Assembly: GCA_963835575.1 (NCBI GenBank) | Contig: CAWIGG010000006.1 | Location: 192,001 to 256,000, forward strand | From: an uncultured Spirochaetota bacterium | Lineage (GTDB): Bacteria; Spirochaetota; Brevinematia; Brevinematales; JAOACQ01 | Direction: 5' to 3' | Length of the DNA: 64,000 nt | Program-made: the position numbers and the translations under genes | Notes under the pieces: model-generated | Databases searched by the model: none | The model's input: the letters and a program-made list of their open reading frames with translations, nothing else | What the model was told of the DNA's origin: nothing | In this document: piece by piece, positions 1 to 64,000 of the stretch | How the letters are laid out: each line of letters starts with the position of its first letter | How positions within the stretch are numbered: the first letter of the stretch is position 1

Positions 1-760
1 TCAATAGTTGTCCGATCACTTCTATCGTTTTACCATATCTTTCGTCTATCAGAAACTTCCCGTTTGTTTTTCGGTCTATTTCCAGGTAAAGCCTTCCCAG
101 GTATGTTCTGAGCTTACGGACTTCCTTCGCCGCTTTCTTCATCTTCCGGCTATGGGCATAACGAGACTGCATCAGAAGGCAATGTTTGCCAACCCGCTCG
201 AATGTTTGTTTTAATTGGATATTATGCGTTTTCGCGTAACGTACAAGATATCGGATCGCTTTGTAATAAAGCCTCGCATCGGTCGGATAAGCAATCGCCT
301 TTTCCTGTACGGTCGTATCCACATTGACTCTTGCCAAATCCGATTTTTTGATCGCTTTCGATTCCAAACCGGCACGGATCGTCTCTTTAAGCATTGTTTT
401 GCATCCGCTTTTCTCAATCCTTTTCCGCCAGCGGCTCATTGATGAAGGATTGATAGGAAATTCATGCTCAAAATACTCTCCACCGCAGAAATATCGCCAA
501 TATGGATTCTGCACCCAAAATGCCACTACGTCGTCATCGCTCATGTCAAACGCGTATTTCAGGTAATGCAGCCCAACCATTAGCCTTGTCGGCACTCCCG
601 GTCTTCCGTTGTCCGGACAATACAATTCGCCCATCGTTTCTTCAAAATGTTTCCAGTTAAACCGTTCCGCCATTTTACACAGGGGTTGGTTTAAATCCAC
701 AATCCTTCTCAGCGGTATTTTAAAAAGCTCTTCTTCCGCTTTTAATATATTTGGTGTCAT
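1..760 (-). CDS. IS5-family transposase, N-terminal part (runs off the window start; absent from the ORF track)
   Basis: Manual translation from ATG at 760: MTPNILKAEEELFKIPL...DNGRPGVPTRLMVGLHYLKYAFDMSDDDVVAFWVQNPYWRYFCG...PSSMSRWRKR...VNVDTTVQEK, typical IS5 motifs. Confidence 0.9.
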   Translation of the reverse strand, partial: MTPNILKAEEELFKIPLRRIVDLNQPLCKMAERFNWKHFEETMGELYCPDNGRPGVPTRLMVGLHYLKYAFDMSDDDVVAFWVQNPYWRYFCGGEYFEHEFPINPSSMSRWRKRIEKSGCKTMLKETIRAGLESKAIKKSDLARVNVDTTVQEKAIAYPTDARLYYKAIRYLVRYAKTHNIQLKQTFERVGKHCLLMQSRYAHSRKMKKAAKEVRKLRTYLGRLYLEIDRKTNGKFLIDERYGKTIEVIGQLL

Positions 761-874
761 TGTGAAAACTCCCGGTTTTTATTGGCTTTTTGCTGTTTCC
801 CAGGAGTTATTTTACACTATTTTTGCTTTCCTGGCCAATATTCATAAGCCTTTGCTGGCTTTTTCAGGGACAAC
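1..874 (-). mobile_element. IS5-family insertion sequence, partial; upstream end near 874
   Basis: Transposase plus candidate terminus GTTGTCCCTGAAAAAGCC (minus strand) next to a CTAA/TTAG-type site; the other end is outside the window, so the boundary is unconfirmed. Confidence 0.65.
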
Positions 875-905
875 TAATTATCATCGTTGATATTTTGAAT
901 CAGGC

Positions 906-938
906 GCAGTTCCAAAAACCTGAGATTTTTGGAACTGC
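906..938. repeat. Palindromic REP/MITE-like hairpin GCAGTTCCAAAAA-N7-TTTTTGGAACTGC
   Basis: 13-bp perfect inverted repeat; the same arms recur at 10067-10223. Confidence 0.8.
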
Positions 939-1004
939 CTCATAAATTTTTATTGAGAAACCCGGCTTTCTGTTCCGATAATTAACCGCCGGGGGCGCTT
1001 TGTT

Positions 1005-1877
1005 ATGAAAAATGGTGTTTTTACTTCAATAAATAATATTAAATCCTATGCAAAAATAAATCTTTTTCTTGATGTGACAGGCGTCGATTCGGCGGACGGT
1101 TACCATTATATTGACAGTCTTTTTCAGGAAGTGACTCTCTATGATGAAATAGAAATAAAAAGGCATACTGAAGACAATACCCTGTTTCAAAACGAAGATA
1201 TTCCGGCCGAAAATACTGTGAGTAAAGCGTTGAGGCTATTTAAGGAAAAGTATCAAATTGACGACTCTTTTTCAATTAAAATCGTTAAAAATATTCCCAT
1301 CGGAGCGGGCCTCGGCGGTGGCAGCTCGAACGCCGCCGCTGTTCTGACAGCCCTGGCAAAAGCCTATCGATTGCCGATGGCTGAAATTATTGAGATAGGC
1401 CGTAAAATCGGGAGCGATGTACCGTTTTTCTTTACCGGCGGGCTCTGCCGGGTCCGCGGAAAGGGAGAAAAGGTGGAATCTCTTGATATAAAACTCGAAA
1501 ATATGGCATTTTTGATCATTTACCCCATGATCCACATCTCGACAGGCTGGGCCTATTCGCTTATCAATGATAAAGAAAAGAAATACGACTTGGAAAAATT
1601 TCTTAACAAGACGGCCCCCGATATTGATTTTCTTAAAAAAATAGTGTATAATAAACTCCAGCTTTTTGTTTTTAATAATTGTCAAGAATTAGCTGACATA
1701 AAAAAAAGGCTGGACGGCTTTCTTGATTCGCGCCTCTCTTTTATGAGCGGAAGCGGGTCATCACTGGTGTATGTTTATACTGACTCCCTCAAAGCGCAAA
1801 AGGATTTGACGGCTTTAAAAAGTCAGTCTGGCTATAAAGCTTTTTTATGCGGACCTTACTACAGGAGGACACGGTGA
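1005..1877 (+). CDS. ispE: 4-diphosphocytidyl-2-C-methyl-D-erythritol kinase
   Basis: [26 protein letters not shown] (GHMP kinase), GSDVPFF, MSGSGS. Confidence 0.95.
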
Positions 1878-1938
1878 CCCCTCATTATTGCAGACGGTAA
1901 AAGATTGGTTTTTAATTTTCTTCAGGAGGATAAACTTT

Positions 1939-2193
1939 ATGGAAATCACAGACATCAGGATCAAGAAAGTAGAAGGGGAGAACAAGTTAAAGGCTTATGC
2001 TTCGATTACATTCGATGACAGCTTTGTGATTCACAACATTAAAGTCATTCAAGGAAACAATGGTTTGTTTATCGCTATGCCCTCTAGAAGGACAAGAAGC
2101 GGTGAAATGAAGGATGTGGCGCATCCCATTAATTCCCAGTTCAGGGAAAAGATCCAGAATGCTATTTTAGAGGCCTATCAGGCGGAACAATAA
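1939..2193 (+). CDS. spoVG: SpoVG family nucleic-acid-binding protein
   Basis: [10 protein letters not shown]...[20 protein letters not shown]...GLFIAMPS...DVAHPI; ATG at 1939 after AGGAGG. Confidence 0.95.
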
Positions 2194-2208
2194 AAATTAA
2201 AATAGTGT

Positions 2209-2282
2209 TGGGGCGTCGCCAAGTTGGTAAGGCAGCGGGTTTTGGATCCGCCATTTCGAAGGTTCGAGTCCTTCCGCCCCAG
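2209..2282 (+). tRNA. tRNA-Gln(TTG), CCA not encoded
   Basis: TGGGGCG/CGCCCCA acceptor stem, anticodon arm GCGGG-TTTTGGA-TCCGC, T arm GAAGG-TTCGAGT-CCTTC. Confidence 0.95.
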
Positions 2283-2385
2283 TTGTAATTAATACTTTGA
2301 TTCATATTCAATTTCATTAAAACTAAGTTTTATGCTGAATCTCTCTTGCGGTTTTTTGACAAAAAAAGAAAATTGGAGCCTCGAA

Positions 2386-3354
2386 GTGCCTTTTTCCAAT
2401 ATAAGGTTGATATCCGGCAGGGCCAATCAGGAATTGGCAAAAAAGATAGCGGGCTATACCGGCGTTGAGCTGGTCGATGTGATGATAACGGAGTTCGCGG
2501 ACAGCGAGATATTTGTCAGGATACAGGAAAATATACGCGGCAAGGATGTCTTTATCATCCAGCCGATGTGTAATCCTGCTTATAAAAACATTATGGAGCT
2601 TCTTATTATTATCGATGCTCTCAGGAGATCTTCCGCGGAGAGGATAACGGCGGTTATACCGTATTTCGGATATGCCCGGCAGGATAGAAAAGCGGAGCCC
2701 AGGGTCCCGATCACAGCAAAGCTTGTGGCGAACCTGCTGACCGTGGCCGGGACGGACAGGGTCCTGGCGATGGACCTGCACGCGGCGCAGATACAGGGCT
2801 TTTTTGATATTCCGGTGGACCATCTTTACGCGACGCCGGTATTTCTTAATACCCTCAAGGAAGTTAAGGACCTTTCGGATTATGTCGTTGTATCCCCGGA
2901 CGCGGGCGGAGTGGAAAGGTCGCGTTTTTTTGCCAAGCAGATCGGAGTCAGTATGGCGATACTGGATAAACGCAGAGAAAAGAAAAATGAGGCCGAAGTC
3001 CTGCACCTCATTGGCCGCGTGGACGGAATGAATGTCATTATGATAGACGATATGATCGATACGGCGGGCACTGTCGTCAAGGCGGCGGAAATGCTCAAGA
3101 AGAAAGGCGCGAAGTCGATCAATGTTTATTCGACGCATGCCGTTCTTTCGGGACCGGCCGCTGAAAGGATAAAAGGATCGGTTATTGATAATCTGTATTT
3201 GACTGACACGATCCCGATTGATGATGCTAAAAAGAAGCTGATGGGAAATAAGCTGCATGTCCTGTCTGTTTATGAACTGATCGGACAGGCGATAGAAAGG
3301 ATTCATTTGAACCTTTCAGTCAGTTCGCTGTTTGTTTCGGAGAATAAAGTATAA
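2386..3354 (+). CDS. prs: Ribose-phosphate pyrophosphokinase
   Basis: PYFGYARQDRK, DLHAAQIQGFF, VVSPDAGG, IDDMIDTAGT; GTG start at 2386 after GGAG (ORF track starts 2332). Confidence 0.95.
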   Translation: MPFSNIRLISGRANQELAKKIAGYTGVELVDVMITEFADSEIFVRIQENIRGKDVFIIQPMCNPAYKNIMELLIIIDALRRSSAERITAVIPYFGYARQDRKAEPRVPITAKLVANLLTVAGTDRVLAMDLHAAQIQGFFDIPVDHLYATPVFLNTLKEVKDLSDYVVVSPDAGGVERSRFFAKQIGVSMAILDKRREKKNEAEVLHLIGRVDGMNVIMIDDMIDTAGTVVKAAEMLKKKGAKSINVYSTHAVLSGPAAERIKGSVIDNLYLTDTIPIDDAKKKLMGNKLHVLSVYELIGQAIERIHLNLSVSSLFVSENKV

Positions 3355-3382
3355 AAGAAGTGTAAATAGAGGAGAATAGTTT

Positions 3383-3931
3383 ATGTCAGAAAGCGATTTT
3401 GTTTTGAATGCGGAAGAAAGGCAGATGATGGGGAAATCGAATTCCCTTAAGATCAGAAGCACGCAGAAACTGCCTGGTGTAGTTTATGGGCCGGAAATTA
3501 AGGAAAATATCTTCATTACCGTAGACTATAAAGAGTTTGAGAAAACCTTTAAGACTTATGGAAGGCATCAGGTGTTTAATCTGTCAGCCGGTAAGAAAAA
3601 GTTTCCTGTGATCATCAAGGATTATAAAATTCATCCAATAAGCAGAAATTTCCTGCATGTGGATTTTTACGCGATAACGCCCAAAAAGCCTTTCACAACG
3701 GAAGTCCCGGTTAAGTACACCGGCACTCCGGTAGGCGTCAAGGAAGGCGGCGGTCTCTATATCTTTACAAGGCAGGTGAGGATTAATACTGACCTTGCGA
3801 ATCTGCCTGCGTCAATTGATGTGGATATCTCTCAGTTGAAGATAAACCAGTATCTGATTGTCAGGGATATTCCAAAAGGCAATTATAAGATATTGACCCA
3901 TGAAGGTACAGCCTTGGTCGAAGTTAAATAA
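3383..3931 (+). CDS. rplY: 50S ribosomal protein L25/Ctc
   Basis: LPGVVYG, HVDFY, VPVKYTGTPVGVKEGG; conserved prs-ctc-pth order. Confidence 0.92.
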   Translation: MSESDFVLNAEERQMMGKSNSLKIRSTQKLPGVVYGPEIKENIFITVDYKEFEKTFKTYGRHQVFNLSAGKKKFPVIIKDYKIHPISRNFLHVDFYAITPKKPFTTEVPVKYTGTPVGVKEGGGLYIFTRQVRINTDLANLPASIDVDISQLKINQYLIVRDIPKGNYKILTHEGTALVEVK

Positions 3932-3946
3932 ATTCTCCGGCGGAGG

Positions 3947-4513
3947 TTGCTTTTGAAACTGGTAGTAGGTTTGGGAAACCCGGGTGAGGCTTATGAAGGA
4001 ACCCGGCATAATCTGGGATTTATTGTATTGGACCGCCTTGCGGTGAGACATGACACAAGCGTGGACATCAAGAAAAAAAAGTCCATGATCGGCAGGTTCA
4101 GACTGGGCAAGGAAAGAGTGATGCTCCTGAAACCCCAGACTTTTGTAAACTTAAGCGGTGAAGCGGTCCTTTACATGGCCAGCTTTTTGAGGATCATGCC
4201 CGAGAATATTATTGTCGTCTGTGATGATGTCAATCTGGCCCCGGGAAAAATCCGGATCAGGAAATACGGCTCGAGCGGGGGCCATAACGGTATTAAATCC
4301 CTGATACAGTTCCTGAGGTCTGATAATTTTCCGCGCGTACGGATCGGCGTCGGTTCGCCGGCGGATGACCAGCGCCTGGAAAATTTTGTTCTGGACAGAT
4401 TTGCTCCTGAAGAAATGCATCTTCTGGCCCCTTCCATCGAAAAAGCATGCGATGCCATTGAAATGATCATTAATAATGAAATCGAAAACGCGATGAATGT
4501 ATATAATGAATAA
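3947..4513 (+). CDS. pth: Peptidyl-tRNA hydrolase
   Basis: LVVGLGNPG, TRHNLGF, KPQTFVNLSG, GSSGGHNGIKS. Confidence 0.95.
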   Translation: MLLKLVVGLGNPGEAYEGTRHNLGFIVLDRLAVRHDTSVDIKKKKSMIGRFRLGKERVMLLKPQTFVNLSGEAVLYMASFLRIMPENIIVVCDDVNLAPGKIRIRKYGSSGGHNGIKSLIQFLRSDNFPRVRIGVGSPADDQRLENFVLDRFAPEEMHLLAPSIEKACDAIEMIINNEIENAMNVYNE

Positions 4514-4637
4514 AGGGTATTTCCAAAGACTGCCTTAAGTATCAAGCCGGTGTTTATGGAAATACCTGAAACATTGTACTCGGAGAATAATATGTTCTTA
4601 ATTCTTAAGTATTTTGTTCGCTTTTAGACTGCCCTAA

Positions 4638-6071
4638 ATGAAAAAGAGCGGATTTTCAGGGATCATCGAAAAAACTTTTCTCGAAACCGTTTCAAAATTC
4701 AATTTAATCCGGCCTCAGGAAAAGATACTCATCGCTCTATCAGGCGGCCCGGATTCCGTATTACTGGCACATCTGTTTAATAAATTTAAAGAGCAGTTTA
4801 AAATCACGCCTGTTCTGATGCATATTAATCACCATCTTCGCGGCAGGGAAAGCCAAAAGGATGAGAAGTTCGCGTGTGAATATGCCGGCAAACTCGGGCT
4901 TGAATTTGTTTTAAAGGATATTGATGTCCTATCCTATGCTGAAAATAATAAATTATCGCTGGAAGCTGCCGGCAGGGCGCTCCGTTATCAGGCCTTCGAA
5001 GACGCTATGAAAGAAAAGGACTGCCGGAAGCTGGCCACCGCGCATCATCTGGATGACCTTGCGGAGACTATGGTTTTCCGCCTTCTCAAAGGCAGCGGCG
5101 TTTCAGGACTGGCCGCCATTCCGGTCAAAAGGGGAGATATCATCCGGCCACTTCTGTATCTGGAAAAACATGATATTCTGGCCTATCTTGATCAGCATCA
5201 TATTAAGTACCGTATTGATTCCAGCAATAAAAATGACGCGTTTGACAGAAATTATATCAGGAACAGCATTATCCCTCTTTTTGAGAAACGGTTCCCGGCC
5301 TTCAGACGGAAATTCATGGATCTCTATGAGATTATTATGGAAGAGGAACAGGTCTGGCAGGCGCTCCTGGAGCCTTTAAAAAAATCAATCTATGAGGAAG
5401 AAGGCCTTGTTTCCATAAAGAAAAATCTGCTTTTAAGGAATAAGAATACTCCGAAGGCCCTGCTGAGGCGTTTTTTGAAATGGGTCATACAAAACTATAT
5501 GGCCGGGGATTTTTATCCCAATTCGGATCTGCTGGACGATATATTGAAATTCTGTGAAAATAAGGAAGGAAACAAGACAGTATTTAAGAATAATGCCTTC
5601 AGAATTGTCTCTTCCTATGACAGTATCGTTTTTGAGAAAAGCTCAAAAAAATTCCCTAAAAAGCCGAAATATGTTAAACTTAATAATAATCTCAGTGTTC
5701 CCTATGGAAGTTACAGCCTCATTATAAAAAGATCCGCCGGCGGGTTCCGCCCTGAAGGGCCGGCAAAAAACGCCTGCTCATTTGATCCCGGGGGAATGTC
5801 CGGTTTGAAGGTCAGGCAAAGGCTGGAGGGCGACAGGATCAGGATCGCGGCGGCCCGGACAAAAAAAGTAAAAGATTTTTTTATTGATTGTAAATTCAGC
5901 GTCATCCAGAGGGAGGAATCTTTTCTTCTGGAAGCGGCGGATGAAAAAATCATCGCGGTCTATATTCCCGGTTACGGATTCAGGGTTTCCACGGATTTTT
6001 ATGTGAATAAGAAAACCAAAGAGATTATATCCGTCAGGGTTCTTAAAAAGCGCGGGGCATTTGACGCTTGA
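4638..6071 (+). CDS. tilS: tRNA(Ile)-lysidine synthetase
   Basis: ALSGGPDS PP-loop, HINHHLRG, TAHHLDDLAET, IRPLL; upstream of ftsH. Confidence 0.95.
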   Translation: MKKSGFSGIIEKTFLETVSKFNLIRPQEKILIALSGGPDSVLLAHLFNKFKEQFKITPVLMHINHHLRGRESQKDEKFACEYAGKLGLEFVLKDIDVLSYAENNKLSLEAAGRALRYQAFEDAMKEKDCRKLATAHHLDDLAETMVFRLLKGSGVSGLAAIPVKRGDIIRPLLYLEKHDILAYLDQHHIKYRIDSSNKNDAFDRNYIRNSIIPLFEKRFPAFRRKFMDLYEIIMEEEQVWQALLEPLKKSIYEEEGLVSIKKNLLLRNKNTPKALLRRFLKWVIQNYMAGDFYPNSDLLDDILKFCENKEGNKTVFKNNAFRIVSSYDSIVFEKSSKKFPKKPKYVKLNNNLSVPYGSYSLIIKRSAGGFRPEGPAKNACSFDPGGMSGLKVRQRLEGDRIRIAAARTKKVKDFFIDCKFSVIQREESFLLEAADEKIIAVYIPGYGFRVSTDFYVNKKTKEIISVRVLKKRGAFDA

Positions 6072-6096
6072 CGATACGTGTAATTTTCAATATATT
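6068..6096 (+). promoter_or_regulatory. Putative sigma70 promoter for ftsH
   Basis: TTGACG-N17-TATATT. Confidence 0.55.
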
Positions 6097-6141
6097 AATA
6101 GATTAGTGGGAATATTTTTTCTTTTCTTAAAGGAGAACAGA

Positions 6142-8052
<1,911 letters not shown>

Positions 8053-8076
8053 AGCAGAAGGAACGGAAGGTCATGT

Positions 8077-8397
8077 ATGAAAGAAAGGCCGAAGCTTAAT
8101 TTTATCACTTATATCTTTATGCTTTACCAGTCGGGGCTCATAGCCCTGGGAAAGCTGGAGAACCCTATTACAAAAAAAACAAGCATGGAGATTGAAGAGG
8201 TTAAGGGGATTATCGAACTCCTTGAAGTGCTGGAGGAGAAAACGAAGGGCAATCTGAACAGTGAGGAAGAACGCACTTTGAAAATGCTCCTGGACACGCT
8301 CCGCCTGAATTATGTTGAAGAAGCAGATAAAAATGAGAAACAAAAGCCTTCGGGGGGCTCTGAGAAAAAAGACGGGGATAACCTTGAAATCCATTGA
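8077..8397 (+). CDS. DUF1844-like protein
   Basis: ALGKLENP...IIELLEVLEEKTKGNL...LRLNYV pattern. Confidence 0.8.
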   Translation: MKERPKLNFITYIFMLYQSGLIALGKLENPITKKTSMEIEEVKGIIELLEVLEEKTKGNLNSEEERTLKMLLDTLRLNYVEEADKNEKQKPSGGSEKKDGDNLEIH

Positions 8398-9340
8398 TAG
8401 TGACAATATCAAGCGTGAAATCCGGAAAACCATTGTCGGCCAGGACTCGATTATCGACCTGCTCTTGATTACGGTTATCGCGGGCGGGCATGCCCTTCTT
8501 GAAGGTGTGCCCGGTCTTGCCAAGACCCTCCTGATCAATTCCCTTGCCAGGACCCTGGATTTATCCTTTAACAGGATCCAGTTCACTCCCGACCTAGTCC
8601 CATCCGACATCATCGGTACCGAGATCATCGATTTCTCGCAGAAAGGCAGCAAAGATTTTCAGTTTGTTAAAGGCGCTCTTTTTGCCCATATCGTACTGGC
8701 GGATGAGATCAACAGGACGCCGCCGAAAACACAGTCGGCTCTTCTGCAGGCCATGCAGGAAAAACAAGTCACCGTCCTGGGAAAGACATATCCTCTGGAA
8801 CTTCCTTTTTTTGTTTTTGCTACCCAAAACCCGATCGAGTATGAGGGGACATACCCACTGCCGGAAGCCCAGCTGGACCGGTTTCTTCTTCATATTGACA
8901 TCGGTTATCCCGATGAGCGGGAAGAAATGAAAATAATTGATTCAAAACCGTCGAATATTGAAAATATCGTGCCTGTTATTGATAGAAAAGGAATTCTGGG
9001 AATGATGGATAAAGCTGAAAAAATCCCGGTTTCCGATAAAGTCAAAAATTATATTATTACACTGACAAGGAATTCGCGGCCGGATTCGACGGAATTTGAT
9101 TTTATAAAAAAATATGTCGAGTGGGGCGCCGGTCCCAGGGCATCGCAGATGCTTTTAAGGGCTGCAAAAGCCCATGCCTATCTCAATAATAAAAAAATTG
9201 CCGATAAAGAAGATGTGGACTTTGTCCTTATCCCCGGTTTAAAGCACCGGATTATTTTGAGCTATAACACCATGGCGGAAGGCATCAGTGTAAGGACAAT
9301 CCTGGAAGATTTAAAAAAATCGGTAGAGGTAAAAATATGA
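8384..9340 (+). CDS. moxR: MoxR-family AAA+ ATPase
   Basis: LLEGVPGLAKT, RIQFTPDLVPSD, ADEINRTPPKTQSALL, TYPLPEAQLDRF; start (TTG 8384 vs 8312) uncertain. Confidence 0.92.
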   Translation: MKSIDSDNIKREIRKTIVGQDSIIDLLLITVIAGGHALLEGVPGLAKTLLINSLARTLDLSFNRIQFTPDLVPSDIIGTEIIDFSQKGSKDFQFVKGALFAHIVLADEINRTPPKTQSALLQAMQEKQVTVLGKTYPLELPFFVFATQNPIEYEGTYPLPEAQLDRFLLHIDIGYPDEREEMKIIDSKPSNIENIVPVIDRKGILGMMDKAEKIPVSDKVKNYIITLTRNSRPDSTEFDFIKKYVEWGAGPRASQMLLRAAKAHAYLNNKKIADKEDVDFVLIPGLKHRIILSYNTMAEGISVRTILEDLKKSVEVKI

Positions 9341-10059
9341 AAAAAAGTTTCATCTTCCTTTCTTTACTCTGCTTCTTTTTCTTTTCACTTATCTATTCAA
9401 AGTCGCTCTGGCTGAACGGCTCCATCTACAAAATCCGGATCAAACCGGGCGATATCATTAAAATAAAATTTGACGAAAAAACGATCATGAAGTACAGGCT
9501 TGAGCAGAGGCAGAACGCTTATGAGGCCAAGAAGGGAAAAAAGGGTAAAGGAGACGCTTTCAGTTTCTTCCCCGATCTGGAAGTGAATGAGGACGACAAC
9601 CTCCGCAGCCAGAATAATCTATCAATCAATAATGAAAGCAGTTTCGCGCTCAATGCCAAGGTGCTGACACTGGAAAGCAATCTTGCGTCGCTGGAGGGTT
9701 ATCATTCCACTCTCATCAACGGCGAGGTATTTAAACTGGCGATAAGCGGCGAGTTTGACATTAATTCTCTCGGTTCGGAGTCATCGATATATTCCACTGA
9801 TATTTATAACCTGGACTTCAGGGTGATGAACGAATCGCCCACCAATATGGCGCTTTTTAATCAGAATGACCTCGTTTTTACGACAAACTATTCTGATATT
9901 GTCTCAAATATGGTCGTCGGTTCAAATAATATGACCAATGTGCAGTTGACGACAAATTTGTCTTCCTTCAAGCTGGAATTCACCGGTATCCGGGACAACA
10001 AAAAGAAGGAACTGCTCATGAACTATTTAAACAATATGATCAATCTTTTATTCAGGTGA
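9337..10059 (+). CDS. Exported protein, weakly FlgH (flagellar L-ring)-like
   Basis: Signal peptide followed by SLW...IKPGDIIKIKFDEKT, resembling the FlgH N-terminal motif. Confidence 0.45.
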   Translation: MKKSFIFLSLLCFFFFSLIYSKSLWLNGSIYKIRIKPGDIIKIKFDEKTIMKYRLEQRQNAYEAKKGKKGKGDAFSFFPDLEVNEDDNLRSQNNLSINNESSFALNAKVLTLESNLASLEGYHSTLINGEVFKLAISGEFDINSLGSESSIYSTDIYNLDFRVMNESPTNMALFNQNDLVFTTNYSDIVSNMVVGSNNMTNVQLTTNLSSFKLEFTGIRDNKKKELLMNYLNNMINLLFR

Positions 10060-10092
10060 TTTAAGACAGTTCCAAAACTTGTGGTGAGTTTA

Positions 10093-10191
10093 CAGACTGT
10101 GTGAAAACTATTTTTCGCCACGTATTTATTGAAGTTACGGAACGAAAAATATAGAATTACGATGTAAAACACCGACTTTTCACACAGTCTG
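10093..10191. mobile_element. 99-bp MITE with IS1182-type termini
   Basis: TIRs CAGACTGTGTGAAAA / TTTTCACACAGTCTG identical to the IS1182 at 25743; 3-bp flanking duplication TTA. Confidence 0.88.
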
Positions 10192-10250
10192 TTATCGAAC
10201 CAACCTAAAAGTTTTTGGAACTGCCCCTTGTAACGCTAAGGAAATAACTT

Positions 10251-12122
10251 ATGTTGGAGTCAGTGAATTACCCTCAAGATATAAAAAAGCTTTCCATTCA
10301 GGAATTGAATGTCCTGGCGGACGAAATCCGCAAATTTCTTATCGAAAGCGTTATGAAAACCGGCGGGCATCTTTCGCCGAACCTCGGTGTTGTCGAGCTG
10401 ACGATCGCCCTGCATTATGTTTTTGACGCCCCGCGGGACAATATCATCTGGGATGTCGGCCACCAGTCCTATGTCCATAAGATTTTAACGGGACGGAAAG
10501 GAAGATTCCCTTCCCTCAGGATGAAAAACGGCCTGAAAGGCTACCCAAGTCCCGATGAAAGCCCGTATGACCCGGTGCATACCGGTCATAGCTCGACATC
10601 ACTTTCCATTGCCGCCGGAATAGCGCGCGGAAAAATCCTGAACCGGGAAAAAACAAACACGATCGCCGTTATCGGCGACGGTTCTTTTACGGGAGGGCTC
10701 GCTTATGAGGCCCTCAATACGATTTCCCATGACAACCTTCCGGTCATAGTTATTTTAAATGACAACGGTATGTCCATTTCGCTGAATGTCGGCGGGATCA
10801 CTAAATATTTTAAAAAACTGCAGACATCCCGTTCTTATCTTCACTTTAAGAGAAGCTTCGAGTCGATCCTGATGAACAGGGTCCCTATGATAGGGCGTCC
10901 GCTGGTCAGGCTTTTTTACGGTATAAAGGAGTCCATCAAGTCCATCATCCTGCAGAAAAATTTTTTTGAGGATATGGGCATCAGTTATTACGGCCCATTA
11001 GACGGGCATAATATAAAAAAATTGATCGAGACATTTGAGGAAATAAAAAACATCAATAAATCCATCATCATTCATATTGTGACCATGAAAGGGAAGGGTT
11101 ATAAACCTTCCGAGGATAATCCCGGCCATTATCACGGCATAACCGGCGTTTCCCTGAACGGCGATTCCAGCATACCGATTGAAAAAGAAGGGGAAAGCTA
11201 TTCCAAGGTATTCGGAAAGGCCCTGATGGAATTGGCCGAAAAAGATTCCGACATCTTCGCGGTCACCGCGGCTATGAAAACAGGGACAGGGCTTAAGGAA
11301 TTCGCGGATAAATTTCCGGGACGCTTTACCGATGTCGGCATTGCCGAACAGCATGCCGTCGATTACGCCGTCGGACTTTCACTGAAAGGGAAAAAACCCG
11401 TTGTGGCGATTTATTCGACCTTTCTCCAGCGGAGTTTTGACCAGCTGATCCATGACGCCAGCATCGCGAAGGCGAAAATCCTCTTCTGCCTTGACAGGGC
11501 GGGGCTTGTTCCCGGCGACGGCGAAACCCATCAGGGGATTTTCGATATTTCCTATCTCAGGCTTATACCTTATTTTAAGATCATGATGCCTTCCTGCAAG
11601 ACCGAACTGATTATGATGCTCGCTTATGCCCTCAAAAATCTCAAGTCTCCTGTTGTGATCCGCTACCCTAAAGACGAGGCGCTGGATTACCCGGAATATG
11701 ATCCCGGTTCGTTTCCGGTTGTTGAAGGCGAAGGCGTTATTGTTAAAAAAGGAAAAGACGCCATTATCGTATCAACCGGCACTTTATTAAAAGAGGCTTT
11801 AAAAGCGGAAAAACTTCTCAAAAAAAATAATGTTGAAATTGAAATAATTAACTTGCGTTTTGCCAAGCCGATAAGTTATAATATAACGGAGTATTTATCA
11901 CAGGGCAGAAGACCTGTGCTGATTCTTGAGGAAGGCGTCTGGAATGGGGGCGTGGCAGAGTACCTCACCCTGGAGATTTTACGCCGTAACAATAAAAAGA
12001 TAGTAGACTCAATCACTCTTCCCGAAGAGTTCCCTTCCATTGGGACGAGGAGCGAGCTGTTAAATCAATATCATTTCACAAGCGGAGAAATTTTAAAAAG
12101 AATCAGGAGTATGCGTAAGTAA
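10251..12122 (+). CDS. dxs: 1-deoxy-D-xylulose-5-phosphate synthase
   Basis: GGHLSPNLGVVELT, WDVGHQSY, IGDGS...NDNGMSI, DVGIAEQHA, DRAGLV.GDGETHQG. Confidence 0.96.
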   Translation: MLESVNYPQDIKKLSIQELNVLADEIRKFLIESVMKTGGHLSPNLGVVELTIALHYVFDAPRDNIIWDVGHQSYVHKILTGRKGRFPSLRMKNGLKGYPSPDESPYDPVHTGHSSTSLSIAAGIARGKILNREKTNTIAVIGDGSFTGGLAYEALNTISHDNLPVIVILNDNGMSISLNVGGITKYFKKLQTSRSYLHFKRSFESILMNRVPMIGRPLVRLFYGIKESIKSIILQKNFFEDMGISYYGPLDGHNIKKLIETFEEIKNINKSIIIHIVTMKGKGYKPSEDNPGHYHGITGVSLNGDSSIPIEKEGESYSKVFGKALMELAEKDSDIFAVTAAMKTGTGLKEFADKFPGRFTDVGIAEQHAVDYAVGLSLKGKKPVVAIYSTFLQRSFDQLIHDASIAKAKILFCLDRAGLVPGDGETHQGIFDISYLRLIPYFKIMMPSCKTELIMMLAYALKNLKSPVVIRYPKDEALDYPEYDPGSFPVVEGEGVIVKKGKDAIIVSTGTLLKEALKAEKLLKKNNVEIEIINLRFAKPISYNITEYLSQGRRPVLILEEGVWNGGVAEYLTLEILRRNNKKIVDSITLPEEFPSIGTRSELLNQYHFTSGEILKRIRSMRK

Positions 12123-12145
12123 ATCTGTTATTTTGCGGGGTACAG

Positions 12146-13309
12146 ATGGCTAAAAGAAAACCAGCCTCTTCAAAGCGCAAACCCGGCCAGCTTCCCGAGA
12201 TTCAAAATATGCCCGATTTAGAGTATCTTTTTGTAAAAAAAGACAGGGCCATCAAAATCATCAAAGAGATGAGCGAATTCCTGAGGATACTGGACCTGAG
12301 GGAAAGCGAAATATTGAAAACCATGATCGTCCGCTTTGCCATCGAGTCCGTCGAAGCATCCCAGGGCTCTCTGATCGTTTATGACGAGGAAAATAAAGTC
12401 CTTAAATATCAAAATACTTATGTTTATGATTCGAATAATAAAATAGTCCTGGATACGAATATATACGAAGGCTACAGTAATCTTCTCGATGTTCATATCA
12501 AGGCAGGCGAGGGTGTCGCGGGGGATGCTTATGTCAAGGGCATACCCATTCTTGTGCCTTCCATTGAAGACAGCCCTTACGGGAACCCGATCATCGGCGA
12601 TATTATGAAAGTACAGGTCGGTTTGGTAATCGCGATGCCGCTCAAGATCAACAATGATGTTTCCGCGGTTTTCGAGATAACCAATTCAAAATCAAAACCG
12701 CCCTTTACAAACGACGACCTGGAAACCATTACTATCATAGCCAACTTCACTTCCACAATTCTTGAAAACGCCAGGCTTTTCCTCTGGGCGATCCATGACA
12801 GCCTGACGGGTCTGTACAACAATCATTACTTTTTTAAAGAGTTGAATGATGAAATCGAGAGAAGCAAACGCTACGGCAGGGTTTTTACACTCGTGATTTT
12901 TGACGTGGATAATTTCAAGCTTGTCAATGATTCGTTCGGCCACAGTTACGGGGATAAAGTCCTTAAGGAACTCGCGGAATCGATCGCGAATACCATCCGG
13001 AAGGATATCGATATCGCGTGCCGTTACGGGGGCGATGAATTTATTCTTCTTCTCCCAAACACAAGCGTGGAAAGCGCTTACAAGGTTTGCGAAAGGCTTT
13101 TGAATTTGATCCGCTCAAAGAAGATCATTTCGGGCGACGGGAAAGAATTCGGTTTTACGCTCAGCATGGGCCTTTGCGAGTTTCCGAGGGATGGAGAGGA
13201 GGTTTATTTTCTCTTTAATCATGCCGACGAAGCGCTTTATTACTCCAAGCGGAACGGCAAAAACAGGATAACTATATACAGCCCGCAGATCAGCGAGAGA
13301 ACGGCATAG
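12146..13309 (+). CDS. GAF-GGDEF diguanylate cyclase
   Basis: GAF-like region, DSLTGLYN, DVDNFKLVND.FGH, RYGGDEF. Confidence 0.92.
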   Translation: MAKRKPASSKRKPGQLPEIQNMPDLEYLFVKKDRAIKIIKEMSEFLRILDLRESEILKTMIVRFAIESVEASQGSLIVYDEENKVLKYQNTYVYDSNNKIVLDTNIYEGYSNLLDVHIKAGEGVAGDAYVKGIPILVPSIEDSPYGNPIIGDIMKVQVGLVIAMPLKINNDVSAVFEITNSKSKPPFTNDDLETITIIANFTSTILENARLFLWAIHDSLTGLYNNHYFFKELNDEIERSKRYGRVFTLVIFDVDNFKLVNDSFGHSYGDKVLKELAESIANTIRKDIDIACRYGGDEFILLLPNTSVESAYKVCERLLNLIRSKKIISGDGKEFGFTLSMGLCEFPRDGEEVYFLFNHADEALYYSKRNGKNRITIYSPQISERTA

Positions 13310-13314
13310 TCTTC

Positions 13315-13683
13315 TCAGAGCGCTTTTCCTTTCAAAGCCGATTCAATCGCTTTAAGGATCACTTTACTCGAAAGAGTGGCCCCGCTTACCGCGTCAACTT
13401 CAACCGATTGCTCTTCTATAACTTTATTTGTAATGCTCTCCGCTTTTTTGCCCAATCCGTTCCGGCGCTCTAAAATGTCGATCCCGGCAATCCTGTTGTT
13501 TTCAACTTTGACCCTGACATGGGCTTTCACCGGTCCCATTTCATATTCGCCGGTATAACTGCCGTTCCGGATTTTTGTCAGATCCTGATTTTCAACAATG
13601 ATTGTTTTCGGGTTAAAGCAGCCGGATAGAATGACAGCGGCCAATAATGCGGCTGTTGAAAGAAGGTTTGTTTTTCTGCTCAT
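13315..13683 (-). CDS. FMN-binding lipoprotein
   Basis: Lipobox LSGC; VDAVSGATLSS flavinylation motif. Confidence 0.85.
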   Translation of the reverse strand: MSRKTNLLSTAALLAAVILSGCFNPKTIIVENQDLTKIRNGSYTGEYEMGPVKAHVRVKVENNRIAGIDILERRNGLGKKAESITNKVIEEQSVEVDAVSGATLSSKVILKAIESALKGKAL

Positions 13684-13693
13684 TTGTTTCTCC

Positions 13694-14541
13694 CTACTTT
13701 AAATGGATATTCGTATTATTATATTCCAGGCTGACAAGACGGAATCTGGCGTATACATATTCGCCCCCGTTTGTATTCTGGTGTGTCGCGTCTCCCTCTG
13801 AAGGGATTTTAAAACCGTTCAATTCAATATAATTCCTGAGCGGGGTGGTCCATTTTTCCCTGATAAAACGGCCGTTTTCATCCCTGTACCTGCCGGTTGT
13901 AATCATATTCGTGATTTCACCGGTTTCATCAAAATAAAAAATCCCCGATACGGTATTGCCGCGGTCCATTATAACGGCTTTTGTCGAACCATCGTTTATC
14001 TTTTCCCATTTGACATAACTATTCAGAAAAGCCGTTGGTATGAAAACCATATTGTTCAGAAAGGTCACAAGGGCTGATCTGTCAAGTTCCGGTCCTTTCA
14101 TGTCAAACAGGGTGATGAGAGGCGTCAGTCTGCCGAGCATATTGCCTTTGCCGTCGATATAGCCGTCCCTTCCGGTCATACTGATGAACGGGAAAAAGCC
14201 GGCCGATATATAAAAAATCCGTGACGGGTTTTCAATGCCTGAAACCTGTTCCACATTGACATGCATCCAGGGCTGGTTTTCAGCTCTCTTCAGCTCTCCG
14301 CTGAATTTAACATGAGCAATCCGGATTTTTTCCTTTCCGACAACCCCGGCGAATTTTAAATACCTCCGGACAGGCTCCGGTAGATTTTTCAAATCGGCAT
14401 CTGTTATTATCTCTTTTTTTCTCCGCTGTTTTGTCTGATGAGTTCCTGGATTTCCCGGTCTGCCATTCCTTTTATGGAAGAACAGCCGGCTGCAAGATTT
14501 ATTATGATCAATGAACAGATTATAATTAAAAACTTTCGCAT
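13694..14541 (-). pseudogene. DUF6544-like lipoprotein split by a one-base frameshift in an A7 tract
   Basis: AAGGAG plus ATG at 14541 gives MRKFLIIICSLIIINLAAGC... (lipobox), stopping after 44 codons; the conserved body (LPEPVRRYL, G.G.M.G.L, WTTP..Y...NG..IP) continues in the -1 frame. Confidence 0.7.
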
Positions 14542-14631
14542 TATTTTCTCCTTGATTTATAATAAAATTTATTCCGGTTCTTTTATAAAGAATCATAAAC
14601 AACCGGGTTATTAAAAAGCAGTAGAAATTTA

Positions 14632-15252
14632 TTATTCCTGATTCATGAGGCCTTTGAGTAAGACATCAAAATGACGATTAATCAAATTCTCTTTTTGTCC
14701 ATCCGGGATGTTTTTTTCCAGAATAAGACGGGTGATCAGCCCATGCGTCGCGCACCAGATGATCTGGGCAGTCAGTTCCAGGGGAACAGGCCGGAATATG
14801 CCTTTCTGAACGCAGAGATCTAGCACCTGTATCATGACCTCGAATGTTTTTCTTTTTTTAGAGATCCCTTCTTCCAGTACACCGATTTTCTCCCCTGTCC
14901 CTTCAATATCGTTTAAGAGAATCGCCCGGAAGCTGTTCGGCTGGTCCATCTGGAGATTGATGTAATCCTTGAGCGATTCAACCAGCGATTTTTCGGGGTT
15001 AATGAGATCTATTTTCATCCGGCTTTGCGACTGAAGGATTTTTTTATAACCCTCATCCACAATGAAGGAAATGATTTCCGCCTTGTTTTTAAAATAGTGA
15101 TAGATATTTCCTGGGGAGTACTCAATCGTTTGCGCAATTTTACGGATTGAAAGGTTTTCGTACCCTTCCTTCACGATAATTTCGGTTGCCGCATCCAGGA
15201 TTTTCCTTTTAAGTTCCTCTTTTCCCCTTTCTTTTCGTTCATTCGATCCCAT
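14632..15252 (-). CDS. TetR/AcrR family regulator
   Basis: ILDAA...EGYENLSIRKIA..IEYSPGNIYHYFKNK HTH; WHG-like C-terminus; ATG at 15252 after GGAG. Confidence 0.92.
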   Translation of the reverse strand: MGSNERKERGKEELKRKILDAATEIIVKEGYENLSIRKIAQTIEYSPGNIYHYFKNKAEIISFIVDEGYKKILQSQSRMKIDLINPEKSLVESLKDYINLQMDQPNSFRAILLNDIEGTGEKIGVLEEGISKKRKTFEVMIQVLDLCVQKGIFRPVPLELTAQIIWCATHGLITRLILEKNIPDGQKENLINRHFDVLLKGLMNQE

Positions 15253-15269
15253 TATATTCTCCATAAGTA

Positions 15270-15300
15270 TAAACATTGTTTAATAAATAAACATTGTTTA
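15270..15300. promoter_or_regulatory. Tandem palindromic operators TAAACATTGTTTA (x2), probable TetR autoregulatory site
   Basis: Identical 13-bp palindromes at 15270-15282 and 15288-15300, directly upstream of the TetR start. Confidence 0.7.
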
Positions 15301-15527
15301 ATTATATTGTAACATTATTATTCTGATAATTCAAACGATTTAAAAAATGATTTTTAAACTCATTTATGATTTAATCTTCACAATTCAAATTCTTAGTACT
15401 GTCTATAAATTTTTATAGGTAAATTAAATTTTCAGGCTTGAATTTACGGCATTTATTATCTTTTTGACAATTGCTTTTTTTATGATTTTTGTTATCATGT
15501 TAAGAAATATTAATAAAGGTGGTAATA

Positions 15528-17699
15528 ATGAAAAATATTGTATTGAGGATTTCCGGAGTAATTTTGCTCTTTTTGACGGGATGCTGTTTAACCCGTTCGG
15601 ATTACCGGGGAGCGTTCAGCGATGTGAGATCGTTTTCCGAAGACTGCGCGCCGGCAGAAACAGGCGGTTACTGGGGTTTTATGGATAAGGACTGCCGACT
15701 TGCTGTTAATTCGCTTTATCAGGATGTGCGGCCTTTTTCCAATGGAAAAGCGGCTGTAAAAAAGAATAATCTCTGGGGCTATGTTGACAAATGCGGAAAC
15801 GTTGTCATTCAGCTCCTTTATGAAGACGCGGGAAGCTTTAAGGAAGGATTATCTCCTGTCATGATCAGCGGACTTTGGAAATATATTGGTGAAAACGGGT
15901 CAGCTGTTATATCCCCGCGGTTTAAAAAGGCAAAGGATTTTTCAGAAGGATTGGCCGCAGTCAGTACAAATAATCTTTGGGGCTTTATTGATAAAAACGG
16001 TAGTTTTATCATCCAGCCTGTTTTTGATGATGCCGGCAATTTCGGCAGCGGCCTTGCGCCTGTAAAAAATCCGTCCGGCAAATGGGGATATATCGGCCGC
16101 AGCGGCATCAATTATATCATTATGCCGGCTTATGAAGATGCGACAGCCTTTTCAGAAGACCTGGCTGCTGTAAAGACCGGATTAGAGGAATGGCGGTATA
16201 TCAATACCGGAGGTCAGGCTGTTTCTGCAATTACTTATTTAAATGCGCTTCCATATTCTGACGGTCTCGCGGCCGTCAAGATTGATCAGAAATGGGGATT
16301 TATTGATAAGAATGGAACATTAAAAATCAGCAATACCTATGATGAAGCCTCTTCCTTCGGCAGCGGGCTGGCGCTGGTAAAAAAGGACGGGGCTGTTTTT
16401 TATATCGATAAAAGCGGCGAACCTTCAATCTTCCCTCCTATCCTGCCCCGGTTAAACCAGGGAGCTTCCAGGGGCGATCTCCTTGCGGCGGTCAGGCTGG
16501 CCGATTATTCAGAGAATTTAGTCAAAGAAAAAGTGGATGAATTGAAAAACAAATATATAACCAATTATAATAATATCAATCCGCTCAGCAGGTGGCTTTT
16601 TGACCGGACCGAGCAGGAATTGATAATATTCGGACTTTCGGGCGTACCCAGAAAACTGGAGCTCTACAGGCTGATATACCGGACGATCGATGCGAAAAGC
16701 AATTTTATCACCAATTCCGGCCTGCTGATCATGCCAAAGACACGAATGTGTGAAAGGACGCCTTACAGGGCCCCGATCCTGAGCCTTCAGCATGCCACGC
16801 AGTACATGCGGACCAATGCGCCTTCCTATAATATGAATGATCCCCAGGTCCTGGTCGGCATAGTCAACGCGGGTATAGCCGGCTTTATTACTGCAATGCC
16901 CGATTATCCCGGCATGGGCTTTGATAAACATGAACTCCATCCTTATTGTCATGGAAAATCGATCGCTTTTTCCGTCGTGGATATGATCCGGGCCGCGAGG
17001 ATTTTCTGCGCGACAAACAGCGCCCAGGTAAAATGGGACGGCAGGGTGGCGGTGATGGGATATTCCGAGGGAGGCTATTCGACAATGGCCGCTGCCAGAG
17101 AGCTGGAAACCTTTCACAGTATTGAACTGCCGCTGATGATTTCAGAACCTCTTGCCGGTCCTTTTGATATTTCGGGGACCATGAAGAATGTGATGCTGCA
17201 GGACACCCCATTCGGGGCTCCTGATTTTCTGCCCTATGTAGTGCTGGGTTATAGTTCGATCTATGGAGCGTTCAATCCTTCATCAGCCCTTAATGTTCCT
17301 TATGACACAAGTATGCCGCTGGTAATTGACGGGGAACACAGCCTGGCGCAGATCAGCTCGAATATTAATACTAATATACCCAAAGCAATGCTTTCAAGCG
17401 TTTTTATCGGTATGCTGAATAATCCAGGCAGTCCCGTTATGTCCATCCTCCGGGAAAATGATCTCTATAAAGGCTGGATGCCGAAGGCCCCTATGATACT
17501 GATGCACTCTCCCATTGATGAATTAGTCCCCTATTCCAATTCGGTTGTTGCTTATAATGCATTTACCGGCAGCGGCGCGGCAAAAATAAAATTGATAAAT
17601 CTCTATCCAACGTCGCATGAAGTCGGCGGCATCCAGGGCCTTTTAGCTGCCACTGTTATCAACATTTTTCTTCTCAGGGGAGGTGTTTATACCAACTGA
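15528..17699 (+). CDS. Lipoprotein with WG (KWG) repeats fused to an alpha/beta-hydrolase (secretory-lipase-like) domain
   Basis: Lipobox LTGC; repeated F.EGLAAV...WGFID..G units; PDYPGMG, GYSEGG nucleophile elbow, HS..DELVP. Confidence 0.85.
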   Translation: MKNIVLRISGVILLFLTGCCLTRSDYRGAFSDVRSFSEDCAPAETGGYWGFMDKDCRLAVNSLYQDVRPFSNGKAAVKKNNLWGYVDKCGNVVIQLLYEDAGSFKEGLSPVMISGLWKYIGENGSAVISPRFKKAKDFSEGLAAVSTNNLWGFIDKNGSFIIQPVFDDAGNFGSGLAPVKNPSGKWGYIGRSGINYIIMPAYEDATAFSEDLAAVKTGLEEWRYINTGGQAVSAITYLNALPYSDGLAAVKIDQKWGFIDKNGTLKISNTYDEASSFGSGLALVKKDGAVFYIDKSGEPSIFPPILPRLNQGASRGDLLAAVRLADYSENLVKEKVDELKNKYITNYNNINPLSRWLFDRTEQELIIFGLSGVPRKLELYRLIYRTIDAKSNFITNSGLLIMPKTRMCERTPYRAPILSLQHATQYMRTNAPSYNMNDPQVLVGIVNAGIAGFITAMPDYPGMGFDKHELHPYCHGKSIAFSVVDMIRAARIFCATNSAQVKWDGRVAVMGYSEGGYSTMAAARELETFHSIELPLMISEPLAGPFDISGTMKNVMLQDTPFGAPDFLPYVVLGYSSIYGAFNPSSALNVPYDTSMPLVIDGEHSLAQISSNINTNIPKAMLSSVFIGMLNNPGSPVMSILRENDLYKGWMPKAPMILMHSPIDELVPYSNSVVAYNAFTGSGAAKIKLINLYPTSHEVGGIQGLLAATVINIFLLRGGVYTN

Positions 17700-17833
17700 G
17701 GCTGTTTATTACGGAAATGGTTTTATGCAGTCCGGCGGTTCAGGCCGTTTGAAAATGGCCGGCGCCCGGATCTGTTTTACAAACAGGTCTTCTTAATAAC
17801 TGTTTAAAAGATTATTGCCAAATACAATGCCGA

Positions 17834-18199
17834 TTATTTTACTTTTCCCTTTATAACCGATCCTGCGGCCCAGGTCGATAGGAAAATAAGCGTAAAAGGA
17901 AGCCAAGTTCCGATCAGGCTCCTGAACATATCAAAGCTTTTAACTATCAATAACGCTACAACAAAAAAATCCAAGAATATAACAGTCAGAACAAAAATTA
18001 CAGCCGTTTTAAGTGGATCCGTATAATTAAATATTTTAAAATAAAAGATCGATACCGCGAAAAAGATAACCGGAGCCGCGAAGGCATGGATAACCAGAGC
18101 GGCATTCAAAGGCAGGAGCGCCATTCCGGCGCCCATCACGGCCGCGCAGAGGGCCCAGCCGATGAAGGCATGAATTAAAATAATTATCGCCTTTTTCAT
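17834..18199 (-). CDS. Small multi-TM membrane protein
   Basis: 121-aa hydrophobic ORF overlapping the stop of the upstream ORF (ATGA). Confidence 0.75.
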   Translation of the reverse strand: MKKAIIILIHAFIGWALCAAVMGAGMALLPLNAALVIHAFAAPVIFFAVSIFYFKIFNYTDPLKTAVIFVLTVIFLDFFVVALLIVKSFDMFRSLIGTWLPFTLIFLSTWAAGSVIKGKVK

Positions 18200-18408
18200 G
18201 CGCGCATTGAGCCTTTCACCTTATTAAAAAGGTCGTTGACCATCTGACTGTTGCCTTCAAAACATGCATTGATCAGATTTTCATTGATTTTTGTTTTTTC
18301 AGCGATCTGGCGCACTGAATTTCTGTCAAAGCCTTTCCGCGCCAATAATTTTAAAGCCGCCTTAAAAATCCTTTCTTCCATTCTCTTGTTTAATTCCCGT
18401 TCAATCAT
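18196..18408 (-). CDS. TetR-type HTH-only protein (possibly truncated)
   Basis: ERIFKAALKLLARKGFDRNSVRQIAEK; only 70 aa, no ligand domain; GGAGGG RBS. Confidence 0.6.
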   Translation of the reverse strand: MIERELNKRMEERIFKAALKLLARKGFDRNSVRQIAEKTKINENLINACFEGNSQMVNDLFNKVKGSMRA

Positions 18409-18600
18409 AAGCCCTCCCCTGCATTAATAGTTAAGCAATAATTATGCCGCCAGTAAGAAGCTTATCGATTCCTTGTTTTATAAGGATTCAAAAAACCCCT
18501 CCCTATAATTTTCGGACTTTTTTTATCAGGAATAATATATCAGGAATGATTATTTGGAAGGAATTACTGAATAATGAAAATATTGGATGAATATTTTTAT

Positions 18601-18699
18601 TAACCACTGGGTACACAGAGGACACAGAGATTTAATAATATGCTGCAAGGTAATGAATTAAATAGTATAAACTCAGTGTTCTCAGTGATCTGTGGTTAA
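18601..18699. repeat. Inverted-repeat element with ~9-bp-period arms (CACAGAG family)
   Basis: TAACCACTGGGTACACAGAGGACACAGAG ... CTCAGTGTTCTCAGTGATCTGTGGTTA. Confidence 0.75.
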
Positions 18700-18886
18700 A
18701 TCCCGGCTTTTGGGTATTCATTCAAGTTTAATAAAAGTTGTTTTCACAAAGTCTGCAGGTTCACCATCCAGGCTTGCCTAATCCATTCTATGGCTGAACG
18801 GATACAAAACATTATAATCAATTTTAAAATATCCTGATAGTCTTGCCTATCCAGCGGAAATTAATTTTGGACAGGATTATTCTGTT

Positions 18887-19894
18887 TTAAAATCCAAACC
18901 CCGCCGACAGGCCGGCGTTAAACTGCAAACTTTCCTGGTTGTATCCGACAGTATTGATCAGACCGGCCGGGCCCTCCGAAGTATTTTCATAACGCGTCTG
19001 GGTTTGGTTTCCGCTTGTCATGACGTACATAAATTCACCATTTATTGAAATAGAAAGGGCGCTGGTAAAATTGAGAGATAAGTTTGCCCCGGCTATATAG
19101 GCGCTGCCCGTACTGAAAGCATTCATTTCCTTTGACCTGAGAATATGGTCGTCGCGGTCGGCGCAAATAGCAATGGGGGAAAATCCAAGCATCAAATACA
19201 ATTTAAACAAATCGGAAAAGATATTCCCGGCCATATTAAAATAGGGAATGTACTGACGTAATTCATATGAACCGACCTTTCCTGGAATTAAAATATGATT
19301 GGCATAATCCGGTGTTAAATATGATTTATACTGTTCATATGAAGGATACCATTGGTCCAGATTGCTGATATCGAAATAAAAGTACTGAAATAAAAAAGCC
19401 CCGCCGAAGGCGGCGGAATACCAGCTCCCTGAAAATACGGTATAGAGCAGCATCCCTTCGATTGAAAAGAAGTTAATGCTTGTATCGGATGTGGAAAATA
19501 TATCCAGCGTTGAGGGACTCGCCGAATCCGCCCATGAATTAGTGGAAAGGTACCAGTAGCCCCAGTCTGAATCCTCTGTCTTGCCGGCGTCGGATGTCAG
19601 GCTTTTTTTGATGCAGAGCTTTACATTAAAATTATCCAGGAAATTCAATTCGGCTTCTGTTCTTAACAGGTAAGTATTGAGCGGAAATTTCAGCTGGCTT
19701 AAGGGGATTGTGCTCCCTGAACCGTCCGGTAAAGTCACGCTTCCACCGATTTTATACAGCGTATAGCCGGACATCATTTCCGCGCCGGCGGAAACTGAGA
19801 ACGTATTTGTGCTGCTGTATGACAAACTCAAGACAAAAAAGAGAAATAATAATAAAAAATTAATGCCTTTATTTGATAATACATTCTTAATCAT
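18887..19894 (-). CDS. Omptin-family outer-membrane protease-like beta-barrel
   Basis: Signal peptide, SQLKFP, EDSDW and DRDDH matching the omptin Asp/Asp and Asp/His pairs; C-terminal Phe. Confidence 0.75.
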   Translation of the reverse strand: MIKNVLSNKGINFLLLFLFFVLSLSYSSTNTFSVSAGAEMMSGYTLYKIGGSVTLPDGSGSTIPLSQLKFPLNTYLLRTEAELNFLDNFNVKLCIKKSLTSDAGKTEDSDWGYWYLSTNSWADSASPSTLDIFSTSDTSINFFSIEGMLLYTVFSGSWYSAAFGGAFLFQYFYFDISNLDQWYPSYEQYKSYLTPDYANHILIPGKVGSYELRQYIPYFNMAGNIFSDLFKLYLMLGFSPIAICADRDDHILRSKEMNAFSTGSAYIAGANLSLNFTSALSISINGEFMYVMTSGNQTQTRYENTSEGPAGLINTVGYNQESLQFNAGLSAGFGF

Positions 19895-20136
19895 AAATCT
19901 TTTCTTAACTAAATATAATAACTTATAATAGGCTTATTTCAATCAAATTTTATATTGTTAAAAATAAAACAAGCGGGAGATCATTCGGTTCTCAATATAT
20001 AATACGATCCGGACGGATGTTTTTTGCTAATAAAAATAAATATTTTTTCCGGGAATATGACACCAATCGGAAGTCATTAGTCAACAGTTTATAACTAATA
20101 GACTGATGAGTTCCGACTTTTGACTGCCAACCGGCG

Positions 20137-21177
20137 TTATCCCTTTATTTCCGACATATATTTCGCCCCGCAGCGCCAGCAGACTGAAAATGGGGCCTTT
20201 CGCCTGTGTTCCCTGAAGAGTTCCGCCCTTTCAGAATTCCAGAGCTCTTCTATCGTTGATTCTTTAATATTGCCGAATGAGTAATCGGGGAAATCGACGC
20301 AGAAGTTCGCGCTGCCGTCGGGCTGGATATCGATCAGTTTTTCCACATTTGAGCATGGGATTGATTTAACGGGGGTCAATGGGTTATCAAACCATGTTTT
20401 ATACTCGTCTTCGGTAAGAGGGAGGTAGGGAAAGTTTTTGATCTCCTTCAAACCGGCCAGGTATTTTCCATACTCTTCCCGGAAGATATCAAAATCGATT
20501 CCGGAATCCTCATGATGAAAACCGCGCCACGAAAAGGCCCTGCATGAAAAATTGTCCATAAGCTCTTTTTCATAAAGGCGGCCGATTTTTTCCGGGACGT
20601 AATAATAGGGGACAATGCAGATGGAGCCGATGCCGAGGCTCCTGGCGATATCCGGCATACTGCCCAGGCCTTTATAGGAATAAGGACTGATGGTAAAAGT
20701 TATCGATTTTCCTATTTTGTTCGGGCTCTTTTTTTCCAGCTCATTCAACAGGGCGATATTTTCTTTTATTTTTTTAAAGCAGCCCTTAAAGCCGCGCACT
20801 TTATCATGGATCTCTTCAGGCCCGTCCACGGAGACGGTCAGGTGCATTCTGCCGATGCGGAGAATATCGGCGGCGTAGTCTCTCAGCACTGTGCCGTTCG
20901 TGTCAATGGAAATAAATATTCCCTTTCCGTTGATATATTCCAGAAGTTCAATGATGCCGGGGAAGAGGAATGGTTCGCCTCCCCGCAGTAATATGGAAGA
21001 AGCCTGATGCGAAGCCGCTTCGTCAACGAGCCTTTTCCAGTCTGATAGTCCCAGTTCTTTTTTCAGGCCGGCTTTATTATGATGCATATAGCCTTCTTTA
21101 CTCCATTGTCCGCACATCTGACAGCGGAGGTTGCAGGCGTTTGTTATTGTGAACAATATCGACTGCGGGAAATTCAT
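20137..21177 (-). CDS. Radical SAM protein with SPASM/twitch domain
   Basis: CNLRCQMC, GGEPF, VSVDG, C-terminal FGNI...IEELWNS...CWRC. Confidence 0.9.
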   Translation of the reverse strand: MNFPQSILFTITNACNLRCQMCGQWSKEGYMHHNKAGLKKELGLSDWKRLVDEAASHQASSILLRGGEPFLFPGIIELLEYINGKGIFISIDTNGTVLRDYAADILRIGRMHLTVSVDGPEEIHDKVRGFKGCFKKIKENIALLNELEKKSPNKIGKSITFTISPYSYKGLGSMPDIARSLGIGSICIVPYYYVPEKIGRLYEKELMDNFSCRAFSWRGFHHEDSGIDFDIFREEYGKYLAGLKEIKNFPYLPLTEDEYKTWFDNPLTPVKSIPCSNVEKLIDIQPDGSANFCVDFPDYSFGNIKESTIEELWNSERAELFREHRRKAPFSVCWRCGAKYMSEIKG

Positions 21178-21219
21178 AAATGACTCCTATAAACAATCTT
21201 ATGAGGATTGACTGGTTTT

Positions 21220-21351
21220 CCGCGAATTCACGCTAAGGCTCGCAAATAAAATTTGTTTCTTTAAATATTTCCATTACAATTCTCTCCATTTTATCCCAAT
21301 TAGCGTTTATGGATTCGGCAGGCTCACCACAAGTTTGCGTGTATTAGCGGG
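21220..21351. repeat. Inverted-repeat element (CGCGAAT family) with a REP-like insert in the right arm
   Basis: CCGCGAATTCACGCTAAGGCTCGCAAAT ... TTAGCGTTTAT[GGATTCGGCAGGCTCACCACAAGT]TTGCGTGTATTAGCGGG. Confidence 0.7.
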
Positions 21352-21425
21352 TTATCGATTCCTCCTTTGCTGAGTCCGAATAAGTTTTGGAATAGATAAT
21401 ATTATTAACATTAAAGTATTTTTAA

Positions 21426-22376
21426 TCACATATATTTTTTTAGGAAGTTTAGCATCTCTTCCGGATGATTGCCGAAATAATTATAGCCGTCAAAACGCTC
21501 TTTTCCCTCTATCCATAAAAGCCTCTTTACTGCCGGTGTATTTTGATAGAAGCCCTCAATATCCTCATTGGTGGTCCATGGGTCGGCTTTGACCTGCACA
21601 TACAGGACCGGAACAGTAATATCCTTGACATAATTTTTTGGTGACATTTCCTCCAGACTGTAGCCGGTAAAATCCTTTGCTTTTTTATTGACATCGGTAT
21701 AGAAAAACGAAAAGAGGGGATATTTATTTTTTATCAGGCATTGTGTGAAGACATCGGCGGATACCGGCTGAACGGCGATCAGGCATCTGACATTTTTAAA
21801 TTTCTCCCTGGCTTTGCTCATCGCGATGATAGTTGAATTGGCCCCCATGCAGTGGCTGACAAAGCCGGTCTTTTTACTCTTTAAATCGCTTCTTCCCGAG
21901 ATATAATCCAGCGCTCCGGCCAGGTCCTGCCATTCGAAAAGCCCGACGGCGGAGTACCCGTTATTTGCCGGATCGCTTTCGCCATGATTGCGGAAATCGA
22001 ATGTCAGTACGGAATAGCCGGCGCCGTTCAGCGCTTTTGCCGTTTTCATAAATTCCACGTCAAGGTCTGTGACTTTAAAAAGGCCCTGGTCTTTCGCCGA
22101 AAAGCCGTATTTTGTAAATATCATCGGGTGGGTCATGATGATGAGCTTTTCTGAAGTCCCCGGAATATACCACCCTTTAATTTTTACTCCGTCGATCGAT
22201 TTAAAATCAATACTTTCATACTTCATTCCATAATCCCGGGGTGTTTTTAAGACCGGCTGCCTTTTTGGTTTAATCAGTGAATCCGTCAAGAATGACGGCA
22301 TATAAATATAAGCGAATATGCCGAGGATCACAATAAATATGAGCGATGATATAACTTTTTGAATTCTCATTATCAA
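21426..22376 (-). CDS. Membrane-anchored alpha/beta hydrolase
   Basis: N-terminal TM, DGVKIKGWYIP, FDFRNHGES, SHCMGA at the nucleophile elbow. Confidence 0.85.
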   Translation of the reverse strand: MIMRIQKVISSLIFIVILGIFAYIYMPSFLTDSLIKPKRQPVLKTPRDYGMKYESIDFKSIDGVKIKGWYIPGTSEKLIIMTHPMIFTKYGFSAKDQGLFKVTDLDVEFMKTAKALNGAGYSVLTFDFRNHGESDPANNGYSAVGLFEWQDLAGALDYISGRSDLKSKKTGFVSHCMGANSTIIAMSKAREKFKNVRCLIAVQPVSADVFTQCLIKNKYPLFSFFYTDVNKKAKDFTGYSLEEMSPKNYVKDITVPVLYVQVKADPWTTNEDIEGFYQNTPAVKRLLWIEGKERFDGYNYFGNHPEEMLNFLKKYM

Positions 22377-22446
22377 TCAGTCTCCTTTTTAATCCGGATT
22401 ATTAAAAAAACAGATTTGATTTAATATTTATATAAAGATAGTTTGA

Positions 22447-22896
22447 TTATTGGATGCTTTCTTTTTTTGAGGCAATCTCGTCCCGGTGATTAAACTCCTC
22501 TCCGGCGATCTTTTCAATACCATCTCCGATCTTTAAATAAAATTCTGCCAGCTTTTTATAATAGTCCGCGATGCTGAGATACAGTTTTCCTATGTTTTCC
22601 TCGCCCCGGGCCAGGTTATCAACGCTTTTATTCAAATTGGGTTCTTTAATGGCCTCATAAAACAGATTGTCTTTGATATGGGTATGAAGGGCCGATACCG
22701 CACTGACATTAAAAGTCGGCTTAACGGTATTTACTCCCATTTTTTTAATGGACATACTGTGTTCACTGCACTGCTTGACCATAAACTCCAGAACTGATTT
22801 CATTCTGGCGAAACGGGAAATGGAAGAGAGCTTCCTGTACATCATTGTCAAATCATCTTCAAGCTGGATGATGAGATCGAAAATTTGTTCATCCAT
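22447..22896 (-). CDS. Hypothetical protein, ferritin-like helical bundle
   Basis: E...Y helices and IAGEEFNH (ExxH); GGAGG RBS. Confidence 0.6.
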   Translation of the reverse strand: MDEQIFDLIIQLEDDLTMMYRKLSSISRFARMKSVLEFMVKQCSEHSMSIKKMGVNTVKPTFNVSAVSALHTHIKDNLFYEAIKEPNLNKSVDNLARGEENIGKLYLSIADYYKKLAEFYLKIGDGIEKIAGEEFNHRDEIASKKESIQ

Positions 22897-23027
22897 ATAA
22901 TCCCTCCAATTATTAAAATAGCCCTCAATATCATATTAAAAAACTGTTGAAATATCAATATAATATATCTAAAATTTCAAAAAACAAGGCTAAATTAAAA
23001 CTTTCAAAGTTGAACTCTTTTCATTAT

Positions 23028-23057
23028 TTGACAGCCGGTTTTTATTTATGATACAAT
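23028..23057 (+). promoter_or_regulatory. Putative sigma70 promoter
   Basis: TTGACA-N18-TACAAT with extended TG. Confidence 0.55.
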
Positions 23058-23076
23058 TTAATAAGTAACCCAATAT

Positions 23077-23203
23077 GAAACGGATTATCTTTAATAATAA
23101 TAAAAAGAATCAGTGAATCCCGAGTCCCCCGGTTAAACCGGGGGAAATCGGGGGCGTGTCATCCGTGAAATCAGTGTGATGAACTTGTGCTGAGCCTGTC
23201 GCA
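23077..23203. repeat. Degenerate nested repeat cluster
   Basis: ATCAGTG/ATCCGTG arms, hairpin CCCCGGTTAAACCGGGG inside CCCGA...TCGGG, REP-like ACTTGTGCTGAGCCTGTCG. Confidence 0.65.
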
Positions 23204-23232
23204 TCGGATATTATAAAAAAGGAAGGTCTGAT

Positions 23233-23781
23233 ATGAATAATCCGAAAAAGGTCCTCGGTATAATCGGCAGTCCCCGTAAAGGCGGGAATACGGAAATAAT
23301 AACAGACAGCATATTGAAGGGAGCGCGGGAAGCCGGCGCGCTGATAGAAAAGGTCCGTTTAACAGACCTGAATATTAGTCCCTGCCTTGCCTGCGAATCG
23401 TGCGCGGATACAAGGATTTGCGTCCAGAAGGACAATATGCCGGCGCTTCTGAAGAAGATGAAAGAAAGCGATGTCTGGATAATGGGAACGCCTGTTTATT
23501 ACCAGGGGCCGACAGCGCAGTTTAAGGCCTTTCAGGACCGCTGGTTCGGCGCTCAGCCTATTTTTGAAGGCAGGCCGGTTGTTTTAGTGATACCCCTTGG
23601 AGACACGGATAAAAAAGCCGCCGGGCATACGGCCGGATACCTGCAGAATTCTTTAAGCTATGTCAGGGCAAAAGTCATATCGACAATAGTTGCGCCCGGA
23701 GTTTACGCGCCAGGCGATGTGCTGAAGTTTCCGGAATTGCTGGAAAAAGCTTATCAAATAGGACGTGACGCCGTAATGTAA
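23233..23781 (+). CDS. Iron-sulfur flavoprotein / NADPH-dependent FMN reductase family
   Basis: GSPRKGGNT, CLACESC...C, GTPVY. Confidence 0.9.
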   Translation: MNNPKKVLGIIGSPRKGGNTEIITDSILKGAREAGALIEKVRLTDLNISPCLACESCADTRICVQKDNMPALLKKMKESDVWIMGTPVYYQGPTAQFKAFQDRWFGAQPIFEGRPVVLVIPLGDTDKKAAGHTAGYLQNSLSYVRAKVISTIVAPGVYAPGDVLKFPELLEKAYQIGRDAVM

Positions 23782-23793
23782 ATATCCGTTGAA

Positions 23794-24384
23794 TTATTTA
23801 TAATTCTCAGGGAATAAGAGCCTTTCCGTTCCTTCTATTATAATATGAAGGATGGTCATATGGACTTCCTGGGCTTTGTCCGATGTCCGGCAGGGTATGA
23901 TAAACTCAAAGTCGCTTTTGCCCTTTAATTTGCCGCCGTCCCGCCCGAGGAGCGCGACGGATGTAATTCCCTCCGCTTTGCATTTTTCAACGGCTTTTAT
24001 AATATTCGGCGAATTCCCGCTTGTGGTAATGCCGATAAAGACATCGCCTTTTTTTCCATGGGCTTCTATACTTCTGGCGAACACGTCGTCAAAACCGAAA
24101 TCGTTGGCCACGGCCGTGATATGGGCCGGGTCTGTAAAGGCGATGACGGGCAGGGGCTTTCTGTCCTGCCTGAATTTCCCCGTGAATTCCTCGGCAAAGT
24201 GCATCGCGTCGCAGGCGCTGCCGCCGTTGCCGGCCGCCATGACTTTATTCCCTCTTTTAAAGGTTTCAGATATGAGTTGGGAAACGGCCGCTGTTTCAGC
24301 AAAGTTTTTCTCATCTAAACAGAATTTGCTTAAAATCTCAAGAGATTCCAGGTAAGACGCTTTAATTTGTTCTTTCATAAGCAT
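23794..24384 (-). CDS. gmhA: Phosphoheptose isomerase (SIS domain)
   Basis: GNGGSACDAMHFAEE, ANDFGF, TTSGNSPN, QEVH. Confidence 0.93.
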   Translation of the reverse strand: MLMKEQIKASYLESLEILSKFCLDEKNFAETAAVSQLISETFKRGNKVMAAGNGGSACDAMHFAEEFTGKFRQDRKPLPVIAFTDPAHITAVANDFGFDDVFARSIEAHGKKGDVFIGITTSGNSPNIIKAVEKCKAEGITSVALLGRDGGKLKGKSDFEFIIPCRTSDKAQEVHMTILHIIIEGTERLLFPENYK

Positions 24385-24634
24385 TCTCCTTTTGCATGAT
24401 AAATTTGACCGCGAACAGGACCATAATGATTCCGGCGGTTATATTCAAACCGGTTATAAATATTTTCGGCATAAAATAATGTAATAAAGAGCCCGGCAAC
24501 CCGGCGAAGGCCGGGGAAATAATTTTCGAACTGACTGAGCCGGAGCTGAAGAGGATCAAATTCTTTCTTTTTTAAAATTCCGGCCCTGCCGCTATCTGCA
24601 GAAGCATACCGAATCCGAACCCTTTTATAAACAT
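24362..24634 (-). pseudogene. LysE-family translocator remnant (internally deleted, premature stop)
   Basis: ATG at 24634 reads MFIKGFGFGMLLQIAAGP then stops; a later frame gives LNITAGIIMVLFAVKF, like a LysE C-terminal helix; total only ~270 bp. Confidence 0.6.
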
Positions 24635-24824
24635 TATGTAATCCTTTATCAAAATGGAGCCGCTAATATTATATAGTTCACGGTGGTATTCTTCAAATAA
24701 TCACCGGAGACAGCATTCACGTATACCGTCTTCGGCGTTGAAACAATGTATATTTATAAAATTGGCAGAGAATGCGTTGTATCTTTATAATATGCCTGAT
24801 GTCTTTTTGAATGCGGAGATTTGT

Positions 24825-25535
24825 ATGCTTGATATCAGTAAAATCATTGATGGCATTCTTGCCGAAGAAAAGGATTTCATTTACGGATTTGCCGATCTGA
24901 AAGGCCTTGTTCATAAAAAATTCAAGGGCTATGATTACGCCGTATCCATCGGCAGGAAGCTGGACAACGGCATCATTGACGGCATAGAAAACGGCCCGAC
25001 GCCGGAATATTACGAACATTATTACTCTATTAATAAAATTCTTCAGGAGACGGTAAATAAGATTTCAGAAAGGCTGAATGATTATAAAATAGACAATTTC
25101 CCGGTAAAACCGACTGTCACTGATGAAGAGCTTGACAAAGAGGAAGGTAAAACATTGACCGCGCTTTTTTCTCACAAAATGGCCGCGACACGGGCGGGGC
25201 TCGGCTGGATAGGCAAAACAGACCTCTTTGTGTCTAAAAAGTTCGGGCCGAGGCTGAGGCTCGCTGCGGTCCTGGTAAGAGAAAAATTGCCTGTTCCGGA
25301 ATTTCCTATAAATGAAAGCCTCTGCGGACAGTGTGATCTATGCGTTGTCCTGTGTCCGGCGGAAGCGGCCAACGGTAAATTGTGGAATACCGGAATGAAA
25401 AGGGAAGATTTTTATAACGCTGATAGATGCAGGAAAAAATGCCGGGAATTGACTTTAAAGAATACCGGCAGAAATGAAAGCCTCTGCGGGATCTGCGTGA
25501 GCGTCTGCCCTGTGGGGAAAGGCTCGGGGAAATAG
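24825..25535 (+). CDS. QueG-like 4Fe-4S protein (epoxyqueuosine reductase family)
   Basis: FSHKMAATRAGLGWIGK, FGPRLRL, CGQCDLCVVLCP, CGICVSVCP. Confidence 0.85.
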   Translation: MLDISKIIDGILAEEKDFIYGFADLKGLVHKKFKGYDYAVSIGRKLDNGIIDGIENGPTPEYYEHYYSINKILQETVNKISERLNDYKIDNFPVKPTVTDEELDKEEGKTLTALFSHKMAATRAGLGWIGKTDLFVSKKFGPRLRLAAVLVREKLPVPEFPINESLCGQCDLCVVLCPAEAANGKLWNTGMKREDFYNADRCRKKCRELTLKNTGRNESLCGICVSVCPVGKGSGK

Positions 25536-25742
25536 CCGCGGAGACACCCTTCGGCAGGCTCAGGCTCAGGGTCGGGGCCGGGCGCCGGGCACGGAGTAAT
25601 AATGAAATGAAATTAGAATTTAGGGGTGATGGGAATTATTCTAAATTAAATTAAAATTTTCTTCTTCCCAAAATACAACTTTTGGTATAAAATTTAGAAA
25701 AGACGGTGAGTATTTATAAATAGAATTTTCTCTGTGTTCTCT

Positions 25743-27443
25743 CAGACTGTGTGAAAAAGGCGGTGTAAGACAATAAAGGCGGAGAAAAATCCTCAAATTT
25801 ATTTTAATAAGGTATAATATGTAATCAAATTTGAGGTGTGTAAGATGAACCATATAACAGGAGAGCCAAGAGACCAGATAGTACTTTACGCGGAAACTAT
25901 TGATGGTTTGATAGAAGAGAAGAACCCTGTAAGAATTATAGACGCATATGTGAGCAGACTAAACATCAGGAGGTTGGGATTCAAAATTAAAGAGGCGAAA
26001 AAAGGGCGTCCATCCTACACAGCGGATGTATTGTTGAAAATATATATTTACGGATATTTGAACAAAGTCAGGACCACGAGGAAATTAGAAAACGAATGTA
26101 AAAGGAATACGGAACTGATATGGCTGACCTGCCGCTTAGCGCCTGATTTTAAGACCATAGCGGATTTCAGAAGGGATAATATTAAGGGCATAAAAAACAT
26201 TTTCAAAGAGTTTTTGAAAGTATGCCGCAAATTAGAACTGCTGACATTTAAATTAACAGCGACAGATGGAACGAAAATAAGTGGGCAAAACAGTCTGGGT
26301 AATATTTATAGGCGGGAAAGCATTGAAGGAGTTGAGAAAAAGATTAATGAAAAAATAGACAAATATCTTTTGGAATTGGATAAAAATGATAAATCGGAAG
26401 AAAACGAGTTTGAGTTTTTATCCAGCAACATTGAAAAAAAGCTGGACAGCCTCAAGACAAGAAAAGAAAAAGTAGAAGCGATAAAAAAAATGTTTGAGGC
26501 CGATCCGGAACTTGAAATCGTTTACGGGAATGATCCCGACGGCAGAATTGGGAAAGATAAAGGGAAAACGGATGTTTTGTACAACGCGCAGATAGCAGTG
26601 GACGAAAAGAATAAATTGATTGTCGCGGTGGATGTAACCAATGAAAGTAATGATGTTCATCAAGCGGGAAATATGGTTAATAAAGTTGAAGAAATAAAGA
26701 AAGAACTTGAAGCCGAACCGGGATTAAAAACCATACATGTCCTGGATGCCGGATATTATTGCGAAAGTGAGATATTACCGCTTACAGACGGGGGTCATGA
26801 AATCTATATTCCAAGCCCGCGCGATGAAAAAGAAAAAAAGTCCAGGTACAAAGAGCAGCAGAAAGAAAGTATCCCGGCAAAAGGATATCTGGCAGAAGAT
26901 TTCAAGATTGATAAAGAGAAGAACCAGTTGATTTGTCCGCAAGGATTACGATTAAATAATCAAAGTGTATATCAGGATAAAAACACGGGGATTACTGTAG
27001 CGGAATTCAAGTGCAGGAACGAGAATTGTGAGAAGAAGCATTTATGCACAAAAAGCAAAGAAGGCAGGACGGTAAAGTTATCGGTGCGAAAGGAAGATAT
27101 GGATAAATTCGATGAGAAGGTCCGAAGTGAATTGGGGCAAAAGATTGTTGCAATCAGAAAAGAGTTGGCAGAACATCCATTTGGAACAATAAAAGGAAAT
27201 TTTGGTTATAATAATTTCTTGCTGAAGGGGATTGATAAAGTAAAAAGCGAGTTTAATTTCACGGCATTTATCTATAATTTTAAAAGAGTTCTGAATATTG
27301 CTGGTTTTGATAAGTTATTAGCCGCAATATAGTCTGAATTTCAATGATTATCAGTAATTTTTTATTCAGGCTCTTCTTTAAAGTAAGCAGGAACCTTTAG
27401 ATGCCTGATCTTATAAATGTATTCTCTTTTTTCACACAGTCTG
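25743..27443 (+). mobile_element. IS1182-family insertion sequence
   Basis: TIRs CAGACTGTGTGAAAAA / TTTTTCACACAGTCTG; 3-bp duplication TCT; single transposase. Confidence 0.93.
25845..27332 (+). CDS. IS1182-family transposase
   Basis: GRPSY...LLKIYIYGY, PDFKTIADFR, TDGTK, YNAQ, LDAGY, R...EHPFGTIK. Confidence 0.93.
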   Translation: MNHITGEPRDQIVLYAETIDGLIEEKNPVRIIDAYVSRLNIRRLGFKIKEAKKGRPSYTADVLLKIYIYGYLNKVRTTRKLENECKRNTELIWLTCRLAPDFKTIADFRRDNIKGIKNIFKEFLKVCRKLELLTFKLTATDGTKISGQNSLGNIYRRESIEGVEKKINEKIDKYLLELDKNDKSEENEFEFLSSNIEKKLDSLKTRKEKVEAIKKMFEADPELEIVYGNDPDGRIGKDKGKTDVLYNAQIAVDEKNKLIVAVDVTNESNDVHQAGNMVNKVEEIKKELEAEPGLKTIHVLDAGYYCESEILPLTDGGHEIYIPSPRDEKEKKSRYKEQQKESIPAKGYLAEDFKIDKEKNQLICPQGLRLNNQSVYQDKNTGITVAEFKCRNENCEKKHLCTKSKEGRTVKLSVRKEDMDKFDEKVRSELGQKIVAIRKELAEHPFGTIKGNFGYNNFLLKGIDKVKSEFNFTAFIYNFKRVLNIAGFDKLLAAI

Positions 27444-27482
27444 TCTGCGCACTCTGTGGTTTCAAACTAATAGAGGTAAAAC

Positions 27483-27983
27483 ATGGATGACGGAATTATC
27501 ATTAAAAAAATGTCTTCGGAATATATCGGGTCCTACGGCAGGTGCGTGGACAGCGTGGCCAGGGAACGGAAGTATCTTGCCGCCGTCGAGGGTTTTCCTC
27601 CGGAAAGAACAAAGGAATTTGTGAAAAAGATACTTGACTTCGATCTGCCCCAGTATATTGCCGTCAGGGGGGATGAAGTCATCGGCTGGTGCGACATCCT
27701 GCCGAAGGAATTCGAAGGACTTTCTCATGCCGGGCGGCTGGGTATGGGCATTAAAAAAGAATACAGGGGCCGGGGTATCGGAAGCTCTCTGATCGGTAAA
27801 ACGATCGAGCACGCGAAAAGGAACGGGCTGGAAAAGATAGAGCTTGAAGTTTTTGAGTCGAATAAAGACGCCATAAGGCTATATAAAAAGTACGGTTTTT
27901 TTAAGGAAGGAAGGCTGAAAAAATCCAGGAAGATTGACGGCCGGTATGATAATGTCATCCTGATGGGGAAATTTCTTAAATAA
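27483..27983 (+). CDS. GNAT N-acetyltransferase
   Basis: YRGRGIGS, LEVFESNKDAIRLYKKYGF. Confidence 0.9.
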   Translation: MDDGIIIKKMSSEYIGSYGRCVDSVARERKYLAAVEGFPPERTKEFVKKILDFDLPQYIAVRGDEVIGWCDILPKEFEGLSHAGRLGMGIKKEYRGRGIGSSLIGKTIEHAKRNGLEKIELEVFESNKDAIRLYKKYGFFKEGRLKKSRKIDGRYDNVILMGKFLK

Positions 27984-27998
27984 AGATGGAGGAAAACC

Positions 27999-28787
27999 AT
28001 GAAAACCAGAACCGCATTGATCACAGGGGCGACGAGCGGCATCGGCGCGGCGTTCGCGAAATGTTATACCGGAAAAGGATATGATTTAATACTGATAGGG
28101 AGGAGAAAGGCTAAATTAACCGCGCTGGCTGATGAATTATCGAAAAAATTCAATGTTAAAACGGAAGTCATAATAGCGGAGCTTTCAAATCCGAAAGCAA
28201 CCGAGTCAATAATTAAAAAAATCTATTCTATTAAAAATATAGAAGTGCTTGTGAATAACGCCGGTTACGGCGGTACCGTTAATTTTGATCGGGATACAAT
28301 AGGGAGCCAGATCCGTATGATGACGGTCCATAATGAAGTCCCGGTCAGGCTTACCCATGCCGTTCTTCCGCAGATGATGAAAAACAAAAAAGGTTTTATT
28401 GTCAACGTCTCCTCCGTGGCGTCATTTATCCCGACGCCTCAGGATATCCTGTACGGAACGACAAAAGCGTTTTTAAATAACTTTTCCGAGTCGCTGGCTG
28501 TAAGGTTAAAGTCCCATGGCATTAAAGTGCAGGCGCTCTGCCCGGGGTTTACCAGGACGGATTTTCATGAAAAGCTGGGAATGAAAAGGGAAGACCTGAA
28601 AAACAGGGGCTTGATGCTCTGGATGAGTCCCGATAAAGTGGTCAGGAGTTCCGTCAGATGCCTGAGGAAATTTAAACCTCTCTGCGTTCCAGGTATAACA
28701 TATAAGTTCTTCTATCTTATCATAAAGCTGCTGCCGGTTAATTTTCTCTCTTTTATTATGAGCCGGATGAAGCTGGCTGGGGAATAA
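27999..28787 (+). CDS. Short-chain dehydrogenase/reductase
   Basis: TGATSGIG, LVNNAG, YGTTK (YxxxK), CPGFTRT. Confidence 0.92.
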   Translation: MKTRTALITGATSGIGAAFAKCYTGKGYDLILIGRRKAKLTALADELSKKFNVKTEVIIAELSNPKATESIIKKIYSIKNIEVLVNNAGYGGTVNFDRDTIGSQIRMMTVHNEVPVRLTHAVLPQMMKNKKGFIVNVSSVASFIPTPQDILYGTTKAFLNNFSESLAVRLKSHGIKVQALCPGFTRTDFHEKLGMKREDLKNRGLMLWMSPDKVVRSSVRCLRKFKPLCVPGITYKFFYLIIKLLPVNFLSFIMSRMKLAGE

Positions 28788-28835
28788 AATATTTCCCGGC
28801 GGTTTTCCTGATATTATAAAAAACTCAATACCGGA

Positions 28836-30605
28836 TCAACTTTCCTTAATATTGCCGGAATACAGGGATTTAAACAGATCCGATCCCACCAGCACGATCA
28901 CCCCCAGCATGATGATCGCCAGGAACTGCAGCGGCAGGACAATGGTCATTCCCATCATAAAAGGCATATAACTGAAGAATGAAATCAGAATAATTATGAC
29001 CGAGACATAGGCATACCTGGGGAAATAGAACGCGTAAATAATCGAAAGGACATCCGCCGTTAAGAAGTACCTCTCATGCATATGGGGCATGAAAAAAGGA
29101 ACGATCAGCGCGATCAGTAAGGAAAGTTTTATCATAATATCCTTCCCGATTTTTTCACCTCTCCGGCAGACGATAAAAGTGAGGAACAGCACGGCCGCGA
29201 CGGTAAGCATGACGGCCGCAGGGGTAAAAGCCTGCCCGATTTTGTCAGTAATCCACTGGTAGAAATTCGGGCAGCCGATGGAAAGAACGCCGTACATTTT
29301 CGCCTGGTTGGAATAATTCATAAAAAGATCGCCGATGGGCCTGCCGAACAGAAACGCCGGGATGAAGGATGCGATGTAGACCGCGGGCAGGATAAAAAAG
29401 TATCTGAATTTTAAATCTTTATTCATAAACAGCACAAAGAAAACCGGCAGTATGAAGATCGCCTGGATTTTAAATGAGATTGCCAGGCCGTATGCCGCCA
29501 TTGCAGCGGCGCTCTTTCCCTTGAGAAGATAAAGGATTGAAAGGATTGCCAGGCCGACATAAATGACGTCGCATTGTCCCCAATAACTGCTGTTGAATAA
29601 TAGAGAGGGCGCAAAGAGAACCGCGAAAAAGGCAAAAGCGGCCCTTTCAGGTTTTTTCTTTTCCTGATATTTCATGCCCACGATGGAAGCGGCGATACCG
29701 GCCGTGAGGAAGTCAAAAATAAATATGATGATCTTGACCGCGGCGGCTTTGGCGATGGGGACATATGTCGCCAGGACCAGTAAATAGCTGAACAGCGGCG
29801 GATACTCGGAATACCCGTATTTGAGCGAGAAAATCCCGCCGTTTGCCTTGATGAAATTGTACCAATCGATGAATTCCTCAAAGTCGCCCGTTCTGAACTG
29901 GAGCATGAACACCCTGACTGCCGCAGCCGCGATTATCAGGGAATAAATCAATGCCTGGCTGGCCGGATCGGGGAATTTTTTGTTTAGCTTCAGGCTGTTG
30001 AAGATCATGACCATTAATACGATCAGGAGCAGGACCGAGATAACCATGATTATCTGGATCAGCAAATCCGAGTCGGACGGCTGGAGGTCCATGCTGTAGG
30101 CCCCTCCGTAATTGGTCATTTTTATCTCTATCCTGTTGTTGCCTTCTGAAAGGTAAGGGCTTAAATCGATATTGAATCCGTTGATGTAATCGCTGAGGGC
30201 GCCCTGGCCTATTCCCGTCAATGATACCTGACTGCCGTTAATGACGATGCTTTCCACCAGATCGTCGGGAATTATTTTTACCCAGTGCTGGGAAAACATA
30301 TTGAAGCTGATTGTCCCGTTAAAGACATATTCCATGGGATTTCCTTTGTCATGAAGCGGCAGGGTGATGTCCTTTTTAACGCCGTAAGGATCGGTAATGG
30401 TGGCGTTTTCGATTTTTATGGTTGTTAAAGTGGTAAATATACAGAGAATGACAAAAATCAGGAATATGAAGAAATACCAGTTTACCGCGATTTTTTTTAA
30501 ATTGATTTTCCAGTCTTTAAAAAATGCCCCGCATTTTTTAAGTAAATCCAGGCATGAATCGAGAACTTCTTTCCATGGCTTGACAAAAACATTTTCAAAA
30601 TTCAT
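28836..30605 (-). CDS. GT-C type membrane glycosyltransferase with an N-terminal extracytoplasmic domain
   Basis: Multi-TM; EYPP, NSSYWGQCD, FKIQA, MHERY motifs. Confidence 0.75.
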   Translation of the reverse strand: MNFENVFVKPWKEVLDSCLDLLKKCGAFFKDWKINLKKIAVNWYFFIFLIFVILCIFTTLTTIKIENATITDPYGVKKDITLPLHDKGNPMEYVFNGTISFNMFSQHWVKIIPDDLVESIVINGSQVSLTGIGQGALSDYINGFNIDLSPYLSEGNNRIEIKMTNYGGAYSMDLQPSDSDLLIQIIMVISVLLLIVLMVMIFNSLKLNKKFPDPASQALIYSLIIAAAAVRVFMLQFRTGDFEEFIDWYNFIKANGGIFSLKYGYSEYPPLFSYLLVLATYVPIAKAAAVKIIIFIFDFLTAGIAASIVGMKYQEKKKPERAAFAFFAVLFAPSLLFNSSYWGQCDVIYVGLAILSILYLLKGKSAAAMAAYGLAISFKIQAIFILPVFFVLFMNKDLKFRYFFILPAVYIASFIPAFLFGRPIGDLFMNYSNQAKMYGVLSIGCPNFYQWITDKIGQAFTPAAVMLTVAAVLFLTFIVCRRGEKIGKDIMIKLSLLIALIVPFFMPHMHERYFLTADVLSIIYAFYFPRYAYVSVIIILISFFSYMPFMMGMTIVLPLQFLAIIMLGVIVLVGSDLFKSLYSGNIKES

Positions 30606-30638
30606 ATAACCACCTCTTAAAATATTTCATATTTATTT

Positions 30639-31766
30639 TCAAGAATAATATTTTATAACCGCTTCCGCAACTTTCCCCGCGTCTGAAGCGGACAGGTCAA
30701 AATAGAGGGGAAGCCTCAGCAGCCTGCCGCTTTCGCGGGTGGTCCATTTATCCTCGCCGGAAAACCGTCCGTATTTCATTCCGGCAGGGGATGAATGAAG
30801 CGGTATATAGTGAAAGACGGCTTGTATTCCCTGCTTTTTCAGAATCTTGATAAGATCTGTTCTTACGTCCGTGTCAGCAGCCTTTATATAGAATATATGG
30901 CCGTTTGTTTCACAATGGGCGGGTACTGAAGGAAGCTCTATGGACCCTTTATCGGACAGGGGCTTCAGCATTTCAAAATAAAGTTTCCATAAATCGTTTC
31001 TTTTTTTGTTTATCAACCAGGAGTTTTCCAGCTGGGCATAGAGGAAGGCAGCGTTCAGTTCCGACATCAGGAATGAAGATCCGATATCAACCCAGGTGTA
31101 TTTATTAACAAATCCGCTGATGAATTTCGACCGGTTTGTCCCTTTTTCCCGGACGCAGTCCGCCTTTTCATGAAATTCCTCATCCCGGACCAGAATCGCG
31201 CCGCCTTCACCGCAGCCGCAATTCTTTGTGTCGTGGAAACTGATGCATCCGAAATGCCCCATTGTACCGGCAAAATTGCCCCGGTATTTCGATAAAAAAC
31301 CCTGCGCCAAGTCCTCGATGATAAATAAATTATGCTTCTTCGCGATATCGGCAATCGCGTCCATTTCGCAGGCGACGCCCGCGTAATGAACCGGCACAAT
31401 TGCCCTGGTTTTTGAGGTAATAGCCGCTTCTATCAGATTTTCATCGATGTTCATTGTGTCTGGGCGGATATCTACGAATACCGCTGTCGCTCCCCTTAGA
31501 ACAAAAGCATTGGCAGTTGATACAAATGTGAAGGATGGCATAATGACTTCGTCGCCCGGTTTGATATCAGCCAGAAGGGCGGCCATTTCCAGAGCCTGAG
31601 TGCATGAACCGGTCAGCATGACTTTAGGAGCGCCCATCGCTGATTCCATCCAGTTCTGGCATTTTTTTGTATATCCGCCGTCCCCGGATAATTTGCGGCT
31701 TTTAATGACAGCATTCAAGTATTTTCTTTCACGTCCTGTAATAAAAGGAATATTAAAAGGTATCAT
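30639..31766 (-). CDS. rffA: dTDP-4-amino-4,6-dideoxygalactose transaminase
   Basis: MIPFNIP, SCTQALEM, VPVHYAGVAC, SFHDTKN, GTNRSKF, AVFHYIPLH. Confidence 0.9.
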   Translation of the reverse strand: MIPFNIPFITGRERKYLNAVIKSRKLSGDGGYTKKCQNWMESAMGAPKVMLTGSCTQALEMAALLADIKPGDEVIMPSFTFVSTANAFVLRGATAVFVDIRPDTMNIDENLIEAAITSKTRAIVPVHYAGVACEMDAIADIAKKHNLFIIEDLAQGFLSKYRGNFAGTMGHFGCISFHDTKNCGCGEGGAILVRDEEFHEKADCVREKGTNRSKFISGFVNKYTWVDIGSSFLMSELNAAFLYAQLENSWLINKKRNDLWKLYFEMLKPLSDKGSIELPSVPAHCETNGHIFYIKAADTDVRTDLIKILKKQGIQAVFHYIPLHSSPAGMKYGRFSGEDKWTTRESGRLLRLPLYFDLSASDAGKVAEAVIKYYS

Positions 31767-31844
31767 TCTCCCATCCAAGGAAAATTTCTTTATTAAAAAG
31801 CGCGGGATCAATCGTCAAGGAAAGTAATCTTTTTCTGTTTTAAG

Positions 31845-32813
31845 TTAACGCGGTTTACTGTTGTTTGTTATTCTCCTTTTTACAGCCTTTTTGCTGATTA
31901 TTAAATCCTTGATTGTGTATTGCGGCCTTTCATTGATGATAAGAAAAGCCCTCCCCAGATACTCTCCGACTATTCCGATGCAGAAAAGGATCATGCCGCC
32001 CTTGAAAAGCTCGATGGCGACAAGCGTTGTCCATCCTTCCACATTATGCTGCAATAAAAAATATTCACAGACATAAAAAAGACCTAAAGCAAAACCTATG
32101 ATCGCGATTATAATCCCCATATAGGAAGCCAGGCGCAGAGGAAAAATTGAAAATCCGGTCGCCAGTTTCAGGAAAACGGAGAAAGACCGTATCATGTTAT
32201 AGTTGCTTCTTCCTTTATAGCGTTTGTGATGCTCGACGGTGACTTCTCCTATACAGTCTGTTATGCCGAAAATGAGGCCGTCGATATAGGGATAAAGGCC
32301 CCTGTATTTGATGATTTCATGGACCACGCCATGATGGATGATTTTAAAAGGCGACATATAAATGCCTTTCGGCTTGCCGATGACGATTTGCGCTATTTTA
32401 CCGTTCAGCCAGCTGCATATGTTTTTCCAGAGGGCCTGATTTTTTCTTTTAAAAACAGCGTAGACAACGTCTGAATTGTTCTTTTTGATATGGTTATAAA
32501 GTCTGGGAATGTCGTGGGGAGAATGCTGAAGGTCATCGTCCATGATGACGCTGTATTTCCCCGACGCGTTTCGGAGCCCGGCCATCAAAGCGTTATCCTG
32601 GCCGCTGTTTTTACGCAGATTAATTCCTTTGATATGAGGATCTTTCCACACCAATTCGGTAATTTTGTCCCAGCTTTTATCACTGCTTTTATCGTTGACC
32701 AGGATCAATTCGTAGCCGGCCAGGTTTTTCAGCGCGATATTTATCTGCCTGGCCAATTCCTCCAGGCAATCGCAGCTGTTATAAACAGGTACTACTACAC
32801 TGATCTCTACCAT
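31845..32813 (-). CDS. GT2 glycosyltransferase (polyprenol-phosphate sugar transferase, ArnC/GtrB-like)
   Basis: SVVVPVYN, MDDDLQH, two C-terminal TMs, IVGEYLGR...RPQY. Confidence 0.9.
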   Translation of the reverse strand: MVEISVVVPVYNSCDCLEELARQINIALKNLAGYELILVNDKSSDKSWDKITELVWKDPHIKGINLRKNSGQDNALMAGLRNASGKYSVIMDDDLQHSPHDIPRLYNHIKKNNSDVVYAVFKRKNQALWKNICSWLNGKIAQIVIGKPKGIYMSPFKIIHHGVVHEIIKYRGLYPYIDGLIFGITDCIGEVTVEHHKRYKGRSNYNMIRSFSVFLKLATGFSIFPLRLASYMGIIIAIIGFALGLFYVCEYFLLQHNVEGWTTLVAIELFKGGMILFCIGIVGEYLGRAFLIINERPQYTIKDLIISKKAVKRRITNNSKPR

Positions 32814-33412
32814 ACGACCTCCAGGAGCATATCCCTCCCTTTTGAGATGATATGATATTTGAATTTAATGACGGATTTTATTTTTTCTACGGCTTTAATC
32901 AGGCTGTCTTCATTGTACCTGAATTTTTCAGTTCCCCTGCCCGCATTTGTTAACAGGCCGGACAGCCATTGAAGAAGGCCTTTTTTATGGGTAAGATTTT
33001 TCACAGGCTCTGATAAAAGAAAGCGTTTTGAGCTTTTGCGGATTTTTTTAAACAGGTCCGGCAGGTTCCGGTTGAAGTGATAGAGTGATCCGGTCATAAT
33101 ACACACGTCGCATTGCGGGAATTTCTCTATTTTCTCGATATCCGCCAGATGAGCGTCATAGCCTTTTTTCCGGGAATATCCGACAAAACTTTCGTTTAAA
33201 TCATAGCCGGTCCAGGACCGGCCTGTTTTAGAGCAGAATTCCGCCACATAAATATCGCCGAAACAAAGCTCGACAATCCTCGAATCGCCTGGTTTGAAAA
33301 GCCGTGTTATTTGATTGAACCGTTTACGGTATTGGAAGGCGTAAAGCAGATTCATGGACAAACGGTAAATAAAAATGTCATGATAAATAATGCTTCTGTT
33401 TAATTTTTTCAT
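32807..33412 (-). CDS. Class I SAM-dependent methyltransferase-like protein
   Basis: IVELCFGD motif-I-like, GYDLN, SLYHF; overlaps the GT2 start. Confidence 0.6.
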   Translation of the reverse strand: MKKLNRSIIYHDIFIYRLSMNLLYAFQYRKRFNQITRLFKPGDSRIVELCFGDIYVAEFCSKTGRSWTGYDLNESFVGYSRKKGYDAHLADIEKIEKFPQCDVCIMTGSLYHFNRNLPDLFKKIRKSSKRFLLSEPVKNLTHKKGLLQWLSGLLTNAGRGTEKFRYNEDSLIKAVEKIKSVIKFKYHIISKGRDMLLEVVW

Positions 33413-33566
33413 GATCCCGTCTTTTTTATACAAAGGCAATAAGCTTTTTGGTATATTAAAACAAATTTATTAATTTGTCAATAGCGGAAATTCCTCTGAC
33501 TGAATGATAAAGTCATGAAAATGTTTGTTTTATTAACCTTGAAGCGATTGTATATCTAAAAAAATA

Positions 33567-35085
33567 GTAACTATCCAGCCACTAAAAAATAGTCACATGA
33601 AATATTTGCATTGAGCATGAACCATGCTATTCTATAGCATGAATGAAGATAGAAGAGAAAAAGACTGTGCGGCCTGCTTAAAACGATTTGAAGGCATCAT
33701 TGCTGATTTACAAAACCAGATAAAGGAGCAGGGTTTAATCATTCAAAGACAAGCGGAAAAGATTAAGAAATTGGAAGAACAGCTTAATAAGGACAGCCAT
33801 AACAGCAATAAACCGCCGTCTTCCGATAATCCATTCCAAAATACAGTAAAGAATTTACGGAAAAAGAGCGGTAAAAAACAAGGCGGCCAGTTTGGACATA
33901 AGGGAAATACTCTGAAGAAAGTAGAAAGCCCTGATAAGATCATAGAACATCAGGTTGAAAAATGTTCCTGTTGTGGAATTGATTTAAGTTCCGAATCAGT
34001 TAAGCGGACGGAAAGAAGGCAGGTGTTCGATATACCTCCGATAAAAGTGGAAGTTACCGAACATCGCTCGGAAGTAAAAGATTGTCCGCATTGCGGTGCG
34101 AGAGTAACGGCGGAGTTTCCGGAAGGCATAACCAATAAGGCACAGTATGGAAAAAACATTAAAGCGCATCTGGTCTATATGAAAACATATGGGTTGATAC
34201 CCTATGAAAGGCTTTCGGAATACGCCGAATGTTTATTGGGAGTGCCGCTCAGCAAGGCAACGATTGAAGGATTTATCCGGGAGACCTACAATAAATTAGA
34301 AGAGTATGAACAGAAAGTCATAGAACTGATACTAAAAGAAGTGGTTCTTCACTGTGATGAAACCGGTATTCGGATAAAAGGGTTATTAAAATGGCTCCAT
34401 GTTGCCTCGAATGAACGTTTTACCTATTATTTTTCTCATGACAAACGCGGCACAGAGGCGATGCGTGCGATGGACATTCTCACAAGATTTACCGGTATTA
34501 TTATCCACGATGGATGGAAAAGTTATCTGGAATTCTTATGCCGTCATGGATTGTGTAATGTACACCATTTGAGAGAGCTAATCTGGATACATGAGGAAAT
34601 GGGTCAGGAATGGGCTAAGGAGATGGGTAATCTTCTTATAAGGATTAAGAATGATAAAGAGGCAAGTTTTCCAATACCGGCGGAAAGGATTATAGAATAT
34701 GATACGGAATATGACCGGATCATCGCGAAAGGATTTGCTGTAAATCCAACGCCTGAAAAGCCGGAAGGACTTGTTAAACGCGGCAGAAAAAAGCGGGGCA
34801 AGGTTTTATGCCTATTAGACCGATTAAGAAAATATAAAGAATCTGTCCTTTTATTTATGCGGGAAAAAGATGTTCCATTCAGCAACAATTTGGCGGAACG
34901 GGATATCAGAATGATAAAAGTCCAGCAGAAAATATCAGGTACATTCAGAAGCTGGAATGGAGCGGCTGCCTTTTGCAGAATCAGGGGTTATATATCTACA
35001 GTAAAAAAGATGGGCGTCAGTGTTTATCAAGCCCTTATTGACGCGTTGAACGGCTCCGCTATTAAATATGCGGCTGGATAGTTAC
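33567..35085 (+). mobile_element. IS66-family element, single-ORF (ISBst12-like) type
   Basis: 14-bp perfect TIRs GTAACTATCCAGCC / GGCTGGATAGTTAC; 8-bp duplication AAAAAATA. Confidence 0.95.
33624..35081 (+). CDS. IS66 transposase (TnpC-like)
   Basis: NSNKPPSSD, GGQFGHKG, zinc ribbon, HCDETG, HGLCNVHHLREL, PFSNNLAERDIR. Confidence 0.95.
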   Translation: MLFYSMNEDRREKDCAACLKRFEGIIADLQNQIKEQGLIIQRQAEKIKKLEEQLNKDSHNSNKPPSSDNPFQNTVKNLRKKSGKKQGGQFGHKGNTLKKVESPDKIIEHQVEKCSCCGIDLSSESVKRTERRQVFDIPPIKVEVTEHRSEVKDCPHCGARVTAEFPEGITNKAQYGKNIKAHLVYMKTYGLIPYERLSEYAECLLGVPLSKATIEGFIRETYNKLEEYEQKVIELILKEVVLHCDETGIRIKGLLKWLHVASNERFTYYFSHDKRGTEAMRAMDILTRFTGIIIHDGWKSYLEFLCRHGLCNVHHLRELIWIHEEMGQEWAKEMGNLLIRIKNDKEASFPIPAERIIEYDTEYDRIIAKGFAVNPTPEKPEGLVKRGRKKRGKVLCLLDRLRKYKESVLLFMREKDVPFSNNLAERDIRMIKVQQKISGTFRSWNGAAAFCRIRGYISTVKKMGVSVYQALIDALNGSAIKYAAG

Positions 35086-35339
35086 AAAAAATAATTTATT
35101 ACAATTTATGGTTTTGATACAAAAGTCCCCGGGTTATCCGACCAAAAGTAGGATTTATTTAATTCTCACACAATCCAGTCCGGCAGAACTATTATTTATA
35201 AATAATGTTTACTTTTTTTATTTTATTTATACAATATTCAATATCACAAAATAAAAAAATCCATTTTTCTGTAGATATCCTTAATAATAAAGAGTTTGAG
35301 TATTTAAGAATCTGAGAATATTTTAATTAAGGGGCTTTT

Positions 35340-37724
35340 TTGAAAAATAATCATAGGCCTCAAGTTTTGAGGAAAAATACTCCGGCTCATTCCCGAAAGC
35401 AAGAAAACAGACGGCTGACAATAGGTTTATTGACAGACTGGCTTGATGAGCTCTATCAGCAGGGAATACTTGAAGGCATCATAGCGAAAGCTGAGGAAAA
35501 TGACTTTAATCTTATTGTTTATAACGGAGGCGCCCTTCAGTCTCCGAGAAAATTCGAATCGAACCGGAATTTTATTTATGACCTGATCAGCAAGGAAAAT
35601 ATCGACGGCCTTGTCATTATCGCGGGCGCCATCGGCACTTATGTCAGTGAGCAGAAGATCAGCGCTTTCTGCAGTCAATTTCTGCCTCTTCCTGTTGTCA
35701 GCATCGCTTATAATATCGAAAAATGTCATTCGCTGTTTATTAATAATAAAGAAGGAATGAAAAAGCTCCTGCTTCATTTTATCAAGGAACATGGCAGAAA
35801 AAGGATCGCTTATATCAGCGGTGTGGAAAATAATCCCGACGCGAAGGAGAGGTATGACGTTTATATTCAAACGCTCCGGGAGAATAATATTGAAGTGGAC
35901 CCGGCTTTGATCTATATGGGCGATTATCTGGCCAAATCCGGTACGCAGGCCGTAAAAGCTTTACTGGATGAAAGACATGTGAAGTTTGACGCGATTGTCG
36001 CCGCCAATGATAATATGGCGCTTGCCGCGATGCAGGAACTTCAGGAAAGAGGCTTCCAGATACCATCGGAAATCTCCGTCGGAGGTTTCGATGATATAGT
36101 ACTCAGCAGGCATTCGGCCCCGCCTCTGACGACAGTCAACCAGTCCTTGTTTGATCAGGGGGCCATGGCCGTCGAAACATTATCGGATATGATTTCCGGG
36201 GAAAATGTTGAGAAAAAAATCATAATTCCCACCCAGTTAGTCATACGGCAGTCCTGCGGCTGCTTTTCTCAGGAGGTCAATAACGCCGGATCGGAAGAAA
36301 TAAAATCCGAAAGCAATAATAATATTATTAGCCAAAAAGAAAATATAAAAAAGAACATTTTAAACCATAAAAATATTTTGAAAAACGACAGGACAACACT
36401 TGATAATATAGATAAAATATTAAACGGCTTTTATGATTTTCTGGAAGGAAGGATAAAAGATAATACTTTTCTCACTCAATGGGACCAATATATTCTCAAA
36501 ATAAAATGGCTCGGCAACCCGGTCAATGCGGCCCAGAATTTCCTTTCCGAAATGAGAAGAAGCCTTATGCCGCACCTTTTAAGATCGGTTAAAATTCTGC
36601 ACCGGGCCGAGGATGTTTTACACAAGATGCGGGTTTTGATCGCGGAAAAATCCAATATTGAAGAAAAAGAAGACCTGTATACATCTACGGAACAATTTAA
36701 TATCCTTAACGCGTTAAATGAAGAGTTTATAGATCTCTCTTCAGAAAGCGAAATAGTAAAGGCCATTATTGACATGATAAGGATGCTGGATATACCGTCA
36801 TGCTATTTATCCAAATTTGACGTAGACAGGAATAAATCGAAATTAATGGCTGCTTATGACAATAATAAAAAAGTTGATTTTACAAAATACCAGCATTTTT
36901 TCCAGACAAATCAATTAGTGCCGGCCGGCCTATTATCGAGAAACAAACGCTATTCAATCATAATCGAGGCAATCTGTCACTATGAACAGATCGGTTTTAT
37001 TCTACTGGAAATAGGACCGAAAAACGGTAAGCTTTATAGCGATATCCGGCGCATCATCAGCAGTAAAATCCAGGGTTCCATTATGTATAATCAGTTAAAA
37101 AAACAGGCGGACCATTTAAAACTACAGGCCCACCACATCAGCGAATTAAGGAAAATCATGGGGGGGATGATACAGACCCTTTCATTGACCGTCGAAGCGC
37201 GGGACCCTTATACCGCGGGGCATCAGCGCCGTGTTTCGGACCTCGCCCGTTCCATAGCGACGGAAATGGGCCTGTCAAGAGATAAAATCGAGGGGATAAG
37301 GCTTGCCTCGATTGTCCATGACCTGGGCAAGATTTATGTGCCTCCCGAAATCCTTAATAAACCGGGCCGTCTGATCAAGCAGGAATTTGAGCTGATCAAG
37401 GTCCATTCTCAGGTGGCTTATGATATTTTAAAAACCGTTGATTTTCCATGGCCGATCGCGGAAATTGTCTATGAGCACCACGAAAGGATTAACGGCAGCG
37501 GTTATCCGCGGGCGCTCAAAGGCAGCCAGATGATGCTGGAAGCCATGATCATCAGTGTGGCGGACGTCGTGGAGGCGATGGCTTCCTACCGGCCATACCG
37601 CCCGCCGATCGGCATCAATGAAGCCCTGGACGAAATCAGGAAAAACAAAGGCATTCTTTATGATCCGGATGTTGTAGATGCGTGTTTGTCCCTTTTTGAA
37701 AAAAAAGGATTTCACTTTAAATAG
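35340..37724 (+). CDS. LacI/PBP1-type sugar-sensor fused to an HD-GYP phosphodiesterase
   Basis: AIVAANDNMA, VGGFDD, PPLTTVNQ; C-terminal RDPYTAGHQ, HDLGK, HHERINGSGYP. Confidence 0.9.
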   Translation: MKNNHRPQVLRKNTPAHSRKQENRRLTIGLLTDWLDELYQQGILEGIIAKAEENDFNLIVYNGGALQSPRKFESNRNFIYDLISKENIDGLVIIAGAIGTYVSEQKISAFCSQFLPLPVVSIAYNIEKCHSLFINNKEGMKKLLLHFIKEHGRKRIAYISGVENNPDAKERYDVYIQTLRENNIEVDPALIYMGDYLAKSGTQAVKALLDERHVKFDAIVAANDNMALAAMQELQERGFQIPSEISVGGFDDIVLSRHSAPPLTTVNQSLFDQGAMAVETLSDMISGENVEKKIIIPTQLVIRQSCGCFSQEVNNAGSEEIKSESNNNIISQKENIKKNILNHKNILKNDRTTLDNIDKILNGFYDFLEGRIKDNTFLTQWDQYILKIKWLGNPVNAAQNFLSEMRRSLMPHLLRSVKILHRAEDVLHKMRVLIAEKSNIEEKEDLYTSTEQFNILNALNEEFIDLSSESEIVKAIIDMIRMLDIPSCYLSKFDVDRNKSKLMAAYDNNKKVDFTKYQHFFQTNQLVPAGLLSRNKRYSIIIEAICHYEQIGFILLEIGPKNGKLYSDIRRIISSKIQGSIMYNQLKKQADHLKLQAHHISELRKIMGGMIQTLSLTVEARDPYTAGHQRRVSDLARSIATEMGLSRDKIEGIRLASIVHDLGKIYVPPEILNKPGRLIKQEFELIKVHSQVAYDILKTVDFPWPIAEIVYEHHERINGSGYPRALKGSQMMLEAMIISVADVVEAMASYRPYRPPIGINEALDEIRKNKGILYDPDVVDACLSLFEKKGFHFK

Positions 37725-37756
37725 ATCTTATAATTTTATTGGAATATACGATTAAT

Positions 37757-39856
37757 TTATATCGGTCCGTTTAAAACCGTTTTTATTAAACGGATTCCCT
37801 CTTTTTCAAAAGACCCGCAATATGTCCCGTTCACTTTCATGCCGGCGCAATCGCCGGGGACTTTTATATACACCGTGCTCTTCCGCATGGGATTAGCCGC
37901 TCCCTTTAAGGAAATATTATCGCCGTCGATTTTAAAACCGGTTATATCACAGAAGGGAAAGACATGCCCTGTGCTTCCGGCCGGTTCAAAATCATGCCCG
38001 CCGATTTTTAATAAGCACAATGATTGAAAGGGCTTTATTGAAATGCTTTTTCCGCCAGTCATAAAATCATCCGCCCTGCCGTTGTGATAAATCCCATTCT
38101 CCAGTTTGACGCTGACGGTTTTATTCCCAAGGTTTGAAAAGGCCAGATAATTTCTTCCTTCTATCTCGAACCCGATCTGATAGACATTGCAGTAAGGTTT
38201 CGCGCCGATTATCAACTGATAGAGAAAAGGTTTCAAACGCCATTTATAGATATTATCAATTGTTTTTATTTCAGTGATATTTTTTTCCTTCAGCGGGAAA
38301 AGCGAGAGATAAATCCGTATTTCATCCTCTGAATATTCATTGATATTATCTGAGGTAAAAATAAGCCCTCCGAAAATCAGGTTGATGAGAAAGAGCGTCT
38401 GTCTCTGGTCCGCGGTCATTGTGTTTTTGTCCTTCCGGAGTATAAAAACATCGGGGTCGTTCTGAAAAGCATAGCCGGAAAGGTGCCGCCTCCCTATCGT
38501 ATTGACCAGCGCGTTTATCGTGGAAACCCTCTCGCGGTAGCGGATAACTGCGCCGTTTTTAAATTCCCACTCCAGTCCGGCATCGGCCCCGATCCGGCAG
38601 TAATCAAAAATCCCGAATGCCGGTCCGAGCGGCACGCCGCAGCCTAAAATAAGCCTGCCGCCGGCCAGTTCCCTTAAAAACCCGGCGGCTTCGGACATTA
38701 TCTGTCCGCGGGTTTTATTCTCTCCGGGTTTGACGCAGGCGGCATAGAGAAAATCGAGCTTGACCATATCAAAGCCCCAGTCATCCAGTACGGTTTTAAA
38801 AACGTCTCTTAAATATTCCCTGACTTCCGGGTTGTAAAAATCAAGGGCGTAAAACCGGCTTTTCCAGCTGTCGTTATAGCCGATGATTACCGGGCTGCCT
38901 TTATCGTCTTTTATGGTCCAGTCTTTATTATGAAGATAAATATCAGAATCCTCCGTGCAGATAAAAGGGGCCAGCCAGATACCCGCCTGATAACCGGCCT
39001 TTTTGATCTCGCCGGCGAGATATTTCATACCGCCCGGGAATTTCTGATTAACAGTCAGCCAGTCGCCGCCGGCTTTCTGATAGCCGTCGTCAATTTGAAA
39101 AATATCTATCGGTATATTTCTGTCCTTGAAAGCCCTGATATTTTCCAGGATGATTTCCTCTGTGATATTTGTATAATAATAATACCAGCTGGTCCAGCCT
39201 GTCCGTTGTATTACCCCGGCTTTTTTTATATTCATAGCTTTAAAGTAATTCTCAAAAACTTTTTCTTCCGGGCCGCGGCTGATCAGAAGATCAAAGGCCT
39301 GGTAATCCTCTTTGATTTTCAGGCCCGCGCAGTCTTTTTTAATAAGGATTTTATTCGCCGGGGTATTGTATTGAAAAACTGTGAAGCCGCTTTTTTCCGA
39401 CAGAGAGCCGTAAAAGGACAGCGTATTATCATCCGCGTTTCTAATATATGTATAAGTGCAGCCGTGAAAGTTCCCTTTTTTTCCGCTGTATTTCTGGAAA
39501 TAATAGTCGCCGAAATACTCCAGATGGAAATGCCGGTACAGCGGCCTCAAAAGTTTATTAAGCCCCGGCATTTTTTCGTTGATATTATATTCACGGCTTT
39601 CCGTCCAGCTCTGATAGCCGTTTAAAAACACTTTGTCCGTTTTATTAAATATGAGCTCTTCTTCAATGAATAATTCTTCCAGAGTGATTTCAGATTCCGG
39701 CTGAAGGAAGATGGAAATTTGTTTCCCATACGGAAGTATTTTCTCCTGCTGTATAATTCTTAAGCCTCTTCCTGCCGTTTCGGATGATAATGGAAAGGCC
39801 AGCGACAGTTTTTCTCCGCTAAAATGATAAATAACTTTTCCCATTCTTGAAGACAT
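37757..39856 (-). CDS. GH36 alpha-galactosidase-like glycoside hydrolase
   Basis: GWTSWYYYY, FQIDDGYQ, GIWLAPF, VKLDFLY, RIGAD, NDPDVF; start taken at the MSSRMG Met. Confidence 0.88.
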   Translation of the reverse strand: MSSRMGKVIYHFSGEKLSLAFPLSSETAGRGLRIIQQEKILPYGKQISIFLQPESEITLEELFIEEELIFNKTDKVFLNGYQSWTESREYNINEKMPGLNKLLRPLYRHFHLEYFGDYYFQKYSGKKGNFHGCTYTYIRNADDNTLSFYGSLSEKSGFTVFQYNTPANKILIKKDCAGLKIKEDYQAFDLLISRGPEEKVFENYFKAMNIKKAGVIQRTGWTSWYYYYTNITEEIILENIRAFKDRNIPIDIFQIDDGYQKAGGDWLTVNQKFPGGMKYLAGEIKKAGYQAGIWLAPFICTEDSDIYLHNKDWTIKDDKGSPVIIGYNDSWKSRFYALDFYNPEVREYLRDVFKTVLDDWGFDMVKLDFLYAACVKPGENKTRGQIMSEAAGFLRELAGGRLILGCGVPLGPAFGIFDYCRIGADAGLEWEFKNGAVIRYRERVSTINALVNTIGRRHLSGYAFQNDPDVFILRKDKNTMTADQRQTLFLINLIFGGLIFTSDNINEYSEDEIRIYLSLFPLKEKNITEIKTIDNIYKWRLKPFLYQLIIGAKPYCNVYQIGFEIEGRNYLAFSNLGNKTVSVKLENGIYHNGRADDFMTGGKSISIKPFQSLCLLKIGGHDFEPAGSTGHVFPFCDITGFKIDGDNISLKGAANPMRKSTVYIKVPGDCAGMKVNGTYCGSFEKEGIRLIKTVLNGPI

Positions 39857-39994
39857 GAAAAACCTCTTTATGGATATTTTAGTCGATGCCGGTGAATATC
39901 GCAAAAACATGAATTGATTTTAATGAAAATCATTCTGCAATTAGTAAAGGGCGGTTCCTAAAACCGTCCTAAAATAATAAAGAGAAAGCGGCTT

Positions 39995-40321
39995 ATGACG
40001 GCGGCAGCACTGGAATTTTATATGTCCGGCGGACATGTGATGGTCGTATACAACCTGAAAACTATGAGCCTTGAGGAAATGTGCATGCTTGACGGCGCCA
40101 GAAAATTACTTCAAATCTGCGATGCGGTCCGCCGGGAGTTCCCTAAAGAAAATACCTGTGATAATTATTCGTGCGCCAGGCGCAGGAATAAAGAGACGGA
40201 TTGCGGGTATACCGGAATAGTGGGGGATTTTGTAAAAAAGCACCTGCGCAAATATGATAAAACCCTGGATGTTGTCGTGAGCGCCGGCACGGATTATGTG
40301 AAATTCAACCTGGAAGAATAA
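39995..40321 (+). CDS. Hypothetical protein
   Basis: 108-aa ORF in an otherwise empty gap; no motif recognised. Confidence 0.5.
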   Translation: MTAAALEFYMSGGHVMVVYNLKTMSLEEMCMLDGARKLLQICDAVRREFPKENTCDNYSCARRRNKETDCGYTGIVGDFVKKHLRKYDKTLDVVVSAGTDYVKFNLEE

Positions 40322-40365
40322 GAATCACAAGCCGGCTATTTAATGAATTAGGAACAACGAAACGA

Positions 40366-40574
40366 AACCACAGATTTCACAGACACTGCAATGTGATTGG
40401 CAGACTCACTTCAAGTTGGTGAAATCATATTATAATTCTGAATAATGGAAGAAGGAACAAAGAGCGATGCGCTAATATATGAAGTAATTAGTGCGGCTAT
40501 TAAAGTCATAATAAATCCATAAATCTGTGTAATCAGTGAAATGGTTCGACAAGCTCACCACGGCGTCTGTGGTT
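40366..40574. repeat. Inverted-repeat element (CACAGAT family) enclosing a GxxExxY-like gene remnant
   Basis: AACCACAGATTTCACAGAC ... AATCTGTGTAATCAGTGAAAT[REP-like]TCTGTGGTT. Confidence 0.75.
40445..40522 (+). pseudogene. 5' remnant of a GxxExxY (PD-(D/E)XK-like) gene
   Basis: MEEGTKSDALIYEVISAAIKV resembles the family N-terminus (xLTYxIIGAAIEVH) and breaks off before the GxxExxY motif. Confidence 0.55.
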
Positions 40575-40601
40575 CCAACTTCTCAGATAGTAATTTTTAT
40601 T

Positions 40602-41300
40602 TCACTCGCCGCCCTTCATGCTTGAGAAATCCTGAACGCATTTGAAATAATCCATGCCGTGAAAATCCGTATTTTTATAATGCGCGGCCCCGGTGCCGAG
40701 ATACAGGTATCCGGGATTGAGAATATTTGCCCTGTGGCCGGGAGAATTCATCCATTGTTTAACAACCGCCAGGGCGAAACCCAGATATGTGTGGTTCTCG
40801 ATCGGTTTGCCCTTGTAAGAATAGCTGAAATAGCCGCCGTTCACATCGGGGGTATAAACAGGACTGCCCGGTTCATATTCGATCCCGAAGGTTTCCGCGA
40901 TGTTCTCGCCCATGTACGCGTTCCTGATGCCGGCAAGAGAGAGCCGCTTCTGCATGGTCTCCTTTCCACTGACCGGGCTTTCGTGCGAGAAAAAGCCGCG
41001 GGCTGCCATATCGTCGCTGTGGCCTTTGGCCGCCTTTTCCAGCGCCGGCGAATGCAGGAAGACGGGGAGATTGTGCTTTTCCCTTTCCAGGTTTGAGGCA
41101 TAAAAGATCGCGGCGTGGAGCAGGGGATAATCAATATTGTCCATGTCTATCCGTTCGTTCGCTTCCGGCAGACCGGCAAATGATGATGAATCGTAATTAT
41201 CGTAATCGCCGGATGTCCAGGCTGAAGCTGTGCCGGCCTGAAATATTAAACAGCCTGCCAATGAACAAAAAACAATTATTTTTATGAACATTTTAGACAT
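40602..41300 (-). CDS. Secreted CAP/SCP-domain protein
   Basis: Signal peptide; AAKGHSDDM...FFSH, GENIA, WMNSPGHRANIL. Confidence 0.9.
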   Translation of the reverse strand: MSKMFIKIIVFCSLAGCLIFQAGTASAWTSGDYDNYDSSSFAGLPEANERIDMDNIDYPLLHAAIFYASNLEREKHNLPVFLHSPALEKAAKGHSDDMAARGFFSHESPVSGKETMQKRLSLAGIRNAYMGENIAETFGIEYEPGSPVYTPDVNGGYFSYSYKGKPIENHTYLGFALAVVKQWMNSPGHRANILNPGYLYLGTGAAHYKNTDFHGMDYFKCVQDFSSMKGGE

Positions 41301-41403
41301 AATTCCTCAATACCTCATTTAGTAGAAATTTTATCATCAAATTTTAAAATTTTCATTCCTAAGAATATTCAAGGGATTAAACGGAACTTAAAAAGCCGTA
41401 AAT

Positions 41404-41590
41404 AAACACAAGGCACGAAGAGCACTAATTAAATGGGTTTGCTTTCCCGCGAATCACGCGAATTAACGCTAATGTGTCATATGTTTTTTCCCGGAGAATT
41501 ACACCGAATATTATTCGCGTCTATTAGCGTCATTAGCGGGCTTTTATTTTCTATTCCCTTTGCGTCCATTCGTGAATTAGCGGATTACCC
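41404..41590. repeat. Nested inverted-repeat cluster (CGCGAAT and CACGAAG families)
   Basis: CCCGCGAATCACGCGAATTAACGCTAAT ... ATTCGCGTCTATTAGCGTCATTAGCGGG; an extra arm ends GCGGATTACCC as at 51542. Confidence 0.75.
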
Positions 41591-41615
41591 TGTCTGATGA
41601 TATGTGATGATTTTT

Positions 41616-42454
41616 TTATTCCACTTTAATGGAATAATCCCGGATTTCGGCATTTCCTGTGCTGGAAACGACCTCATTTCCCAGCTCCAGACATGCGACA
41701 TATTCGTCTTTCGACATGATGCCTTTTTCAAGCAGGTAATCGATAAATGGAGAAATGTCGAGAGGTCCGTTCAGAACCGGTTTGCCGGCCTTAAATGTCG
41801 TTATCGACCAGACATTGCTGTTCGCGCCTGAATCGTCGCCATCGTTTTCATGGTATAAATTGTGTATGTGACGCCCTGGACGGAACATATCCCGATGGGA
41901 TTCCCCGCGGGCTGCAATCCTGATGTGCTGATCCAGATCATCACTTCATTTTTGATTTTATCCTTGACGGGAGGAATGCCCTTGACGGTCCAGAATTCGA
42001 AGGCCATATCATAGGTCCCTGAAGCCGTCAGGGCCGCGCTGTAATTGACCGTCAGCTTTTTTGTCCCGGCCTGGAAGGGAAAGCCTGTGTCGGCGGCTGT
42101 CGGCGTACTCCATGGGCTCGATCCGTACTGGACTTCCGGGTATGCCACCACTCCCCTGCCGTAATTGCACTGCCAGGACCATCCGAAAATTGATTTTCCG
42201 GAAACGTCATTTAAAAATATTTTCTGGCGGTATTTCCCGGTTGCCGCACCCTTGTTCCAGACATTGTTGATCAGCATATATTTCCGGTCAATCAGCTTAG
42301 CTGCCCAGTCCTCCTCGGATTCGAATACCGTTTTTCCTTCGATCCCTTCGAGGCTGAAATTGGGCCTGACGCTTTCCTGAGAGCATGACAAGAGAACAAA
42401 AAAGGCCGCGAGACAAGAGAGCACAATTGATAACAGTCTATTATGCTGTTTCAT
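41616..42454 (-). pseudogene. GH12 endoglucanase-like lipoprotein, frameshifted near 41855
   Basis: Lipobox LLSC; NNVWN, YPEVQYG, YDMAFEFW, NEVMIW in one frame; DISPFIDYL...LELGNEV in another. Confidence 0.75.
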
Positions 42455-42591
42455 AATATTTCTCCAGATTATAAATTTTATGATTGATGGTAATACCTGC
42501 AATCACTCGGGAAAGATTATAATTTGAATAGAAAAAAAGTACAATAAGCCGCCTGCTTTTATTAGAGTATGTATATTTTTATACTTTGAAT

Positions 42592-42960
42592 TCATTCTAA
42601 CTGATTCAATAATTTATGGTAAACAAAATTGGCTATTTCTTTATCAATATTACCGGAAGCTTCTATGAATTCCTGCGCCGGTTTTTCCCTGTCGAGAATT
42701 CCATCCGGCTCTAAAAGCATAATGCCTTTCCACCTGCCCAATCCTTTGCCGTTATTAATGTTTTCATGAATCAGGTCATGTCCCGGCTTCCATGTCGCGG
42801 CCCTGGAACGGCTCCCGTAGCAAAGCTGAAAACTGATAATTTCTTTATTTTTATTATACCAGACATAAAGGTCGAGCGAATCATTATCATCGACAAAAAT
42901 CCTTCTGAACACGCCCTTTTCCGGCTGATTGACGATTTCTTCCTTCAGTTCGTAAAGCAT
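42592..42960 (-). CDS. Hypothetical protein
   Basis: 122-aa ORF (RRIF.D...DLYVWY...FQLCY), no function recognised. Confidence 0.65.
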   Translation of the reverse strand: MLYELKEEIVNQPEKGVFRRIFVDDNDSLDLYVWYNKNKEIISFQLCYGSRSRAATWKPGHDLIHENINNGKGLGRWKGIMLLEPDGILDREKPAQEFIEASGNIDKEIANFVYHKLLNQLE

Positions 42961-43161
42961 AATACTAAAATTCCTTTATGAGATATTGTATAAAGCCATT
43001 CCCTATTTTGCAATGTATTATGGTTTTATATTAATTTTTGGAATGAGGGCCATGATTTGTCCTATAATAATTTTATAATAAAGAAAAAAATACTATTGAA
43101 TAAAAGATTAATTTCCGATAAAATCAAAAGACGGAAATAAAAGAATTCCAGGAGTATAATT

Positions 43162-43602
43162 ATGAAAAAAATGCTTTTTTTGTTTATTCTTTTGATATCG
43201 GCCGGTCCGGCCGCTTTTACCGAGGACAGCAGGATCGAGGCCGTCGGTTTTCTGGGCGGCCAGAACATTTATTTTCTTTACACTTCGATAGGCCTCCTGG
43301 CGGACAGCTTTTACGGCGGGGTTTATGACAGCCGGTTTTCTAAAAACCTGGCCAGGGACATGGCGGTTTCCGCCCGGAAATCAAAAGAAACTTTCCAGAA
43401 ATTGATAGATGAAAAAACGCTCCAGGAAAAGGATGCCGAGTTCGGGGCGAATTTAATTGAAGCCTATGATGAGATTATAAATGAGGCGAACGCCTTTATA
43501 AGCACCGTTGATGTGAAGAATGATGAAAGCGTTGAAGTATTCCGCCGTTATAAGACAAAGGCCTGGGAGAAAATTCAGTATATTTTAAAGCTGGATGAAT
43601 GA
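43162..43602 (+). CDS. Exported hypothetical protein
   Basis: AGGAG RBS, signal peptide, helical body. Confidence 0.7.
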   Translation: MKKMLFLFILLISAGPAAFTEDSRIEAVGFLGGQNIYFLYTSIGLLADSFYGGVYDSRFSKNLARDMAVSARKSKETFQKLIDEKTLQEKDAEFGANLIEAYDEIINEANAFISTVDVKNDESVEVFRRYKTKAWEKIQYILKLDE

Positions 43603-45164
43603 ATGCCGGAAGTAAGTTCCTTGAAAACATCCCCGGTCAGGTCCAATATATCCCTCGCCAGGGCAGATTCACTGCCCTGTTTTTCCTCATAAAGTTCGCC
43701 GGCCCTGCCCAGAATAAAAGTACCCAGAAGGCCCGCGTTCAGGGCCGTGTAGCCGGATGCCGCCAGTCCGGCGATAAGCCCGGCCAGAATATCCCCGCTT
43801 CCGCCTTTTGCTAGGCTCGCGCTTCCCCTGTCGCTCATATAGATATTTCCGTCCGGCGCGGCTATCACGGAAACGGCGTCTTTAAGGACAACAATAGCAT
43901 TATATCCGGAGGCGAACTGACGCGCGCATTCGATTTTATTGTTCTTGACCCATGCTATGTCTTTTTGAACAAGACGCGCCATCTCGCCGATATGCGGCGT
44001 CAGGATTTTTTCTTTTTCAAAAGCCTTTAACTTTTCAAGCACTTCCGGGTTTTCCGCGAGATTATTCAAGCCGTCCGCGTCGATCACAAGCTTATCGATT
44101 GTTTTATTTTCCAATATGGACCTTATGACCGCGAGCTGGTTTTCCCCGGCGCCGAAGCCGTTTCCGATCAACACAGTATGGATTTTTTTCCGGCAGATAA
44201 AATCGGTAAGGTTCTGTATTGAAGACGGGGTTTCCTTTTCCCGCAGGACGAAGGCCATAGCTTCCGGCAGATTTTTCTGCACAGGCTTGATGACCGTTTC
44301 CGGCGCGGCGATGGAAAGTAGGCCGGCGCCTGTCCGGAGCGCCGCTGTGCCGGCCAGTATGACGGCGCCTGACATCCGGGCGGAGCCGTCGTCAGAGCCT
44401 CCGATCAGGAGCAGATGGCCGTAAGTTCCTTTATTTGTGTTCCTTTTCCGCGGCGTATAGATTTTTTCCAGGTCTTTTTCAGTGATCAGGTTGTTTTTCA
44501 TGGCAGGGTCTTCCAGCAGCTCAAGCGGTATGTTGATATTATGAACAATGGTTTTTCCGGAAAGCTCCCTGCCGGGGAAATCGATCATACCGAGCTTCGG
44601 CAGGCCGAATGTGACAGTCAGGCCGGCTTTTACCGAATGAGCGGCCGCGGCCCCGTCCGCCGAAAGGCCGGATGGTATGTCCAGCGAGACGACCGGCTTG
44701 CCGGACTGATTGATGGAATCAAATATCAGTGCCGTCTTTTCATCAACTTCGCCATGAAAACCGGTACCGAAGACCGCGTCTATCAGAATATCCGCGTCCC
44801 GGATCAGAATATTTATTTCCTGAGGATTAAGAGGGGCCTTCAAAACAGGCAAACCTATTTTTTCCAGAATGGAAATATTGACTTTCGCTTCGCCTTTGAA
44901 TTTATCCTGGGAATCCGTGAAGATCACCTGGACTGTTACGCCTTCGGAATAAAGCTTGCGCGCCAGGACCGCTCCGTCGCCGCCGTTATTTCCCGGGCCG
45001 CAGAAGATCAGGTATTTTTTCTTTTTAAAGCAGGAAATATTTTCTTCCAGCGCGAGGTACGCGGCCCCTCCGGCGTTTTCCATTAAAACAATTACGGGAA
45101 TACCGTATTGTTCAAAGCAGGCTTTATCAATCCTGTAAATATCTTCTTTTAATGCCAGTTTCAT
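43575..45164 (-). CDS. nnr: Bifunctional NAD(P)HX epimerase/dehydratase
   Basis: LMENAG, GPGNNGGDG, DIPSG, NKGTYG, VIDADGLN, TPHIGEM, GGSGDILAG. Confidence 0.93.
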   Translation of the reverse strand: MKLALKEDIYRIDKACFEQYGIPVIVLMENAGGAAYLALEENISCFKKKKYLIFCGPGNNGGDGAVLARKLYSEGVTVQVIFTDSQDKFKGEAKVNISILEKIGLPVLKAPLNPQEINILIRDADILIDAVFGTGFHGEVDEKTALIFDSINQSGKPVVSLDIPSGLSADGAAAAHSVKAGLTVTFGLPKLGMIDFPGRELSGKTIVHNINIPLELLEDPAMKNNLITEKDLEKIYTPRKRNTNKGTYGHLLLIGGSDDGSARMSGAVILAGTAALRTGAGLLSIAAPETVIKPVQKNLPEAMAFVLREKETPSSIQNLTDFICRKKIHTVLIGNGFGAGENQLAVIRSILENKTIDKLVIDADGLNNLAENPEVLEKLKAFEKEKILTPHIGEMARLVQKDIAWVKNNKIECARQFASGYNAIVVLKDAVSVIAAPDGNIYMSDRGSASLAKGGSGDILAGLIAGLAASGYTALNAGLLGTFILGRAGELYEEKQGSESALARDILDLTGDVFKELTSGIHSSSFKIY

Positions 45165-45175
45165 AGTTTTATCCG

Positions 45176-46564
45176 TTATATATCCTCAAAATTTTCTGAA
45201 ACCAGAATACCGATCCCGCCGGAAAGGGTGCCGAACCAGATCCTGTTCTTCTCAAAATTGATGTTCACCACATCATTGGAGGGAAGCCCTGTAAGAACAT
45301 TCATGGAAGACCATTGCCGGCTTTTAAAATGGTATGACATAACGCCTCCGCCGAGCGTGCCGATGAACATGCTGTTTTTCATTACCCTGACCGACTCAAT
45401 ATAGTCTGAGACCATTCCGTTCCCCGATGTAAAATGTTTTATAATCCTGTCTTTTGAATCCATTATGTAAACACCGCTGCCGTGCGTCCCGATCCAGAGG
45501 AGGGAATTATACAGGCAGAGGGATTTTACCGGAATATCACCGAGAAAATTCTGGTATTTCCCATCGTTATTAATAAAAACACCTTTGTCCAGAGAGGCAA
45601 TATAGAGCCGGCCTTTTTCAAATAAAATATCGGTGATCTGCAGGGCTTTTTGAAATTCCTTCCGCCACTTTCCCGAGTTTTCATCAAAAACAAAAAGGCC
45701 CTTCCCGAGCGTGGCGGCGTAAAGCCTGCCGCCCAGAATTCTGATCCTTTTTATTGTCACATAGCCGAGGTCCCCTTTTTCACGGCTCCATTTTTCCGTT
45801 TTTTTGTCAAAACAGCAGAGGCCGTTGTAAGTCCCGATCCAGACCCTGTTTTTATCGATTTCGATGCACCGGACATGCGGCGAGATCAGGCTGTTTTTCC
45901 CCGCCTTGAACAGGGTGAGCTTGTGAGAACTGCGGGTAAAACGCCCGGCTCCGCCCGTCCACATCCCGATCCAGAGGTCGTCGCCGTCAAACTCGATGGC
46001 GCTGATGCTGTCGTCCGGCAGGCCTTCGTAATGGGATATGTATTCCCACCGGATCCTCCGCTTGAGTTTTTCGGCGTCTTCAGTGAACCGGGAATTTGTT
46101 TTTCCTGCTTCCAGTGTTCTATTGATGTAGTAAAGCGCGCTCTCACGGTTATTGAGCTGATAAAAAATTCTGGCGGTATAGAACAGACAGTCTTTTTTAT
46201 AAGGACTTTTTTTTAAAACACCCGCGCCTTTCATAAAGGTTTTCAGGGCGAGCATTTTTTTCCTGCCGTTATAGAAGGACAGGCCGGCTTTGTAATAACC
46301 CTCGCACATATCGAGCCTCGAGAAGCTTTCCGGCGAAACCCTCTGCCATTTGTCCGGCTCATTCATGTGGTCCAGTATCACCTGTTCTTCAATCCATCCG
46401 GGAAGCTCATCCCGGCTGATTTTATAGCCTTTCAATATGTCATTGGTGGAAAAGCCGGGACTATTATTATAGAAGAACAATGTTAGACACATGATGATAA
46501 ATACAGACAGATTGATCTTTTTTAAAAAAGTATTCCCAACAGATTCCGGATTAAATATATTCAT
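45176..46564 (-). CDS. TPR plus beta-propeller (two-component-regulator-propeller-like) protein
   Basis: TPR-like helices then repeated LWIGT..GG / GLP...V blades. Confidence 0.75.
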   Translation of the reverse strand: MNIFNPESVGNTFLKKINLSVFIIMCLTLFFYNNSPGFSTNDILKGYKISRDELPGWIEEQVILDHMNEPDKWQRVSPESFSRLDMCEGYYKAGLSFYNGRKKMLALKTFMKGAGVLKKSPYKKDCLFYTARIFYQLNNRESALYYINRTLEAGKTNSRFTEDAEKLKRRIRWEYISHYEGLPDDSISAIEFDGDDLWIGMWTGGAGRFTRSSHKLTLFKAGKNSLISPHVRCIEIDKNRVWIGTYNGLCCFDKKTEKWSREKGDLGYVTIKRIRILGGRLYAATLGKGLFVFDENSGKWRKEFQKALQITDILFEKGRLYIASLDKGVFINNDGKYQNFLGDIPVKSLCLYNSLLWIGTHGSGVYIMDSKDRIIKHFTSGNGMVSDYIESVRVMKNSMFIGTLGGGVMSYHFKSRQWSSMNVLTGLPSNDVVNINFEKNRIWFGTLSGGIGILVSENFEDI

Positions 46565-46722
46565 AAGAGCGCCTTATTTTTTATTTAATCATCGGCAGAA
46601 AAGGCCCGAAAGTTTGAGGGATTGATAATTAATGAATAAATGTCTGAATATTCCATAACCAATTATAATTAGCTATGCCGGATTGTTACAAAATTTTTTT
46701 TAATCTATTCCATTTCAATAAA

Positions 46723-46751
46723 TTGACAGATTTTTCCCATCAGGTTACGAT
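46723..46751 (+). promoter_or_regulatory. Putative sigma70 promoter of the cyclase gene
   Basis: TTGACA-N17-TACGAT. Confidence 0.65.
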
Positions 46752-46820
46752 TTTAGCCGGAAGCCGGAAGCCGTTTTTGAAATCCCGGCATAAATTTAAT
46801 AAGAAACAGGCGGAGATATT

Positions 46821-48746
46821 ATGAGTGAAAAAAGTTTTATTAACGGAATATTGAAAAAGGCCGGAGATATTTTTCAAAGTATTATCCCCGGCAGAAGGAC
46901 GAAGAAAGAAAAATTCCGAAAGGTGTTCTTCGGCCTGAGGATCCGGTTTCTCGCGCTTCTTTTTATATTCATGACGGCCATCATTTTTGTGCTGACCGTA
47001 GTGATGTTTTTAGACCAGAGAAGGATCCTCCAGCAGGAAAAAAATGAAAAGGCGGGGATTTTCACGCAGATCCTCGGCGGCCCTGCCGAATTTTACCTTG
47101 ACCGCGATATAAAGACCACGGCGCAGGACCTTAAGGTCAAGTATGAGATTATTGTCAAGGAAGCGGCCAATTTCAAGAGATATAATAATGATATCGAGCA
47201 GATCCTCCTTTCGGACAGAAATAAAAAGATTGTCTTCAGCGCGTCGTCCGCCGATGTCAGGACATACAGCGAGCTTCCGTTTATAAAAGACGCGCTTTCG
47301 CAGAAAAAGGAAAGCCTGACCTATTATGACTTTAAAATAAAAAAGAAAAATAAAAAAGAGGAGCGGTTCCGCGCCTTAACTTATCCCATCTTTCTTCATA
47401 ATGGAGAGCTTGTGGACGTCCTGGCGGATTATAAAAAATATTATCTCCCTTATGAGGCATCTGACAAAAGAAGGAAAAATGAGATTTACAGGATACTCTG
47501 GACGAAATATAAAGATAAACTCGGGAAAGATTTTGAGGCCGTAAAAAACACCGGCGGTAAAAAAGCCGCTAAGGAAACAACAGGCCAGGTGGTAAAAGCC
47601 GGCGATATAGATTTTCTCTTTTTAAAAGTCTTTTCAGAAGTCATGAAAGACCGGAAAGAGAGGATCCAGAAAGCGGACGAGGTACTGCTCGCCGGGAAAT
47701 GGCTCGAGTCCTTTAAAAAGGACAAGATCGACGCCTATAAAAACGACAAGGCGACAGAGGCCGGCGATATCCAGAAAAAGATCATGGAAGCGATGAGCAT
47801 GCTTTCGCAGGATCTGGATGACGCCAGGCTCCTGGGGGCCCTGTCCATCATTTTTAATGTGAACAGAATGGGCGAGGATATTGACAAGAATGTCACGACG
47901 GCCATGATCATCGCCGGTATTATTCTGGCGTTCAGCATTGTTGTTTCATTTTATGTTGTTAATTTCATGGTCAGGAACTTAAAGAAGCTTGAAAAATGGG
48001 CGCTGGAGGTCAGCGCGGGAAATATTGATAATAAAGTTGTCATAGAGCAGAGGGATGAGATCGGCAGGCTATCGGATATTTTTAATAACATGCTGGATGA
48101 GATAAAGATGAAATTCCACCTGGAGAAATATGTCTCCCAGTCCACGCGCTCCATGATAGAACAGCAGAAAGGCCGCGAAGAATTCCCGGTCCTCGGTAAA
48201 ACGGACAAGAAAAATCTCGCCTTCATATTTTCCGATGTGAGGGGATTCACTTCCTTCTCTGAAAAGAACCAGCCTGAAACGGTGATAGAGGTCCTGAACC
48301 TTTATTTTGAAATACAGGCAAGGATCATCAATAATAAAAAAGGCGATATCGACGATTATGTCGGCGACCAGATCATGGCGCATTTCAGCGGCGATAAAAA
48401 GGCCGACCTGGTGCTTTCGACGGCCGTTGAAATTATGAAGGAAGTTCAAAAATTCAATGAAGACCGCCAGAAGAAGAACCTTCCGTATTTCGAGATCGGC
48501 ATCGGGGTGCATGGAGGCGATGTTGTTGTCGGGAATATCGGCTCCGGGTTCAGGATGGACTTCAGCTGTATCGGCGACGCGGTGAACCTGGCCTCGCGGC
48601 TTTGTTCCGCCGCCGCGCCTGGCGAGATCCTTGTTTCAAAGGCCCTGTTTTCCCAGGCTCGCCAGTTTTACAGGACGCAGAAAGTGGAACCGATCGAGGT
48701 CAAAGGCAAAGAGAAAAAGATTGATATCGTCAGAGTATTGTTTTAA
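46821..48746 (+). CDS. Membrane class III adenylate/guanylate cyclase with HAMP domain
   Basis: Two TMs, RDEIGRL..FNNM, FSDVRGFT, VGDQIMA, IGDAVNLASRL. Confidence 0.92.
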   Translation: MSEKSFINGILKKAGDIFQSIIPGRRTKKEKFRKVFFGLRIRFLALLFIFMTAIIFVLTVVMFLDQRRILQQEKNEKAGIFTQILGGPAEFYLDRDIKTTAQDLKVKYEIIVKEAANFKRYNNDIEQILLSDRNKKIVFSASSADVRTYSELPFIKDALSQKKESLTYYDFKIKKKNKKEERFRALTYPIFLHNGELVDVLADYKKYYLPYEASDKRRKNEIYRILWTKYKDKLGKDFEAVKNTGGKKAAKETTGQVVKAGDIDFLFLKVFSEVMKDRKERIQKADEVLLAGKWLESFKKDKIDAYKNDKATEAGDIQKKIMEAMSMLSQDLDDARLLGALSIIFNVNRMGEDIDKNVTTAMIIAGIILAFSIVVSFYVVNFMVRNLKKLEKWALEVSAGNIDNKVVIEQRDEIGRLSDIFNNMLDEIKMKFHLEKYVSQSTRSMIEQQKGREEFPVLGKTDKKNLAFIFSDVRGFTSFSEKNQPETVIEVLNLYFEIQARIINNKKGDIDDYVGDQIMAHFSGDKKADLVLSTAVEIMKEVQKFNEDRQKKNLPYFEIGIGVHGGDVVVGNIGSGFRMDFSCIGDAVNLASRLCSAAAPGEILVSKALFSQARQFYRTQKVEPIEVKGKEKKIDIVRVLF

Positions 48747-48977
48747 TTTAAAGAGGACTTTTCTCTCAACAACAAGACACAAAGAACACGAAGAACCACC
48801 AACGGGGTAATCCGCGAATGCACACGAATGGACGCGAATGAGGGGAAATTAACAGGAAGATTGTTTTAGTTAAGTCAAGAAAAAAACAATCAAAATATTT
48901 AAAAAACCTCAGTAGTTCGATATAATAAAGGCGGAAGAAAATGGAGGTGTTGCTCGCGGAATATTTCCGCAGGGTTT

Positions 48978-50252
48978 CTAACCCACTTTTGCCACCCCGT
49001 TTTCTTCCATTTTCCTTATATTTTCAGACTCATAGTCCTTTAATATCCGAAATATCTTACGGACTAATGCTCTGGCAACCCTTTTATTCGCTTCGAGCCT
49101 GCTCATTCCATTTTTTATCAAATTCCTGTGCATGCCGGAAATATGGTGGTCCGGATTCCAGTGAACAAAGTTCTTGGCCGCGTTCATAAAGGCGTTTTTC
49201 AAACGGCGGTTATAATCGTGAGTATGTTTCATCTTCTTTCTTTCACCCCTATTTTTCTTTCCGGTTTCATCTTCCACCATACCGAATCCCGCATATAACG
49301 CCAGGCTGTCCTCTTTAACAAAACGATTGATATGAATAATCTCGGCTATCATCGTAGAGGCAGTGATCACGCCGATTCCTTTCAACCCATTGCCATTGGA
49401 TTCGTCATAGGCTAAAACCCGGACAGCTTCCCTGGATTCAGCCAGATTATCCAAAATCTTCTTCATTTCTTCCTTATGGCCTTTCAAAAGAATAATATTT
49501 TCAGCAGATTGCCGGATCATCATGGAAATGGGGCCCGCTACACCCAAGATTCTTTGGGCTATTACCTGTAAGCCGGCGATGGTCTTATCCCGGCCTCTAT
49601 AAGAGCCTCCACCCATCAGCTCTTTCATTTTCTCCGCACTTAATCTCCTCCATTGGCTTAAATCGGGACAATTACACAGCAAATTCAGTACTCCTGCGCT
49701 ATTCAAAACATTATGTCTGTTATCCGTCTCCATATTCTTGCCGCTTAAGAACAGGTAAACATCCGGGGAAGCCTCGCATAAAAGCTTCCACAGCCCGGAT
49801 ATTTCCTCTGTGATCCTGCCGCTTACACTTTCATATTTCCGGGTTATCGTCTGTAATTCGCTGTCAACAGGATAGACCCTTCTCCATTTTTCCAGAGAAC
49901 CGTTCATTTCACGCTCTAAAGCCAAAAGAGCGGCGGCATGAGCATCCTTTTCGTTGTTCTTTCCCGCCGGGAGCTGGCTTTTCCTCTTTTGTTCAACATC
50001 CCTTGCTTTAAACGAGTAATAGGTCATCGATTCCTTACGAAGCACTTTCTCTAAGGGCTTACTCTGCCCGTTGCTTCCCTCGATGGCGATAATCGGGTCA
50101 TTTTTCGACCGAGTCCATTCGATCAGATTATCAAGGCCGCTTGTGGTAACCGGAAAGGCTTTCCGTTCCGTTTTCCAGTCTTCCGCTTTGACATACATAC
50201 ACACATACTGTTGTGAATCGGGATCAATCCCGATAGCATCCCGGATTAGCAT
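48978..50252 (-). CDS. IS110-family recombinase/transposase
   Basis: IGID, AIEG, KNNEKDA RuvC-like N-terminus; GIGVITA..IAEI..I.RF...LA.YAG and NRRLK in the Tnp domain. Confidence 0.92.
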   Translation of the reverse strand: MLIRDAIGIDPDSQQYVCMYVKAEDWKTERKAFPVTTSGLDNLIEWTRSKNDPIIAIEGSNGQSKPLEKVLRKESMTYYSFKARDVEQKRKSQLPAGKNNEKDAHAAALLALEREMNGSLEKWRRVYPVDSELQTITRKYESVSGRITEEISGLWKLLCEASPDVYLFLSGKNMETDNRHNVLNSAGVLNLLCNCPDLSQWRRLSAEKMKELMGGGSYRGRDKTIAGLQVIAQRILGVAGPISMMIRQSAENIILLKGHKEEMKKILDNLAESREAVRVLAYDESNGNGLKGIGVITASTMIAEIIHINRFVKEDSLALYAGFGMVEDETGKKNRGERKKMKHTHDYNRRLKNAFMNAAKNFVHWNPDHHISGMHRNLIKNGMSRLEANKRVARALVRKIFRILKDYESENIRKMEENGVAKVG

Positions 50253-50278
50253 TTTTTCCTCCAGCAGATTAAAATATC

Positions 50279-50480
50279 AGACCGTTCCATTTCGGCACCC
50301 TTGTAATGAGCGACAGGATTATTCAAGGGAATATCCTGGCAATTGTTTTAAGAGACCAAAACGGTCCTTGTGGAGTTGGCAATCTTCCTGTGTGCCTTGG
50401 TTTCAAACCAGAAGGCAGGCGGGTAGTGAGCAACAACTTCCACAAGGAGGTATTCTACTGAAGAATTATTTTTTGTAAAC
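50279..50480 (-). ncRNA. Putative bridge RNA
   Basis: Two stem-loops with large internal loops whose segments match the target and donor sites (see findings); 5' end approximate. Confidence 0.85.
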
Positions 50481-50671
50481 TTTTTCTCCAAAATATAGCT
50501 TACAAGGCGGGAAGACACGAAGAACGGGGGTAAAGGGGTGGCTACGCCGGTAATACAGAGGATGTTGTTTGATAATCCTTTTTTGTTTTTATTAAAGCTG
50601 ATTTATAACCCCAATTGAACGCGGATGACGCGGATTAGGGCGGATAGTCGGCAGAGCCTGCCCTGAGCTTG

Positions 50672-50757
50672 CAGACTGTGTGAAAAGTCATCAAATTGTC
50701 ATCCCTCGACTCCGCTCGGGATGACAACACTTAAAACACGATTTTTCACTCAGTCTG
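50672..50757. mobile_element. 86-bp MITE with IS1182-type termini
   Basis: CAGACTGTGTGAAAA ... TTTTCACTCAGTCTG; duplication TTG; internal hairpin TGTCATCCC...GGGATGACA. Confidence 0.85.
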
Positions 50758-50967
50758 TTGTCGAAGGGCTCATCACAGGTTTATAGGATTTGGTTTTACT
50801 TAAATCTGCCTGTGTTGTTTTACTCTCTGCTTAATATGATATAGGACACTTGTGGGAGGGCGGGCTGCGCCCGGCGGACAGAAGAGTAAGCAGTAGTTTA
50901 TTTCTATGTTTTATTGGGGTTTAAATTCAAATATTTCGATTATAGTGTATGAAGGAGGAATATTGAA

Positions 50968-51468
50968 ATGTCATTCATTTTTAATGTAAATGAAATTGTT
51001 CTTAAGGAGAGAAAATCTCCTGTTCCGGAATTTACCTGGCATACAAGTGAAAAATTAGCCGAAATAACAAAATCTAAATACCTGGATTTCTACATTCGTT
51101 CTCTGGATCCGGATAAATTTTCTTATCCATATCATTTTCATCGAGATTCGGAAGAAATATTTGTCATATTAGCCGGTGAAGTCACCCTGAGAACTCCAAG
51201 AGGATTTCATACATTAAAGAGTGGGGACATTATCTTCTTTGAAACAGGACAGGACGGAGCTCATCAACTTTATAATCATACAGATAAATCTTGCCGGTAT
51301 TTGGATATTCGTACGGCTACTGGAATAGATGTTTGCGAATATCCGGATTCAGGGAAAATAAATATAATACCATATCAGGAAATTTATAAATCTAAAAATA
51401 AAGCTGATTATTATCAAGATGAAAATGATATCAGGAATAAATGGCCGAAAGAAATTCTCAAAGGTTGA
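50968..51468 (+). CDS. Cupin-domain protein
   Basis: PYHFHRDSEEIFVILAGE...GDIIFF...AHQLYN; DVCEYPDSGK; AAGGAGG RBS. Confidence 0.9.
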   Translation: MSFIFNVNEIVLKERKSPVPEFTWHTSEKLAEITKSKYLDFYIRSLDPDKFSYPYHFHRDSEEIFVILAGEVTLRTPRGFHTLKSGDIIFFETGQDGAHQLYNHTDKSCRYLDIRTATGIDVCEYPDSGKINIIPYQEIYKSKNKADYYQDENDIRNKWPKEILKG

Positions 51469-51592
51469 TCTTGATAAAGACTTCCCGTCTTCCTGTTAAC
51501 CCTTCACGCTTTTCCCAATTCGCGTCTATTCGCGTGTCTTAGCGGATTACCCCGTTGGTGGTCCTTAGTGCTCTTGGTGTTTTGGTGGTAAA

Positions 51593-52444
51593 CTACGAAA
51601 GCGCCTTAAACCATGCGGCTATGATGATCATAATAGAGGCGAGAACCAGAACGGTCTGTCCGACATGTCCGGGGACCTTCCGGTTTTTAAAGATAAATCC
51701 GGCCGCAAGGCCTATTATAAATCCGCAGCAGAGCCCGAAGAAATGCCCCATAAAATCCACATCGGCGCCGCTTCCGAATAATGACAGGAAGATTAGCGCG
51801 GCCGCAGCCGGCTGCCAGCTCCGCTTTCTCAGGGCCTGCGTCAGGCTTGCCATGCGGAAGGCGGCCAGGATCCCGAACGCGCCGAAAAGGGCCGTTGAGG
51901 CGCCGATGCTGTGGTATTCCATGGGATGAAGGTCCGCGTTTACTGTATTCCCGGCGATGCCGGAGAGTAGGGCCAGGAAAAGACCGAGGCCGGTCCCGGT
52001 CTGGGCGAAAAGGTTATAAAAAATGATCGATCCCATAAAGGCGTTTGAGAGAAAATGGACGATGTCGGCATGCAGGGTCAGGGCGGTCACGGCGCGCCAG
52101 ACAGCGCCCTTCTGAATGTCCAGGCTGGAAGAATCGCCCGAAGAAAGCCAGCTTTCAAAAACATGGGACTGGTATAAGAGTGTTTGAAAGAAAAATAAGA
52201 CGAGAAACAGCGTCAATACGGATATGAGCGGCGCGGTATACTTGGCGTCAATAACAGGGATCTCTTTATTCTCTTTTTCATAAAGTTTGATCTGCCGGAG
52301 CGCTTCTTTTTCAAAGTCTCCGCCGACTGTGATGTCCCATTTGTCCTCAACATTATCAAGAGTATGGGGGATATGCATGGCGGAGAGAACAAGGGACCAT
52401 TCGGAGGCTTTTTTCTTTTCCAGAGACTGCAGATCTATGCTCAT
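51593..52444 (-). CDS. Rhomboid-family intramembrane serine protease
   Basis: WR..TALTLH...H..SN, GASTA, D.MGHFFG. Confidence 0.9.
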   Translation of the reverse strand: MSIDLQSLEKKKASEWSLVLSAMHIPHTLDNVEDKWDITVGGDFEKEALRQIKLYEKENKEIPVIDAKYTAPLISVLTLFLVLFFFQTLLYQSHVFESWLSSGDSSSLDIQKGAVWRAVTALTLHADIVHFLSNAFMGSIIFYNLFAQTGTGLGLFLALLSGIAGNTVNADLHPMEYHSIGASTALFGAFGILAAFRMASLTQALRKRSWQPAAAALIFLSLFGSGADVDFMGHFFGLCCGFIIGLAAGFIFKNRKVPGHVGQTVLVLASIMIIIAAWFKALS

Positions 52445-52609
52445 CAGAATATCCTCTCAGTTATTTTCAGCGGTTAATTTATTTACTGATAGAATATAAT
52501 AAGGAACCCTTTTTTCTTCAAATACAATTGGCTTTATTAATTTCATATTCTTCCGATATTCTGAAAGAAGAATAATATTTGTTAGAGTCGTAATACATGG
52601 GAGGCGGAT

Positions 52610-53458
52610 ATGGTCAGAAGCATATTTACCGGCGCGAGCGGCATGATGGTCACGATGGAAGAAATGAACACGGTGGCCAATAACCTGGCAAATGTGAATA
52701 CGGACGGCTATAAACGGGAGACGACTGTGACAAAGGCGTTCCCCGAAATGCTGATCCGCCGCCTGAATGACGACGGCCAGGTCAAATTCCCCCTGGGGAG
52801 CTATGATCTTGCCCCTGTCGTTGGGAAGCTCGGGACCGGCGTCGAGTTTAACGAATCGTATATCCGATTCGAGCAGGGAAGTCTTCTCAATACAGGCAAC
52901 GATTTCGACATGGCGCTGGAAGGAGAAGGCTTCTTTTCGGTCATGACGGAAGAAGGGGAAAGATTTACGCGCAACGGCAACTTCAAGATAGATAAAGACG
53001 GCTTTCTGACCGATAGTCATGGCTTTAAGCTTGAAGGCGAGAAGGGTTTCATCCAGATCGCGCAGAACAACTTCCAGATCGATAAGGAAGGGAATATTTA
53101 TGTCAATCTTGATTACAGGCCGGAGGATTTTGTGGACAAGGCCGGCAATGAATGGAAAAACATGACGCTTGTCGACAAGCTTAAAATCGTGGATTTCCCC
53201 GAAAGACGCTACCTTCAGAAAGACGGCCGCACCCTGTATAAGGAAAGCGATTTTTCAGGGCCGGCCGCCATCGCGCAGGGGACGGAACGTCCGCAGGTCC
53301 TTCAGGGCGTATTGGAGAAATCCAATGTCGATCCGGTTATTGAGATGACAAGGATGATCGAAATAAACCGCCTCTATGAAGCCAACCAGCGGGTGATCCA
53401 GACGGCGGACAATACGCTGAACAAAACGGTCAACCAGGTGGGCAGAGGACTGGCGTAA
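52610..53458 (+). CDS. flgF: Flagellar basal-body rod protein (FlgF/FlgG family)
   Basis: ANNLANVNTDGYK, TGNDFDMALEGEGFF, TRNGNF, LEKSNV...YEANQ; FlgF versus FlgG not certain. Confidence 0.8.
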   Translation: MVRSIFTGASGMMVTMEEMNTVANNLANVNTDGYKRETTVTKAFPEMLIRRLNDDGQVKFPLGSYDLAPVVGKLGTGVEFNESYIRFEQGSLLNTGNDFDMALEGEGFFSVMTEEGERFTRNGNFKIDKDGFLTDSHGFKLEGEKGFIQIAQNNFQIDKEGNIYVNLDYRPEDFVDKAGNEWKNMTLVDKLKIVDFPERRYLQKDGRTLYKESDFSGPAAIAQGTERPQVLQGVLEKSNVDPVIEMTRMIEINRLYEANQRVIQTADNTLNKTVNQVGRGLA

Positions 53459-53474
53459 TAAAAAAATGTAAAAT

Positions 53475-53510
53475 AAAAAAAACGGCCTCCCATCGGGAGG
53501 CCGCTTTTTT
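53475..53510. terminator. Bidirectional rho-independent terminator
   Basis: A8-CGGCCTCCC-ATC-GGGAGGCCG-CTTTTTT between convergent genes. Confidence 0.9.
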
Positions 53511-53534
53511 ATTCTCTCATGCTTTCGCAATTAA

Positions 53535-53966
53535 TTAATTGTAGGTAATCGGGCCGACTTTGGCGAGCCTTTTGGCCGTAGAGGGTCCCGTATTTTGACA
53601 AAGTTCAATAGTAATCTGATAAGGCTGAGTCAGGCCAGACGTGTTGAGGGTACCGCCGATGGTAACTGTTCCCGATGCCGAAGATACGGTATGCTGTGCA
53701 AACTCTAAATAGGAGGTACCGGATTGTAAAGCTATGATGGCAATATAATAGCTTCCCGAACCGGAAAACCCTCCTATGGAATAATCGACGGACGCGGAAA
53801 TGGTTGCACCGGTCGCTATTGTTGAACCGGGGGCCGGTGTCATGCTGTTTGTCGTCAGGGTAGAAGGCGATCCCCCTCCGTCTGAACTTGATGACGGCGC
53901 CATACTGCAGGAAAAAAACAGAAAAAAAGCCAGAATTCCTGTGGAAAAAAAGATTGATTTGATCAT
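53535..53966 (-). CDS. Small Ser/Thr/Gly-rich lipoprotein, Ig-like beta body
   Basis: GAGGAGG RBS; FFSC lipobox; low-complexity linker. Confidence 0.7.
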   Translation of the reverse strand: MIKSIFFSTGILAFFLFFSCSMAPSSSSDGGGSPSTLTTNSMTPAPGSTIATGATISASVDYSIGGFSGSGSYYIAIIALQSGTSYLEFAQHTVSSASGTVTIGGTLNTSGLTQPYQITIELCQNTGPSTAKRLAKVGPITYN

Positions 53967-54103
53967 AAAACCTCCTCACATGATGATATTATAATATTTT
54001 GCAAAAAAATCAAGAATTAATTTATTCCTGTTCCCGCTGGGAGTTATTTTCCGTCCCATCCGCCGTGCAGTCCGGCTTAAAAAATCGGCAAAACTTCTTT
54101 TGT

Positions 54104-54997
54104 TTATTTGAATTTATATAATCTCCATTTAGAATTATTATAGTCATAGGCCATAAGATATATTTTACCTGAAGAATTGCACGCGATAGCTGTGTTGGCT
54201 GATAAAAACAAACCTTCTTTTTCTATATAAGTAACATAAATGTTGCTCAAAAAAGTTCCATTGGTATTATAAATCTCAATGTATGAAGAACTATATATAT
54301 CAGCCGGATGATTTACTCCAAACAATTTAGTCTTATCCGGACTGATCGCAAGATCGCAGCCTACTAATGGAGCATAATTTCCAGCCCAATTCCATGAGAA
54401 ATTTTCAACCAGCCCCAATGTATTCGTGTCGTATTTCGATAAACCGTTGATCAATGAGCATATTCTTCCATATCCGTCAAATACAAGGCCGTAACCGCCG
54501 CCTACATTGGCATTAGCTGCCAAACTATAATTGCTGTTATATTTGTAAAGTGAACTGCCTGCCAATACATAAATATTGTCATTGATATCGACCAGTATGT
54601 CGAAAACATTTGCGCCTATGTTTATATTTGTTATCAGAAAACCCGAATAAGTATAAACCACAATCCGTTGATTCCAGGTGTCGGCCACATAAATTTTATC
54701 TCTGTTCGGATTGACTGTGATTCCGAAAGGCGAATTTAGGCTGTTATTAGTCCAGCCTGTTTGATAGGAGCAATTATCATCAAAAATCCTGACGGCATCT
54801 GCCGATTGATCGATAACATAAATCCAGTTGTTTTGATCGACAAAAATATCAGTCGGATAGCCGAAATAATCACTGGTCCAGTTTGTTTCAAAGATAGACT
54901 GCGGCGCACCGGGTTCCTCTTTTTGCAAATTAGTGCTGCATGACATTATGCATAAATTGCAGGATATAAGCAGAAAAACAAACGGGTAATATTTCAT
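54104..54997 (-). CDS. NHL-repeat (beta-propeller) lipoprotein
   Basis: PTDIFVD...YVID and LNSPFGITV...IYVADTWNQRIVV repeats; IMSC lipobox-like. Confidence 0.8.
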   Translation of the reverse strand: MKYYPFVFLLISCNLCIMSCSTNLQKEEPGAPQSIFETNWTSDYFGYPTDIFVDQNNWIYVIDQSADAVRIFDDNCSYQTGWTNNSLNSPFGITVNPNRDKIYVADTWNQRIVVYTYSGFLITNINIGANVFDILVDINDNIYVLAGSSLYKYNSNYSLAANANVGGGYGLVFDGYGRICSLINGLSKYDTNTLGLVENFSWNWAGNYAPLVGCDLAISPDKTKLFGVNHPADIYSSSYIEIYNTNGTFLSNIYVTYIEKEGLFLSANTAIACNSSGKIYLMAYDYNNSKWRLYKFK

Positions 54998-55404
54998 TTT
55001 TCTCCCCCTGTCATTGATTTCTTTTAATCTATATCGAAATATGAGTAATCATATTTAAACTCTTTTCAAATAGTAAAAAACTTTCATGTCCAGATAACCG
55101 CTTCATATTTGGACGATAAATTAAAATGCTTCGGCATTGCCAATGGCATGGCCGCAAGGCTTAAAAATAAAAAAGGGAATCATCAGGGATAAAAATAGTT
55201 TCATTAAAATCCTCTCTATTATTTTTGATTGATAAAACCGTTTTCTAGTAAAACCTTAAAGCCTGTCAAGTTGATAACAGTGAAAACGCGTTTTTCCGAT
55301 CTATTTTAAACATCGGATAAATACATGACTTTACTTCAACAGCTCTTTCCTTATATATCCAGGGTTATTAGCGTCTATTCGTGATATTAACCCCTTACCG
55401 CCCC

Positions 55405-57162
55405 TCACTGGTCCTTATTTCTGAAGCCGTCTTCAATACTTTCCCCCCTCAATTCCAGCTTTCCGAGAACTTTGGAAGTGCTTGGGAACGGCTCGTACCA
55501 GCAGTCTGCTGTCGATATTTTGGGTATAAAAAATTTAAATTTATTATCAATAGTAAACTCTGAAACTCCGTTCGGGCTTTTCCCGTAATCGGCGGGCACT
55601 AAGATCCTATTTTTGATGTCGGATGGATGATCTCTCAAAAACTTGATATGCCGGTCTATAAAAAAATATCTGTTGAAAAGAAAGACTTCAAATGCGATCA
55701 TAAACACTATCAAAAGGGCCGAATAAATTTTTGACAGCATTAAATGACCGGAACTATTTTTAATTAAACGGATTAATGCCGGTAAAAATACCAGGAGGCT
55801 GAAAACAGAGAATATTCCGGCCCCATACCTGACATCCGGCGCGCTGTAAAAAAGAAACATGGTTCCGCCTAATGCGGTAAGATAGCATATCAAATAATTT
55901 TTATATTTTATGATCAGGAGCGGCAGTTTCTTTATATGGAAAAAGAATGCGGTAAAATAATAGATCAACGATAAGGACATCAATGTAAAAAGAGGCCAGA
56001 TCACGTACTTGTACTGGATATTTAGGCCCTTCAGCCATAATGGCAGGTAATTTAAGACAGGCATATTTCCGATCGGGAAGGACCAATCCCTGATCCCGTT
56101 TATATCATCCTGAATGATATACTCAGGCATCTTCCAATCAACATTAAAAAAACCTGTTTGAATTACCGGGTAAACGGCATAACCGGAAATGATGACATTC
56201 CGGACAATCCATGGGAATATGATCAGGCCGGATAATAAAATTAATAATGAAGGCCTGATTTTTCCTTTGAATAATTCAATGGCGATAATATAGAGCGCGA
56301 ATAAAAAAAGAGGGGCTCCCGTCAGCTTAACTGTTATTAAATAGGAGGAAAAGATAACAATGAGCACGCTAATAATGTCAAATTCATAAGATTTCCGTTC
56401 TCCAATTTTATTAATGAATAATAAGAATATCACCCATATTATTATCGAGGTGGGCATGTCCGTGCCGGGCGATGAAGCGAAGTTGGTATATAGATAAACG
56501 GCTATCGGAATCACAAAAAAGCTGATCAGTCCGCCCAATCTGTTTTCCCCCCTGAAAAAACCGTCTGCCGTTTTTAAAAAATAGAAAGCCCCGAATAGAA
56601 AAAATATGCCGTTTAAAACATGAAAAGACTGCGCTTTAATAAAAGAAAAGCTGAAAAGCGCGCAGGGCAGAAACCAGCCGTTATTATAAGCTAAATTTTT
56701 ATGAAAATTACCCAAACCCGGAATTGCTTTAAATTTCTCTATCCAGTGGATGGCCTGGGCATGGTATAATGCCGTATCAAAATTTTTAGGTATGTAAATC
56801 GAAGTTTCAAAAAGGATAATGAGAAAAAGAGCAATAAAGACGGCCAGGGAAGGAATATTTATGTTTTTAGTATCGGTTAAATGGACTTTGAGGTCTGCCA
56901 TCAATCTTTTGCGGTCAAATAAAACATAAATTAAAGCTGTTGATATGAGTATAATATTGACGGCCAGACCTATTTTCATAAAAATAGAAAAATATGAAGC
57001 GATCGTTCCCAGTACGCAGACGCCTAAAATCAATATAATAGGAAGGCTGGCGCCGCTTTTATTTTCAAAACCGAATAAAGTGTTTAATATCCTGACAGTT
57101 AAAGACCCGTAAATATAGCAAAAAATTGTTATCCAGATCCAAATCAGCAATGTCAGAAGCAT
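55405..57162 (-). CDS. Polytopic membrane protein (LIC_10190-like, possible GT-C fold)
   Basis: DTALYHAQAIHW...PGLGN...LAYN, SPGTD, RNVIISGY..YP, APDVRYG. Confidence 0.7.
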   Translation of the reverse strand: MLLTLLIWIWITIFCYIYGSLTVRILNTLFGFENKSGASLPIILILGVCVLGTIASYFSIFMKIGLAVNIILISTALIYVLFDRKRLMADLKVHLTDTKNINIPSLAVFIALFLIILFETSIYIPKNFDTALYHAQAIHWIEKFKAIPGLGNFHKNLAYNNGWFLPCALFSFSFIKAQSFHVLNGIFFLFGAFYFLKTADGFFRGENRLGGLISFFVIPIAVYLYTNFASSPGTDMPTSIIIWVIFLLFINKIGERKSYEFDIISVLIVIFSSYLITVKLTGAPLFLFALYIIAIELFKGKIRPSLLILLSGLIIFPWIVRNVIISGYAVYPVIQTGFFNVDWKMPEYIIQDDINGIRDWSFPIGNMPVLNYLPLWLKGLNIQYKYVIWPLFTLMSLSLIYYFTAFFFHIKKLPLLIIKYKNYLICYLTALGGTMFLFYSAPDVRYGAGIFSVFSLLVFLPALIRLIKNSSGHLMLSKIYSALLIVFMIAFEVFLFNRYFFIDRHIKFLRDHPSDIKNRILVPADYGKSPNGVSEFTIDNKFKFFIPKISTADCWYEPFPSTSKVLGKLELRGESIEDGFRNKDQ

Positions 57163-57187
57163 CAGTCACTCCAATTATCAGGGAAAG

Positions 57188-58525
57188 TTAAAAATTCGGG
57201 ACGCGGTAAATGCCGCGTTTGATATATATAAAAAGATCCCTGTCGGGTGAATCGCTCCATTCATCCGCGAGGGGATATAATCCTTTGCCGGTTTCTTTCC
57301 ATTTTCTCAGGCTAATGATCAAATTCTCCCTGTGTTTGACGATGGCTTTATATTTGATGGTATAAATAAATCCGCAGTACAGGATGGATGAAATAAGCGA
57401 AGCGGCGAATAAGCGTTTGAGCCAGTCCGTATTTTCCAGCAATTCCATGAGACTCAGATAAATTAATATAATGAACTGGATTGATACTACACGGTAGCGT
57501 GAAGTTATAGCCTGTTCAAGGCCCATATCTCCGCCCCTGACAACCATCGCACCGAAAGCGGACAATATCAGGAATAGAAAAACGGCGAAGAGGGCCGGAT
57601 TCTTCCTGTCGTACCGGATCACTATCAGGAATATAAAGTATGAAGCAACGATTACACCGGTAATCAGTGGAAGTATCCGGGTGATCGTATTTACCAGGCT
57701 TCCTCCCTGCTCTGAAAGATAACCTGAAAAACTGGCGCCGAAACAGTTGCCGATAAAATAGAAAAAATATAACGGATTGATGTTTGCCAGATTAGGCGCT
57801 TCGAATTTAATGAAATTCCAGTGCATAAAATCGCCGGAATAATAACGGTAAAAAAATATTACTGGGAGTGAGAGAAGAAGCCATAGCCCTGATTTTTTCC
57901 AGTCTTTCCTGTATAAAAGGAACAAAAGACCGGTCCCGAGGAACAGGATTCCGTTTGCCTGCGAGAAATAGGCCGCGACGCTTAAAAGGAAGGCCGGAAT
58001 TGTCCAGCCCCAGAACTTCGATTTTTCAGACAGGATCAGAATCGAGAGATAACCGAAAACCATCACATAAAAATTGGTAATTGATGCCATACCGAAAAAA
58101 CTGTTTTCCGCGTAGCCTGTCTGAAAGAAGAGGAATACCGCCGGTACAAAAAGCATTATTTTGTCTGTTTTCGGGCGAAACATGCGGTAAAGAGCCGATA
58201 TGATTACTAAAAGTCCGGCATTGCCGATAAACTGCATCAGCCTGACGCTGACATGACCGAACAATGAATACTGCAGAAGGGTAATCAGCTTGTTGACAGG
58301 CTGGCGGTGATCGTTCCAGAAACCCATGATAAGATTGAAATGTTCCAGCCAGGATTTGCTGTCCAGAAAATTGACCATGAACATATAGACAGTCGGGTAA
58401 TCGTCATTATAGGGAATATTTACTGAAAATATTGCCAGATTAATATAAAAAACCAAAACCGGAACAAGCATAATACACAGCCATATTATTTGTTTCCGGT
58501 GCAGCTTGATCGCTTTAAAATCCAT
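57188..58525 (-). CDS. Polytopic membrane protein, putative glycosyltransferase-associated
   Basis: NIPYNDDY, NDHR, R......A.TSRY motifs; multi-TM. Confidence 0.65.
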   Translation of the reverse strand: MDFKAIKLHRKQIIWLCIMLVPVLVFYINLAIFSVNIPYNDDYPTVYMFMVNFLDSKSWLEHFNLIMGFWNDHRQPVNKLITLLQYSLFGHVSVRLMQFIGNAGLLVIISALYRMFRPKTDKIMLFVPAVFLFFQTGYAENSFFGMASITNFYVMVFGYLSILILSEKSKFWGWTIPAFLLSVAAYFSQANGILFLGTGLLFLLYRKDWKKSGLWLLLSLPVIFFYRYYSGDFMHWNFIKFEAPNLANINPLYFFYFIGNCFGASFSGYLSEQGGSLVNTITRILPLITGVIVASYFIFLIVIRYDRKNPALFAVFLFLILSAFGAMVVRGGDMGLEQAITSRYRVVSIQFIILIYLSLMELLENTDWLKRLFAASLISSILYCGFIYTIKYKAIVKHRENLIISLRKWKETGKGLYPLADEWSDSPDRDLFIYIKRGIYRVPNF

Positions 58526-58666
58526 AAAAAACTAATTTCTCCCTTCTTTATGTAGTTATATTCATTAAGCTTAAAACTGGCAGGAAAAATTATAATGGAC
58601 TCAATAAAAAAAAACAATCAAAAAAATATATAATAAAGTAAATTCCCGTTCTTTTTTGTGATTCCC

Positions 58667-58695
58667 TTGAGAAAAATCCCGGGCGGTGCTAAAAT
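58667..58695 (+). promoter_or_regulatory. Putative sigma70 promoter of gcvT
   Basis: TTGAGA-N17-TAAAAT with extended TG. Confidence 0.6.
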
Positions 58696-58764
58696 AATAC
58701 CGGAAGCTTTTTCCCGATTTCCATTCAAATAAAGCTCCGCTGTAAATTTTTTAAGGAAAAAAAG

Positions 58765-59856
58765 ATGCAGGGTCTTCAAAGAACACCTCTTTATTCCGAA
58801 CATCTCCGGCTGAAGGCGCAGATGGCGCCTTTCGGCGGCTGGGAGATGCCGATCCAGTATGCCGGTATCCTGAACGAGCATAAAGCCTGCCGCGAAGGCG
58901 CGGCGCTTTTCGACATCTGCCATATGGGCGAATTCCATTTAAAAGGAAATATTGAAAAAAGCGGGATAGAGAAAGCCGTCTGCATCCCGGTTTCCAGGAT
59001 TTTCCCCGGCCGCTGTAAATACGGGCCCATGCTCAACGATAAAGGCGGCATAATCGACGATCTCATTATTTACCGGCTTGCGGAAGATGAGCTGATGATC
59101 GTCGTTAACGCCGAAACAACGGAAAAGGATTTTAACAATATAAAAAAATATTTGAACGGCATTGCTGTTTTTCAAAATATTTCGGAAAGAACGGCCAAGC
59201 TGGATTTACAGGGGCCGCTGACAAGGGATATCCTGATTGAAAAGTTCGGTAAAGAGATTGAAAGCATTCCTTATTTCGGCTTTAAAAAATTGGATATTCT
59301 GGGCGAAAAAGCGGTCATCAGCCGTACCGGTTATACCGGAGAGCTGGGATATGAGATTTATATCGACAGCGGCAGTGTCAAGGAATTATGGGACATATTG
59401 CTTTCGGATCCCCGGGTCAAACCCGCCGGACTCGGCGCGCGGGATATCCTCCGCCTTGAAGTGGGCTACAGCCTTTACGGCCATGATATCGATGAGGAAA
59501 CGACTCCGCTCGAAGCCGGCCTGGAAGCTTTTATCGACTTTACAAAGGATTTTAACGGCAAAGACGCCCTTCTGAGGCAGAAGGAAAAAGGCATTGAAAA
59601 GAAAAAGATCGCTTTTATGACAAACTCCCGCCGCTCTCCGCGCCGGGATTATAAAATTACGGCCGATGGAATAGAAATCGGTATAGTGACAAGCGGCGTT
59701 TTTTCACCGATGCTTTCATGCGGCATCGGGCTGGGTTATGTCAATGTTGAATATTCAAAAACCGGCACAAAACTTGTTATTAAACAGGACGCCGTTGAAA
59801 TAGAGGCGGTCATAACAGGACTGCCGTTTTATAAAAACGGCTCATTAAGAAAATGA
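58765..59856 (+). CDS. gcvT: Glycine cleavage aminomethyltransferase T
   Basis: RTPLY..H, FGGWEMP, FDICHMG, RTGYTGELGYE, GLGARDILRLE. Confidence 0.96.
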   Translation: MQGLQRTPLYSEHLRLKAQMAPFGGWEMPIQYAGILNEHKACREGAALFDICHMGEFHLKGNIEKSGIEKAVCIPVSRIFPGRCKYGPMLNDKGGIIDDLIIYRLAEDELMIVVNAETTEKDFNNIKKYLNGIAVFQNISERTAKLDLQGPLTRDILIEKFGKEIESIPYFGFKKLDILGEKAVISRTGYTGELGYEIYIDSGSVKELWDILLSDPRVKPAGLGARDILRLEVGYSLYGHDIDEETTPLEAGLEAFIDFTKDFNGKDALLRQKEKGIEKKKIAFMTNSRRSPRRDYKITADGIEIGIVTSGVFSPMLSCGIGLGYVNVEYSKTGTKLVIKQDAVEIEAVITGLPFYKNGSLRK

Positions 59857-59938
59857 GAATATATTTAATATTTAGTTAAATAGTGCGGTTCTTCCGTGAA
59901 AATGCTATAACTTATTGTTATATTATGATTTGAAAATT

Positions 59939-60022
59939 AACCACGAAGAACTCGAAGCACACGAAGATAATTTATTCTAAAATAGTAAGTAGCAAATTCG
60001 TGAGCTTTGTGAACTTCGTGGT
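59939..60022. repeat. Inverted-repeat element (CACGAAG family)
   Basis: AACCACGAAGAACTCGAAGCACACGAAG ... TTCGTGAGCTTTGTGAACTTCGTGGT. Confidence 0.8.
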
Positions 60023-60124
60023 GTAAAAATCGCTCGGATTAGGTATGAGCGGATTTAATAAATTATATAATATTTAAATACCGGCAGTTGACTGATGACT
60101 GCCGAATGATTTAAGGAGGCAGAT

Positions 60125-60496
60125 ATGCCCGTATTTTATACAAAAGATCACGAGTGGATCAGTATTAAAGGGAACAGCGGCGCTATCGGCATAACGGCTT
60201 ACGCCGCCCATCAGCTGGGCGATATCACGTATGTCGAACTGCCTAAAACCGGCAGGGAAGTCAAGATAGGGGCCGTGCTCTGCTCGATCGAGTCTGTCAA
60301 AGCCGCCAGTGAAATTTTTGCGCCGGTGTCGGGGAAAATCGTTGAATCGAACCAGAAACTTAACAGCGAACCGCAGATTGTTAATTCCAGCCCTGAATCC
60401 GAAGGCTGGATCGCAAAGATAGAACTATCTAATCCGTCTGAAAAAGAGAGTCTCATGGATAGAAATAAATATGATGAGCTTGTGAAGGGATTGTAA
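60125..60496 (+). CDS. gcvH: Glycine cleavage protein H
   Basis: YTKDHEW, LGDITYVELP, ESVKAAS lipoyl lysine. Confidence 0.96.
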   Translation: MPVFYTKDHEWISIKGNSGAIGITAYAAHQLGDITYVELPKTGREVKIGAVLCSIESVKAASEIFAPVSGKIVESNQKLNSEPQIVNSSPESEGWIAKIELSNPSEKESLMDRNKYDELVKGL

Positions 60497-60525
60497 AATA
60501 CCCGATTTATTCAGAACAAGAAGCA

Positions 60526-60668
60526 GTCATTGCGAGCGTCTGACTTGATACTCTGCCGGGAATTTTTATGCGAAGCAATCTGTCTGCAATAAAGATTGCT
60601 TAATGTATAGACAGATTGCTTCGCGCGATAGTCAATGGCAAAGGAAAAAATCGGGTGCTCGCAAAGAC
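60526..60668. repeat. GTCATTGCGAG-type palindromic element
   Basis: GTCATTGCGAGC...GCGAAGCAATCTGTC...GACAGATTGCTTCGC...GCTCGCAAAGAC. Confidence 0.85.
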
Positions 60669-60743
60669 GGTCCTTGTTTTGAAATTCTGGATATTTTATT
60701 TATTAATTAGTAAGTAATTTTATAAACTGATCAGGGAGGGGAG

Positions 60744-62072
60744 ATGAATTACTGCCCGAATACTGAAAAAGAAACTTCGGAGATGCTCAAAGTTACCGGC
60801 GTCAAATCCATTGAGGATTTGTTTTCATCCATACCGGAAAAGATCCGGACAAAATCCTTTAATATTCCCGAAGGAAAAACGGAACTTGAGGTATTAGATT
60901 ATTTTAAAAAGCTGTCTCAAAAAAATGATACCGGTCCGGTATCTTTTCTGGGTGGCGGGGTTTATGACCATTTTATTCCCGCCGCTGTAGATTTCCTCTC
61001 AGGCCGGGCCGAGTTTTACACGGCTTATACTCCCTACCAGCCGGAATGTTCCCAGGGCACCCTGCAGGCGCTTTTCGAATTCCAGACGGCGATGTGCCGG
61101 CTGACGGGGCTGGATGTTTCGAACGCTTCTCTTTATGACGGGGCAACGGCTCTGGCCGAAGCCGCTTTGATGGCCGTCCGCATCACCCAGAGGAACAGGC
61201 TTTTAATCGGCGGCGGCGTAAGCCTCTTTTACCGGCAGGTCTTGAAAACCTATCTATTGAACCATTCCATCGAATTGATCGAATTGAAAACGGACCGGGA
61301 TAATCCTGAAAAACCTCTTATTTCCAATATTAATGATCAAACGGCGGCGGTGATCGTCCAGAACCCGGACTTTTTCGGAAGCATCGGCGATTATACCGAT
61401 GCGGCTGAAAAAGCCCATTCCGCCGGCGCATTACTCATTATGTCAGTCTATCCCGTTCCGCTCGGTCTTATAAAAACCCCGGCCGAAATGGGCGTGGATA
61501 TCGCCGTCGGCGACGGGCAGAGCCTCGGGATGCCGGTAAGCTTCGGCGGGCCGTCTTTCGGGTTTATTACTGTCAAGAAGGATTATGTCCGAAATCTGCC
61601 CGGAAGGATCGTCGGCGAGACTGTTGACAGGAACGGAAAGCGGGGCTTTGTACTGACGCTCCAGGCCAGGGAACAGCATATCAAACGGCAGAGGGCCACG
61701 TCGAACATCTGTTCCAACCAGAGCCTCTGCGCGCTCCGCGCCGTCATTTATCTTTCCCTTCTGGGCAGACATGGTTTTCAGGAATTGGCGAATCTGAATT
61801 ATAATAAGGCGGAATATCTGAAAAAGAGCCTTTCCGGAATAAAAAAAATATCCATCTGGAATAAATCACCGACATTCAACGAGTTTGTCATTGAACTGCC
61901 TTTACCGGCTTCTAAAATTGCCGCAGGGATGAATAAAAAAGGCTTTTATGCCGGCCTGCCGCTGGGCGGTTTTTATCCGGAACTGGACAAAATGCTTCTC
62001 ATCGCCGTTACGGAAAAAAGGACAAGGGAAGAAATGGATGATTATGTTAAAGCCCTGGGGGAATTGTTATGA
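60744..62072 (+). CDS. gcvPA: Glycine dehydrogenase subunit 1
   Basis: FYTAYTPYQPE, NASLYDGA, TLQAREQHIKR..ATSNICSNQ. Confidence 0.96.
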   Translation: MNYCPNTEKETSEMLKVTGVKSIEDLFSSIPEKIRTKSFNIPEGKTELEVLDYFKKLSQKNDTGPVSFLGGGVYDHFIPAAVDFLSGRAEFYTAYTPYQPECSQGTLQALFEFQTAMCRLTGLDVSNASLYDGATALAEAALMAVRITQRNRLLIGGGVSLFYRQVLKTYLLNHSIELIELKTDRDNPEKPLISNINDQTAAVIVQNPDFFGSIGDYTDAAEKAHSAGALLIMSVYPVPLGLIKTPAEMGVDIAVGDGQSLGMPVSFGGPSFGFITVKKDYVRNLPGRIVGETVDRNGKRGFVLTLQAREQHIKRQRATSNICSNQSLCALRAVIYLSLLGRHGFQELANLNYNKAEYLKKSLSGIKKISIWNKSPTFNEFVIELPLPASKIAAGMNKKGFYAGLPLGGFYPELDKMLLIAVTEKRTREEMDDYVKALGELL

Positions 62073-63526
62073 TAAAACTGGAAAAGCTGATATATGAAAA
62101 ATCATCTGAAGGAAGAAGGGGAATAGCTCTGCCTGAATCTGATCTGCCTGAAGCGCGGAAATTGCCGCAGAATATGATGCGGAAAGAGCCCGCGGCCCTT
62201 CCGGAAGTGAGCGAACCGGATGTTGTCCGGCATTATACGCGCTTGTCCAGGCTTAATTTTTCCGTTGATATGGAATTTTATCCCCTGGGATCATGCACCA
62301 TGAAATATAATCCGAAAATTCTGGAAAAAATAGCTGTTCTGGACGGCTTTAATGAAATGCACCCTCTTGTTTCATATCTGCCGGATGGTGATAAATCGGT
62401 CCAGGGCTCGCTTTCGGTCATTTATGAGCTGGAGGGTCTTCTGGCCGAAATAACCGGTATGGACGCTGTAACAACCGCGCCGATGGCGGGCGCGCATGGC
62501 GAGATGACGGGAATTCTGCTCATCGCGGCCTATCACAAATCAAAAGGAAACCGGAAAAAATACGTCATTGTCCCGGATTCCTCCCATGGGACAAATCCCG
62601 CCAGCGCCGCTATGGCCGGGTATGAGATCATAACCGTTCCCAGCCTTTCAAACGGCGAGATGGATGTAGAGGCACTTAAAAAAGCGCTGAGCCCGGAAAC
62701 CGCCGCCGTGATGATGACATGCCCGAATACTTTGGGGATATTCGAGACAAAAATAAAGGAAATAGCCGATCTGGCTCATTCAGCCGGCGCCCTGATGTAT
62801 TACGACGGGGCGAACCTGAACGCCGTTATGGGAAAAGTCAAGCCCGGCGAAGCGGGGTTTGATGTGGTCCATGTCAATGTCCATAAAACATTCGGGACCC
62901 CGCATGGCGGAGGCGGGCCCGGGGCGGGACCTGTCGGCGTCAAAAAGCCGCTGGCGCATTTACTGCCGGCGCCGAGAGTGATAAAAACGGCTGACGGACA
63001 ATTCCGGCTGGATAAAGTAACAAAAGAAAGCATCGGCAGGGTTTCCCATCTGTTCGGGAATTTCGGAGTGCTTCTCAAAGCCTATGCTTATATTCTCCTT
63101 CTCGGCAGGGAAGGGCTGATACAGGCTTCCGAACTGGCAGTTTTGAGCGCCAATTACATAAAAGAAAAATTAAAAAAATACTACCGCCTTCCTTATGACA
63201 GGCCCTGCATGCATGAATGCGTTTTTTCGGCTGAAAAACAGCTGGCGAAAGGAATTCATGCCATTGATATAGCCAAGAGCCTGATTGACAGGGGTTTTCA
63301 CCCGCCGACGGTATATTTTCCGCTGATCGTTAAGGAAGCGATAATGATCGAGCCGACGGAAACGGAGTCCAAAGAGACACTGGATGAATTTATCGCGGCG
63401 ATGATAGAAATCGCGGAAACGGCGGAGTCCTCACCCGAAAAGCTTCTGGCCGCGCCTCTGACAATGCCGATTACGCGCCTGGACGAGACAAAGGCCGCGC
63501 GCGAAGCAAAAGTGTGCTTCGGATAG
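62069..63526 (+). CDS. gcvPB: Glycine dehydrogenase subunit 2
   Basis: YPLGSCTMKYNP, HGTNPASA, NVHKTFGTPHGGGGPG, IEPTETES. Confidence 0.96.
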   Translation: MIKLEKLIYEKSSEGRRGIALPESDLPEARKLPQNMMRKEPAALPEVSEPDVVRHYTRLSRLNFSVDMEFYPLGSCTMKYNPKILEKIAVLDGFNEMHPLVSYLPDGDKSVQGSLSVIYELEGLLAEITGMDAVTTAPMAGAHGEMTGILLIAAYHKSKGNRKKYVIVPDSSHGTNPASAAMAGYEIITVPSLSNGEMDVEALKKALSPETAAVMMTCPNTLGIFETKIKEIADLAHSAGALMYYDGANLNAVMGKVKPGEAGFDVVHVNVHKTFGTPHGGGGPGAGPVGVKKPLAHLLPAPRVIKTADGQFRLDKVTKESIGRVSHLFGNFGVLLKAYAYILLLGREGLIQASELAVLSANYIKEKLKKYYRLPYDRPCMHECVFSAEKQLAKGIHAIDIAKSLIDRGFHPPTVYFPLIVKEAIMIEPTETESKETLDEFIAAMIEIAETAESSPEKLLAAPLTMPITRLDETKAAREAKVCFG

Positions 63527-63543
63527 TGAATGAGAAGAAAGCC

Positions 63544-63702
63544 GTCATTGCGAGCGTCCGGCACTGCCCCCGGAACTGATTATAGTGCGAAATCCCCGAT
63601 CAAGTCGGGGATCAGTCTGCGAATATAGATGACTTAACGTGTTGACAGATTGCTTCGCACGAGAAAAATCGGCATAGTATAAAACTGGTTGCTCGCAATG
63701 AC
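63544..63702. repeat. Second GTCATTGCGAG-type element, with an inserted hairpin
   Basis: GTCATTGCGAGC ... GACAGATTGCTTCGC ... GCTCGCAATGAC; ATCCCCGATCAAGTCGGGGAT at 63592-63612 interrupts the left inner arm. Confidence 0.85.
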
Positions 63703-63914
63703 GGCTTTGTAATGATATTCTTAGTGTTCAGTAAGCCTTTACAAAAGGTTACCCTGTTCAAAAGAGGATGATTATTTTGAAAATTTTCATTTTCTATATT
63801 AGAATCATATATCGTTTTTTAGGAAACCCTGCGGGTGAGGTGAGAAACCGGATTTAATGAAAACATTATTCCGGGATTTATAACCGCCCATTAATAATTC
63901 CAGGAGGAATTTTT

Positions 63915-64000
63915 ATGATCCCCTTGTCAGCCAATTTCCTCAAAGTGAAAATCAGCCTGACCAACCGCGAAGAACTTAAAGAATGCCTGATCCAGACAAT
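63915..64000 (+). CDS. 5' end of an unknown gene (runs off the window)
   Basis: AGGAGG RBS then ATG: MIPLSANFLKVKISLTNREELKECLIQT. Confidence 0.6.
   Translation, partial: MIPLSANFLKVKISLTNREELKECLIQT

Follow-up and report, generated by a model that had tools for sequence, protein, structure and literature searches.

Bridge-RNA systems have been known as a class since 2024 (PMC11208160, PMC11208158). In IS621, S241 of the recombinase forms a 5'-phosphoserine, and D102 hydrogen-bonds to G242, steadying the loop (PMC11208158). The corresponding motif is SG in the IS110 group and either SG or TG in IS1111 transposases (PMC11187229), and STGG stands in the Tnp column in 12 rows of the tree table of Durrant et al. 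(PMC11208160). The bridge recombinases under development as genome editors come from a narrow IS621-like set.

The element described here lies in a window of 64,000 nucleotides (the whole stretch of DNA analysed, from an uncultured Spirochaetota bacterium; positions are numbered from its first letter). By its domains, ends and RNA it classes as a member of the IS110 group, and it appears to work like IS621. The published IS621 system has the same layout, guide code and CT core, and taken alone the bridge RNA is ordinary; the notable divergence is that of the enzyme. Very probably the element, of the IS110 group, moves through bridge-RNA-guided recombination, including a DNA link through Thr330 and an internal promoter serving excision.

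The insertion sequence, 1,645 bp long, occupies 48860-50504 on the minus strand and is flanked by CT cores at 50505-50506 and 48858-48859; its ends are set by six genomic copies with differing flanks. Read on the minus strand, the left flank TTCCCGC is followed by the CT core and the element start TGTAAG (50504), and the element end AAACAAT (48860) by the CT core and the right flank TCCTGT. Comparison of the copies bore out the target and donor junctions that the first-pass annotation had reconstructed. In its own genome BLAST recovered the element six times in full, together with the 3' remnant of one relative at 86% DNA identity. Each full copy measures 1,645 bp between CT cores; the six differ at 0-3 positions, lie at six separate sites and all keep the 424-aa frame open. 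CT is present on both sides in 6/6 copies, and like IS621 the element inserts without a scar at its core. A search of the element for end-to-end inverted repeats of ≥ 14 nt gave none; the IS110 group has a short core and no long terminal inverted repeats. A relative was present in contigs of one of four DNA sequencing runs (1,635 aligned bases, 20 differences), and short contigs of the same run with other right flanks point to a close relative at other sites. As far as sequence can tell, these comparisons show that the element has recently spread within one intergenic repeat motif, six sites of which it occupies.

The 3' remnant, left by a related Thr-type element (L092, C2:1329628-1330116), has a right flank unlike the target of the element in the window. 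Two of the six copies are interrupted, between bridge RNA and ribosome-binding site, by the same 1,675-bp IS1182-like element (C2:1643158-1644832, locus L091, and C5:162932 onward), which is present in 24 copies in the genome and has a 4-bp duplication. A 3.3-kb composite may have travelled whole, or the site may have been hit twice; the IS1182 prefers such sites, and the two interrupted IS110 copies differ at 3 positions.

The target motif is well defined by the copies. Its right flank reads TCCTGT in 6/6 (TCCTG at 48853-48857 in the window, minus strand), and its left flank (50507-50513, minus strand) reads TTCCCGT in four copies, TTCCCGC in the window copy and TTCCTGC in one. The five copies outside the window sit in the same motif, as would be expected if the earlier reading of the target was right. 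Empty copies of the motif number 24 in the genome, as against about 1.2 expected from a fourth-order model, and 23 of these lie outside ORFs of ≥ 150 aa, although such ORFs cover 82% of the genome.

Around the window copy, two arms of inverted short word repeats (48770-48839 and 51518-51587) bracket a cupin gene (50968-51468). The element landed in one arm of this bracket, and sequence search found an unoccupied motif copy in the other (51482-51495, plus strand). The motif is the inner word pair of the inverted arms (48770-48857 and 51482-51587). Whether target sites are directly linked to GxxExxY genes was also considered; nine such genes were found, none of them bracketed here, and a link was not established.

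The bridge RNA is predicted at 50281-50447 (minus strand; ends approximate), with a target-binding hairpin at 50366-50447 and a donor-binding hairpin at 50281-50365. A 178-nt stretch (50275-50452) folds into these two hairpins with z = -4.62, and none of 200 shuffles was equally stable. The apex of the first hairpin, earlier drawn with a 1-nt loop, instead folds into five pairs and a 3-nt loop, continued by a GCCUU/AAGGC stem. Among 20 hand-chosen leaders, both sides are changed in 14 of 33 predicted pairs, so the folding and covariance check proposed for this RNA gave both a fold and compensatory changes. The stem cells pair in 97% of cases, against ≤ 49.5% in slid controls, with a stem covariation of 0.302 (0.184 shuffled, ≤ 0.095 slid), in a structure derived from the same alignment. 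Rfam gave no match up to E 1 across 47000-53000, and the clade's own RNA profile matched only the six copies in the genome.

All four loop segments singled out in the first-pass annotation (50417-50425, 50384-50391, 50342-50350 and 50300-50306) read as it had claimed. The left target guide (50417-50425, minus strand, as are all RNA features) matches flank plus core at 8/9 positions in the window copy, the figure originally given, and at 7/9 in the other five, because left flanks differ among copies. The right target guide is best placed at 50384-50390 (core plus 5 nt); the eighth base of the complementarity first described (50391) does match in the window copy, but covariation is limited to 5 nt right of the core. 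The left donor guide (50341-50348) has seven matches and a U that could wobble with the bottom-strand G of the core. The TG observed here in place of CT had been read correctly; it is not damage but a conserved trait, the two columns being invariant across 20 aligned leaders. The right donor guide lies at 50300-50306. Two handshake dinucleotides are additional to the earlier reading, as is the unusual active site described below. AU in the target loop (50382-50383; A81/U82 in IS621) is complementary to donor positions 6-7, and the first G of the donor-loop GG (50298-50299) can pair with target position 7, which is C in two copies and T in four.

Whether guides follow their targets was examined in 90 gathered loci. 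With the window added, and without one presumed duplicate and four copies from the element's own genome, the set came to 86, of which 73 have a recognisable target loop; 55 of these have a left end and 54 a right end. One locus was kept per distinct guide (43 left, 39 right), and registers were set by a fixed rule, under which locus L088 was kept despite a wrong register. Left target guides match their own flanks at 210/301 letters (85.8 ± 8.6 when shuffled, maximum 117 in 10,000) and right target guides total 193 matches (shuffled maximum 105 in 10,000); as related loci are not independent, these comparisons are not probabilities. Matches at left positions 1-7 are 19, 24, 30, 31, 37, 33 and 36 of 43. 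On the right, positions 1-5 match in 37, 35, 34, 33 and 33 of 39 (172/195), whereas positions 6 and 7 match in 11 and 10, against about 8 by chance. Only the 5 nt right of the core thus co-vary with the right target guide. With covariation this far above the shuffles, the matches between target guides and flanks are not due to chance. In one locus, L001 (1327-1335), the right guide is a full match, but the left target guide agrees with its own flank at only 5/9 positions and more closely with a neighbouring repeat word.

It is highly improbable that the leader matches are chance or a by-product and that the protein itself recognises the repeat motif or its structure. The guides are short, in four of the six copies the left guide has two mismatches, a host repeat serves as the target, and structure-aided target choice has been reported for ISPpu10 (10.64898/2026.03.19.712850). 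Set against this are the 43 distinct left and 39 distinct right guides that track their own flanks, at totals (210 and 193) beyond the largest of 10,000 shuffles (117 and 105).

The donor side co-varies too, on the strength of a few variant loci: the right guide CTACAAG goes with the element start TGTAGG in 7/7 such loci, and two loci with altered left-donor letters have the same alteration in the guide. In most homologues guide and donor disagree at left positions 6-7, which fits the tolerance reported for IS621 at position 7 (PMC11208160). The target-loop handshake pair fits in 51/54 loci (AT with donor AT in 49, AA with TT in two; three are not fully paired) but hardly varies, and for the donor-loop handshake base, pairing with target position 7 is seen in only 31/55. 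The bridge RNA is almost certainly real on this evidence. Two-loop fold, guide-flank covariation and CT in 6/6 copies all agree with the earlier proposal of an IS621-type bispecific bridge RNA. The guides, which co-vary with target sites in homologues, also favour its view of a divergent RNA-guided system with a readable guide code.

The recombinase (424 aa; 48978-50252, minus strand) scores above the Pfam cut-off for both the RuvC-like domain PF01548 and PF02371, aligns by profile to IS621 and is within the 300-460 aa range of the family. Its score with NCBIfam NF033542 is 102 against a cut-off of 140, which a close relative passes with 143. An AlphaFold2 model (pLDDT 90.8) has its best matches in IS621 and ISCro4 (Z 23.9, rmsd 3.6, 293 aligned). 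The predicted proteins of the window and of the 80% relative L012 end about 30-50 aa earlier than most homologues (window 48978-49060); the longer homologue tails show low conservation and run over the right end.

Homologue columns place the active site at D10 (50223-50225), E58 (50079-50081), N100 (49953-49955), D103 (49944-49946) and T330 (49263-49265), all on the minus strand. The tetrad therefore reads D-E-N-D rather than DEDD, and Thr330 stands where the G--P----SG loop has its catalytic Ser. In the clade profile, which is ungapped at both motifs, N100 falls on D102 and T330 on S241 of IS621; a single-sequence alignment to IS621 agrees for the Tnp loop but is shifted at D102. Of the 215 homologues listed, the best 120 all have D10, E58 and N100, and 119 have D103; position 330 is Thr in 116 of them and Ser in four. 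Since dN/dS is 0.053 against L012, this reads as an enzyme under purifying selection, with Thr and Asn shown by the alignments at the places of Ser241 and Asp102 of IS621.

At position 330, the 90 loci have 76 Thr and 9 Ser, with 5 not called. In the 86 loci examined all four Thr codons are in use (ACG 30, ACC 24, ACA 14, ACT 5), and Ser is encoded by AGC (7) and AGT (2), AGY being one step from Thr. A FastTree phylogeny of 75 proteins (63 full-length of 150, plus 12 others), built with the two columns dropped and rooted at the midpoint, unites all 43 Asn proteins, 37 with Thr and six with Ser, in a single branch (support 100). The Ser rows in this clade need at least four separate changes; the order of Thr and Ser changes on a midpoint-rooted tree is suggestive only. 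Outside the Asn branch, 7/32 rows have Thr with Asp. These seven (P0211, P0243, P0245, P0249, P0251, P0255 and P0261) make up another group, in which Thr is combined with an intact DEDD.

Two candidate novelties were rejected. Thr at the nucleophile position is not unreported, given the SG or TG stated for IS1111 (PMC11187229) and the rows of the Durrant table (PMC11208160). Nor is Asn unique to the Thr/Asn clade: rows 7, 78 and 83 of that table have Asn there, and it consequently marks a variant and not exclusion from the IS110 family.

Mutation of D102 or S241 abolishes recombination in IS621 (PMC11208158), and substitutions at catalytic positions are depleted in a scan of IS622 (10.1101/2025.05.14.653916), both of which count against reading Thr and Asn as a working site. 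The Thr/Asn enzyme might be dead or weak and the element moved in trans by a Ser-bearing host IS110 recombinase, and the genome does have four other IS110 loci, at least two of them with Asp and Ser motifs. These belong to unrelated and very distant lineages (23-26% identity over short stretches), and the RNA profile of the clade has no hits beyond the six copies. Thr and Asn are fixed over a deep clade under purifying selection, and clade members lie at their own guide-matched sites in many metagenomes. Mobilisation in trans is therefore very unlikely.

A different objection concerns the chemistry itself. Threonine is a hindered secondary alcohol. With the third acidic residue also lost, the loop around Thr330 could serve only to position DNA, with cleavage by water or direct strand transfer at the DEND centre; TasR, a structural relative, is described as DNA-cleaving (PMC12045711). 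Against such a role, the column alternates only between the hydroxyl residues (Thr in 116, Ser in four of the best 120 of 215 homologues), several separate Ser lineages lie inside the clade, and insertion leaves no scar at the core, like that of IS621. A bridge system in which Thr330 is not the covalent nucleophile is thus unlikely. Ser directly precedes Thr in 81/116 Thr proteins and is absent there in 35, and it is missing from the whole loop in 23/116. The window protein is one with an E-T-G loop, in which T330 is the only Ser, Thr or Tyr between residues 321 and 343; having no serine in its loop, it is the cleanest test case for threonine chemistry. Probably a deep and widespread IS110-group clade recombines via a covalent phosphothreonine at a rebuilt D-E-N-D/T site.

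Following IS621, the ends of the element would join into a circle, completing a promoter, and the leader RNA would bind a recombinase tetramer. The target loop would open the repeat motif and the donor loop the circle junction, top strands being cut beside the core and exchanged with the help of the handshake bases before the Holliday junction is resolved. From the Thr/Asn clade itself come the suggestions that Thr330 makes the covalent DNA link as a 5'-phosphothreonine, that D10, E58 and D103 hold Mg2+ and that Asn100 takes over the loop-steadying role of Asp102. By analogy, Asn could retain the hydrogen bond made by D102. Once the element is integrated, its bridge RNA for excision would come from an internal promoter. 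For IS621, routes by single-strand copy-out and by half-match have been proposed (10.64898/2026.08.31.748434); for this reason cut-out is not assumed, and excision may be a single-stranded copy-out instead.

Joined ends were not found in the genome of the element by a pattern search. Contigs from four DNA sequencing runs gave no joint either, which says nothing for or against circles. They occur in 2/90 loci: L039 (2628-2646), at a contig end, and L058 (1581-1600), followed by unrelated DNA. Both have a right end next to left-end-like sequence, which may be read as a circle, a tandem or an insertion into a donor-like site.

The promoter expected to be completed across the circle junction has its -35 half (TTGACT) at 48873-48878 and its -10 half at 50497-50502 (both minus strand), 17 nt apart once the ends join. 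TTGAC lies 19 nt before the core in 59/63 right ends, suggesting a junction promoter of fixed spacing, as in IS621. A second, internal promoter-like site (50452-50479, minus strand; 10/12 match) stands directly before the bridge RNA, and its -35-like word is at a fixed offset before the RNA in 52/69 leaders, from which we infer that it may feed the bridge RNA. A promoter scan of the window region alone gave 5 matches against 3.1 in shuffles, which is not above shuffles. Because integrated IS621 depends on read-through (PMC13626964), a dedicated, conserved internal promoter would be a difference from it.

Just before the internal promoter-like site, 50/57 homologue left ends (for example L011, L017 and L030) have a 9-mer that we take to be DnaA-box-like (2.8 when shuffled, maximum 12). 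It is absent from a short-leader subgroup comprising the window, L001 and L012. Expression of the bridge RNA is possibly tied to replication through this 9-mer.

Part of the interest for specialists is that a Thr/Asn active site occurs in a deep and recently active clade. The clade offers a distant scaffold with guide rules read from natural sequences: 5 nt for the right target guide, latitude at positions 1-2 and 7 on the left, and a wobble at the donor core. We know of no recombinase with a proven phosphothreonine intermediate, and a literature search gave none. If the phosphothreonine reading is true, it would be a third covalent chemistry beside those of serine and tyrosine recombinases, here with over 40 guide variants found in nature, on a scaffold different from that of IS621. 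A Thr nucleophile would also revise the claim that IS110 enzymes need serine, explain the long-noted TG variants of IS1111 elements and mean that filters requiring DEDD and Ser discard active enzymes.

Threonine chemistry was not discussed in the literature found, figure logos and bioRxiv supplements (72 orthologues, the IS622 scan) lying outside its scope. The word threonine is absent from the main texts of PMC11208160, 10.1101/2024.06.21.599552, 10.1101/2025.05.14.653916, 10.1101/2025.10.25.684509, PMC12045711, PMC13604230 and PMC11187229. One listed member of the clade is the Spirochaetota row 617 in Supplementary Table 1 of Durrant et al. (PMC11208160), with the same D-P-D start, N at the third position and an S-T-G loop; it has no ISfinder name, and the parts of the source searched gave no comment or RNA for it. 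The motif of the IS1111 group, GL-P----S(t)G, allows Thr at the nucleophile position, as here (PMC11187229), but STG motifs retain a Ser beside the Thr, whereas the window protein has E-T-G. IS1111 elements carry their RNA (seekRNA) downstream of the gene; here it is upstream, and no IS1111-type sub-terminal inverted repeats were found in a search for repeats of ≥ 14 nt.

Set beside the reference structures of IS621 and ISCro4/IS622 (PDB 8wt6, 8wt9 and 9t56), the modelled enzyme has the same RuvC, coiled-coil and Tnp fold, and the element has the same left-end two-loop RNA with LTG, RTG, LDG and RDG, CT core, 9-nt LTG and 8-nt LDG; the left donor guide of IS621 also pairs over only 8 nt (PMC11208158). 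As candidate handshake bases, A-U and G (donor A6/T7, target G6/C7) follow IS621, and at the level of sequence the junction promoter and the insertion into an intergenic repeat are shared with IS621 and ISCro4. Differences from IS621 and ISCro4 lie in the identity (14-18% in the structure alignment, 424 aa here against 326 aa), the sequence of the RNA scaffold, a contiguous right donor guide and the 5' stem-loop before the target loop, which is not seen here. Beyond the core, 5 nt of the right target guide pair, against 2 in wild-type IS621 (G77-G80; PMC11208158). As read from its sequence, the element departs from a literal DEDD and Ser, both variable in the family's own alignments, with Thr for Ser241 and Asn for Asp102 of IS621.
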